From positions 156,860,001 through 156,924,000 of the forward strand of contig NC_042997.1 of assembly GCF_006345805.1 (NCBI RefSeq): 64,000 nucleotides of DNA. Direction: 5' to 3'. A program made the position numbers and the translations under genes. The stretch comes from Octopus sinensis. Its lineage: Eukaryota. Positions 1 through 64,000 of this stretch are shown one piece after another. The notes below the pieces were generated by a model. It ran no database searches, was not told the DNA's origin, and saw only the letters and a list, made by a program, of their open reading frames with translations. Positions within the stretch are counted from its first letter, which is position 1. Every line of letters begins with the position of its first letter.

Positions 1-457
1 CTCTTCTCTCTTTCCCAGTCTTCTCTTTTTCTCACTCCTCTCTTTCTCTTACTCTCTCTTTCTCCTCTCTCCCCTCATTCTCCGCATCGTTACTTTAAAA
101 GTTTTTTTTCTTTTGTAGAGATTGGTTGGCTAGATCTGAAATACAGTAACTCCAAAAATTGTTGTTGTTGTTGTTGTTTGGCCTCAGATCTGACTTGATC
201 GATCAAGCAGATCTACGATCAAAGATATTCCAACCATAACCATTCCATCTAGGCCATTGAGTCTAGTCTGTAGTGAATACAATGCCTCATAATCCAACAT
301 ATCCTTCTTTTTTAAGACAATAGGATATGACTTTTAGGGTCATTTTATGTCTATTTCTGGAATAGTACATAGCCAAACGGTTAGGCAACTGAACTCCCTA
401 GTATATGATTGTGTGTTCAGTTCCTGGTCCAGTAGGAGCATTGTGTCTTCCCTTTCT

Positions 458-875
458 TTATTTCTTTACTACCCACAAGGGGCTAAACACAGAGAGGACA
501 AACAAGGACAGACAAATGGATTAAGTTGATTATATTGACCCCAGTGCATTACTGGTACTTATTTAATCAACCCCGAAAAGATGAAAGGCAAAGTCGACCT
601 CGGCGGAATTTGAACTCAGACCGTAGCGGTAGACGAAATACCTATTTCTTTACTACTCACAAGGGGATAAACACAGAGAGGACCAACAAGGACAGACAAA
701 TGGATTAAGTCGATTAAATCGACCCCAGTGCATAACTGGTACTTATTTAATCGACCCCGAAAGGATGAAAGGCAAAGTCGACCTCGGCGGAATTTGAACT
801 CAGAACATAGTGGCAGATGAAATACCGCTAAGCATTTCGCCCAGCGTGTTAACGATTCTGCCAGCTCGCCGCCTT
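458..875 (-). mobile_element. tRNA-derived SINE family A with internal tandem duplication (other copies: 11310-11545 -, 12290-12515 +, 44558-44790 -, 46258-46648 -; degenerate 4003-4220 -, 8957-9172 +, 29650-29865 -)
   Basis: Head ggcggcgagctggcagaatcgtta (A box) ... gagttcaaattcc (B box); body gccgaggtcgactttgcctttcatcctttcggggtcga. Confidence 0.85.
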
Positions 876-1286
876 CATTGTGTCTTCACTTAACTCCACA
901 TTAATCTAGCCTGCTCATCTGGCAAAAATGAACATTAAAGACTAGAAAAATACCCAATAGAGTACTCAATAAGTATGGTAGCATTAATGTACCAGTGCTA
1001 CTACCAAGCCTTGAAGAATATTTAGTTGAATAAATCGATCCCAGTACTTTTTTTTAAGGCTGGTGCTTATTCCATTGGTCTCTTTTGCTGAACCTCTAAT
1101 TTATGGAGATGTAAACATACCAACATTGGTTGTCAAGCGATGTGGGGGACAAACACAAATACAAAGGCACCCACACACACACACACAGACACACACACAG
1201 ACGCACAGACAGACAGGCAGACAGACAGACAGACACAGACACACACACACACAGACAGACACACAGACTGACAGACAGACAGACAG

Positions 1287-1319
<33 letters not shown>

Positions 1320-3724
1320 TACGATGTACTTCTTTCAGTCTCCATCTATCAAATACACTCACAAGGCTTTGGGTAACGTGAGGCTATAATGGAAGACACT
1401 AGCCCAAGGTGTCACACAGTAGGACTGAACCTGGAACCGTGTGGTTGGGAAGCAAGCTTCTTACCATATGACCACACCTGTGCTTATATGTGATATGAGT
1501 TCAAACACTCTTTAATCCAATGAACAGTTTGCTGAGGAGGAGTGACATAACTTGACACAAATGTTGCTACAGGCATTGCAGTCAGAATGCAGAGAGCCAC
1601 AACAGAAACTGCAAGCCATTTTATCTGATCATCCACAGTTCTACCAATCTGTCACTGAAAGAATGGAAGGTAAAGTTGACCTTAATGAGATTTGAGCTCA
1701 GAATGCAGAAAATCAAAACAACTACTGCAAGGTATTCTATCCAACACTCTGATAATCTGTTAATATTCTTTATATTACTATATTTGATGGAATTTAAGGG
1801 GCAATTTTTTTTCTAAAAATAATGTCTTAAAAAAAATTTAGGCCCCTCATAAGCTTTAATGCACTAAAAAGTTTTTCCTGAACATGCACTGTCAAAATTA
1901 GTGTGCATCTAACATACATGTATGTCTTCTTTGCCATGAGATATGGTATATAACCTCAGGAGATACCACTGAAGATAGGTATAGAAAATGGTACTCATGG
2001 ATGCAGGTGTGGTAAGAAGCTTGCTTCCCAGCTACATGGTTCTGAGTAAGGTGTCACACAGTGGCTTCTACTATAGCCTCAAGCTGACAACCACCAGCAC
2101 CACCAGCACCATCAATGGCAGTTCTTTCCAATTTAAGCACAAAGCCAGCAATTTCCTGAAGAGAAGGTTAGTCAATACCATTGACCCTAGTACTCTATTG
2201 GTACTTTATTTCATTGACTTTGGAGGAATGAAAGGTAAGGTGACCTTGGTGGGATTTGAACTCGGAACATAAACATTTAGAACAAATATGGCAAGGCATT
2301 TTTCTAGTGCTGCCACCTTTAAAAACTGCTTTTAATTTAGGCCCAAGGCTGGCAATTTTGAAGGGAAGGAGTTAGTCAGTTACATGGACTTCAGTACTGA
2401 ATTGGTAAATTTATTTTATCAACCCCAGAAGGATGAAATGTAAAACCCAGCTCAAAATGTAGAGAGCTGGAGTAGATACAACAAAGCAATTTGTTTTTCT
2501 AACACTTTTAACAATTCTGCCAATCCACTACTCTTGATAATGATGATGATAATGATGATAATGATGACGATGATGATGATGACAATTATGATGAAGATAA
2601 TGATGATGTAGATAATGACGTTAATGATGTTATTAGTTGGACTTGTTTTTTTCTCTGTAATCTTAAGAGATATATTTCTAAACTTAACTGATGAAAAATT
2701 GATGTTTATTCTTCAAATAAAGAGATGTTTCTTAAATGGTTTTATGTTAGAGAACAACTGTTCTGCACTTCCTCCCAGATGACATTAAAAAACATAACGT
2801 GAATATAATATGCAAAAACAAAATATGTATATATATTTATAAAAAAAAATAAAACAGTGCTATTAAGTTTTAAAACACTAACAAACGTTTGTGCTTTTGT
2901 TAAACCTCTTTGGGCCTTTATGAAAATAAGTAGAAACTTATCAGCTCAATCAGCTAATAATTTGATTGTGGAAAACTGTGCCAGTTTTTCTAAGATTCTT
3001 GTTTGTCATTCAATATCTTTTTTATCTATAAATCTTTCTTCCTTATTTTTTTTTACTTTAAAAAAATTCTATTCCCCCATTTGTTCACTTCTAGCTCATT
3101 CCATCTGTCCAGATGTTTATTCGTTTAAACTACTTTAAAAAATAGTAACTACTTTTATAACTTATGTTTTTAGTAATCCAGTAATCTATAGATATGACCA
3201 TCTGATAAAAACATGTTTTAATAGTCTGAGTTATCTGTGTTTTCTTCCTGGCTGAAGTTTTCTTAAGATGACCTCAACTAATTTCAAGAAATTTATCTCA
3301 ACCTTCTCCACAAAGTACAAAGACAAGTCTACACCAGGCAGACAGATTGATAACATTTCTGCACACTCTGCAAGAAATATATACAATTTTACAATATTTT
3401 CATCTGCAAAAAAAATCTGATAAGTGTAGTAGAAAACAAATTGCTGTTGTTTTCCTTCTATTCTTTTTTTCATGCAGTTGTATAATTTTAAAATGTTCTG
3501 GTATTTGTGTTTGTTCTTTGTTTTATGTATTGTAAAAACATATTTCATTACTTACATAACACTAAGTCAAATTGCACTAACCAGTATACAATCTAGTAAA
3601 TTTACTATATTCTACTCTTGTCTCTACTACAAAAAGTACATTAAAATCTATGCTTTCCCTAATGAGGTCATATAAAAATTCAAAACGTCTGGAATTGTCT
3701 CCCTTACTGAAATAATTAAAATAA

Positions 3725-4000
3725 TATTTCATTTTTGTATTTGGTCTGCAAGATTCTAGATGTGAATTTGTTTGTTGAAGCAAATTATGTTGTGTCTGGA
3801 GAGAGTCATATTGTCTTAATGCTTTATTATCTAACACACTCACTGGTTCGATTTCCACTCATTTATTGTTTATATCTTTTCTTTCAAACTTTGCATTGCT
3901 TTTGCAAAGAAAAAAAAAAGAGTGGAAATCTAACCAGTGATTGTGTTAGATAATAAGGCATTAAAACAATATAACTTTCCCCAGACACAACATAAAATGA
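3725..4000. mobile_element. Foldback repeat family copy 1 (same family as 14283-15025 and 28511-28826), centre deleted
   Basis: Shared leader tttg(g/t)atttggt(c/t)tgcaagattct; arms ~3785-3860 and ~3920-3995 are inverted. Confidence 0.7.
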
Positions 4001-4944
4001 TATTGATTTCAAATTTTTGGCATAAGGCCAGCAAGTTCAGGGAGGGGTGGCTAGTCAATTATATCAACCCCAGTACTTAACAGGCGCTTATTTTATTGAT
4101 CCCAAAAGGACAAAAGGCAGTTGATCTAGGTGGAATTTGAACTCAGAACTTAAAGATGAATGAAATGTCACTAAGCAATTTTCCTGGTGTGCTAACGATT
4201 CTGCCAGCTTGCTGCCTTTAATGATTAAAATAATATTAATCTTTGATTTATATTGTCTTTTCCTCATTGCATAATTATCTTTAGTTAAGTTTATTTTTAA
4301 GCTTCCTGAATTAAATATGATAATACTGGTGTAACAGTTTTTATTTCTACTTGGTGTTTCAATGCTTTTAGCATTATATATTTAAAGCTTAGCTGTTAGT
4401 TTCTAATAATTTAACTGATATAGAACACTTTGTGGTTTCTGCATATTTATCTTCACATTTTCAACTCTATATTTTGATAAATATAATCCTTTGTGATAAA
4501 AAAGGCTCATGAAATTTAAACTCAGACTCATTAAGCATTAAGAAAATGCAAAAAAGAAAAATAATCCTTTCCTACGTCTGAATTATCTTAGACGATATGA
4601 CTCAGTAACTACATACACTGAAGAATTTAGAAATAAATGTGTGTCCAGTTATAAAATGAAATATCATCAGTGGGAATGAACTCACAACTCATGAGTTGGT
4701 AGCCAGGTATTTTATCTACTCAGTCATTTCATTTGTACAACCAGAAATAAATATGAATAATTTAGCTCAGTTATATTCCCATAAAACTTCTTCAGTCAAA
4801 AACACTTTTATAGGCTTAGGCATTGTTGTATGGTTAAAGAGATTGCTTTTCAACTATGTGGTTTCAAGTTCAGTCCCACTGTCTGGCATCTTGGGTGAAT
4901 GTCTTCTACTATAGCTCTAGGATTGACCAGTACCTTGTGAATGA

Positions 4945-5215
4945 ATCTCGCCTGGCCTCCGTGCCGGTGGCACGTAAAAAGCACCATCCGAGCATGGCCG
5001 TTCACCAGCCTCGTCTGGCACCTGTGTCAGTGGCACATAAAAAGCACCCACTACACTCACGGAGTGGTTGGCGTTAGGAAGGGCATCCAGCTGTAGAAAC
5101 ACTGCCTGATCTGACTGGCCTGGTGCAGCCTTCGGGCTTCCCAGACCCCAGTTGAACCGTCCAACCCATGCCAGCATGGAAAGCGGACGTTAAACGATGA
5201 TGATGACGATGACGA
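4945..5215 (+). mobile_element. RTE-3'-tail short repeat (other copies: ~22220-22650 -, 31365-31910 +, 37585-37840 -, 41470-41655 +, 42920-43285 +, 44965-45332 +, 46690-47065 +, 63885-64000 -)
   Basis: Conserved gcacccactacactc.cggagtggttggcgttaggaagggcatccagctgtagaaac...cgtccaacccatgc.agcatggaaagcggacgttaaac(gat)n, matching the LINE 3' end at 34345-34510. Confidence 0.85.
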
Positions 5216-5220
5216 TATAT

Positions 5221-5556
5221 ATATATAAAAAAAAGGAAATGAAGAAAATGCTGACAAAATAATTTAAGTAATTTAAGTAATTTAATTAGGTGAAAGTTCT
5301 TTTACCGGTTGCACATTTGTTATGCTTATCAAAAGATAATTTTTTTAAGAGAGATAGAGTTCTTTTCTGATAGATTTTTCCTCTTATCTGATAAGAGGAA
5401 AAAATCTATCAGAAAAGAACTCTATCTCTCTTAAAAAAATTATCTTTGATAAGCATAACAAATGTGCAACCGGTAAAAAGAACTTTCACCTAATTAAATT
5501 ACTTAAATTACTTAAATTATTTTGTCAGCATTTTCTTCATTTCCTTTTTTATATAT
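5221..5556. repeat. Near-perfect ~335-bp palindrome with 1-nt spacer at 5389
   Basis: ...ctcttatc-t-gataagag...; the only arm differences I found are homopolymer lengths. Confidence 0.95.
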
Positions 5557-5584
5557 CACAACTCGTGTTCCACATCTCCTTTTT

Positions 5585-5630
<46 letters not shown>

Positions 5631-6924
5631 AAAGTCACTACCTAGGAATGAAACTAGAAATCATATGTTTGGATGTAAAAATAACTAAATAACACAAATT
5701 GAATTCTGTCAAGGATTGATGACAACAGCAAACGACTAACCCATTCATGTCTCTGATTGTGAAACCAACAGAACCATTAACTCATAAGATTCCAGCTATG
5801 ATAAACAACATATAGAATTGTCATTAACAACTTTGTCTTTGGCACCTTTTCTTTAACAGACCATTGGCTATATATTGATGGTTTTTATCTGTTAACTAGT
5901 CAGTGGCTGCATGTAGTCAAGATCACTGGCTTCAAGAATTCATGTCATTCAACTTGACTATAAATGTGGTAACTTCAATCCAAACCATTCATGGCTATTG
6001 CCATTGCTAACTCACAGAAACTGACTCGCTTGATTTAGATATTTTTTTCTATTGTTACGACAACATTTTTGTGAACAATAAATGTTTTGTATTTGGAATT
6101 TCACACAGACTTTTGTTCTTTCATCTGCCAACCATATCAAAATATACCAAATGCTACAGTTGTAATTGTTAGTCTTCTTCCTCTTATTCCAATAATGTTG
6201 CAGCTTCTGGATCTTATACTAAAAAAAAAATTGTTTAATAACTTCCCAGCAGTACTACATACTCCAGAACTCCAGAACTCCGACAAACAACCATTATTTT
6301 TTTACAAGAATTATACAAATAACTCTGATATTTTTGTTTCTAAGTCAGTCAGCGAAGAAGGAAGAGTAAAGAGGGATATCTGTGCCCTGGACTTTTGGTA
6401 GGTTAGGATCAACATAGTTGATTTTTAATTTTTAATTTGGAATCCTGTAGGTCAATGACTGCAGGGAAATATGTAGGTGGGAAAAAGAATTTAAGAGGAT
6501 TTCAGTTGTAAGAAGCAAGATCAAATATAATGCAAATTGTTGGAAACAAGACATAATGAAGGTGATAGGAAGAGTAGAGGCGAGTGGATGGGTCAGGAGG
6601 ATATGAAGTTAGCTGATTCAGAATGTCAGAAGCCATTGTAGTATTGATAAAAGAGGGGCAGAAAGATGAACTGTTTTTGTAAGCTAGTTGCTGAATAAAT
6701 CATCCTGAATAAAGCCTGTTGCTGAATAAATTATCCTGTGATGATGGAGATATATTATGTGCAGAATTGATGAAGTAAATGCTATCAGGTGTTTACTTAA
6801 GGTCACCTAACCTTTCTTATAATTCACAGAAAAATCATAATGCAACAATGAAATATTGGTCATACTGACAAAAACAAATGTAGATGATTAGTAGATGGAG
6901 CCACTAAGATGAATGAGAAGAAGA

Positions 6925-6965
6925 GAATAATAATAATAATAATAATAATAATATAATAATAATAA

Positions 6966-6996
<31 letters not shown>

Positions 6997-7057
6997 AAGA
7001 AGAAGAAGAAGAAGAAGAAGAAGAAAGAAGAAGAAGAAGAAGAAGAAGGAGAAGAAG
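6925..7057. repeat. (AAT)n(GAA)n microsatellite
   Basis: Direct reading. Confidence 0.95.
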
Positions 7058-7985
7058 ATATATTTCAAACTGAACAGTAATCAAGCTAATCTCCATCAAT
7101 TATGTGCATGCCACCATCCCTAGTCTTAGACTTCCTAAAAAGGCTACAGGTGGATGGGTGGTATTTCTCTATCCTCTTCTACTAATGAATTTGGAAAAAG
7201 TAACACTGAAACAAAACACATTGCCATTAAGTTTACAAAGCAAACTATACAGCATTTCTTAAACATCCATTTTCCTTTATTCTGAACTGAATATTAAAGA
7301 ATTTGTAAACTTGATTCAGTCTCTGGCTGATGCGTTGCTAAAATAAGTAAAAGAAAAAATTAAGTTTCCAATTTCCCTAAAAAGAAAAAAAGAAAAAAGA
7401 AACAGAGAAAAATGGGAAATTCAAATTTAGCCATTATTGTATAATCCCAAGTCAGACCTGAACAAGCAGAATGATGATAAACAGCATCCCAGCTACGTCC
7501 ATTGTCTTTTTAGATATCAATGATTACATTATCCAACGTGTCTGCCTTTTCTTTTCAAGACGTTAGGATGTTATTTGAAGGAACGTGGCTGCTATTCTAG
7601 GCAAGATGAGTGACTATGTAAAGGTCGTTGACTTGATACATATTTGCTCATTGTTGTTTAAGGTTCCAGATCAGCATTATACCAGTTATGCCAAATCTAC
7701 TGCCTTTTCTGAGCAATACTAGGTATTTTTAATTAGGTATTTTATGTCTATTTCGTTAAATATATTAACAATAATTTAATACATAACACTTAACTTATTG
7801 TTATTCATGCAAATGGTATCTCCAAAATAATAACTGAATGATTAGTCCTGGTTATTTTTATATTTATATAATTTAAATGAATTTATTTGGCACATTTTAC
7901 CCTAGTAATTGCTTTCATTTATTGAACTCCAGATGAATGATAGGTCAGGTTAACCTCTGGTGGATTTGAACTTAGAATCTAAGGA

Positions 7986-8142
7986 CAGGGGCAGACCCAA
8001 GGTGGGGTGGGGGACTGAAGGGCATGCCCCCCTCCCCTGAAAAGAAGTGCACCCTTCTAAATAATGTTATTACACACTTTTCTCCTGGAATTGTTTCCTT
8101 CTGATCTTGTGCCCTTCAGAAAAATTCCTGGGACTGTGCCTG
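7986..8142. mobile_element. Small GC-terminal MITE (Harbinger-like)
   Basis: caggggcagacccaagg ... cctgggactgtgcctg imperfect TIRs. Confidence 0.5.
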
Positions 8143-9172
8143 AAAGAGATATAGCTAAATACTGTAACTGTACTAATTTTGCCTACACATAATTGTAAGA
8201 TTAAGGATTAGGTGGTGTATTGTGTTCTTGAGCAAAACACTTCATTTCATGTTGTTCTAGTTCACTCAGCTGGTAAAAATGAGTAACCCTGCAAAGGACT
8301 GGTAACCTCTCCAGAGAGGAATATATATGTCAGACAAACAAAGAAACTGGCCCTATACTCTTTACAGAGTGTGAGGACCAACCATTCCCTTTTGAAAAAC
8401 AATATTCATTTCCTTTTTTTGCTGGTTTCAGTCCCTGGACTATGGCCATGCTGCAGCACTCCCTTCGAAGGTTTTAGTCAATAATTTCAGTCCCTAAACC
8501 TTTCTACTGAAAGACTCACAATTTTTCTAACTCTACAAACATTAGTTACTACTATTGATGATGGGAGTGTTAATATGGGCTTAAGTCTTAACAATTATCT
8601 CTATCATCCTCATTGTTTTTATGTCCAATTTTCCATGCTTGTATCAGTTGGAATTTATGGAGGCTGATTTTCTACAGCCCTTCCTTTTGCCAATCCTCAC
8701 CTGTTTCCAAGCAAAGAAATATTTTCCAATAGCTAGTCATGTTCTCAGAAGACTCATTTATGTAATCCACTCACAAGGCTTTGGTCAGTCTAGGGCTATA
8801 GCTGAAGAAGCTTGCCCAAGATGCCTCACAGTGGAACTGAACCCAAGATTACATGGTTGAGAAGAAAGCTTCTCAACCACACAACCATGCTTGAGCTTCC
8901 ACTCATCAATAAAATAAGTATCAGCCAAAAACTGTAGCCAATATTAATTCACTATAAGGCAGTGAGCTGGCAGAATGGTAAGCATGCTGAGCAAAATGCT
9001 TACTGGCATTCTGTCTGTCTTTTTGTTCTGAGTTCAAATGCTTCTGAGGTCAACTTTACCTTTCATCATTTCAAGGTTGACAAATAAGTACCAGTTGAGT
9101 ACTGGGGTTGATGTAATTGACTTACCCTCTCTCCTGAAGTTGCTAGTCTTGTGCCAAACTTTGAAACCAATA

Positions 9173-9389
9173 TTAACCCTTTTGTTACCATATTTCTGTT
9201 GAGATGCTTTATGTATCTTTCAATTAATTTTAAATATAACAAAGAATTTTGTTATCATTAAGCTAGTGTTAGGAATGTAAATTGTGACTAAGGTTTGGTG
9301 AAAGATTCTAATTCAGAACTTTTGAAAACAAAACATTTGTACTACAGAGCCAGGGGCGGTTTCAGGCGGGTTGGTATCAGAAGGGTTAA
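9173..9389. mobile_element. TTAA-flanked (piggyBac-like) MITE; relatives at ~58693-58922 and ~61790-62052
   Basis: ttaa-cccttttgttacc ... ggtatcagaaggg-ttaa. Confidence 0.75.
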
Positions 9390-12300
9390 TCAGCTATATT
9401 CTTTCCCAAAATTCAAAACCTTGCACATGTTTCTGGCCATAGAAAATCTGCTTCAACAAATTCCATCTGACCCATGCAAGAAAGGAAAAATGGATGTTAA
9501 ATGATAATGACAGTGATGATGGAGGTAGAACAGTGAAGTTTGACACCAGTGGAATTTGAACTCAGAAAATAAAGAGACATAATTAAGTACTACAAAAGAT
9601 TTTTTCCAGTACTGTTCTCATTCTGCGAATCCATCAATTCTATAAAGTAATTTATCTTGTTTACTTTACCTTATTAAACTTAATTCCTTTATCCTGCCTT
9701 GGGAGGATGAAAGGCAAAGTCAGACCGCAGAATTTGAACTCATTAATTGCTTTCCTTTTTAATGAATAATTTACTTTTTTTACTAGAAAAAAAAATTATT
9801 TTCAAGGAAACTATAATTATTTTCATAGCCATCTGTGTACCATACTTAACATATATACATGACTGAGATACATGATGCTGTGGTTTTTGTCAGTATAAGC
9901 AATTGAAACAGCGTTAAATTAAAACAGCCAGCTGTGTGCCATATTTAATGCATCAAAGGCATGATGCCGTGGTTTGTGTCTGAGAGAAAAATCTTTTCAT
10001 ATACATGCATTAAAAACATACTGGAGCAAGGCAAACATTATCTCAGCAGTAACTTATGACAATGTCAGATGTGTTTTGGCTTTCTTGGGCCTTGTCAATA
10101 ATGTGCACCTACTTGTCATATGCATTAACAAAATTTGGTTCTCCTCCCATATGGGAAACAGTGAATAATGTATTCACTGATAATGCAGAAAGCTTGCTGG
10201 GCAGAAAAAAATTGGTGTATGCAATTGAAACAGCATTAAATTAAAATGACTATTTGTGTATTGTATTTGAAAAGCAAAGCATGATTCTATGATTTTTGTA
10301 TGGGAAAAAATCTCTTCATAAAGATGTGCTAAAAAACACAATATATATATCAGAACAAAGTGGTTTACCCATAGATAATGCTAAGTTATTTATACAATAA
10401 TGAATCTAGTGTGTGTCCAGAAATGTTCTACTGCTGTTGCTGTTTCTTCTCTTCTTCTTCTTCTTCTTCTCCTCCTCCTTCTTCCTCGTCCTCATCCTCA
10501 TTCTGCTGCTGCAGTAGCAAACAGCTTAGAGTAGGTAGCAGCAAATTCTTTTTGTAATGGCTCACTTTTGGTATTTTTTCTTGTAACATTTGCCCAAAGC
10601 CCACATTTAATATCAATCATGTCAAACATAGAAAAATATCCCCAAGTATCTTCTAATTTTCTTCACTGTCAATATTTTTGTAATCAAAAATTAAACAAAC
10701 CATGCCAAAAAAAGACTGTCTAAAAGCCATCCACTGCTCAATGGCTCATAAATACATTTACACATCGGTTCTCGAGCCTCACTTCTCATTCTGAATTAGG
10801 GTCCCAAGACAATACCATTAATTTTCATGATTGCCAAAATACCTTTATACCATATTGTATGTGAGGCAAGGATCATGTAGTGTTTTCTACTCAATAACCT
10901 CTGATGGGTCATTTTGGTACCTAAGTTCATATAATAAACTAGACTCTCCAGTAGGTCACGCAAGTAAATCCAAATTCCTGGATATTTTCTACTGGTGTGG
11001 GCACATCTAATTTCCACAAATTTAAAAAAAAAAGAAGAAAATTTTGGTTTTCATGGTAAATAAAATGCCTTTTGTTCCTTTCTATTTTGCTAATTATATT
11101 TATATTTTCTGTTACTCAGCCTTTTATTTTATATCATTAATGGTGATAATCAGTATAATATAAATGTGATAAAAAAAAAAGTAAAAAGAAAGAAAATGGT
11201 TAAACATAGGTGCAAAAGTGGATGTCAGGTAAGAAGCTTGCTTCCCAACCCCATGGCTCTAGATTCAGTCCCAATGCATTGCAGCTGACCAACGGTTTGA
11301 AAATAGATTTTTATTTCTTTATTGCCCACAAGGGGCTAAACATAGAGGGGACAAACAAGGACAGACAAAGGGATTAAGTCGATTAGATCGACCCCGGTGT
11401 GTAACTGGTACTTAATTTATCGACCCCGAAAGGATGAAAAGCAAAGTCGACCTTGGCAGAATTTGAACTCAGAACGTAACGGCAAACAAAATACCACTAA
11501 GCATTTCACCTGGCGCATTAACGATTCTGCTAACTCGCTGCCTTCTTCCTTAGAATAGATTTGTTAGACAGAAACTGAATGAAGCCCATCATATATATAT
11601 ATGGCGGTATATATAAAGCACCCAGTGCACTCTGTTAAATGGTTGGTATTAGGAAGGGCATCCAGCCATAGAAACTATGTCTCAACAGACAGCTGGAGTC
11701 TAGACAGCTCTCTGCTAGCCAGCTCCATGTCAAACTGTCCAACCCATGCCAACATGGAAAGTGGATGTTGAATGATGATGATGATGCATGTATGTATATC
11801 TCTGAATGTATGTGTCTTTGTGTATGTGTTTGTTCCCCCACCACTGCTTGATGAGTGGTGTTAGTTTATTTACATCCTTGTAACCTAACAGTTCAGAAAA
11901 AGAGATTGATTAAATAAGTACCGGGCTTTGCAAAAAAAAAAAAATGTCCTGGAGTCGATTTGTTTGACCTTCAAGGTGGTGCCCCAGCATGGCCTCAGTC
12001 AAATGGCTGATGCAAGTACAAGATAGAAAAGAAATGTTCTAGTGCACCATAATCACACACTTAAGCAATTGCAGCATGCCAGCTCCCAAAAGACTCATAC
12101 TGGTGGGTTTTCCAAACATACCACCATGACCACCTGGTTGGTTGTATGGGAACCAGCATATTAAATTTGAACCTTGTTTTAGAGTACATTTTAAGGCCAA
12201 ATTCCCATAGAGAACATCTCAGTGGTTCATGAGTTGCTGACTCTTGTTTATAGAAAGGTGTTGCATGAGACAAGATATCATCAGGCGATGAAGGCAGAGA

Positions 12301-13616
12301 GATGGCAGAAACGTTAGCACACCGGGCAAAATGCTTAGCGGTATTTCGTCTGCCGCTATGTTCTGAGTTCAAATTCCGCCGAGGTTGACTTTGCCTTTTA
12401 TCCTTTCGGGGTCGATTAAATAAGTACCAGTTAAGCACTGGGGTCGATGTAATCGACTTTATCCATTTGTTTGTCCCCTCTGTGTGTAGCTCCTTGTGGG
12501 CAGTAAAGAAATAAGATATCATCATCTTCATTATCATCATTTAAGTGTTCCCTTTTCTATGCTTGTAAGGGACAAAACAGAATTTGTTGAGGTAGATTTT
12601 CTATGACAGGACACTCTTCCTGTTGCCGACTCTTATTTATTCCCAAGTAAATTAATACTTACCATGGCCAGACATGTTTTCTATGGGACACTGGAAATAA
12701 ACAACACTGCTTATATAACAGTGATGCTTGTTTACAACCATCATGTGATGTCAAGACAAGGAGACAGTAACACACACACACACACACGACAGGCTTCTTT
12801 CAGTTTCTGTCTACAAAATCCACTCACTGCTTGGGACTATATCAGAAGATGCCCAAAGTGCCAAGCAATGAGACTGAACCCAAAACCATGTGGTTGGAAA
12901 GCAAGCTTTTTAACCACTTAGTTATGGCTGTGCGTATTCTCACAAACAATGAATAAATGGATAACAAGTATATATTCCACCTGAGTAAGTACCAGTGAAC
13001 CAATGATTGTTCTGTCAGAAACATGTTACCAAAGATGCTATTGTTCGCAAAATGCATCATATAAAACAGAAATTAAAAATAAATAAGTAAATAAAAGAGA
13101 AGAAAATCATTCAAAATTGAACTTTATTCATTGTTTAAAATTTAAAGAAACATAATTTTTTTTGTTATTTAAAATTTTATTTCTCCAAAATACCATTCTT
13201 TGTATACTAGTGTGTATGTGTATTTGTATGTAAGTGTGTGTGCATGAGAAGGTGTGTCTGCATGTATGCATGTGTGTGAATAACATGTGCTTGTGTATAT
13301 AAGGGGTGTGATTCTGGAACATGTATGTAGGAGGATGCATGCATGTGTTTGTGTAAGTGTGCATGTAGGGGGTTTGTGTATGTGTGTATGTATGTATATG
13401 CAGGAGAATGTGTGTCTGTGTATGTATGAATGTGTGTGTGTGTGGTCTGTGTCTGTGTAGCTGTAAATAGAGGAAGGGTGTGTATCTATGTGCATGCATG
13501 TAAGATAGTGTGTATGTATGTAGGATGATGTATGTCAGTGTGTATATATCTGCTTGATTATTTTCCTTCATTTCCTCTTGGACTCGCTCTGCCTTTCTTT
13601 CTTTCTTTCTTTCTAG

Positions 13617-13745
13617 CAGCTGTGGTCAGATCAAGACGAATTGGCTCTGCCATGTTTAGAAATTTTCAAGACACTCCATATAACATGACATTGCCCCTAC
13701 AATTCCATCAGGAGTGGCGGGCATGGAATACGTTCAGTTCAGCGG
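13617..13745 (+). CDS. Candidate isolated exon of an unidentified plus-strand transcript
   Basis: (cttt)n tract + tag/cag NAGNAG acceptor, donor CGG|gtattt, 129 nt of unique sequence between GT microsatellites. One frame is open throughout (AVVRSRRIGSAMFRNFQDTPYNMTLPLQFHQEWRAWNTFSSA). No recognised homology. Confidence 0.3.
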
Positions 13746-14245
13746 GTATTTATGTGTCTATGTAGGAGGCATATTTTTGTGTGTGTGTGAGCACTTGTGT
13801 ATGTGTGTGTGTGAGCACTTGTGTATGTGTGTGTATGTGTGTGTGTGCATGAACATGTGTAAATGCAGGATGATGTATTTTTTGTCAAAGTGCTTATGTA
13901 GGAGGTGGGTATGTCTGTGTGTATGTATAAATGTAGGGAGGTGTGTTTGTGTGCACGTGTTAAGTGTATATGTAGCATGTATGTAAGTGTGTTTAGGAGG
14001 GTATGTGTCTGAATTGCATATACAAGAGGACGTGTATGCACATGTATATGTATGTCTATGTGTAAGTATACATATAGTAAGGCATGTGTGTGTGTGTGTG
14101 TGTGTGTATGTAAGAGTGGTGTGTATGGTTATATATCAATGGCTTTGAGAAAACACAATGTGAACCCCATTGCAGTGAATTCCTTCTCAGAACACAGTGA
14201 GAAGATAAAATCTTCAGAGATGCTCTAATAATCCAGCAGGTTATG

Positions 14246-14276
<31 letters not shown>

Positions 14277-14282
14277 GTGTAT

Positions 14283-15025
14283 ATTTCGTTTTTGGATTTG
14301 GTTTGCATGATTCTTTATGTGAGTTCATGTGTTGAAGCATATTTTATTGTGTGTGAGGAAAGTCATTCTCTTTCACTGCTTTATTATTTAACATACTATG
14401 TCCACTGCTAACACCACCCTGGATCCCCAAAGTACCCCGATCCCCAAAGTACCCCGGACCTCGTTGCCCCCGTGCCGCTGACACGTTAAAATGCTCGAAC
14501 CGATCGTGACGATGCCGGACCCTCCGGCCCCTGTGCAGGTGGCACGTAAAAAGCACCCAATCCACTCACGGAGTGGTTGGCGTTAGGAAGGGCATCCAGC
14601 CGTAGAAACTCTGCCAGATTCAGACTGGAGCCTGGAGCGGCCCCTGGCTTCCCAGACCCGGTCGAACCGTCCAACCCGTGCTAGCGCGGAAAGCGGACGT
14701 TAAACGATGATGATGATGATGATGATGATGATACTCACCAGTTTGGTTTCCACTCTCATTTACTTATTTATATTTTCTAAAATTTTCATTGCATCTTGCA
14801 ACCTTTTCGATAGTCATTGACTCTGTCCATTATCTGAGCTGCGTTCTTTCTTGTTTCAAAAGAACGCAGCTTGGGTAATAAACAGAGTCAATGACTATCG
14901 AAAAGGTTGCAAGATGCAATGAAAATTTTAGAAAAAATAAATATGTAAATGAGTGGAAACTAAACTGGTGGGTGTGTTAAATAATAAAGCACTGAAAGAG
15001 AATGACTCTCTCCAGAAGCAACAAT
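14283..15025. mobile_element. Foldback repeat family copy 2 with a nested CpG-rich RTE-tail insertion (~14398-14730)
   Basis: Long inverted arms centred near 14852. The insertion ends in (GAT)n with possible short TSD atact. Confidence 0.75.
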
Positions 15026-16389
15026 ATATATGTATATATTTGATTAATGCAAGAGACGGAAGACGGAAGATACAAGTGTGTTTATTGATCACTACAATAG
15101 TTTTGACCCATCTGGCATTGATCCCTCACAGGCGGGATACTGTACAGCTGATTTAGGAGTATCTGTGAATGTAGATGTGTCTCATATATATATATATATA
15201 AACACACACACACACTCACATACACACACACACACACACATAAAGTTTAAGCAATGTATCACATCAGACCCTTGTTTGATCCCTGAGTTAAAACTTGTTA
15301 AACAAAGTCAACATAAAAATGTGTGGAAAAACAAGTAACAAAATCATATAATCAATTACAATAATATTTCGAGAGGGTGGGGAGGGAGGTGGAAAGCTGC
15401 AGAGCAATGAAAATTGTGAAACCATCCATATTTGCTGTTGGTCAAGCAGAACTGTGATCAAAAGCAATCCAGTCTTTTTGGATATTTATAACTAATTACA
15501 TTGATCAATATGTTCTATTTTTTTTTTCTAAATATGGGTGTGTTTTTAGGGAGACGTATTTGGTTGCTATATTTGGCAGGTTGAGCATCTGTGTCCCGGC
15601 CTACCATACAATTTTAACAATTACGGGTCAATTGGGTGGAAGAAGATCAACAAAGCTTTTAAGAAAATAAAAAAAAAGGCTGGAAATAATTGGCAGTCAT
15701 GAATTTATGGAAATAAATATCAGAAATGATATCACTTTCAACTTGAAGAAAAAGCAAGATTTGTTCTTTACAAAAATATAAGAAGACTTGTACAAAAAAT
15801 AGAAATCATGAAACATTTTATAATTCTTCTTTGATATAATACAATCTAGTTAAACCCTGATCAAGAGCAGAAGACACCCTTGGCACCAAATCTTCCATTC
15901 ATAGCAGTTAACATTCAATAAAAAAAAATAATTAAATTCAAAGTATTTGCAACTATAACTTATTGGCAATCAAATTTTTGGTTAGTTTTTGTTTTTGATG
16001 TCATAAAGCTTCAGTAAACACTGTTTAAGCAGGTTGATCAAGGAAATTAACTGTCTCATATGATACAGAAACTTATCCAAATTTATGTGTCCTAGCTAAG
16101 TGATATTGTTTTTATCATTGGCACACTATTCAAAGATTTAGAATTCAACTCTTTTCTAATTATATATCTAATGAATAGACTGCCAATGAGTTTGAATTAA
16201 TTTTATAACATAATTAACATTTTGGAGGACGTTTAACAAAATATTTCTCTGTCACTTTTATATATTTGCATATATTATGTTGCATATATTATTTGCATAT
16301 ATTATGTTGATGTTAACCAAGTGAAATCTCATGTCATCATTCATATTGTCATCAAATTTTAATTGAGATTTCAATCTAATTATGCATAC

Positions 16390-16949
16390 TTTATTATGGG
16401 TGATCTAAGGAGAATTAATATTAATAAGGTTTGTCTCAATTTATAGATAGCAAGGAGGTTGTTGAAGAAGATTGGTTACTAAAAAGGTACATAAAGCTCT
16501 TATCATTAATACTGTTACAATTATCACACATGTTGATCATTATGGCTGTTGTTAACTTTTGTAGATTTGTAAAAGTTTTATCAATTATGACAGTTGGCTG
16601 GGTATCTAATTTCTTTTCTCTCTTAATCACATTATTTTACTTAATGTATTATGTATAATTTAATAAAAATATTATTAACAAATTATTAATAGATTAATAT
16701 TAATTTACAAATAATTTCATAAGATATAACATTTCTTTACTCAATATGTATTATTCCAAATTTGGGTGCTGATTTACCAAACCCAAGAATTTATCGAATC
16801 GCGGAAAGTTTTCCTGGGTTAATAAAGGTAACAGGCTTTTGGTTGGCAACATAATTCTTGTGACTTATTGGTGATCTTTTTCAGGGAGCATATTCCAGTT
16901 AAGATAACCATTTCAAAGAAAAGATTTTCCTTTCTGTAGATAATGTCAC
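16390..16949 (-). other. Probable terminal exon: last coding base + TGA (16948-16946) followed by AT-rich 3' UTR; candidate AATAAA at 16395-16390
   Basis: Strong acceptor ttttttttcttttcttttcttcaaattcag|G TGA, followed by repeat-poor sequence. 3' end uncertain. Confidence 0.55.
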
Positions 16950-19474
16950 CTGAATTTGAAGAAAAGAAAAGAAAAAAAACAAGTTATAAAATACTGATTT
17001 CTACTACCGACAAAAAGAGACACATTTTACAAGTGGGTGTAGTTGATTAATTAAATTGACCTTACTTCTTGAGTGGAACTTTAATTTATTGAGCCCAGAA
17101 GGATAAACAAACAAAGTTGATTTCAAAGAGGATTTGAGCTCCTAATGTAAAGCACTAAAACTAAATATCACATGACATTCTGTCGAACACTTTAACAATG
17201 CTGCCAAAAAACATGGGTCAATTGGGTGGAAGAAGGTCACTAAAAATTTTAAGAAAATATAAAAAAAAAAAGGCTGGAAATAATTGGTAATCGTGAATTT
17301 ATGGACATAAATATCAGAAATGATATCACTTTCAACTTGAAGAAAAACATTACTGACTAACAAATATGAAATAAAAACAATATAAATACAAAGAATTTAG
17401 AAGTATACAGCTAAGTGGCTATGTTGGGGTACAACAACTTATTGCATTGATCCTATTGTATTGAAGTTATTTCAGTCTGGTATTTACTTAATTGATCTCT
17501 ATCAAATAAAAAAAAGCACAACTTGATACAACACTAAACAAGCACAGACATTGGCCCAGATCAGCACACACACACACACACATACTGAGCTTTTGTACAG
17601 TTTGTTTCTCAAACCTTAATTATATGACAATGGTCAATACTAGGTGCTGTGCAGTGAGATCTAACCCAGAACCATGTGTTGGTGAAGCAAATATTTCTTA
17701 ACATTGAAAAAAAAAACAAATAATTTCTTTTCCATGATCCAAGTTCAAATCTCACTGAGGCTCACTTTGCTTTTATTCTGTCATGGGTGTTAAAAAAGTA
17801 CCATTTCAGAGCAATGCATTGCTAGAATCGGGAAAGATGCTCTGCAATGTCTGTTCAGGTTCTTTGTGCTTTGATCATAATGTCTGTGAAGACACAGTAT
17901 CAGGCTGTAGCAGTACACATTGTAATGTGGCTGGCATTAAGAAGGACATCTAGCTGTAGAAACCATGCGAAGCTGACATTAGAGCTTGACACAGCCCTGA
18001 GGTTTGCCACACCCTGTCAAACCATCCAACCCAAGTCAGCATGACAAACGGCATTGACATGATGATGATGATGATGATGACGATAGTGCTGACAATGATG
18101 ATGATGGTGATGATATCAGCTGCTCACTTTCTTTGCCTAAAAATTCCAAAGTTTCTGAAATTATTTTTTAGACATTCAGTATTATAGCCAAATGCATCAA
18201 TAACTATCAATAACTAAAGGTTGCGCCTGTTTCTACCTTCAGTATTTAGCATCGTTTCCTCTTCCTCCTCATCTCTCTGCAATTGCAATTACACTTCAAA
18301 CTTTTCTTGGTTTTTGCATAAAACTAAATAGTTACTTCAATAATTTTATCCATCAATACTATTGATCTTTAACATGGGTACAAAGCTACAAACCTTGTGA
18401 TGAGGTGTATAATCAATTATATTTACCCCCTGCACTTGATTGGTTACTTATTTTACTGATATTGGAAAAGATGAAAAGTGAAATTGAACCCAGTGGAATA
18501 CTATTGATAGAATAATATAATTAAATTAATAAATTAATAAAATAATAATTATTCCTAATTCTTTCTGTTATTAGAAGATTTCTGAAAGAATCAAAGTTGA
18601 TTTTTAACTGAACAATTTAGATTTTAACAGCGAGATATATAATTAAACCTAAATAAATCAATAGCACTCGGGCAGTGAAACAAGAGATGACTATGAAAAG
18701 TTACAAAAACAAATAAAATTAAAGGAAATATTGAAACTATGTAAAATTCAATATTTAAAGTAAAAAGAGCAGTAGATTGGCAGAATCATTTGTATGTCAG
18801 AGAAAATGACTTGGGCTGCTTATTCTTGTTCTTCACATTCTGATTTCAAATCTTGCTCGAGTCAACTTTTTTTCTTTTCTTTTTTTCTTTTCTAGGGTCT
18901 TTATCAACCTCTAAAGTATAGAAGTCAATATAACTGACTCAGATTTCTGGTTTGTCAGGAAATTATAACTGTTCTGAGTTTTAATTCCAGATCTTTTTGC
19001 TTTGACCGGCAGATTTAAAAAATTATTTCTTTGTAACTAAACACTTTTAAATTTCGTATACTGGTAGAATGTGTTTATAAAACATCTTTTTCTCTTGGCT
19101 TTCTTGAGAAAATTCTGTAGTTTGTAAGCTATTTGCTCTTTAATTTCTTGCATTTCGGCAATTTCAACCAATCAATGAGATCTATTGAGGTGAATTCAAT
19201 TTCTGCCGTAGTGTGTCAACAACATTTATTTGTGGTGTCATATGAAAATGTCACTGTTATTTATGACATATTTCATATCAGTTACGTTCGGATGAATAAA
19301 AGATTATCGTTATTAAACTTTTATTAATAAACACATATTCTAAGTTCATAACATATGCAGTTTTAATTTTCCTCTCTGTTGTACAGATACACATATTACA
19401 TATTATATATTCGTTTAAGAAAAAGATTGGGTTTATTTACATTTCTGAAGAAAAAAAGATACCCTTCCCCCCAC

Positions 19475-19557
19475 CCCTAACCTTAACTCTAACCCTAACT
19501 CCAACCCTAACTCTAACCCTAACCCAAACCCTAACTCTAACCCAACCCTAACCCTAA
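19475..19557 (-). repeat. Degenerate interstitial (TTAGGG)n tract, ~14 units
   Basis: ccctaa/ctctaa/ccttaa units on the plus strand. Confidence 0.85.
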
Positions 19558-20704
19558 AACAGATTGAAATGCAATAGATCGATACTAGGGTCATAATTAT
19601 GGGTGGACACTAAAGAGGGAACAGTTTTGTTATCCAGCTCTGTTTACAAATGACCCCTCAATTTATGGCCACAGGGTATCTTTTCTCTCATAAATAACAG
19701 TGACATTTCAATTATTATTATTTTCAAATAATTATTAGTGACATAAGCGGTATTAATACCAAAAACAATCTTCATATCCAACTTAATGTGGTTGCTTTGT
19801 TAGAATGCTGACTACTGCAGTATTCGCCTTAAGAGATCCTCTCTTATGGATGCATGGTGCATAAAAGTACACATTTAATATCGTTGGCAGTTCCGGTGCC
19901 TATATCAGTCGATTCTTATCTACCAGCGATATAAGTATAGGAACCCTTATGCATCATACATCCATATAAGAGGAACTCTAAAAGCAAATAGTTGATGTAA
20001 ATATATGCTGAACTTTATCTTGCACTGAGTGCTGACCTCAATCGGAGTGATTACTGTTGCTGTACACAGGCAACTGAATGAATCACTGCCGTAAACTGGT
20101 TAAAGTGGTTGATGTAAATATATGCTGAACCATTGTAGTGCGTTATTGCTGATCTCATTCAAGATGATTACTGTCAATGCAACTTAGTTGCTTGATAAAA
20201 ACAAAAAAAAAACGTCATGGGGATAAGGGTACAGGTGTCTTTGGAGTGCTCAACCACTTGGAAGTTAAATCATGAGCAGGTTGTTCTGTTCATTGGATCA
20301 ACTGGAACACTTGTTATTGTAGTGGATAGTATGCCAGTGTGTGTGTGTGTGTAAGAGAGAAAGAGAGAGAGAAGAAGAGAGAAAGAGAAATATGTAGAAT
20401 TGATCTCCGTACTTGACACGTACTTTATTTATTGACCCTCCCTACTCCATCCATGTAATATGAATGTAAAGTTGATCAGGCTTTGAAGTCAGAGAATTGT
20501 GCAGCATTCATTCCAAATGCTGCAAAGAGTTTTATCTGATGCCACAAATGTCCCTACCAATTAGCTGCCTTCTATCCAAAGTGTCTTCTTTTGAAGACGG
20601 TAGTGTGTAATTCGAAGGAGATTTGGTTACTATTTCTAGTAGGCCTGAAAACCACCACATAAAGGCCTCCCTCAGTGACCTGTTGTTAATTGTTTACTAC
20701 TCAC

Positions 20705-20786
20705 AAAGTTGTTTTAGCAATGCTAGTTCTCTCAGCAGAGGAAACATCTCCTGAGTTATCTCCAAGACTGATGTCTGCCACATTTG
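20705..20786 (-). CDS. Probable downstream SLC26A11-like exon: (T)NVADISLGDNSGDVSSAERTSIAKTT(L)
   Basis: Branch-point-like CTAAT + ctttcctgcatctctacag acceptor, donor TTT|gtgagt, 82 nt. Read as phase 1/2 it joins the next exon to give TTG TGA. Link to the STAS exons is inferred. Confidence 0.6.
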
Positions 20787-23134
20787 CTGTAGAGATGCAG
20801 GAAAGATTAGATGATAGCATGAAGATGGAGCAATGGATGGGGGCGGGGTAGGGTGGATGGGTGGGTGGCAAGAAAGAGATTGGTAATGCTGACTGATAGG
20901 ATATGTGGGTGTGGTGGTTGTAAAGGGTGGAGAAATGTGGTTGGTCTGTGTATCGCTGGCAGGACGTTCTACTAGGAAATAAAGAGCCTCACTTGTTTAC
21001 TCACATGCATACACACACAAACTGATGCATACATGTATGTATATGTGTATATAAATATATATATATGCATGTGTGTGTATGTGTGCATCTGCATATAAAT
21101 AAATATATATTCACACACACAGACACACGCACATATATATACATCTACATTATATATGTGTATTACATACATATATATTATTCGCTCACACACACATATA
21201 TGCATTTAAATGATGATGATATACATATAAGTGCTCATATATATATAGATATATACATGTGTGTATATATATATATATATATATACATGGTGTGTGTATA
21301 TATATATACAAGTATACATATATATACACATACATATATGTATATACATGAATGTATACATAGGTATATTATGCATAAACACACCATAGGGCCTACCATG
21401 GAAACAGTATAGTTTAGCAAAACATCAACAAACACGATGACATATTGTCTATTCATGGTGATGCAAGTGGGCGTCTAGCACGCGGATGAAGAGGAATAGG
21501 TGGAGGTGGAGAGTGACTGATGTCTGCAGCAAATATTTACAAGTAACAAGCAACATGTTATGAATGGTGCAGCTGTAGAAATATCAGGATATTGGTGTAA
21601 AAGGCCATGCAATATTTAATCATGTCCATTTTTTTTTTTTTTTAGTACTGAATTTAAATTCTGCTTGAGTAGACTTTGTTTTTCATCCCAATAAGAGCAA
21701 GCAAGTGGCGATAATATTAAAAATTTTTTTTTTTTTTGATAAATTGTTTGGACTGGTGGGAGTGAAGGCTCATGCACATGTTCTTAAAGGGACCCTCTGA
21801 GACTGGTGTGATAAATGTGGTTAAAATTGTTCACGAACAGTTTACATAAGAACAGAGCCTTAAATTCTTGGTGGTGGTGGTGGTGATTGATGGGGTGGGC
21901 GTGCAGGAATGAAGTTGATTATATTGACCTCAGTACTTGGTTGATATTTTATTTTATCAATTGTGGAAGGGTGACAAGCAAAGTTGTCTGTCCTGTATAC
22001 ATTTATGTAAACTCACCAAATCTTAATTTGGGGTAATAGCAAATGAATAGAGAGCCCAAGAAAAAGCCTTTCATTTTCTTATTTCCCCATTTTATATGAA
22101 AGTATATTTTGCTTTTCAAAAGGCTGGTGAGATAAATACTGGTCATATACAGCTTTTGATTTAATTTCTATAACTCATTCACCCCACTTTGAATTTGAGG
22201 TGTTTTGCCTATGAAAAATATCATCATCATTGTTTAACGTCCATTTTCCATGCTGGACGATTTGACTGAGGTCTGGAAAGCCAGTGGCTGCACCAGGCTC
22301 CAATCTGATCTGACAATGTTTCTACAGCTGGATGCTTTTCCTAATGCCAACCACTCTGAGAGTGTAGTGGGTGCTTTTTATGTGCCACCAGCACAGGAAC
22401 CAGTCAGGCAGGCCTGGCATCAATCACATTCATATGATGCATTTTACATGCCATCAGCACAGGAGCCTGTCAGGGGGCACTGGCTACAGCTATAATTTTG
22501 GTTTTACTTGACTGAACAGGTCTTCTCAAGCATATCATATCACCCGATGCATCAAATGGGCCAGACATGCAACACTGGCATCGGCCATGGCTGTGATCTC
22601 ACTTTAGTTGCTGAGTCTTCTTAATCATAGCATATCTCCAAAGGAGATATGTGGTCAATATATCAATTACTTTGTAGAAATATCACAAATAGAGCAAAAT
22701 TGGTTTACTTTTCTAATGATGATGATGATGTTGATGATGATAGTAATGATGATGATGATGGTAATGATGATGGTGATTGTAATGAAGACAAGTGATGCTA
22801 CTGTTGTTGATGATGGTAGTGATGATGATGACGATGATGATGATGATGGTAATGATGATAATGATGATGGTGATTGTAATGATGACAACAAGTGATGCTA
22901 CTGCTGTTGATGATGGTAGTGATGATGATGACGACGATGATGATTTGTGGATGCAGCCACAGGTCACTTCTGATTGAGGAGATGTATAGCATTTAAACAG
23001 GCGTCCAAAAGACTAGGTCCAATTGTAGACTCATATCTCTGAATATGGCACACTCCTGTCTAGTTGAGCCTTCATGTTGGATTCTCTTTCTATCATCATC
23101 TCTGGTTATTTTTCTAAGTAATGGAGATAACCTC

Positions 23135-24050
23135 TAACAGTGTAAAGAAAGGGATTGCTCAGTGCCTAAAACATTGAGCAAAGAATATAAGCAGTGATTG
23201 TGATACCCACCACGAAGAAATGATCAAGCTCAGTAACAATCTATTAAGCAACAACTACCCTAAAAACATACTATCTACTCCAATTATGAAGAAATGACAG
23301 GATGAGACCAATAAACTGTCCAGTCTGTCTACCCTATGTGAAAGGCCTCTCCGAAAAGATACAAAAGATACGTGGCCCATATGACATCAGGACAGTATTC
23401 AAGAGTAATACAACATTTTGCAAATATCCCCGTTGGGTAAAACCACCAATAGAAGAGAATATGACCAAAAACTGCATGTACTCCATCCCATGCAGCTGTG
23501 GTAGGTTACACAAAGGGGAAACATGCCACCCCCTCAAATTAAGGGTAGAGGAACATCGCAAAGCTGTGACAAGGGGAGATATTGATAAATTGGGTATAGC
23601 TGATCACGTATGGAAAAATGGAGACCACCTGCCCCTGTGGGGTGAAGTTAAAATAATAGACAGAGAAAAACCACTGGAAAATACAAAAACTAAAAGAAGC
23701 AGCACATATGCTAGGACACAACGACCTCCTAAGCAGACTGAGTGAAGGTATGAGTAGCATATGAGAACCAGTATTAGGGAAGGATAGGAAAATATTAGAT
23801 TAATAAGCCCTAAAAATTCACTCCATAATTGCCCATGAGCGTATGGCATAGTGGTTAAGAGCGTGGGCTACTAACCTCAAGATTCTGAGTTTGATTCCAG
23901 GCAGTGACCTGAATAACAGTAACAACAACAATAATAATAATAATAACATTGAAAAATACTTTAAGAATGAGAACCCAGGTTCGAAATTTCCCCAGGACAC
24001 CTGATGAAGGCTGGAGAATATATCAGTCAAAACGTTGAATGTAAATAATG
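23135..24050 (+). mobile_element. Penelope-like retroelement 3' fragment (RT C-terminus + GIY-YIG endonuclease, disrupted) with tRNA-like segment and hammerhead remnant at its 3' end
   Basis: Translation KKGIAQCL...NNYPKN, LPYVKGLSEKI, KNCMYSIPCSCGRLHKGET...RVEEH...IADH (GIY-YIG), with stops and frameshifts. Confidence 0.85.
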
Positions 24051-24108
24051 TACTTTGATATAGTCACTATATTTAAAAAAGGATGTACTAAAATATTTCT
24101 AAGATAAC

Positions 24109-25112
24109 AGAATGTCGCCAACCTTTGGGGAAGAAGTTTGTGTATAGCATGTATTTTGTGTGTAAGCACTTTTGTTACTCAACTTCTCAAACATGTCTTC
24201 TGGACTAATGGTGGAGAAGTTATTGCAATAGTGTTGACTATTTCCAGTTTAGTTTTGGATTAAGAATTTTCATAAAGTTTTCCTCTGTTGCCTTTCATAG
24301 ATGATGATTTCATCATTATTTTGTAAAAGAGGAATATTCTAAATTTTCCATTTGCATAAATACCTAGTTGTTTACTACATAAAACAGCAGTTCTTAACCT
24401 GGGGGTCACTTGGGGTTTATCAGGAGTGGGGTGGAGCGTGGAGGTGTGGTCATAGAGGGTTTGGGAGAAAGTAATTTATTTCATGTATCTGAGGTATTGC
24501 ATTGCAGCTGCATTGCTGTATTGCAGTGTCATGCATTGCAGCTGCTAGTGGTATTATCACTAGTGGTAAGTGCTTCACTCCTGCTCTGTGACTCCCATTC
24601 GATGACCATAAAATTTATCATAGGGGTCACAGTAATACCCTGGAGAGCCTCAGGGGATAAAACGATGAAAAGAGTTAGGAACCACTGACATGGAACGTTT
24701 CTAATAGGTGAACCTCTAACTTGCTGTTTGTACATGTTTACTGTATCACATGTCCACAATGTAATGGGAATTATATTGGGGAAACAGGAACAAAACTCAC
24801 CAATCATATAAATGTACACAAACAGCAATTTAAAGAAGATTCATCTCTAAGAAATGTTCCATGTAGAAAATATCTAGAAATTTGTGCAAATGGAAAATTT
24901 AAAATATTCCCCTTTTACAAAAAAAAAAGATAAAAATTATCAACTTTGAAAGGTAAGAGAATACTTTATAAGAAAAATAAGTCCAAAACTAGACCAGAAA
25001 TAGTCAGCACCATTACTAAAAACAACTTGAAAAGTTGAACAACAAAAATGTTCACACACAAAATACACACTGTATACAAACTTCTTCTCCAAAGGTTGAT
25101 GACATTCTGTTG
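24109..25112. mobile_element. Two inverted GIY-YIG (Penelope-like) fragments; the left arm is interrupted by a hAT-type MITE
   Basis: Plus arm encodes VYCITCPQCNGNYIGETGTKLTNHINVHKQQ. The reverse complement of 24109-24384 and 24688-24740 aligns with ~24805-25110. Confidence 0.75.
24385..24687. mobile_element. hAT-like MITE
   Basis: TIRs cagcagttcttaac / gttaggaaccactg; 8-bp TSD acataaaa / acatggaa (6/8). Confidence 0.7.
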
Positions 25113-26745
25113 CTTGCTTAAATAAAAGTTTTTTACTGCATGGCACCTTTGGCAAGTGTCTTCTACTATAATCTCAGGTTGACCAAAGCCTTGTGAGTGG
25201 ATTTGGGAGACAGAAATGAAGGAAGTTTGCTTTGTGTGTGTGCGTGTGTGTGTATATATATATATATATATTCTGATATATATACGTATATATATATATA
25301 TATATATACGTATATATCAGAAACTGAAAGAAGCCTGTCATATATATTTGTGTGTGTGTGTGTGTGTGTGAGCACACGTGTGCATGTGTTTCTCCCCCAC
25401 CAACACTTGACAACCAAGGTTGTTCTATTTACATCCCCGTAACTTAGCAGTTCAGCAAAAGAGACCGATAGAATAAGTACCAAGCTTTAAAATAAAAAAA
25501 AGTACTCGGGTTGATTTGTTCAACTAAAATCCTACAAGGCAGTGCCCCAGTATGGCCACAGTCCAATGACTGAAACAAGTAAAAGATAGGCATACTCCAA
25601 CCTCAGATGTGTTGTCTCATCTCACCGCCTTCTCCAACACTACTACTACTACTACTACTACAGTAAACTCTGCTCCTTGAAGATCACTAGTCTTATACTC
25701 CCTACACAGGTGCTCCTGCCTAATTTGTACTCTCCTTTTATTGCTCATGTTGTGACTAATCTGCCAGGCACTGCATAAATCACAATACAAGTCCTTTCTT
25801 CCTAGAGCATTGGCTCTCATCTCGCTTATGTCTTTCCTTGCAGTCATCAACTTACAACATTTATAGTTGTGAGCTGGCAGAATTGTTATCATGTCAAAGA
25901 AAAGTTTAGTAGCATTTCTTTTGGCTCTTTACAATCTGAGTTCCTGCTGAGGCTGACTTTGTCTTTCATCTTTTCAGGGTCAATAAAATAAAGTTCCAGT
26001 TGAGCACAGGTGTCAACGTAATCAACTTATTGCCTCCCCTAAAACTGCTGGTCTTGAGCCAATATTTGAAACCATTAACTTAGATGTCTTGTTATTATAT
26101 TTCTGTTGAAACACACTGCCTTTGTTTTTGTTGATTTTCAAAATAATACTCTTTTACTCTTTTACTTGTTTCAGTCATTTGACTGTGGCCATGCTGGAGC
26201 ACCACCTTTAGTCGAGCAAATCGACCCCAGGACTTATTCTTTGTAAGCCTAGTACTTATTCTAGTACTTTTGCCGAACTGCTAAGTTATAGGGACGTAAA
26301 CACACCAGCATCAGTTGTCAAGCGATGTTGGGGGTGACAAACACAGACACACAAGCACAGACACACACACACACACATATATACGATGGGCTTCTTTCAG
26401 TTTTCCGTCTACCAAATCCACTCACAAGGTTTTGGTCGGCCCGAGGCTATAGTAGGAGACACTTGCCCAAGGTGCCACGTAGTGGGACTGAACCCAGAAC
26501 CATGTGGTTAGTAAAGCAAGCTACTTACCACACAGCCACTCCTATGCCTATACTGAAAAATTTTGTAAAATAATTTTGTCATTATTAGATTGAAATCACT
26601 TTAACTCTTTAACATTTGGATTTCTCTATCAAATATAATGCTTATTTATTCACATTGATAAAAATTATTCATGCATTACCTTGTAGCTTTGAGATGTCAA
26701 TGATGTGATTGTTTATTTTTAGAATAATATTGTAGGGTAAGTGTG

Positions 26746-27058
26746 GAGGTGCTATGGCCCAGTGGTTAGAGCAGTGGACTCATGATTGGAGGATCACGGT
26801 TTCGATTCCTACACCGGGTGTTGTGTGTGTTTATTGAGCGAAAACACCTAAAAGCTTCATGAGGCTCTGGCAGGGGGTGGTGGCGACCCCTGTTGTACTC
26901 TTTCGCCACAACTTTCTCTCACTCTTTCTTCCTGTTTCTTGAGCAATGCTGCGATGGACTAGCGTCCTGTCCAGCTGGGGGGAACACATATGCCACAGAA
27001 AGCGGGAAACCGGGCCCATGAGCCTGGCTAGGCTTGAAAGGGCAATGTTTATTGTTTT
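26746..27058 (+). mobile_element. tRNA-derived SINE family C (V-domain-like) with 18-bp TSD, inserted in a TTAA-type MITE
   Basis: A box tggcccagtgg, B box ggtttcgattcc, gcgatggactagcgtcctgtccag. TSD tattgtagggtaagt(g/a)tg at 26728-26745 and 27059-27076. Confidence 0.8.
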
Positions 27059-28510
27059 TATTGTAGGGTAAGTATGAGAGGCTGAATCTACCCAGTTCAA
27101 AGATAAATCAGGTAGGTTATTTGGGTTGGATAAAAATCTCTGTTTGTTCATGAATGACCATGGGATTGCATCTAGAAAGTTCCCCTGTGAGGCACAAGTC
27201 CAGGCAAGCTTGTTTATGGTAGACCAGCAGTCATCCATGCATACCAGCCTCCCTTCTCCATGCCACCGATGTTATGCAAGGGCAAAGACTGACACAGCTT
27301 GGCACCAGTGATGTCACAACTCATTTCTACAGCTGAGTGAACTGGAGCAATGTGAAATAACGTGTCTTGCTTAAGAACACAACACATAGCTCGGTCCAAG
27401 AATCGATTGTGAGCCCGATGGTCTAATCACTGATGGCTGGTTTAAATACTAAAGGGTACAAGCACGAATTTTACATCATAAAACCAAGGGAGGTCTCAGG
27501 TGGGATGGTATCAAAATGGTTAAAGCTTAAATGAAACATTCATGTCATCAGTTCTACCAATCTCAGAAGGTCTGCAAAATCTATGGGCATTGTTCCTTCC
27601 TTCAGATCTAGTAACCAAAAAAAAAAAAAAAAAAATGGAAAGATAGAGAGTGAAAAAGAGAGAGGGAGAGAGAGAGAGAGCAAGAGAAAGAGAGAAACAC
27701 ACGCCCACAAACAAACATAGATAAAAATATACATAAGAGGTGGGAGAGACGAGTGAGTAGAGAGATAAATAGTCACACTATGGCTTAGCCATGCTGGTTG
27801 ATAGGTTGAAGGGAAGAAGGGAGAAAGATGTGATTAAAAAAAAAATGATAACATGCATGTGCATCTACATGAGGGTGTGTTTGTGTTTGTGTGTGTGTGT
27901 GTGCTGCGGGTGTGTGTGTGCGGGTGTGTGTGTGCGTGTGTGTGTGTGTGTGTGTGTGAGTGAAGGAGGTTTATAAAAGAACATTGTTGGTGAGAAGAAA
28001 ATAAGTTGTTGGCTGGGAGCCAGGTTCAGTCAAGAGATACAAATAGCATATAATTTTGCCCAGCTGTTGAAAGCAGCTTGCGGAGTGGCATGCTGGACTC
28101 ATATTCAAGTGATTGATGATGTATTGAAGATGGTGGTGACAGCAATGGTGGCGGTGATGATGCTGGTGGTGATGGTGATGATGGTAGTGATGCCGATAGA
28201 GGCGGTTGTGGCGACGGGTGATGGTAGTAACGGTGCTGGTAGTGATGGTAATGATAATGGTGGTGGTGAGAGTGACGGTGGTGCCAATGTTGGTGGTGAA
28301 GGTTGTAGTGGTGACAGTAGTTGCAGTGGTGGTAGTGTGGACAGATTGTTAGCACTGATAATATAGATGTGGAGGGTGAAAGTAGTGGTGGTGATGGAAC
28401 TAAGTGATGGTAGGAGTAGGGATAGAGGTGGTGTGGTAGAGATGGCGATGGAGGTGGCGGTGGTGGTGCCGGTCACTATAAGTGAAACAAAGTAGTAAAC
28501 TAGGCATAAA

Positions 28511-28826
28511 ATTTCGTTTTTGGATTAGGTTTACAAGATTCTTTATGTGAGTTCGTGTGTTGAAGCATATTCTGTTGTGTCTGGGGAGAGTCATTTTCTT
28601 TTTGTACCTTATAATATAACACACACACCGGTAAAATTTCCACTTTTTTTTCTCATTTTTATTTTCCTAAAATTTTCATTGCGTCTTGCAACCTTTTCAA
28701 TAGTTTTGACTCTGTCCGTTATTTAGGAAAATAAAAATAAGGAAAAAAAGTGGAAATTTTACCGGTGAGTGTGATATATTATGAGGCACAAAAAGAAAAT
28801 GACTCTCCCCAGACACAACAGAATAG
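28511..28826. mobile_element. Foldback repeat family copy 3
   Basis: Arms ~28568-28670 and ~28722-28825 are inverted; same 5' leader as the other copies. Confidence 0.75.
28667..28703 (-). ncRNA. Variant minimal hammerhead motif (U3-A8 core)
   Basis: CTA-TTGAAAA-G-GTTGC(AAGAC)GCAAT-GAA-AATT-T-TAG on the minus strand; same architecture as the 29439 motif. Confidence 0.55.
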
Positions 28827-29438
28827 TCATAAAATGTTTCTTTTGAAAGTACCATTTTCTTCCCCAGATATGCCGCCCACCATATGTATTTTACAGGTCA
28901 TAACTGTCACAGACTCTTCTAAGTTGGTGGAGGCTTATACCTTGTTCTTGTTGTTTAGTATCCAAGTTAGTAGACCTGTGGTTGAGACCTATGAACCAAG
29001 GCATTCCAGATTCCAGCCATGGAAGTCCATTTTTCTTCAGGCAAAGTTTATAAGACACACATTATCAAATGTGTTCTTCTCTTTTAGGTGGTAATGGTGT
29101 GATTTGAGAAAGGTTTGGCTAATATTTCTAGCAGGTATAATGAAGACATAGAAGTATCCTTAATGGTTTGATAGGTTAATGATACTTGTTGACACAATTT
29201 AAAGGTCATTCCCGAAATTGCACAGATCAACAATTAGAATGCTAGGAAAGGTTTCCCTATGAGGAAGGACTGTGTATAGTTCTATATGGAGTTGGGGTGG
29301 AGTAAAACAAGACAGTAGAGGAAAGGCATGAAGGGAATCTGTTGTACTTTTGTTGCTAAGCAATAATGTGACCGCGTGTGTACCGTTGGTGATTTTTTTT
29401 CCTCCATCTTCCCATCTTTGGATCTTTCCTTTTTCTAT

Positions 29439-29473
29439 GTTTCTGATGAAGAGCTCCGCTCGAAACGTTAAAC
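29439..29473 (+). ncRNA. Minimal type I hammerhead ribozyme motif within a ~225-bp Penelope-pLTR-like repeat (~29356-29580)
   Basis: GTTT-CTGATGA-A-GAGC(TCC)GCTC-GAA-ACGT-T-AAAC: intact core, stems I and II, palindromic stem III (ACGT). Confidence 0.8.
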
Positions 29474-29870
29474 CCTCCTTCTTCCCTTCCTTTCTGAGCG
29501 TCCAATAATACTATATTTGTTCCACGTCCTTGCGTTGTGTTTTCTCTTTGTGTTTTCATGTTTGGATTAACTTTATATACATATATAGTTTGTTAAGTGT
29601 TGACACACAAAACTCTTGGCCCTTGAGTCACTGCTGTTTCTGGTAAATATTGGTTTCAAAATTTGGCACAAGGTCAGCAAGTTGAGGAGTGGGTGCAAGT
29701 CAATTACATTGACCCAGTGTTAAACTAGTACTTATTTTATTAACTTTGAAAGGATAAAAGGCAAATTTGATCCTGTTGGAATTTGAACTCAGAACATAAA
29801 GATTGATGAAATACGACTAAGCATTTTGCCTGGCATACTAAATGATTCTGCTAGCTCACTGTCTGCTTCT

Positions 29871-29911
<41 letters not shown>

Positions 29912-31394
29912 GTATATGTTGATTGCTTTATCTTGTCAGATAACCACTTATATACGATGTCTGTACATGACTGGGTTATAGTGAGATATACTTGTATGCC
30001 ACTTATCTCATCTTGATGTCATTTATGCAGAAACAGTATCATCTGAAATCCTCTATTCTCTACATCATCCCCCTATATGCATCCTTAGCTCACACACTGA
30101 AGCTCCTAACAAATGACAAGAAGAACTAAGATGTTTGTAGTATCTGTCCAAGAAGAGACAGAGGGAGGATAAAATATGTCAGTGGGTTAGGGTTGCAATG
30201 TGATTTAGCTATTAAATCTTTTACAATTGATGCTTACTTGTAAGAGGTAAAAATAAATTCATTTTGACTCATTTATCCACTTTGAGGCTCTATAATAGAA
30301 TCCCAGAAAATCCAACGCAATATCTATTTATAGTTCTATATTTAAGAGATGAGGAATTATGTACATTATTTACATTATTTACATTCGAAAAACAAGATGA
30401 GGACAAATATCCGTTGAATGTAAATAATGTAAATATCTATTTATATTCTTTAATATTTCCTACTATCTTGGCTTCATAAACCTAAATTTATACACCCATC
30501 AGCCAACGATTCTCATACTTTAATACACACCTTTTTTTTTTATTTGTCTTTGAAAAGTTCTATAAGATGGAATGGCTAGTCATTATTTGTGAATGGAAGT
30601 ATGATTACTATTTTAGTATATATTTCATTGATTGTATAAATACCATCCCATAAATAGGGTTCCTGATGACTGAGAAGCACTGATATCGCTTAAGCTACCT
30701 TCCTGAAACAATGCTGATCTTTGCCAAAACAGATCAGTTCTAGTCTTGTTAACTCTGGAGATGATAAATAAGATACATTTTGTTTTTCTTTTATTAATAG
30801 TTTAAACACGAGGAAGAGGCCGTGTCTAAAACTAGAATTAGTAGTGTTATAATGTTTTGGACAGAGTGTAGAGTAGAAACGGAAGCTTGAGAATTAGCAA
30901 TCATATAATTAGGCTGGATTGAGCATGGAGCAGAAATAGAAATAGAGAATTAGCAATAATGTAATAGGCTGAACTGAGCATCATTATATATATATTTTTT
31001 GAAACTAATTACATTTATTATAATTGATGTTTAGTCTGCATATTTGGAGGGTGCTGTGAGCATGAAAAACAGGGTTAGGAAGGGAATTCCAGAGGGTTGA
31101 TACTCTGAAAGGAACAATTGGGAGTAGTGGTTAGTTTAAAGCTATGCGTGAAGAGAGAAGGAAGAATAAGTATATCATGTAGACTTAGGTGGAGAGTAGT
31201 ATGAAATTAGCCAGCCATGAAGAACATAAGCCGTTGCAGGAACAGTAAAAAAAGTGGCATGAGAAGAATGTTTCTCTGTGAGTCAGAGAGTAAAGTTTGT
31301 TGGTCAGCAAACCTTTACAATTTAATCAGATGGCTTTCATTTGGATGATGTTTAGGATGCTGCCTGACATGCCAGTGCCACCCAACTGGTTCCC

Positions 31395-31745
31395 ATGCCG
31401 GTGGCACATAAAAAGCATTATTTGAGCATGGTCAATGCCAGTACCGCCTGGCTGGCTCCCGTGCTGGTAGCATATAAAAAGCATTATTTGAGCATGGTCA
31501 ATGCCAGTACCGCCTGGCTGGCTCCCGTGCTGGTAGCATACAAAAAGCATTATTTGAGCATGGTCAATGCCAGTACCACCTGGCTGGCTCCCGTGCTGGT
31601 AGCATATAAAAAGCATTATTTGAGCATGGTCAATGCCAGTACCGCCTGACTGGATCCCATGCTGGTGGCACAGAAAAAGCACCATACAAGCGTGGTCGAT
31701 GCTAGTGCTGCCTGACTGGCCCCCATGCTGGTGACAAGTAAAAAG
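31395..31745 (+). repeat. 66-bp tandem repeat (~5 units) inside an RTE-tail element
   Basis: Unit gcatataaaaagcattatttgagcatggtcaatgccagtaccgcctggctggctcccgtgctggta; 66-nt period (31415 to 31481). Confidence 0.9.
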
Positions 31746-33190
31746 CACCCACTACACTCTTGGAGTAGTTGGTGTTGGGAAGGGCACCCAGCAGTAGATA
31801 CCTTGTCAGATCAGACTGGAGCCTGGTACAGCCTCCTGGCTTGCCAGTCCTCAGTCAAACCGTCCAACCCATGCCAGCATGGAAAATGGATGTTAAATGA
31901 TGATGATGATGTGTAACATTTCAGATGGAGCAATATTCCATTATGAGTCTCATTTCTACCTTGTAGTGAAATGAGCTGTCTGTAGCCAAAGTATTTTCTG
32001 GTCCTAAAAAGGGAAGCTAGTCCTTGGAATACAATTTTTGGTTGCATATGCACATATAATAGACTCTGTACATTTTTGCATTATGTATATTAAATGCATT
32101 AATATTTTTGTAGACAAATGCAAAAATATATAGTCATATGTATGCATTTTGATCATTACCAAATACGTTAGTCAGGGAAAGTGCCAATGACTTTGTTAAA
32201 TCCTTCCAGACTCATAAGACTGGTGCAACTAATGGCAAGCTTGAATATTTGCAGGCCAATGCTTGTAGGAATAAAGAGAGAGAAGATAGAGAAGATAGAA
32301 AGTGAGAAATAATTTGCCATTACCAACAGTAAATAAGCATAAAAGTAAACAAACAGAAAAGAATAGACAAAAAAAGTGCATAGCTCTCAAATTTGGGGAT
32401 GTGCAAACAAGAATGTGTGGGTACACACACACACACCACACACACACACACATACACATACAAACTTGTGCATCTACACAAATCTATGTATGTAGTAACA
32501 CATAGATATACAATAGTTTTTCAGTTTTTTTTTTTTATTGGTTTCAGATATTGGAACATTGCCTTTAAGAATTTACTTGTTTCTGTTAAGAGTAAATATT
32601 TTGTCCAATACATTTTTCATTGACCTTTGGAAGACTGAACTGCAAAGTTGACCCGGGCAGGATTTGAAATCAGAACACAAAAAAATGGAATGAAATACCA
32701 TGAGAAATTTTGTCGGATGTTCTGATTGTGACATACTGCCATTCCTCACATAAATATAAAGTATATATGCTTATGATTAAAAGAAAGAAAAATGAGTTAC
32801 TAAATTTACATTCTATGTTAGTGTGTTGATAAATTCTTAATGCTTGACAAGCTAAAACTACAATCAAAATTAGCTCAACCATAGGAGAATTAAGAAGCAT
32901 GTTATATAGTTTTGAGTTGTTTCTACTTAACATCATAGAGACTAGAGATAACTGCACAGAGATAGGGAACAACACTTTAAGTGTTGCTAAGGGTACAGTT
33001 GACTGTAAGGTCCATTGCACTTTAAGTCTAGACATGTAATACTTCGTATGTATGTGTGTGTATGTGTACACACACACACACGTACACACACACAAATGTA
33101 AGTATGTTTGACTGGATGTATTAAATATATAATCTTTCCACTCATTTGCAGAAGGGTGTATTGTGCTCTTATGTTTTTGTAACACAAAAC

Positions 33191-33230
<40 letters not shown>

Positions 33231-33447
33231 ATTTGTTTCAGTCATTTAACTGTGGCCATGCTGGAGCGATGCCTTAAAGGGGTTTTAGTCAAAGAAATCG
33301 ACCCTGGGACTTATTCTTTGTAAGCCTAGTACTTATTCTATTGGTGTCTTCTGCCAAACTGCCAAGTTATTGGGACGTAAACACACCAACACTAGTTGTC
33401 AAGTAGTGATTGGGGGACAAACACAGACACAAAAACACATACACATC

Positions 33448-33479
<32 letters not shown>

Positions 33480-33805
33480 GACAGGTTTCTTTCAGTTTCT
33501 TTTCTACCAAATCCATTCAAAAGGCTTTGGTCAGCACAAGGCGCTATAGAAGAAGACACTTGCCAAAGATGCCATGCAGTGGGACAGAACCCAGAACCAT
33601 GTGGTTAGAAAGCAAACTTCTTACCACACAACCATACCTGCACCTATATATATATGTGTATATATATATATAAAATGTATAAGATATATAATTTACAGTT
33701 CTTAAAAAGTACATGTATTTATACACACAGGTACATACACACACTGTTGCACACACTTACACACACACACCTCTGTATGTACATATAGCTATGCATATGT
33801 ACATA

Positions 33806-33881
<76 letters not shown>

Positions 33882-34344
33882 AAGAACTATGGCCCAGTGG
33901 TTAGGGTTCTGGGTTCATAATTATCAAGTTGTAGGTTCTATTCCTGGACTGGATAGCACATTGTACTCTTGAGCAAAGCAAATAATTTCATGTCGCTCCA
34001 TGAAAGGATGAGTTGCATGAAGTGTGGGAGAAGTGAGAGTATGTCTTTGTTTGCTCGAAACTACATAAGTACCTAAAACTATTAGCAAAAGTGGGTAATA
34101 CAAGCTATCAGCTCATATATTTGATTGTAAGGGATGGCTAAGCTTTTGTGCATACGTGTGTGTATGATATGATTACCTTAATACAGGTGTAATTTGAGGG
34201 CTATTTGGCTTCTATTTTTAGGTCAAGCAACCATATAGAGTCTCTTTCATGTATCAGGCATAATATATTTAGGGTTATATTAACCCTTTAGCATTCAGAT
34301 TACTCTTTGAAATGTAATGCTTATATATATATATATATATATAT

Positions 34345-35600
34345 ATCATCATCATCATCATTTAATGTCCGCTTTCCATGCTAGCATGGGTTGGACGATT
34401 TGACTGAGGTCTGGCAAAGCAGACTCCAATCTGATCTGGCAGAGTTTCTACAGCTGGATGCCCTTCCTAACACCAACAACTCCGAGAGTATAGTGGGTGC
34501 TTTTATGTGCCACCTGCACAGGAGCCAGTCCAGTGGCACTGGCAACGACATCGCTCGAATATTTCACATACCACCAGCACAAGTGCTAGTAAGGTGACGC
34601 GGTAACAATCACACTCGAATGGTGTGCTTAACGTGCCATCAGCACGAAGGCCAGCTTGTTGCTCTGGCAACGATCTCACTCGTATGGGACTCTTAGCGCT
34701 CCACTAGCAATGGATGCCAGTCACTTCAATTTCACTTGCCTCAACTAGTCTTCACAAGCAGAGTTTAGTGTCCAATGAAGAAAAGGCACGCATAAGTGGA
34801 CTGGTTACACCCCTAGCATAGGCCACAAGGTTATGGTCACACTTGCACTTGCCGAGTCTTCAACTGCACAGCATATTTCCAAAGGTCCCAGTCACTAGTC
34901 ATTGCCTCGATGAGGCCCAATGTTTGAAGGTCATACTTCACCACCTCATCCCAGGTCTTCCTGGGTCTACCTCTTCCACAGGTTCCCTCAACTGCTAGGG
35001 TGTGGCACTTTATCACACAGCTATTGACATCCATTCTCGCCACATGACCATACCAGTGCAGTCGTCTCTCTTGCACACCACATCTGATGCTTCTTAGGTC
35101 CAACCTTTCTCTCAGGGCACTTACACTCTGTCGAGCATGCACACTGACATTACACATCCATCGGAGAATGCTGCCTTCATTCCTTGCGAGCTTACACATA
35201 TCCTCAGCTGTCATGGCCTATGTTTCACTGCCATGTAGCATGGCTGTTCGTACACATGCATCAAACAGTCTACCTTTTACTCTGAGCGAGAGGCCCTTTG
35301 TCACCAGAAGAGGTAAGAGCTCTCTGAACTTAGCCCAGGCTTTTATTATTCTAGCAGCTACACTTTCAGTGCACCCTCCCCCGCTACTGACTTGGTCATC
35401 TAGGTAACGGAAGCTATCAACTACTTCTAGTTTTTCTCCTTGTAATGTGGCGGAAGTTGTTCTCTGGACATTTTCAGTGTTATTTATAGCGCCCAAGCAT
35501 CTGCCACATATGAAAACTATCCTCCCAGTTAGCCTTCCTTTGATATTGCTGAACCTCTTATGTGTCCATAGCTTACACTGGGTGCTGCACCTCTTATGTG
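34345..35600 (-). mobile_element. 5'-truncated RTE-clade LINE (RT C-terminus with Cys/His finger remnant, 3' UTR, (GAT)n tail) nested in a TTAA-type MITE (~34280-35720)
   Basis: LEVVDSFRYL...AWAKFRELLPLL...MLHGSET*A...RRLHWYGHVARM...GRGRPRKTW; premature stop. Host MITE sequence resumes after 35605. Confidence 0.9.
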
Positions 35601-36865
35601 TCCATATTCACATTGATTTGAATTAATCATGTATTATCTAGTAACTTTGAGAGTTCAATGATGTGATTGCTTATTTTACAATAACATTGTTAGGTAGGTG
35701 TGAGAGGCCAAATGGTTAAATAAGGTATCCATCCAGTCTTAAGATAGCAGGGTGTGATTTGAAGGAGGTTTCCTTGTTATAATTCTTGCAGGTCAAACAA
35801 CTGGGTATGTACTCCCTCATTGGTTTATATCCTGTCAGTGATATAGTACTGTGTTCATGGCTACAACACTTCATTCTCATATAGTCCAGTACCCATCCTC
35901 TTAACTGTGAATAGATAATAAAAGTAGGAAGTCAACAAATTCAGTAACTTCATATTCTAAACATTGCCAAATGTATATAAAATAGGTTTAGCTGCCACTT
36001 TTCAGTTAAGAAATATTTCAGTGTTGAACAGCTGATAACCGTTTCTAAAACCCAAATATAATACTTTACGTTGGGGTATTACTTTCATATCTGGGACAAT
36101 ATTCTTCATTCAATCATAGTGCAAAACATGGTAAATACAGAAATTTCCTTCTTTATTTTATTTACCATTTCTTATCTCAAAAATACCCACAAATCTCATT
36201 CTGATTGCTTTATTTCGCAGAGTAAAATATTTGTCTAATTTTATAGCATTTTTTGCTATATAATGGTAAATATTCTTGCTTGGCTTATATTTCAGTGAAG
36301 GACTTTTAAGAATTAATATTCTTCTTTGCTCTTGTTTTGTTTTGTGTATAGACTAAATATATTGACTGTTCAGAAAAAAAAAAAGCTTTCTTTTTGTTCT
36401 ACATATTTCATGTCTTTTCGTCAAGTATCAGTTTTTGTTTGTTCATATATCTAACAGAATTCATTCATAATGGAGGGAAAAGCATCTTCTGGCATAAAAA
36501 TCTAAAAAATTTAGATTATAGTCTGATATTGTCGTAGACAATAAGTCTTGGTTTAGATTGTTAGCGTAACATTGTCAGAGATAGTGCCTTAAGGTTCAGA
36601 TTTTTACTCCTGATAACATAATTCTAGTAGAAGAGTTGGTTTTGTATGAAATTCATGCACAGCAGACAGTGTGTGGAATGAAAGGGCAAAAAGGATATGT
36701 GTAAGGATATAGTGTGTAGTAAGTCTGCTAAGATAAAATGACAGTTACCATTCTTCAGTGTCCAAACAGGAAGTTGGAAAACAAAACCCACATAAAATGA
36801 AATAAGAAAATGCAAAAATAAAGATAAAAAAAGAAGAAATATGTATGAAATTACTTTGAAGGGCA

Positions 36866-36961
36866 TCAACTTTTCATGATCAGTTCCTGAGCAGATTCAA
36901 CGGAAGAGGAAAACAGAAGTGGAGTGATATCAGCGTTGACAATTTCATTGCGAACAGATGG
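36866..36961 (-). CDS. SLC26A11: SLC26A11-like exon, end of STAS: PSVRNEIVNADITPLLFSSSVESAQELIMKS* (stop 36868-36866; possible internal donor at 36870)
   Basis: Acceptor tttatcctttcttccag, phase 0. 'PxVxxxI...FxSVxxA' matches the STAS C-terminus. In-frame TGA overlaps a weak donor AAA|gttgat. Confidence 0.85.
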   Translation of the reverse strand, partial: PSVRNEIVNADITPLLFSSSVESAQELIMKS

Positions 36962-37419
36962 CTGGAAGAAAGGATAAACAGATAAATGAATAAATAAATA
37001 AATAAATAAATAAATAGTTAAATAAATAAATAAAAAATGATTAAGGCATTATTATTATTGATTATTGATAATGTTGATTTATTATTGGTGTCTTTTGATT
37101 ATGTGCATGGCTCGTATTGTTTAATGTAATTTTTGACCAAAGATTGATATCAAAGTTGATGTAAAAATTAACGTCAATATACATTAAGAACTAGTTATGA
37201 TACCAATCCAAGCTGAAATTGTGATGTCATAGAAATCTAGTCACAACTGAATGGTGTACATTTGGAACAAGTTATAATATCAATCCCTGCTAAAATGTGA
37301 CATCATAGAACACTAGTCATAGACCACTACCCCTGAATCTTACGTTCATCTTTACAAATAGTATGTAATAATTAAATGTGCTTAAGCAAACGTAGGAAAA
37401 ATGATAAAAGTTGTCTTAC

Positions 37420-37485
37420 CCTGAGGCCAGAGAGTATTAGTGAAATATTTCTTTGATTAAGTTCTGACACTAGTTTGAACAAACA
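37420..37485 (-). CDS. SLC26A11: SLC26A11-like exon, STAS: CLFKLVSELNQRNISLILSGLR
   Basis: Acceptor gctaattctttatttccag, donor AGG|gtaaga, 66 nt, phase 0/0. Fits the STAS helix and beta-strand pattern. Confidence 0.88.
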
Positions 37486-38544
37486 CTGGAAATAAAGAAT
37501 TAGCAATATCATACAAGTTTGGACAGAATGTAGAATAGGAATAGAAACAAAGAATTAGTAATGTAATAATATTTTGGACTGAATCATTATCATTGTTTAA
37601 CATCCGTTTTCCATGCTAGCATGGGTTGGACGGTTCGACCGGAGTCTGGGAAGCCAGGAGGCTGCACCAGGCTCCAGTCTGATCTAGCAGTGTCTCTACA
37701 GCTGGATGCCCTTCCTATCGCCAACCACTCTGTGTGTGTAGTGGGTCCTTTTTATGTGCCACCAGCACAGGAACCAGGGGAGGCTGGCATCGGCCACATT
37801 CGGATGGCGCTTTTTATGTGCCACCGGCACAGGTATCACAACAACAATTAGAGTAGAAATGTAAACTTGAGAATTAGCAGTTATATAATAGTTTCGACTG
37901 GGCATAGAGTAAGGCAGTCATCTAGAGGCTCTGAGTTCAATCCCAGGCGAGGTACTAACTTAATTCACAAAAATTAACTGAAGCAAAAAATATGTAATAC
38001 AGAGAGTGCAATGATAACAGTGTACTTCTGCAGATTAAATAAAGGGTTAGGTTTGAAATTCCAATACAATAACGAAGTCCAACACAAGACACCTGAAGAA
38101 GACTGAAGCATACAGCAGCTGAAATGTAGTGAAAGCAACAATCAAGATGAGGAAACCAGTCCAACTAATAGAAACAGTATACATAAGAGGATTAGCAATA
38201 ATATAACAGCTTGGAATCTGAGCATAGAGTAGAAATGAAAATCTGAGAATGACCAATCATGGAATAGTTTGAAGTGAGCATAAGTTGAAGGAAATCTGGA
38301 AATTAGCAATAATATAAGGGTTTGAACTTAGCATAGACAAGAAATGAAGAGGAAAAAGTTAGCAACATTATAATGAACTACACAAAGATGTTATCCTTAT
38401 CAAAAAAAAAAAATACTTAAATCAGTGTTAAGATGTATTAATGCAGCAAACATTAAGAAGCTAAATAGGAATAATTTGCAGTAAGGAAAAGTCATATTGG
38501 TCAAAATGTAATATTATTTTTATTATTGAATGGCAAAGTGGCTG

Positions 38545-38855
38545 AGTTCCATTTGAGTGTTGGGCCTCAGAGAGGCAATGAGCAAGACCTTTGGCATTAT
38601 GATGTGCTTGCGAAGAAGGCCCATCAAGCCGAGTAAAAACACAGCTGTGGCAGATACTGGTGCCATGCAAATGGCACTCATACCGGTGGCACGTAAAAGC
38701 ATCCATTACACTCTCGGAGTGGTTGGCATTAGGAAGGGCATTCAGCCTTAGAAAAACCATGCCAAATCAGATTGGAGCCTGGCACAGCCTTCCAGTGTGC
38801 CAGTTCAGTCAAACCATCCAACCCATGGACAACGGATGTTAAATGATGATGATGA
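38545..38855 (+). mobile_element. RTE LINE 3' fragment
   Basis: End of ORF (LGLREAM) + shared 3' tail ggagtggttggcattaggaagggcat...gatgatgat. Confidence 0.75.
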
Positions 38856-39536
38856 ACTGGCAGAATCCTTACTATGCCAGGTAAAATGCTTAGTAGTATT
38901 TTTTTCTGCTCTTTATGTTCTGAGTTCAAATGCTGATAAGGTCAATTTTGCTTTTATCCCTCCCAGGTCAATAAAGTACAAGTCAAGAGCTAGGGTTGAT
39001 ATAATCAACTTATATCTTTCTCTCATAAATGGTTATCCTCATGCCAAAATTAGAAAGAATATCATTTTAATTTTTTTGCCAAGTATGGTTGGCAACTCTT
39101 GATACGTTTAGGTATCATGACTTCATCAGAGATGCATATTTTTTAACCATACTCTCTGAAGTAATAATAGTGAAACACTAAGTCAATGTACAAGTGTGTA
39201 CATTAGTTGGCATAGAAAATTAGAATTCTATATGGAAGACAATAGCTAAATTAGTGTTCACATATTTAGTGCAGAAATCATCAAAAAGTTAACTAGAAAA
39301 AATCTATTTGCTGAGAAAACAAAACACTATTAGTCACTGACCATCTAGTCTTTTATTTTCAAATACAGCATCCAAGATCTTATCATCTAAGGAGACTCAG
39401 TTGCTATTTCTAACAGGTCAAGTAATCAGATATAGGCTACCTTATCAACTCATATAATACATATGTGTGTATGTACATGTGTTTGTATGTGTGGTTATGC
39501 TCATACAAGTACATTTATGACATATGCATATTTTGG

Positions 39537-39590
<54 letters not shown>

Positions 39591-39597
39591 ATATCTA

Positions 39598-39646
<49 letters not shown>

Positions 39647-39776
39647 AAATGTAAAAGAATACAAACTGGGACAAGAACGTGAAACATTTAGAAGACGATA
39701 CAAAAAATACGGACAGGACATTCGAAGCCTTCAATCTTCAGTCAAGAACCGGATCATCTTCGCAATTTCGGCTGAA

Positions 39777-40383
39777 AGCAATGATAAATCTCTGAGCAAG
39801 ACGTAAACAGTAGCAGCATGGAGTCGTGAAGTATATTTGCTACCTAAATGTGATAGACCCATAGGGGACGATGCTACTGTTGTTTATGACCCCAGGAAGA
39901 CATCTCCTCCAGCTGGCTATCAACATACTGTCTGTGTCTGGTTAGTATTTGCTAAGGAAAATCAATGTTCCCATCTCAAGCCTTACATGATACACACAGA
40001 CCCAGGTTTCTAGGTAGTAACCAGTCATCAGCTAGCAATGAGAATTCATTCCAAATGCAAAATACTATATGCTTTTTCCAGTGACAAACTGTCGCTGATC
40101 TTGAAAAAGGAGAAACAAGCAATAATAAATCTCTGAGTGAGATGTAAACAGTAGTAGCATGGGATCATGAAATATATTTGCCACCTAAATGTGGTGGACC
40201 CATAGGGGACAATGCTACTGTTGTTTATAGCCCCAGGAAGATGATTTCCCTTCACAAATACTAATTGAACACAGACAGAGTGCAGTTAGCCAGCTGGAGG
40301 AAATGTCTTCCTGGGGCTATAAACAACAGTAGCAGCGTCCTCTATGGGTCTGCCACATTTAGGTAGCAAATACACTTCACAAT
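39777..40383. repeat. Three copies of a ~100-145-bp unit (direct, direct, inverted)
   Basis: 39777-39920 resembles 40117-40250; 40287-40383 is a reverse-complement copy. Confidence 0.85.
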
Positions 40384-40759
40384 GTATATACCTATATATA
40401 TGTGTGTGTATGTGTGTATGTTAATATATATATATACATATATAGAGAGAGAGAGTGGAAAATTAAGATAAACACTAGTATAAATATTTTGTTCCAAAGT
40501 ACATTTCACCATTGCAGTTGTTAGATGTTTCAAGTGCACTTGGATGCCTAGCTGCATCTTACTGTTTATCTTTTATTTTCTGCTACATATGCCCGGTATA
40601 TCATAAACAGTAACACTGCTAAGTACAGAGGTCGACTAACCCCTATACTGGAAGCTGACTAGATGATCTTTATCTATAAGGAGCCCTAACTCATACAGTA
40701 ATAGCCATATATCTAACTGTACACACAAGATAGGTATATATGTATGTGTGTGTGTGTGT

Positions 40760-40808
<49 letters not shown>

Positions 40809-41129
40809 TTAAGAAACAAATTTCAAAGGTCGGTGTATACATTCATTCAATCCATTTCAAATTATCGAAATTCTCCATTGTATACAATATATGCATTCAC
40901 ATATATGAGATATGATAAAAATTTATAGATACATATACATACGAAGATTAAGAAATATATAAAAATTCATAAATATATAAAACTTTACAAACATAAAAGT
41001 TTATAAATATATAAGCACATAGATATAAATATATAGATGTACTTGCGAAGTCTGAATGTCCGTATTAGAATCAATGAGGAGCATAGATAAGAAAGTTAGT
41101 ATAAAATGATTCATGAGGAATCCTAAATA

Positions 41130-42570
41130 GGTACAAAATCTTATGGCCATTTCGAGAAGATATAGGTTGATATGGGTGAGCTAATTCCAACCATAGCAGT
41201 TATCTATACTTCTCTCATCAGAGTTAATGGATTTAAAGAGTTAAAACTTTAAGGGATATGAGAGGTTTGATTTTTTTAAAAAACGAATGTTTAGTCAAAC
41301 CACACTCTTAATGCAGATGATATTAAAATTATTACAAGTTAAGGTACATTACAACACTATACATAATAGTATTTTAAGAAGAGTCCATAATATGAAGGAT
41401 AGCTAGATTAGGCTAATTATTTTTGGGGCAGAATTTAAAAGTTGAAAGATATTTGTGCCTACAGGTAATTAAAGCACCCACTACACTCACGGAGTGGTTG
41501 GCGTTAGGAAGGGCATCCAGCTGTAGAAACATTGCCAGTTTAGACTGGAGCCTGGTGCAGCCTTCTGGCTTCCCAGAACCCCGGTCGAACCGTCCAACCC
41601 ATGCTAGCATGGAGAACGGACGTTAAACGATGATGATGATGATGATGATGATGATATCTTAAGCAAGCTACTTTTGTTGGTACAGTTTATGTGGATCGCC
41701 TCCTTCATGCATAAATTGCAATTTTTTGTGTGTGTATTACATGGTGTGGCTTCCGTTATTATACACCAATCTAGACTGAATTCTTTATTGTGCATTTTTA
41801 ATTTATTGATGTGGGTAGCTAGTGTGATTGAAGTTTTAGTTTCATGGTTAGTGAATGAGTTTGTATGCACCCTAATCTAATTTTAAAATCAGTCATATTA
41901 CCTATGTAAATATTTTTAGGTTCATTTGGGTTGAGACTTCATCTTTATATTTGGCATTTCTCCTTAAACAGAAACCTTTTAGGGGACAGAGCCCCCTATT
42001 ATGACAATTACATGTTTTACTTGTTTTATTTTCAGGTTTAGTCTTTCTATTTTTAATATCAATGTTCTTATTATTGTTCTTCATATTAGGGTCAGCTAAG
42101 TTATCTCTATTAGTGTCGTTTTTTCTAAGTTTAAGTCTCTTGTTGGCTGCGATAATAAATCCTGGATTGGGTGTGGTTGAGTAAGATTATTTAAGGCAGG
42201 ATCTATTAAATATAGAGTGATATTTATGACCTAGTGGGAAGTTCCTATTGATAATGCTAAAAAATAACTTAGGGAGGTTTCTTACCTGGAGGGAAAAGTG
42301 GGGTGTGAATCATATAATTTCCCATCTCCTCCCTGAATTGTTCCTATTCTGACTAGTATAGTTATTGTTATAATTGAATAATCTATAGCATCTTCTAAAA
42401 TGTTGTTGGTTTCAGGGATTGTTCATGGGAGGCGTGTCAATGTTTGAATTCCCAATGTTTGGAAACCGTTTGCTTAATTTGTTTTTAAATATTATATAAT
42501 ATATTTTTCTATTAAATCCACTGTCTTTTAGTGCTGTGTTATAAAGGGGTGCAGTTATTATAACCACCAA
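41130..42570 (-). mobile_element. Decayed Penelope-like element (CNC..CPL.G.C-type GIY-YIG region) with 3' hammerhead; interrupted by an RTE-tail repeat at ~41470-41655
   Basis: Minus-strand peptides KTCNCHNRGLCPLKGFC and TLATHINKLK...DWCII...CNLCMKEAIHI; hammerhead core at 41137-41226. Confidence 0.8.
41137..41226 (-). ncRNA. Type I hammerhead ribozyme motif with long stem II
   Basis: aact-CTGATGA-GAGAAGTATAG...CTATATCTTCTC-GAA-ATGGCCAT-A-agatt. Palindromic stem III; stem I imperfect. Confidence 0.7.
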
Positions 42571-42874
42571 CTCTGTTTACTCTCTCTCTATGTATATATG
42601 TTAAAAAGCATCCAGTCCACACTGTAAAGTGGTTGGCATTTGGAAGGGCATTCAGTCATAAAAACCATGCCAAACTGACTTTGTCTGTGCTTGGGCAATG
42701 TAAAAAGCACTCAGTCCACTCTGCAGAGTGGTTGGTGAAAGGAAGGGTATACAGCTGCAAAAACCATGCCAAAACAGACAGAGGAGTCTGGTGCAGGCTC
42801 CTACCTGGCCAGCTCCTGTCAAACTGTCCAACTCATGCCAGCAGGGAAGGAGGGCATTAAATGATGATATATAT

Positions 42875-42919
<45 letters not shown>

Positions 42920-43505
42920 GGCACTAAGAGCAACATCCGAGCATGATTGTTGACAGAACGGCTAACTGGCTTTCGTGCCGGTGGCACGTAAAAGGCACCA
43001 TTTGATCGTTATAGTTACCTGGCACTTGTGTCAGTGGCATGTGAAAAAAACATTTGAGCAAGGTTGTTGCCAGTACTGCTTGACTGGCCCCCATGCTGGT
43101 GGCACATAAAAGCACCCACTACACTCTCGGAGTGGTTGGCGTTAGGAAGGGCATCCAGCTGTAGAAACTCTGCCAGATCAAGATTGGAGCCTGGTGCAGC
43201 CATCTGGTTTGCCAGTCCTCAGCCATATCGTCCAACCCATGCTAGCATGGAAAGAGGACGTTAAAGGATGATGATGATGATGATATATATAGTGCATATG
43301 TGTGTGTGTGCATCTGTTTGCATATACTCATGGATGTAATCTGTAGCTGAGTAAAAAGAAGGATTGTGTTTGATGTATGGACAGGTGAGAATGATGAATG
43401 TCAATAGGTATGAGAATGGGAAAAATATCAGCAACATCAACAGAAACAAAATAAAAAATAAAATCCAAGAAAGAACAACGAAAGAATAAGCTCAGTTGCA
43501 ATGTT

Positions 43506-43537
<32 letters not shown>

Positions 43538-43791
43538 CAAGACAGTGAGTCAATCGGTTTTTCATATAACATCACAAGCAACTAACCATAGAGATACAGA
43601 GAGATAAAGCAAGGTGATGAGAGATTAAGAGATAGAAAGAGTAGGGAGGAGAGAGAGAGGAAGAGAGAGAATATGTGAGATTAGATGCAGGGAGAGAAAA
43701 ATAATTAAGGTGTACTAATTACATTTATGTTAGTAAGGTGTGTTAAAGTGCAAAACAATAAAGACTCATACACATACAGGTAAACAAACAG

Positions 43792-43823
<32 letters not shown>

Positions 43824-45379
43824 CTATAATGTATATGAGTTCATGTAATAAGTACACTTACTCATTGCATAATGATGTATATTCCTATGGACCATGCATA
43901 CTCACACATAGATACCCATTTAATGACTACACTAGCTAATCTTCACACATACTATGCATACATATACTCTACGTACATACATTCACACATACTATACATG
44001 TGTGTTCAACTATATATACTGAACAACTAAACACACACACACACTTTCTGATCTTTGGGTGCCTTTAGTGAAGCCTGCCCCATAGCCAGCATTTTGTTCC
44101 AATTTCTGGCTTGAGGATATCAAGGTCTTTCACCCTTCCTTCCAGCTGTTTTGGAAGCCCTGCCAAAAATGTGATAGGTACACCCACTTTCCCCCACACA
44201 CATCAAGCCATAAATATGATGAGTATCCATGAACACACATACACGCACATACACACACACACACTCACACACAATGCATACACACACACACATTCATACA
44301 GACATACATAAGCACAAACACACAGAGAGTCTTACAAATATTTAGTTTTCATAATAAAAGGTGTATAAATTCACTTATAAAACCTGCAGGAAGTTGGTAA
44401 ATACATAATTATATACATAGACACTCTCTACATAAACATAAAAAGTATATATAAACACATATCTTTGTGTAAGCATGTAAATATGTACACACATACACAC
44501 AAAGACACAGTTACGTGTGTATATGTACATATGAGTACATGTGCATGTATATATATATATTTCTTTACTACCCACAAGGAGCTAAACATAGAGGAGACAA
44601 ACAAGGACAGATAAAGGGATTAAGTCGATTACATCGACCCCTGTGCGAAACTGGTACTTTATTTATCAACCCCGAAAGGATGAAAGGCAAAGTCAACCTC
44701 GGCGGAATTTGAACTCAGAACGTAACAGCAGACGTAATACCGCTAAACATTTCGCCCAGCATGCTAACGTCTCTGCCAGCTCGCCGCCTTATGTGTGTAT
44801 ATATATTTATGCACATATGTATGTATGTGTGTATGCATATATATATAACTTTAACTCTCTATTCCTAATGTCCAACAATGTTGATGTATAATTCTTTTGT
44901 TATCACTTATGGGTTGTTAATGTATTTGAATGTGTGTGTGTATGTATTTGCCTACATATATATGTTTACCATTCGAGCATGATCGTTACCAGCATCACCT
45001 TACTGGCACTTGTGCTGGTGGTTCGTGAAAAACAACATTCGAGCATGGGCATTGCCAGTGCCACTGGACTGGCTTCTGTGAAGGTGACACATAAAAACAT
45101 CATTTGAGCGTGGCTGTTGCCAGCACTGCTTGATTGGCCCTCATGCCGGTGGCACGTAAAAGCACCCACTACACTCTCAGAGTAGTCGGTGTTAAGAAGG
45201 ACATCCAGTTGTAGAAACTCTGCGAAATCAGATTGGAGCCTGCTGCAGCCATCTGGCTCACCAGTCCCCAGTCAAACCGTCCAACCCATGCCAGCATGGA
45301 AAGTGGACGTTAAAGGATGATGATGATGATGATATTTATATAAATATCTATCTATCTATCTATATATATATAGATATAT

Positions 45380-45542
45380 AGGCACAGGAGTGGCTGTGTG
45401 GTAAGTAGCTTGCTAACCAACCACATGGTTCCGGGTTCAGTCCCACTGCGTGGCATCGTGGGCAAGTGTCTTCAGCTATAGCCCCGGGCCGACCAATGCC
45501 TTGTGAGTGGATTTGGTAGATGGAAACTGAAAGAAGCCTGTC

Positions 45543-45638
<96 letters not shown>

Positions 45639-45840
45639 TTGTGTTTGTCCCCCTAGCATTGCTTGACAACCGATGCTGGTGTGTTTACGTCCCCGTCACT
45701 TAGCGGTTTGGCAAAAGAGACCGATGAATAAGCACTGGGCTTACAAAGAATAAGTCCCGGGGTCGATTTGCTCGACTAAAGGCGGTGCTCCAGCATGGCC
45801 GCAGTCAAATGACTGAAACAAGTAAAAGAGAGAAAGAGAG
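45380..45840 (+). mobile_element. tRNA-derived SINE family B with internal (TA)n(GT)n (other copies: 58958-59350 +, 25140-25590 +, 11205-12030 +, 1040-1485 -, 26148-26550 -, 33225-33645 -)
   Basis: Head ggcacaggagtggctgtgtggtaag...gggttcagtccc, CORE-like cttgggcaagtgtcttc, tail gactgaaacaagtaaaagag. The 45380 and 58958 copies are near identical. Confidence 0.85.
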
Positions 45841-47469
45841 TATATATATAGGAACATTGTTCTTGCTTCTGACTAAGAGATATAAAAAAGCATTAAACTT
45901 CGGCTTGCATCACATGTTTAATATTCATACAAGAAATAATACTGAATGGAAAACAAAGAGGACTAATCTATCTATAAAGTTTTCATACCAAACATGGTTG
46001 GAGACTTTGCGGATGTGAATGACAACATTGCTTCTGCAGAGAATTTTCAAAGCTAAGAGACCATGTGTGTATAATGTAGGAAAAAGAGTGAGCTCTTGTG
46101 GTATATAATCCATCGGATTAATATCAATATACTCTTCTTTGTACTACCAGGTTGATGAATGCTTTGTGGTCACCTTTATGACAAGCAATATATGTTTGTT
46201 ATGGAATTCTTGTGGGAGAATAGAAAGGTAGTTTTTTGTTGCCGTCTTTCAGGTACCTTATTTCTTTATTGCCCACAAGGGGCTAAACATAGAGGGGACA
46301 AACAAGGACAGACAAAGGGATTAAGTCGATTACATCAACCCCAGTGCGTAGCTGGTACTTAATTTATCGACCCCGAAAGGATGAGAGGCAAAGTCGACCT
46401 CGGCGGAATTTGAACTCAGAACGTAATGGCAGATGAAATACCTATTTCTTTACTGCCCACAAGGGACTAAACACAGAGAGGACAAACAAACGGATTAAAT
46501 CGATTACATCGACCCCTGTCCGTAACTGGTACTTAATTTATCGACCTCGAAAGGATGAAAGGCAAATTCGACCTCGGCGTAATGGCAGATGAAATACCGG
46601 TAAGCATTTCGCCCGGCATACTAACATTTCTGCCAGCTCACCGCCTTTCAGGTACCTTATTTACAAGATGTCTTTCGGGTACCTTATTTACAAGATGCCC
46701 ATGTTGATGCCATGTAAAAAGCACCCATGCTAGTGTCACATACAAAGTTCTTATGCTGGTGTTATGTATCAACATAGCATCATACCAGTGCCATGTAATA
46801 GCACTGGTACCAGGTAAAAAACAGTTGTGCTACTGCCACATAAAAAGCACTTGTGCCAGTGTCACATAGAAGCACCTATTCCAGTGCCATGTAAAAGGCA
46901 CCCAGTACACTCTGTAAAGTGGTTGGTGTTAGGAAGAGCATCAAGCTGTAGAAACCATGCCAAAATAGATAGTTGGAGTCTAGTGCAGCTCTTTGGCTGG
47001 CCAGCTCCAGACAAACTTCCAACCCATACCAGGATGGAAAATGGACATATGGTGGTGATGATGACACTATCTTGATGGTAAGATACAGACAATTTTTCCA
47101 CACTTGCATGGGCAGTGAGAAAGTAAAGACTTGGAAAAATTACCACAAAACATTTTGTCTAGCCCACATGGCTGTGTAATTCAGAAGGCTGTTTTGTAGT
47201 CACATGGTTTCAGGTTGAGTCCTACAGCACCTTGGGCAAATGTTTTCTACTATAGCCCTGGGCTGACTGATGTCTTGAGACTGAATTTGTTGGCAGACAA
47301 AAACTGTGTGGAAGCTTGTAGCATATATGTATATACTTCTAGTCCTGATTTGCAAATTGAATAGCCCATGTATCAGAGCTTGAAGATTGCTTGGAGATAC
47401 AAAGCATGTCATAAAAACCTACCTAGACCTGCACTTCCAAAACAAGGAACTATTAGTAACTCATATACT

Positions 47470-47915
47470 GTGAATGAGGAGGAGCTGTTTAAAGAAGTGC
47501 TAATCTTTAACTGTGGGAGGAACCTGTGAAAGAGGTAGACCCAAGAAGACATGGGATGAGGTGGTGAAGCATGATCTTCAAATGTTGGGCCTAACAGAGG
47601 TAATGACAAGTGACCAAGATCTTTGGAGATATGCAGTGCTTGAGAAGATCCGTCAAGCCAAGTGAAATCATAGCCATGGCCAATGCCAGTGTTATGTAAA
47701 ATGGCACTCAAGAAATCATAGTGGTTGCTGATGTCATGTAAATGGCACCCATGCTGGTGGCACATAAAAAGCACCCATTACACTCTTGGAGTGGTTGGCA
47801 TTAGGAAGGGCATCCAGTCATAGAAACCATGCTAAATCAGACTGAAACCTGGTGTGGCTTTCCAGCTTACCAATTCCAATTGAACTGTCTAACCCATGAT
47901 GATGATGATGATGAT
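47470..47915 (+). mobile_element. RTE LINE 3' fragment
   Basis: Encodes GTCERGRPKKTWDEVVKHDLQMLGL followed by the shared 3' UTR and (GAT)n. Confidence 0.8.
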
Positions 47916-48801
47916 ACATATTCACACTTGCGCATGTGTGAGTGTTTGTCCATGCCACTACTTGACAACTGATGCTGGTTTGTTTACATCCCTGTAATTT
48001 GACAGTTTGGCAAAAGAGGCTGATAGCATAAGTATTAGACTCAAAATCAACATGTGCTAGTGTTGATTTGTTTGGCTAAACCCTTCAAGGTACTGCCCCA
48101 CCATGGCCACTGATAGTTCAATGAGTGAAACAAATAATAGATAAAGTTCTGGTCAACCCACTGCACTGGGATGATCCTTTATTTTATTGACACTGGGAGG
48201 ATGAAAATCAAAGCTGAACTTAGTACAATTCAGAACATAAAAAGAAAAAAAAAACAAGTAAAAATATAAATAAAAAAACAATTACATAAAGTAACAATAC
48301 AAAACAAAAACTACAAAGGTATTTTGCTTGAAGCTCTAATGATTCAGTCAATTCACTGTTTTATGTTACTAAAAATTTAATAATTACATTATTGACCTTC
48401 ATCTTACTAAGTCCCATTTTGTAGATCTTGGAAGAATGAAAAGCAAAATCAATTCCAGCAGGATTGAGGTTTGGAACACAGCAAAACGAAGCTCAATGCT
48501 TTGATGAATTTAGTCTCGTCTCTGCACTCTTTCACCCATCTCCACTAATAAGACTAACACTAAAAATATCGATTTATAACATAGGCAACAAAGCTTCCAA
48601 AGTCAGGGGATTGATGTAGTTAATTATATCAACTTCAGTGCTTGACTGGTAATTAATTTTATCAATGAAAGATAAATTTAACCTTGATGAGAATTGAATT
48701 CAAATTACCAAGAGCTGTAATGAAACATCCACATCATTCCCTTAATATCCACTTTTCCATGCTTGCATGGGTTGGATGGAGTTTATTGAGGGCAGATTTT
48801 C

Positions 48802-49021
48802 TATGAGGGGGTGCTGAAAACTTCCTGGTTTAAAGGGTATCACAAAAGGTCTGGTTGGAAGCCCAACCTTCCAAGTTCTTTCACAGGGATTAGAAAAACT
48901 GAAGGACCACTGCAATAAGTTTGTGAATCTGAGAGGGGAATATGTTGAATAAAATCATAATTAACTGATCCTTCTGTATTTTTTTTTACCCAAAGTCAGG
49001 AACTTTTCATGACCCCTCATA
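48802..49021 (+). mobile_element. Mariner-derived MITE inserted in a SINE tail
   Basis: TA TSD; TIRs tgagggggtgctgaaaacttcctg / caggaacttttcatgacccctca; internal remnant GLEKLKDHCNKFVNLRGEYVE* (mariner C-terminus). Confidence 0.85.
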
Positions 49022-49450
49022 TGGCTGGATGCTCTTCTTGTCGTTAACCCTCACCTGCTTCTAAGCATGGTAATTTTTCCTTATGGTTAGGCATGTTTTT
49101 GCTGACTATTGGAAATGAATGACATTCATTCACAACAATCATGCAATAACAAGAAAATGGAAACAAACACACACATACATATATACATACACACACACAT
49201 GCACACATACACATTTCTATATATGTTTATATATATGACTAGCTTGTTTCACTTTCTATCTACCAAATCCACTCACTAAGCTTTGGTCAGCTGGGGCTAT
49301 AGTAAAAGACACTTGCCCAAGGCGCCATGTATTGGGACTGAACCAGAAACCATGTGGTTGGGAAGCAAACTTCTTAACCACATAACCACACCTATTCTGT
49401 CTGATGCTATAATGGAAATGTAAAAATATCTAGAATGTGTTTTCACTTAC

Positions 49451-49518
49451 CTGAATTGCTGTATAGTCCAATTTATAAATATATTGGCAATCTACAATAA
49501 TAGCTTTGGGCTCGTCCC
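49451..49518 (-). CDS. SLC26A11: SLC26A11-like exon, STAS core: (G)DEPKAIIVDCQYIYKLDYTAIQ
   Basis: Long pyrimidine tract + tag acceptor, donor CAG|gtaagt, 68 nt, phase 1/0. STAS signature 'IIxDCxxIxxxDYT'. Confidence 0.92.
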
Positions 49519-50117
49519 CTATAGAGAGTGTAAGAGAAAGAGAGAAAAGGAAAAAGGTTACAAAATAAATAATTTCAATGAGCAGAAACACATCATTTCA
49601 ATAATAATAATTAAAGTGAGACATTAACTGGCTGAGCTGATATGAGTAACTAAGTCTGTGACTGTGAAACATAACATTGTGTAACAATATTTGCCTTTGG
49701 GTACCAACTGTTATTTCCTATATGCTTACCCCTAGAAAGTATGAAAAATGGCTAATATTTCCTTCAAACTTTGCTTCTGTTACATTTATCCAAACCTCAA
49801 AGAATCCCTCTCATCACATGGCTATGATGCTCCCCCACTACTCCTGCTCATGATCAGAGATGCATGTATTGTCAGCCAATAAGGAACATGCTCAAGTGGT
49901 TATGGTCAAGCAAATGTAATATTAAGCAGAATATTTGCTATAACAATATTTCTGCTTCCGCAACTCAGCATTGACTGTCTGAAATGTAATGGAAAATAAG
50001 TCAATTTCAAAACATTGACATCCAGGTTACAAAAGCAAAATTTGAAGGGAATACTAGTTATTTCCTTTGATTTCTAGATGGAAGTAATTAGGAAATAAAA
50101 CTGACTAAAGACAAAAA

Positions 50118-52202
50118 TCTATATACATATAAAATTCTTTGTCTGTCTGTTCGCAATGCATTCTAATATGGTTCAATCAAATCAAATCAAATTTTACATG
50201 GTAATAGTATCAAACCCAGTGAGAGTCAACATGCAATTTTTTTTTCATTTGGATTAAAACAATATAACATTGGCACTGGTTCAGCATTACATGTCAAAAG
50301 TGAAAGAATAACATCTATATTGTAATGTGATATAATACTGTTTCACTTTTAATTCTATGTTAAGACTATAATATTGTTTCACTTTTCATTGTAATTATAT
50401 CCTAATGTGAACAACATTACACATCGGCAACTTTCCATCTTTATGGCCACAACAGCAGAATGTGTGTGTATTGACTGACATAATGAATGATAGGAGGTGA
50501 AGCTCTTGACAAAAAACAATGAGGTGGCCGGTCCAAGGTATATAAAAATACACATTTACCATTCAATTACTGGTTAATAATTATCGCAGCAGTTGCAAAT
50601 TTACCATTAAATTATCAGTTCATGCATGTGCTTCTATTTGGTTAATTTATACTGCATACAAAAATAAAGACATACTACATATATACAACTGCATACAATA
50701 ATAGAGATTACTGTATAATTTCTTCTATGTTCATAATTTTTGGTTTACAATATTGAAAAAATATGCCACCAAAGAATAGATGTAGTCCCTCCGGAAACAA
50801 GTATAAAGCAAGGAGGATTGTAGAAAACTGAAGGCAAGAGTCTCAAGAGAGAAAGGAGATGAGACTTTCTCACGATCAGCAAAAGCATGCTGTAGCATGT
50901 CAAATGGACTCTCAAGAGAGAAGGGAGATGAGACTTTCTCAAGATCAGCAAAAGCATGCTGCAGCACTTAATACTGAATCATCAAAACATTTTAATGATT
51001 GAACAGTGGTCCAGTAGAATAGCTCTCAGAAACAGACTATGTACAAATTTATTCTTCATAACTCCTGGAGCTGCTTCACATATGATCCATCCCATTCTAA
51101 TAAAAATGATAATTTTGTCCAAACTGGTGTGCTATACTCAAATGGTTATTTCTGCAAAACTTAAAAATTTCCAAATGAAACTAATGGCATGCGCTGCTCA
51201 GGTGGTAAGGTAAGATTGCCAGCACTACCAGCTCCTCCTCAACCTCTTATAGATCTTCTGGAAGGCACTTCCATCCAGTCAAAAGATTTTCTGAACAATG
51301 TCAGACAATACAACTCTGCATTTTGAATGACACCATTTGGTGCATCTAAGGAGATAGATGAACATGGATTTACACCAACATTCAAAGTTCAAGGGCGAGT
51401 CTATCACCTCATCAGTTCCCTGTTACCCACAAATGAACAATCATAGTTATGAGTGATGTAGGACAACAAACCCGAAGGAGGTGTCAAAACTTCAGATGAT
51501 GGGTCATGTTAGATGCAGCGCCGACTGCCGCAAAGGAGAGTATATTCACTGACAACTTTTCAGTGTGTTCAAAAATCACATACCCCCCGCCAAATTTCTA
51601 TGACTGGTTAGAGCCTGGAATACTCCAAACAGACGAATGACAAGTTGCTTAGTTGAATTAGCCCATCATTTACTCCACAAATGTTTTGTCATCAGTGCTG
51701 CACTTTCTTGTTTCACCTGTTTCAACATAACTGTAATATATCTTTATATATAAAAGTGAAGTTGTGTGTCTGTCTCCTACGATTTAGATTCCTAACTACT
51801 CCCACATTTTGCAGTGCAGTTTAACCAAAACCGGGTATCTTATAGTCCTGATTCATATCGAGCCCTTCTGGGTATTAGCACGTGTCTACGATGAGTCAAC
51901 GATTTAAAAAATAATTTACCATCATTTTTTTTCCATTTTAATGCATTTTTTCGCTATTATATAAGGGAAGTAACTCTCTAAAAATGTCTACGATGAGTCA
52001 ACGATTTAAAAAAAAATTTACCATCATTATTTTTCCATTTTTAATGCATTTTTTTGCTATTTTTTGGCTATAACTCTCTAAAAATGCTTATATAGTTATT
52101 TCTCTTACAAACCCGAGCAACGCCAGGTGATACTGCTAGTATATATATATATATACAAACTATGCCATTTTAATCCTGAGCAACACTGGGTATCTCTGCT
52201 AG
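50118..52202 (+). mobile_element. Internally deleted Helitron with RepHel N-terminal remnant and a nested non-autonomous Helitron
   Basis: A|TC start, hairpin + CTAG|T end. 51185-51430 encodes CSGGKVRLPALPAPPQPLIDLLEG...FLNNVRQYNSAF*MTPFGA...PTFKVQGRVYHLISSLLP. 69-bp coding tandem repeat at ~50840-50965. Confidence 0.85.
51741..52139 (+). mobile_element. Non-autonomous Helitron
   Basis: A|TCtttatatataaaa ... cccgagcaacgccagg hairpin ... CTAG|T, no TSD. Confidence 0.85.
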
Positions 52203-53045
52203 TAAATGAATAGATAATAAAAATTTTGTTACACAATGCAATGTAATAGCTTCATTTTATAATTGCTTTTGTTGCTAAAATAGCAAGTTGTAGATGCCAC
52301 AGAGCAAATGGCTAACTGAGACTCCACAACTTGCTTTCAATCAAATTCACTTTAAAAAATAATTGGTACTCTTGCTTAGTGAAAGATATGAATATTTTGA
52401 AAGTTCATTCACTTCTACAATGAAATTGTGTGGCTTTTTACCTAAACAAGAAATGTTAGGATGAAATGAGATGATTGGATGCTTATGATTTTGGCCTGGC
52501 TGATTGGACATGAGAATGGTTTTTGGTGCTGGAGGTAAACACTTAAACACATAAGCATGTGTACAAAGAAATACACACATTCACAGAGAGAGAGAGAGAG
52601 CGAGAGAGAGAGAGGAGAGAGAGAGATATGTTACAAATACAAGCATAGTTAGATGCATGCTTACATACATAAACACAAAAAGAGAGAGAAAAGGATATTA
52701 CAATTCATTAGTTGAACATGATTGATATAAACACTTTCCTTCTCCTCAAGCAGAGAGAGGGGGGGGGAGAGGAGAGGGGGGAGAGGAGAGGGGGGGAGAG
52801 GAGAGGGGAGAGAATGTAAAATAGAATGAAGGAAAGAGAGAAACAAGAGATACATTAAAATTAGAGGAATATTAACATGAGAAACATTAAAATGTCTGAT
52901 GTCAAATAAGTCAGCAGCGAATCAGTGATGCCAAACAAGCAATGCTAAAATGGCTACCAAAACGTCTCATTATCATGTTAGGATAATGAAGCTATCATTG
53001 AAGTAATTAAGTAACTGAACTCTTAATCAATTCTGCCCAAGAATA

Positions 53046-53555
53046 TCTATATATATAAAACTGTAGTTGTGTGAGTGTCTGTCCCCTTCGATTTAGATTC
53101 CTAACTACTCCCACATTTTGCGGTGCAGTTTAACCAAATTCGGGTATCTTATAGTCGTGATTAATATCGAGCCCGTCTGAGTATTAGCGCACGTCTACGA
53201 TGAGTCTACGATTTAAAAAATAATTTAACATAATTTTTTATTCCATTTTAATGCATAATTTTTCGTGTGTCGATGGCGGCGGAGTTGGCGTCCATGGTCA
53301 CACCTGCACCTGTTTGCTTCTCCCCCTTCTTCCCTCTCTCGTGAAGCTGTGGGGAAGGGAGTGTAAGGAAATCAATGTCGTAAAGCGTTGTCAAGGAGAC
53401 CAGCGTTCTTTTAGAACAACTTCATGGCTTGAAGACACCAAAACAGAAATGGCTAAGAAAGCCCGAATTGGCATCTATAAGGGAAGTAACTCTCTAAAAA
53501 TGCTTATATAGTTATTTCCCTTACAAACCCGAGCAACGCCGGGCAATACTGCTAG
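53046..53555 (+). mobile_element. Non-autonomous Helitron (same family as 51741-52139)
   Basis: A|TCtatatatataaaa ... cccgagcaacgccggg ... CTAG|T. Confidence 0.88.
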
Positions 53556-54513
53556 TCTATGATATAAAAGCAGCAAACCAAACACTGGGTAGTGAATTTA
53601 AATTTAGTAAACCAGATATAAGTCTTATAATGCTCACTGTTCTTGTAGAGAATCTACTTAAATACGTTTGTGAATAGAACAACTGGAAAATACTCCACTA
53701 AAGTCAGATGATAAAACAGAATCAGTACAAAAATTTATCAAAGAACTTAGAGAGTTCACATTGCAATAAGAGTTGGTCTTTTTATACATACATACACGTA
53801 CATACATAGAAATGCACATACATATATGTAGGTATGTATGAAAATACATTCATACATACACGCATATATATTCACAGTAAAGTAGTTGTCATTGAAGTCC
53901 AGCAGTAGAAACTATGTCAAAGCTGACCCTGGAGGATGAAACAACTTTGAAGCTCACTGGGTCCCATCAAATCATCCAACCTATGCCAGTGTCGTGCACA
54001 GGAAATGAAAAGAGGTGCACCTATCGTCCTCTCTTGTCTGCACCTGACTAGTAGTAGTCACTACAGTGATCCTGCCCTACCCTGTCACCCAGTATAAGCA
54101 GATGCTATCTGACCAACCTGGGAGTGAATTCCCTGACGTCTGTTCACAACGCTTCGGCTGGCGAAAAAAGGCTGACCTTGTCCTGTCTCTCCCGCACTTC
54201 CTCTTCTGGTCAGTCGCTTGACCATTGACACCATGGCCCTCTTCTTCCGGTTCATCCTCACAGCCAGCATGGAAAATGGATGTTAATAAATAATGAGGAG
54301 GATTATGATGATACTCACACACACACAGATGTATATATATCTCTTGCTTGGAGAACAGGTGAGGGTGGTAACAGGAAGGGTATCCAGTCATTGAAAACTT
54401 ACCACAATAAATTCCATCTGATCCATTCAAATATGGAAAAATAGATGTTAAAATCATAATGATGATGAATAAATACATGTGTGTGTGTGTGTATATATAT
54501 TTATACATATGAT

Positions 54514-54712
54514 TTAATAAACACATGGTTTAGATGTGAACTACTATAAGAAGTTTCATGTTCTAATAATACAGTAATCAGACAAGCTTGTATAGCATGC
54601 GTGTACTTTCAAAGTTAAATAGTACATGGCATGCTATACAAGCTTGTCTGATTACTGTACCATCAGAGCATGAAACTTATAGTAACTTACATTTAAATCC
54701 TGTGTTTATTAA
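54514..54712. repeat. ~200-nt hairpin with 31-bp perfect core
   Basis: tacagtaatcagacaagcttgtatagcatgc (54570-54600) pairs with gcatgctatacaagcttgtctgattactgta (54629-54659). Confidence 0.9.
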
Positions 54713-55159
54713 CTGATATTTCTCTCTTAGTGAATTGTGTACCTTTTTTTGTTGCTTCTACCAATTAGAGAAAATTACACTAGATATTATTTAGTACATA
54801 TGTATATGTTTGTGTGTGTGTGTGTGTGTGTATACAAATAATAAACAATGGATGGGAGTGAGAGCTTGATTGTATCATTTTAGAAAAACAAAACCTTTGC
54901 ACTTGCTTATATAAAAAGAAACCATTATTAGCAACTTCACTGCAGCAGATGTTGCAGCAGCTATCACCCCACCACTACCACCCTGCCATTACCATCATCA
55001 CTACTACTACAGCTGCTGCTGCTAATACCACTATCACTACTACAACTGCCACTACCACTACCACTACTATTACTAGTTCTACTAGATTGAGGTTGAAGCT
55101 TGATAGTATCTTAAAGAGGTAGAGAGAAAGAGAGATGCTCCTCTTTTAAAAGTACATAC

Positions 55160-55259
55160 CTGTATTTAGCAAATCGATGAACTTATCTTCAAAGTAATCA
55201 ATTGCTGGAAACTGTAAACCTAGCTCAAGATAAAGAACAGGTGTTGCTGCTTGGTGTAT
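55160..55259 (-). CDS. SLC26A11: SLC26A11-like exon, start of STAS domain: IHQAATPVLYLELGLQFPAIDYFEDKFIDLLNT(G)
   Basis: Acceptor cttgtgttctttacag, donor CAG|gtatgt, 100 nt, phase 0/1. GLxFPAxDY motif typical of SLC26A11 STAS; in frame with both neighbours. Confidence 0.9.
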
Positions 55260-56389
55260 CTGTAAAGAACACAAGAGGTTAAACTTGGGAAAAACCTATT
55301 TCTTTGCTCAGTAAAACCTGTTCTTGATCAAAGGCTGGAGACAAAACAAAATATGATATATTTAGAAAAAGAGGAATAAATATGATATTTTGGCCATACA
55401 GCATAGTAAAATGTTCATCTTGTACTGGGTTAATCCTTACTTGCAAAAGTTGATATTGTAGATTAGCTGTTGCTAATTCTTAACCACTATCATGACCATC
55501 ACCATCGTCAGTGCCTCAGTGCGATTCCTTATTCCTCAATACTGCCACTAATGTCTCAATTCCATCACCACCACAACCACCACAATTTTTACCATCTCCA
55601 CTGACCCATCACTATCCAACCCTTTTCTGTACTATCATCACCACTACCAATACCATAATCACTATTAAAACTGCAGCAGCAGCAGCAGTCCTCCTCCTCC
55701 TCCTCCGCTGCCGCCACCACCACCACCACCGCCACCACCACTGCTATCATCAGCACTAGCATTACTTCCTCTACTGCTTCCTACTACCACTACCACCACT
55801 CTACAGCCTTACCATCTGGCCACCAACACTACCATCACTGCTTACTTTACTATTCCACCATCTCTTCTGCTGCCACTGTCACCACCACAACCACCACCAT
55901 AACCAACCAGTGTAACCAACCATCACTATTACAACAACTTACTAAGTGAGAGAAGTAAGGAGCATTGTTAAGAGACAAAGGCAATAAAGGCAGGATCAAA
56001 TGCCGTGGTTGTTGTCTAGCCCCTGTTCAGACCTGGTTCAGCAACCCTAGGACTAAATTGTCTTTTGAGTTTCTTCCCTATATAAAATTATACAATTTTT
56101 GGCTGATATTGCTATCTGGTTGAATGACTACACAGAGGATTTCTTGTCAGGTTGTAAGAGCAATATATTTGTGTATATGCTGTTGTAAAGTGCTTGTAGC
56201 TGCTTTTATTAATCAGGGTTCTGCAAAAGGTTCCTTGGGGTTCCATGAGAAAGAGTGAGATAAACTAATAAAGAGTGAGATTGCTAATTTCATGATCATA
56301 ATATTACTAAACATGCACAACATATTGGTTATTGTAATATAGACCTCATCCTATCTAAACTATTATGTTATCAAAAAAATATAACAACC

Positions 56390-56430
<41 letters not shown>

Positions 56431-56557
56431 ATTTACCACATGAACTACAATGAAAAAATACGAGAAAGATATAATTTATAATTTTTTTGTGCAGAGGTTC
56501 CTTGAGACATGTAATTTATTTTAAGGGTTACGCAAGGGTAAAATGTTTAAGAAACAC

Positions 56558-57055
56558 TGAAAGTGACATCAGGTGATGAAGCATGAAATTTGATGGGCCT
56601 CTTTTTGGAACGGGCAGCCAGCAAGAATGAATGTGCAGACAAGGGTCTTGCATTGCATTTCTAGCTTCAGGCTGATGGTTTAGGTAGAGGGTGTCTCTGA
56701 GTGGCACAGCAAGTTCTAGTTGGCAGATGAGGAATTCCTTTCAGAGTTGTTTGCCAAAATCAAAGAAAAAGGCCCTTCTCTTGCCAAGCTGAACATTGAC
56801 AAAAGAAACACTCCCCACAAAAAAAAGGTGCCAAAATAGCTTGAAATGTAAAGGAGAAAATACTCTCTTACCTTCACTTGGTAAATGACTCCACTGACAA
56901 GCACTTGCTGTGCAACTCAGAGACACTCTCTACCCTAAAGCATTGGCCAGAAGCTAGAATATCAAAAGATCCCATCTGCATGTCCATTCTTGCTGGTTGT
57001 CTATCTAAAAAAGAGGCCAGTCAATTTGCTTCTTCACCTGACATCACTTTCTCTT
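56558..57055. repeat. Degenerate long inverted repeat (~170-bp arms), MITE-like
   Basis: 56558-56725 aligns with the reverse complement of 56890-57055 (e.g. ttctagcttc.ggc..atg.tttagg.tagag.gtgtctctgagt.gcacagcaagt). Confidence 0.7.
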
Positions 57056-57638
57056 TCACTTCAGGTGCGTCACCCACTAAACTCCTCTATCATTTCTGAC
57101 ACATTACTCACTATGTTACAGTGTTGATGAGTGAATCGTTGTTAACCAGTCAGATGGACAGAAGAGAGACTCATGTGTTGATCAATAAGTCCTCTTCTCC
57201 TGCTGCTGTTTGCAAGTAAGGTATTTGGTGGTTCAGTACATTGTCTTGAAACATTGTTCATTTGTTGTATGTTTGCTTTTCCACACTGGCATGGGTTGCA
57301 CAAACACTAGTTTGATGCAGTATTTTATGACTAGATACTCTTCCTGTGGTCTGCAGCCACAAGTTTTTCAAGTAAGGGATTATTTTTTTTATTTCACTAG
57401 ATGTCACAAGTTGAAAACTACAGGGTGCATTGTTCACAAAGCATGTGAACATGACACAGTCATTTTGCTCAAACATTGTCATGCAATGTCATGTGGGAAA
57501 AAAAACATTGATATACATGTATGCACACACACATGCACAATACATATACACACACGACTCCTGATAATTACAACATAACATGCAGTTTCAAAAAATCAAA
57601 GTCATATAGTTAAAGTTTAGTGCTTACTACTACTACTG

Positions 57639-57684
<46 letters not shown>

Positions 57685-59670
57685 ATCATCATCATCAGTT
57701 TAACATCTATGTTTCCATGTTCACATGAGTAAGACACAATTTGTTGAGATAGATTTTCAACATCCTGATGCCCTTCCTGTCACAAACCCTTGCCTGTTTT
57801 CAAGTACAGTAATATTGTCCCATGACCAGATATGTTTTCACGGAAGATTAGAATTGAAGGACACTGCTTGCATGACAGTGACACTCATTTACAACTATCA
57901 CATGAAGGCAAAGCAAGGAGAAAGTATCCCACCCCATGCTGGACTTCTTTCAGTTTCTGTCTACCAAATCCAACCACAGGCTTCAGTTAGCCAGAGGCTA
58001 TAGAAGACACTTGCTCAAGGTGCCATACAGTGAGATTGAACGCAAACCCATGTGGCTGGGAAGCACACTGCTTACAATACAGCCATGTCTGCATCTAGTC
58101 AAGCATGTTATATACCTTTTACCAACTATCTCTCATAAAAATTGAAGATTTACATTACAATCTGATTAGTTATTTCCTGTCATTTCTATCTTCAATATAT
58201 ATTACATGCCTTGCATGCATTGTAGGTACTGATGTATTCCCACTGTTTTAACATTCAGTTTTCCATGACTGCATGGGTCAGACAGAATTCAATGTAACCT
58301 TCCTTGTTTAAAATGTTAGGGTGTGATTGGAAGGAGATTTGGTTGCTTTTTTTTAGCAGGTTATGTAGCTACATAAACTCTCCTTTGTTATCATGTTGTT
58401 TAACCCAAGGTCAACCATGGTCTAACAGATTTATGCTCAAAGGCATTCCACTCAAGATTATTCTGTTCTCATAAGCATTGTGTATCAAGGACCAGATTAT
58501 TCCAATAAATCTGCTTTTTTGAAGATGGTAGAATGTAATCTGAGAGAGATTTAGCTGATATTTGTTGCAGGTTGAGCATCCTTACAATGGTTCCTTGTTA
58601 ATTTGTCCCTTGTTTTATTGTTGTTGTTGGTAGTGATGATAGAATGGACAAGGATGTAGTTATTGTTTTTGATGATAATATTTGCCACAACATTTAATCC
58701 CTCAGTATTCATATAACCCTGTCAAATGTAATATTTGTATATTTATATTCTTTTTGAATTAATCATGCATTATCTTGTAGTTTAGTGATTTTGACAATGT
58801 GGTTGTTTAGTTTTAGAATAACATTGCAGGGTTGAGGTGAGAGGCCAGATCTAGCCTGATTCAACCTAAAACAGGTTAATTAGTTTGGCCAGATACAGAT
58901 GGTTTGAATGCAAAGAGGTTAAGGCAGTGAACTATTAGCATATTAGCATATTAGCATAAGGCACAGGAGTAGCTGTGTGGTAAGTAGCTTGCTAACCAGC
59001 CACATGGTTCCGGGTTCAGTCCCACTGCGTGGCATCTTGGGCAAGTGTCTTCTGCTATAGCCCTGGGCCGACCAATGCCTTGTGAGTGGATTTGGTAGAC
59101 GGAAACTGAAAGAAGCCTGTTGTATATATGTATATATATGTATATATGTGTATTTGTCCCCCTAGCATTGCTTGACAACCGATGCTGGTGTGTTTACGTC
59201 CCCGTCACTTAGCGGTTCGGCAAAAGAGACCGATAGAATAAGTACTGGGCTTACAAAGAATAAGTCCCGCAGTCGATTTGCTCGACTAAAGGCAGTGCTC
59301 CAGCATGGCCGCAGTCAAATGACTGAAACAAGTAAAAGAGAGTAAAAGAGAATATCATGCAAAATGCTTAGTGACATTTTGTTCATTCTGAGTTTAAATT
59401 CTACCAAGGTCAGTTTTGCTTTTCATCCTTTCAGGGTTGATAAAACATCTTTTCAGTGACAACTTACTCTACTGTTAAACATTGCTGGCCCTGTGCCAAA
59501 ATCTGAAATCAATATCTGCAACAACATTGATGATGTACAAGAGTGTCAAAAACCTGTGAGATTGTGAAACAGAGCAAATATAATTAAAACACTGAAGTAG
59601 TGTAATGAGACAATAAGTGATGATATTAACAAATAGGGAGAAATAGAGAGAGGACAAGTCTATCACTTAC

Positions 59671-59742
59671 CTGGATATTTGGCCGAGATAGTGGGTATAG
59701 TAAAGTTATTAAAGACACTGCTATTCCAATTAGTATTCCATA
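59671..59742 (-). CDS. SLC26A11: SLC26A11-like anion transporter exon (last TM helix): YGILIGIAVSLITLLYPLSRPNIQ
   Basis: Acceptor ttcttttcaatattgcag, donor CAG|gtaagt, 72 nt, phase 0/0. Matches the SLC26 'YGILxGxxxSxxxLL..xRP' motif preceding STAS. Upstream exons not identified in the window. Confidence 0.9.
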
Positions 59743-59767
59743 CTGCAATATTGAAAAGAATGAATAT

Positions 59768-59816
<49 letters not shown>

Positions 59817-62069
59817 GTTGAAGTTATCTGAATATTTGACCAAAATATGGTAAGGTTATTCAAGAAAAGTTTAGAGGCATTTTGCAACCCATGTGCTTTT
59901 TGGTTCAGTTCACTAACAATATGCTCTACTGACCAATGCTTTATGAGTAAACTTGATAGATGGAAACCTGTTGTACACACACACACACACACAGATATAC
60001 ACATATATCTATGTATATGTCAAGTTACTTGTTGCATGGTCAGGTCATTGGTAGCTAAACCAGTAACCCCACCAAGCTTGCTTAGTGGGGAAGGTGATTT
60101 TTGGATACCCTGTGGGATGAAAAACAAGACTGGAGAAACTCTTGAGAGTCAATGGCTAACCAACATAGGTAGGGGGAGATGGGGGCTCATCAATCATAGT
60201 GAAGACAATCCATGTAGGAGAAGGAGAACTCTGAAATGAAAATCATTAAGTGAGGATGTGCAACCAGCTGAGATATTTTGCAAATATGTATGCAGCCGTG
60301 GGTGTGTGGTTAAGAAGTTTGCATTCCAATCACATAGTTTGCAGTTTAGTTCCACTGCATGGCACCTTGTACAAGTGTCTTCTGCTATAGCTGCAGGACA
60401 ATCAAAGTTTTGTGAGGGAATATGGTAGACAGAAACTGAAAGAAGCTCATTGTGTGTGTATATGAATATGTATGTATATATAGATATATATATTGGGTAA
60501 GTGGGTATTTTGAAAATACCAGATGGAGCGATGACTGTGCCTCGCATAGTCACAGACCTTCAAGGTGGTGCCCCAGCATGGCCACAATGAAAATGACTAA
60601 AACAAGTGAAAGGTAAATATATGTGTTTATGTATGTGTATACATGCATTTGTATCTCCTTGTCTGGACATCACAGAATAGTTATAAACAAAAGTCCCTGT
60701 CATACAAGAAAAGTCCTTTGTTTCCAGTCTTCCAGGAAAACACACCCAGCCATGGCAAAATATTACCTTGCTTGGAAACAGGTGAGGATTAGTGACAGGG
60801 AATGCATTCAGCCATAGAAAAAAAATCTGTCTGAAATAATTCTTTCTGACCCATACAGAATTCCAGAATTCTTGTCTGACCCATGCAAGCAAGGAAAAAT
60901 GGATGTCAAAACAATGATGAGGAGGAGGAGGAGGGGGAAAAGGAGGATCTATGATTGCAACCTTATGCCAGAAATTTTCATTCAATATATGAACTGATAT
61001 TACAGTTTTGTAATGCTGGAAGTTTCTATTCTACAAGAACTGGTATTGTAAGGTTATCATGCTAGAAGCTTCCATTCTACTTTACTCTAAACATATGGCA
61101 GAGTTCTCTACAGGTCATTTGGCCATCTCACATTACAAATTATCAAAGCCAGCTGCTTACTATCTAGAGGGATTCATATTGGTGTTACAAGATCCCTTTC
61201 TATCAATGGACCATAAAGCTTTTGCTCTCTCTCTCTCTCTCTGTTTTTTTTCTCTTTCCTTTTCTCTCTTTATTTTATATTCCTTAATGAATATAATTTG
61301 TTTTTGTTTCAGTTTAGAATTGATAATGATCCCATATTAATTTTTTTTTTAATACACCAGCTCTTTTTATCCAATTGCATTCTGGGTTATTACTGAGTAA
61401 ATTTTTGCTAAACTACTGCAAGAGGCTCTTAAGTGTTAAAGAAGAATGGAAGGGAGTTGTACAGAGCCGGAGTGTGAAAGAAGAAAAAGATAAAACAACA
61501 ACAGAAAATAAAAAGACAGACAAACAAACAAAATACAGAAGAATCGAGAAAATAGATGAAAAAGAAAGACAGAAAGAAAATAGAAGATGAGGAAAGCTGA
61601 AAAAGACAAACAGAAGAAAAGGGAGCATGAAGGGAAAAAAATAGCTGATAATATATTGGAATTCCCTGTAGCCATTAGTGGGGTTTAAGTGCTAATCTGA
61701 ATACAGTGTTGTTGATAGAAGCTTCCATTATTAAGGTAAGCAGATGGGGAGGTGAGCTTTAAGCAATATATGAGAATGTACATCATAGTTTAACTCTTTT
61801 GAGACCACCCTCGGTTCTGCCAATAGAGAAACCACCCTTGTTAGAGAATACATGTTTAAATCAAAGCCTTCCATCATAATCTTATTAAAAACCTTTTGTT
61901 AAGGCTATGCTACAAACAAACACTAACTTAATGATAACAAAAGAAAAACAGTTATTTTCTTAAACCCCTCCTAAATTTTGAACATTTTAAGAATTAATTG
62001 ACACAGAAAGGCAGTGCATTTGAATAGCAATATGGTCATAAAAAGTATTAAAAGCAACTCATTCTAACA

Positions 62070-62284
62070 ACACACACACATATATATATATACATACATG
62101 CATATATATATATATATTATATATATATATATATATACACACACACATATATATATACATACATACATATATATATACACACACACATATATATATATAC
62201 ATACACACACACACATATACATATATACATACACACACACATATACATACACACACACACATATACATACACACACACACAAAC

Positions 62285-62333
<49 letters not shown>

Positions 62334-62450
62334 CACACATATATATATACATACATACATATATATATATATACATATATATACATACATATATATATAC
62401 ATATATATATACATATATATATACATATGTACATACACACACACATATAT
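62070..62450. repeat. Compound (AT)/(AC) microsatellite
   Basis: Direct reading; source of several spurious ORFs. Confidence 0.95.
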
Positions 62451-62782
62451 AAAACAATACCCAGTATTTCTCTCAGAGATTCCCTTCCTTTGCTACCCAT
62501 GTTAATTCTCCTGAGTCCAGTTAATTTGTTATGGTATCATTGTAGGGGGTGGGGCCACACAGTATTTCTATTATATATATATATATATATGACATGTACA
62601 CACACACACATCATTACATAGGGATTTTATTTGTCTTAGAGGTTGGGTTTTATTTTCCTTATACTGTGAGAATTACCACTAAGGCCTTTGCTATCCTGCT
62701 GTTTGTTGGTTCGTAGAAGCTTGCCTGCATAGTTAGTTCCCAACAAATGAAATGATTTCCCACACTGTTGTCTTGCATTCTC

Positions 62783-62784
62783 AC

Positions 62785-62819
<35 letters not shown>

Positions 62820-62857
62820 TCACCACCACCAACACTACTACCATCATCATCATCATC

Positions 62858-62890
<33 letters not shown>

Positions 62891-62897
62891 GGTGGTG

Positions 62898-62944
<47 letters not shown>

Positions 62945-62957
62945 GGTGGTGGTGGTG

Positions 62958-62993
<36 letters not shown>

Positions 62994-63012
62994 GTTGTTG
63001 TTGTTGTTGTTG
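62783..63012. repeat. Compound trinucleotide microsatellite (ACT/ACC/ATC then AGT/GGT/GTT)
   Basis: Direct reading. Confidence 0.95.
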
Positions 63013-63825
63013 CAGAGACTGTTTAGCTCCATGTCTGCCCCGAAGGAGAAGACTTATGATAAAAAGAAGTATTCCATCCACGACCATCTTGCCTTTCTTT
63101 CCAGACTACAGTACGCAATGTGTCTCCTTTTTGGTAAGATGATAAGCATCTTTGATTTAAGGGATATTTAGCTGCTAATTCTACAGCTTGATTAGTAGTA
63201 GGAGTTGTTGTAATCACCGCTTTAGTTGTTGTAAACAGTTAATGAGAACAGTTAATAAGATTGAACATGGATTGAATATGAATCAATTGAATATGGAGAT
63301 ATAATAGCATCAAAATATGTGAGGATCTTATTGCCATTGTTGAGCCTTAGGTCTGCCCTGACCCAGAATACTTCTGATCCATTTCTCTGATGGTAACAAG
63401 ACCCAGTCTTTTTCTCCACTTAATACTTTAATTTTTGCTAAATTCACTTCAGGTCCTCTTGATTCCAGCTTTTATTTCCATGTCTGGAATTTCATTCCTA
63501 ATTCTATAAAAGTTAGATCATCAACATGAAAAAAAAAAAAGCTCCCAAGGGCAGCCAGTCTGTAACTCCTCTGTTCATTATGGTTAGGAGGACCATAATG
63601 AACAGAAAGAAGCAGAGGAATGATATTTTCAAACTAACTGGTTTCTGCTCAATTTCTGTTTACAGTTTCACTCACAAGGTTTTAGTTTACCTGGGGCTAT
63701 TGTAGATGATACTTGCTTCAGGTGTTGTGTTAAGAGATCAAACTGGAACAACATTGTTGCAAAGAAAACTTCTCAACCAGAGGGTCAAGGCTGCTTTCAC
63801 ATTTTGTTCCTACCTCCCACTCACT

Positions 63826-63888
<63 letters not shown>

Positions 63889-64000
63889 TCATCATCTTCA
63901 TTTAGTGTCCGCTTTCCATGCAAGCATGGGTTGGACAGTTCAACTGGGGTTTGGGAAGCCAGAAGGCTGCACCAGGCCCAGTCTGATTTGGCAATGTTTC

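What the first reader, a model, noticed from the sequence alone, without database searches (positions are those of the whole stretch)
28511..28826. Foldback repeat family hides a variant hammerhead ribozyme with a compensatory U3-A8 core
Seen: three copies of one family (3725-4000, 14283-15025, 28511-28826) share an unpaired ~55-bp leader, but their inverted arms turn back at different points, unlike a fixed-TIR MITE. At 28667-28703 the minus strand reads CTA-TTGAAAA-G-GTTGC(AAGAC)GCAAT-GAA-AATT-T-TAG. That gives stem I CTA/TAG, a 5-bp stem II, G12A13A14 and a palindromic stem III (AATT), the same layout as the canonical motif at 29439 but with CUGAUGA replaced by UUGAAAA. Established: C3 and G8 form a tertiary Watson-Crick pair in hammerheads, so U3-A8 is compensatory; Penelope-like elements carry minimal hammerheads and often leave inverted terminal copies. 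Inference: a non-autonomous Penelope-dependent ribozyme family that CUGANGA-based searches would miss.
Basis: partly seen in the sequence, partly recalled or inferred. Interest (0 to 1): 0.8.

Follow-up and report, generated by a model that had tools for sequence, protein, structure and literature searches.

The report
Penelope retrotransposon end with variant hammerhead
This hairpin repeat is the broken-off end of a Penelope-like jumping gene that carries a hammerhead-shaped, likely self-cutting RNA motif with a swapped core base pair (U-A for C-G), a variant already published from blood flukes, so it is a new example of a known thing.

Summary
The motif is real, but it is a known variant and the family is not non-autonomous. 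The repeat is the terminal repeat (pLTR) of a protein-coding Penelope-like element (RT plus GIY-YIG, all examined copies broken), with at least 2,826 core copies in G000. In 92 of the first 100, the core is U3-A8. Related elements carry a hammerhead at the same place with different stems, and the 3-8 pair is Watson-Crick in 8 of 8 lineages (3 U-A, 5 C-G). Cervera and de la Peña (2014) already reported U3-A8 in schistosome Penelope elements, with the same UUGAAAA core. The '55-bp leader' is the known Penelope 'tail'. The foldbacks look like separate, doubly primed, 5'-truncated insertions: tail on one arm only in 111 of 121, about 10-bp target duplications, and variable junctions. Small new points: older subfamilies carry U3·G8, suggesting the path C-G to U·G to U-A, and cDNA ends pile up just upstream of the motif, not at its cut site. 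Cleavage is untested. The window copy is probably dead.

The parts
28503..28512 (+). Left target-site duplication (9 of 10 letters match 28826-28835; the last two overlap the element end)
   Evidence: family-wide duplications
28511..28566 (-).
   Evidence: two discrete 3' ends at about +124-130 and +185-192 from U3; unpaired in the fold; homologous tail in sister family B
28511..28723 (-). Long arm: 5'-truncated pLTR copy running from about 23 nt upstream of U3 to the tail end
28567..28594 (-). Likely start of the element's ORF (ATG at 28594, 106 nt downstream of U3), up to the short 3' end
   Evidence: other copies continue from here into the ORF N-terminus
28667..28703 (-). Type I minimal hammerhead: stem I CTA/TAG, core U3-U4-G5-A6-A7-A8-A9 (U3 = 28700), extra G, stem II GTTGC/GCAAT (family GCAAC), GAA, palindromic AATT, U17 (28670); predicted cut between 28670 and 28669
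28721..28825 (+). Short arm: inverted 5'-truncated pLTR copy from about +29/+30 to the short 3' end (ATG at 28799); in a foldback transcript it is predicted to pair with U16.1, U17 and the 3' strand of stem I
28826..28835 (+). Right target-site duplication
14282..15029 (.). Second foldback of the family: tail on the left, motif on both arms (U3 at 14810 minus and 14898 plus) with U4 changed to C, and another repeat inserted in the left arm
3725..3999 (.). Third foldback: tail on the left, both arms truncated inside or downstream of the motif, no core

Best explanation
The repeat is the terminal repeat of a protein-coding Penelope-like retrotransposon, and the motif is that element's minimal hammerhead with a U3-A8 core, predicted to cut weakly and only as a dimer or with the element's protein. 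SHOWN: the motif lies on the sense strand after the ORF stop and about 105 nt before the next ORF start; relatives keep the same fold there with other letters. INFERRED mechanism of the foldbacks: the endonuclease nicks both DNA strands about 10 bp apart. One nick primes reverse transcription at the downstream start site (tail end), the other at the upstream site (short end). Both cDNAs stop early, often just upstream of the motif (likely the RNA's 5' end), and are joined head to head. Each foldback is then a separate dead-on-arrival insertion, not a replicating ribozyme unit. INFERRED history: C3-G8 (as in sister family B) changed to U3·G8 in older subfamilies and to U3-A8 in younger ones. 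INFERRED: most templates copied into the genome were uncut.
For: Coding parent: copies continue into an ORF with RT motifs and a GIY-YIG domain above the Pfam cut-off (28.8 vs 22.6 bits); L068 has the motif on both sides of the ORF. A model of the sister protein (pLDDT 86.8) hits telomerase RTs first. Motif in relatives: one sense-strand hit in 6 of 10 metagenome loci examined, in family A (two subfamilies) and in family B; 0 antisense hits; 0 of 300 shuffles for each region long enough to shuffle. The 3-8 pair, left free, is U-A in 3 and C-G in 5 of 8 lineages. Family A is sister (with P0008) to C3-G8 family B, SH-aLRT 100 on a quick tree, and 12 of the first 100 family-B matches have a fully canonical CUGAUGA. 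Across three family-A subfamilies 1 of 32 structured positions varies (position 8) against 26 of 118 flank positions; oldest vs youngest p = 0.01. G8 falls with age: 4/4, 6/12, 1/11, 4/128 in classes 9.8, 10.2, 6.9, 5.3% diverged. Foldbacks: tail plus short end in 111 of 121 (65 of 68 in the set chosen without the motif); shared flank word of 8 nt or more in 47 of 86 against 1.7% of shuffled pairs. cDNA 5' ends: 85 of 228 at -16 to +5, only 5 at +29 to +33. Literature: PMC4209133, PMC11167929, PMC3846280.
Against: No cleavage was tested and no raw RNA reads were offered. No excess of 5' ends at the predicted cut site (1.0 per nt against 1.5 per nt downstream). Stem I is only 3 bp (pair probability 0.17-0.29). 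The youngest, near-intact family-B copies carry A9 to C and U17, so this core can drift in a successful element. 4 of 10 metagenome loci gave no motif (one has only 6 nt of 3' flank), and 2 of 12 were not examined. Stem pairing is required by a descriptor tuned after the fact. Old-class samples are small (97 of 252 arms unclassified), many loci were picked by the motif itself, and middle vs oldest subfamily alone is not significant (p = 0.27). The protein tree does not fix the order of core changes: L068 (A8) groups with L213 (G8). No intact family-A ORF was found among the loci examined.
Confidence: 0.85

Rival explanations
1. The motif descends from a hammerhead but no longer cuts; the fold is kept for another job, such as a downstream element of the internal promoter or a binding site for the element's protein.
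For: No 5'-end excess at the cut site. 5' ends pile up 2-16 nt upstream of the core, where an internal promoter would start (Penelope has an internal promoter, PMC2377424 passages). An U3·G8 state persisted in amplifying subfamilies. The young sister subfamily has C9. Hammerhead mutants of the anole element still insert in vitro, and no RNA ends were seen at its cut site (PMC11167929).
Against: Watson-Crick covariation at 3-8 in 8 of 8 lineages, with G5, A6, G12, A13, A14 required and found in place, and a palindromic stem III in 6 of 8, is what selection on the catalytic geometry predicts. Natural U3-A8 covariation is reported, and such cores were shown active in vitro (PMC3088659 passage).
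Confidence: 0.3
2. The foldbacks are a non-autonomous, retrozyme- or MITE-like family that is transcribed and mobilised as a unit by the Penelope protein.
For: Thousands of short copies; some size classes recur (8, 5 and 3 of 101); arms within a foldback are somewhat more alike than arms of different foldbacks (6.1 vs 7.8 differences in 63 nt); animal retrozymes are proposed to derive from pLTRs (bioRxiv 10.64898/2026.07.22.740005).
Against: 79 junction classes among 101, and the recurring classes differ at the junction. The sequence matches the coding element's pLTR. Many foldbacks lack the core, and in the window copy the long hairpin is predicted to bury U17 and stem I. Retrozymes as defined in that preprint are head-to-tail tandem arrays; these copies are head-to-head.
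Confidence: 0.08
3. Same parent element, but the inverted arm arises by self-priming or template switching at the small palindrome upstream of the core, not by priming at two nicks.
For: Many junctions fall on the AGTC...GACT micro-palindrome at -11 to -3; self-priming on an antisense template was proposed for rotifer Penelope (PMC3846280); shared private variants on both arms of the 14283 copy.
Against: A plain snap-back copy would end at the same 3' point as its template, yet the two arms end at the two different fixed sites in 111 of 121 cases; solo copies also end at -13 to -9; the anole protein nicks and extends both strands in vitro (PMC11167929).
Confidence: 0.2
4. Chance resemblance to a hammerhead inside an ordinary repeat or DNA-transposon MITE.
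For: No Rfam match; folding z-score only -0.93.
Against: Same fold at the same place in 8 lineages with different stem letters, no shuffled hits; RT/GIY-YIG parent, asymmetric ends, variable junctions.
Confidence: 0.01

Closest known systems
Minimal hammerheads of metazoan Penelope-like elements, U3-A8 variant of Schistosoma mansoni Cercyon (Cervera and de la Peña 2014, PMC4209133)
   Same: Type I, short stem I, extra base between 9 and 10.1, G10.1-C11.1, palindromic stem III, place in the pLTR. Their row S. mansoni(4) has the same UUGAAAA core and U17; their row Saccoglossus(1) has UUGAAGA, the U3·G8 state seen here in old subfamilies.
   Different: Other host and other Penelope clade; stem III is a 4-nt AAUU palindrome; here an age series from U·G to U-A can be followed within one genome. 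None of the Fig. S3 rows I read has C at position 9, as family B and L216 do.
Canonical endonuclease-bearing Penelope-like elements with pLTR, inverted pLTR and tail (D. virilis Penelope, Adineta Pen2a, anole Poseidon PAc; PMC3846280, PMC8557442, PMC11167929)
   Same: Single ORF with RT then GIY-YIG, pLTR overlapping the ORF start, tail on one end only, inverted 5'-truncated copy, 8-10 bp target duplications, AT-rich targets.
   Different: Tail about 56 nt rather than 30-40; the hammerhead lies wholly upstream of the ATG (in PAc the ORF starts inside it); most copies here are ORF-less pairs of truncated pLTRs.
Nematis and Neptune clades (C-terminal endonuclease with a CX2-5CxxC linker; PMC8557442)
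   Same: Linker C-x4-C-xx-C present; CCHH-type endonuclease residues; (TA)n flanks in part of the copies. By eye the short 7-residue spacer and the IVEKPG stretch match the Nematis rows of the paper's alignments, not the Neptune rows.
   Different: RT motif A to B' spacing is 128-130 aa against 55-57 in distant Penelope-type hits; the Nematis and Neptune rows in Fig. S1 have no such insert.
Animal non-LTR retrozymes (bioRxiv 10.64898/2026.07.22.740005)
   Same: Short, non-coding, hammerhead-bearing, proposed to derive from pLTRs.
   Different: Retrozymes are head-to-tail tandem units; these are head-to-head pairs with variable junctions and no sign of unit amplification.

Membership tests
Penelope-type minimal hammerhead | Core N3-U4-G5-A6-N7-N8-A9 ... 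G12-A13-A14, A15.1-U16.1, H17 with a Watson-Crick 3-8 pair | tested here: met
   U3-A8 in 92 of the first 100 matches
Penelope-type minimal hammerhead | Extra base after 9, G10.1-C11.1, palindromic stem III, short stem I | tested here: met
   family form meets all; the window copy has C11.1 changed to U
Penelope-type minimal hammerhead | Covariation or conservation of stems above flanks | tested here: met
   different stem letters in 8 lineages (pairing required by the descriptor); 1 of 32 vs 26 of 118 variable positions among subfamilies
Penelope-type minimal hammerhead | Sense strand, in the pLTR of a Penelope-like element | tested here: met
Penelope-type minimal hammerhead | Self-cleavage after position 17 (as dimer or protein-assisted) | not testable with these tools
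   no assay; no excess of genomic 5' ends at the site
Endonuclease-bearing Penelope-like element | Single ORF with telomerase-like RT and C-terminal GIY-YIG | tested here: met
   model of the 60%-identical sister protein hits TERT first; family-A copies examined are frameshifted or broken
Endonuclease-bearing Penelope-like element | pLTR, inverted truncated copy, optional tail, short target duplication | tested here: met
Nematis clade | CX2-5CxxC linker with short spacer before the endonuclease | tested here: met
   by eye against Fig. S2 rows of PMC8557442
Nematis clade | Groups with reference Nematis RTs in a tree; no insertion in fingers | tested here: inconclusive
   no reference sequences in the tree; a ~70-aa insert is present, so I do not file it as a member
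Neptune clade | Long (about 25-30 aa) spacer after the CxxC linker, as in the Neptune rows of Fig. S2 | tested here: not met
   spacer is 7 aa
Non-LTR retrozyme / non-autonomous unit | Head-to-tail tandem units or a fixed unit copied whole | tested here: not met
   head-to-head, 79 junction classes of 101
MITE (DNA transposon) | Fixed terminal inverted repeats at both ends | tested here: not met
   ends are asymmetric (tail vs short) in 111 of 121

The most novel reading that the evidence does not exclude
These thousands of foldbacks are a genome-scale record of how Penelope elements insert: an obligate two-ended reaction in which two nicks about 10 bp apart each use a different fixed start site on an uncut RNA, while the ribozyme's 3-8 pair walked from C-G through U·G to U-A under selection, in an unnamed Penelope lineage that joins a telomerase-like insertion in fingers to a C-terminal endonuclease and still has near-intact copies (family B) to test it with.
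Probability: 0.35. Interest if true: 0.6.

Novelty: new member of a known kind. Interest (0 to 1): 0.3.

Why it matters
As a ribozyme find it adds one more host and clade to a variant known since 2014. Its use is as a test system. The role of hammerheads in Penelope elements is open (PMC8557442 passage), and this genome holds natural C3-G8, U3·G8, U3-A8 and C9 versions in dated subfamilies for side-by-side assays. The foldback counts give numbers for a structure so far described case by case: the two reverse-transcription start sites are used as a pair, and copied RNAs mostly run through the cut site. It also warns that such foldbacks can be mis-annotated as MITEs or miRNA hairpins.

Tried and rejected
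Rfam scan: no hammerhead family at E<=1. An open frame through the motif, noticed early, was dropped: it lies in the 3' UTR after the endonuclease stop. CpG origin of U3-U4-G5 rejected: 95 of the first 100 matches have T at 3, and the 122 C3 copies are almost all C3·A8 point mutants, only 5 of the first 100 being C3-G8. In vivo cleavage signature: the window's short arm starts at +29/+30, near the cut site, but 228 arms show no peak there. My working label 'Neptune' was dropped after reading the alignments. Sequencing runs: no RNA holder listed, contigs only. Laying four runs showed the repeat in runs labelled as four organisms and no listed variant at positions 3 or 8, but 12 rows were not shown and contigs cannot show RNA ends. 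One fold used wrong coordinates (L232) and is ignored. The careful tree did not finish; the quick tree is used. The 29443 hammerhead belongs to an unrelated repeat of about 220 bp; no match to the family-B protein within 1.5 kb in 12 loci. PDB sequence searches found no Penelope protein. Earlier scan findings: nothing relevant. Lünse et al. 2017 (dimeric Penelope hammerhead variants) is not held; it may already list these variants, including C9.

Full report
OBSERVATION. BLAST inside the window finds the three copies and their inverted arms. A descriptor with positions 3, 4, 7, 8, 9 and the extra base left free finds four sites in the window (three of this family plus 29443) and none in 10 shuffled windows; I tuned it after seeing the sequences. 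RNAfold gives stems I and II, but not more stably than shuffles. Rfam sees no hammerhead here.

THE FAMILY. The window lies in a 2.7-Gb genome (G000). An exact core pattern matches 2,826 places, its reversed control none. Among the first 100 listed, counted by eye, 92 are U3-A8, 3 are U3·G8, 5 have C3, and 88 close stem II with G-C. A C3 pattern gives 122 matches, of whose first 100 only 5 are C3-G8. A G8 pattern gives 98, about half with a different loop letter, marking a subfamily. Of 93 ungapped arms chosen without regard to the motif, 26 keep every feature, as expected for decaying copies.

THE PARENT. Some copies run on past the 'leader' into an ORF. L064 holds a frameshifted ORF with RT motifs and a GIY-YIG domain above the Pfam cut-off, followed by a 3' UTR and the motif; L068 has the motif on both sides of the ORF. 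The likely ATG lies about 105 nt downstream of U3 (28594 in the window). Homologues number 103; the nearest named one is an Octopus bimaculoides protein at 60%. A search with it revealed sister family B in G000, 60% identical in protein, with copies 95-99% identical to each other and open frames up to 1,120 codons. A model of its RT-endonuclease part (pLDDT 86.8) matches telomerase RTs first. So the repeat is the pLTR of a coding Penelope-like element. The endonuclease linker looks like Nematis rather than Neptune by eye, but the RT has about 70 extra residues between motifs A and B', so I leave the clade open.

IS IT A HAMMERHEAD? Twelve metagenome loci encode relatives; ten reach the ORF end and were scanned. 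Six have one sense-strand motif shortly after the stop, four have none (one has only 6 nt of flank). With families A and B this gives eight lineages with different letters in stems I, II and III. The 3-8 pair was left free and is U-A in three (A, L216, L219) and C-G in five (B, L220, L221, L223, L224). There were no antisense hits and no hits in 300 shuffles per region. On a quick tree A is sister, with P0008, to B (SH-aLRT 100), while L216 and L219 lie apart, so the pair changed more than once; direction is not fixed. Family B has 2,748 core matches; 12 of the first 100 are canonical CUGAUGA, most others have C9. Among three family-A subfamilies (71 of 82 aligned copies classed), 1 of 32 structured positions varies, position 8, against 26 of 118 in the flanks. 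Classes defined by flank letters alone show G8 in 4/4, 6/12, 1/11 and 4/128 arms at 9.8, 10.2, 6.9 and 5.3% divergence; without the loci picked by the G8 pattern the counts are 3/3, 2/8, 1/11 and 1/124; 97 of 252 arms were unclassified. This suggests, on small numbers, C-G to U·G to U-A.

THE FOLDBACKS. Family B has the same two ends. In 111 of 121 inverted pairs one arm has the tail and the other does not (65 of 68 in the set chosen by a downstream anchor only). In 47 of 86 pairs with non-microsatellite flanks the two flanks share a word of 8 or more letters, against 1.7% of mismatched pairs; the window copy has a 9-of-10 duplication. Each foldback is therefore one insertion. Junctions vary: 79 classes among 101 compact foldbacks, and the three largest classes differ letter by letter. 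For 228 arms from the anchor-only set (70 loci and 90, all on contig C1), 85 5' ends lie at -16 to +5 and 30 run further upstream; only 5 lie at +29 to +33 around the predicted cut. The pile-up may be the RNA start or the small palindrome there; I cannot separate these. In a transcript of the window foldback the long hairpin is predicted to bury U17 and stem I.

MECHANISM. Inferred: two nicks about 10 bp apart, each priming from one of two start sites, early termination, head-to-head joining. This fits the anole Poseidon protein, which nicks and extends both strands, starts at two internal sites that bound the tail, has a hammerhead that cuts only with protein, and inserts without cleavage (PMC11167929). 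That paper saw no strand difference in start-site use in bulk, so the strict pairing seen here is not explained by it. Cleavage by this motif is untested; I put it at about 0.65 that the ancestral form cuts in vitro as a dimer or with protein. Against: weak stem I, no cut-site signature, and C9 in the youngest family-B copies.

COMPARISON. Cervera and de la Peña reported U3-A8 in about 1,300 schistosome Cercyon motifs, the extra base, G10.1-C11.1, the palindrome and low dimer activity; their Fig. S3 includes the same UUGAAAA core with U17 and a UUGAAGA row. Natural U3-A8 covariation is also in PMC3088659. Tail, inverted pLTR and 8-10 bp duplications are in PMC3846280 and PMC8557442. Searches for this motif in octopus, for A9C in Penelope hammerheads and for U3-A8/C3U/G8A found no description of this family; the library lacks most subscription journals and Repbase, so this is weak.

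WHAT I READ. PMC4209133: parts 1-2 of 4 and supplement parts 1-2 of 3 (text only). PMC11167929: parts 1-2 of 4. PMC8557442: passages, supplement part 54 of 59 and search hits. PMC3846280, PMC2377424, PMC3088659, PMC6765202, PMC7151607, PMC6155905: passages. bioRxiv 10.64898/2026.07.22.740005: part 1 of 5 and passages, no supplements. Lünse et al. 2017: not held, seen only as cited in PMC6765202. Hammerhead numbering follows these papers; 'SINE-like' for the insert in the 14283 copy is my recollection.

VERDICT. Real feature, correctly spotted, but a new member of a known kind; 'non-autonomous family' is not supported. Interest 0.3.

Noticed in passing
L196:2210-5341 (+), L197-L203, L214, L215 (G000): Sister family B: young Penelope-like element, copies 95-99% identical, open frames up to 1,120 codons, 2,748 core matches; the younger subfamily has C at core position 9 and U17, the older one canonical CUGAUGA with C17. 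L216 also has C9.
   Followed up: partly
L196 protein, RT motifs A to B': About 70 extra residues (128-130 vs 55-57) in the position of the telomerase insertion in fingers, in an element with a C-terminal endonuclease; PMC8557442 says canonical C-terminal elements lack such an insert. Shared at least with the sea-cucumber hit P0047.
   Followed up: partly
family A, -16 to +5 from U3 (window 28716-28695): Strong pile-up of cDNA 5' ends just upstream of the core (85 of 228 arms), at an AGTC that could be a transcription start or a palindrome-guided junction.
   Followed up: partly
window 29366-29588 (+): Unrelated high-copy repeat of about 220 bp (40 of 40 scored hits 93% or more identical) with a canonical minimal hammerhead at 29440-29472; parent element not found within 1.5 kb in 12 loci.
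   Followed up: partly
L206:937-1690 (+): Three tandem units of 352 bp, each with a canonical type I hammerhead (6-bp stem I, 8-nt palindromic stem III): retrozyme-like array.
   Followed up: no
L221:4970-5010 and L220:1680-1720: Further core variants in metagenome relatives: U15.1-A16.1 in L221 and G at position 4 in L220 (single copies, could be mutations).
   Followed up: no
L056, L061, L063, L196 ORF N-terminal halves: Long asparagine-rich stretches inside the ORF upstream of the RT in both families, recalling the N-rich inserts described for rotifer Penelope (PMC3846280).
   Followed up: no
window 14410-14733: A copy of an abundant SINE-like repeat (at least 8 copies in the window) inserted into the left arm of the second foldback.
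   Followed up: no
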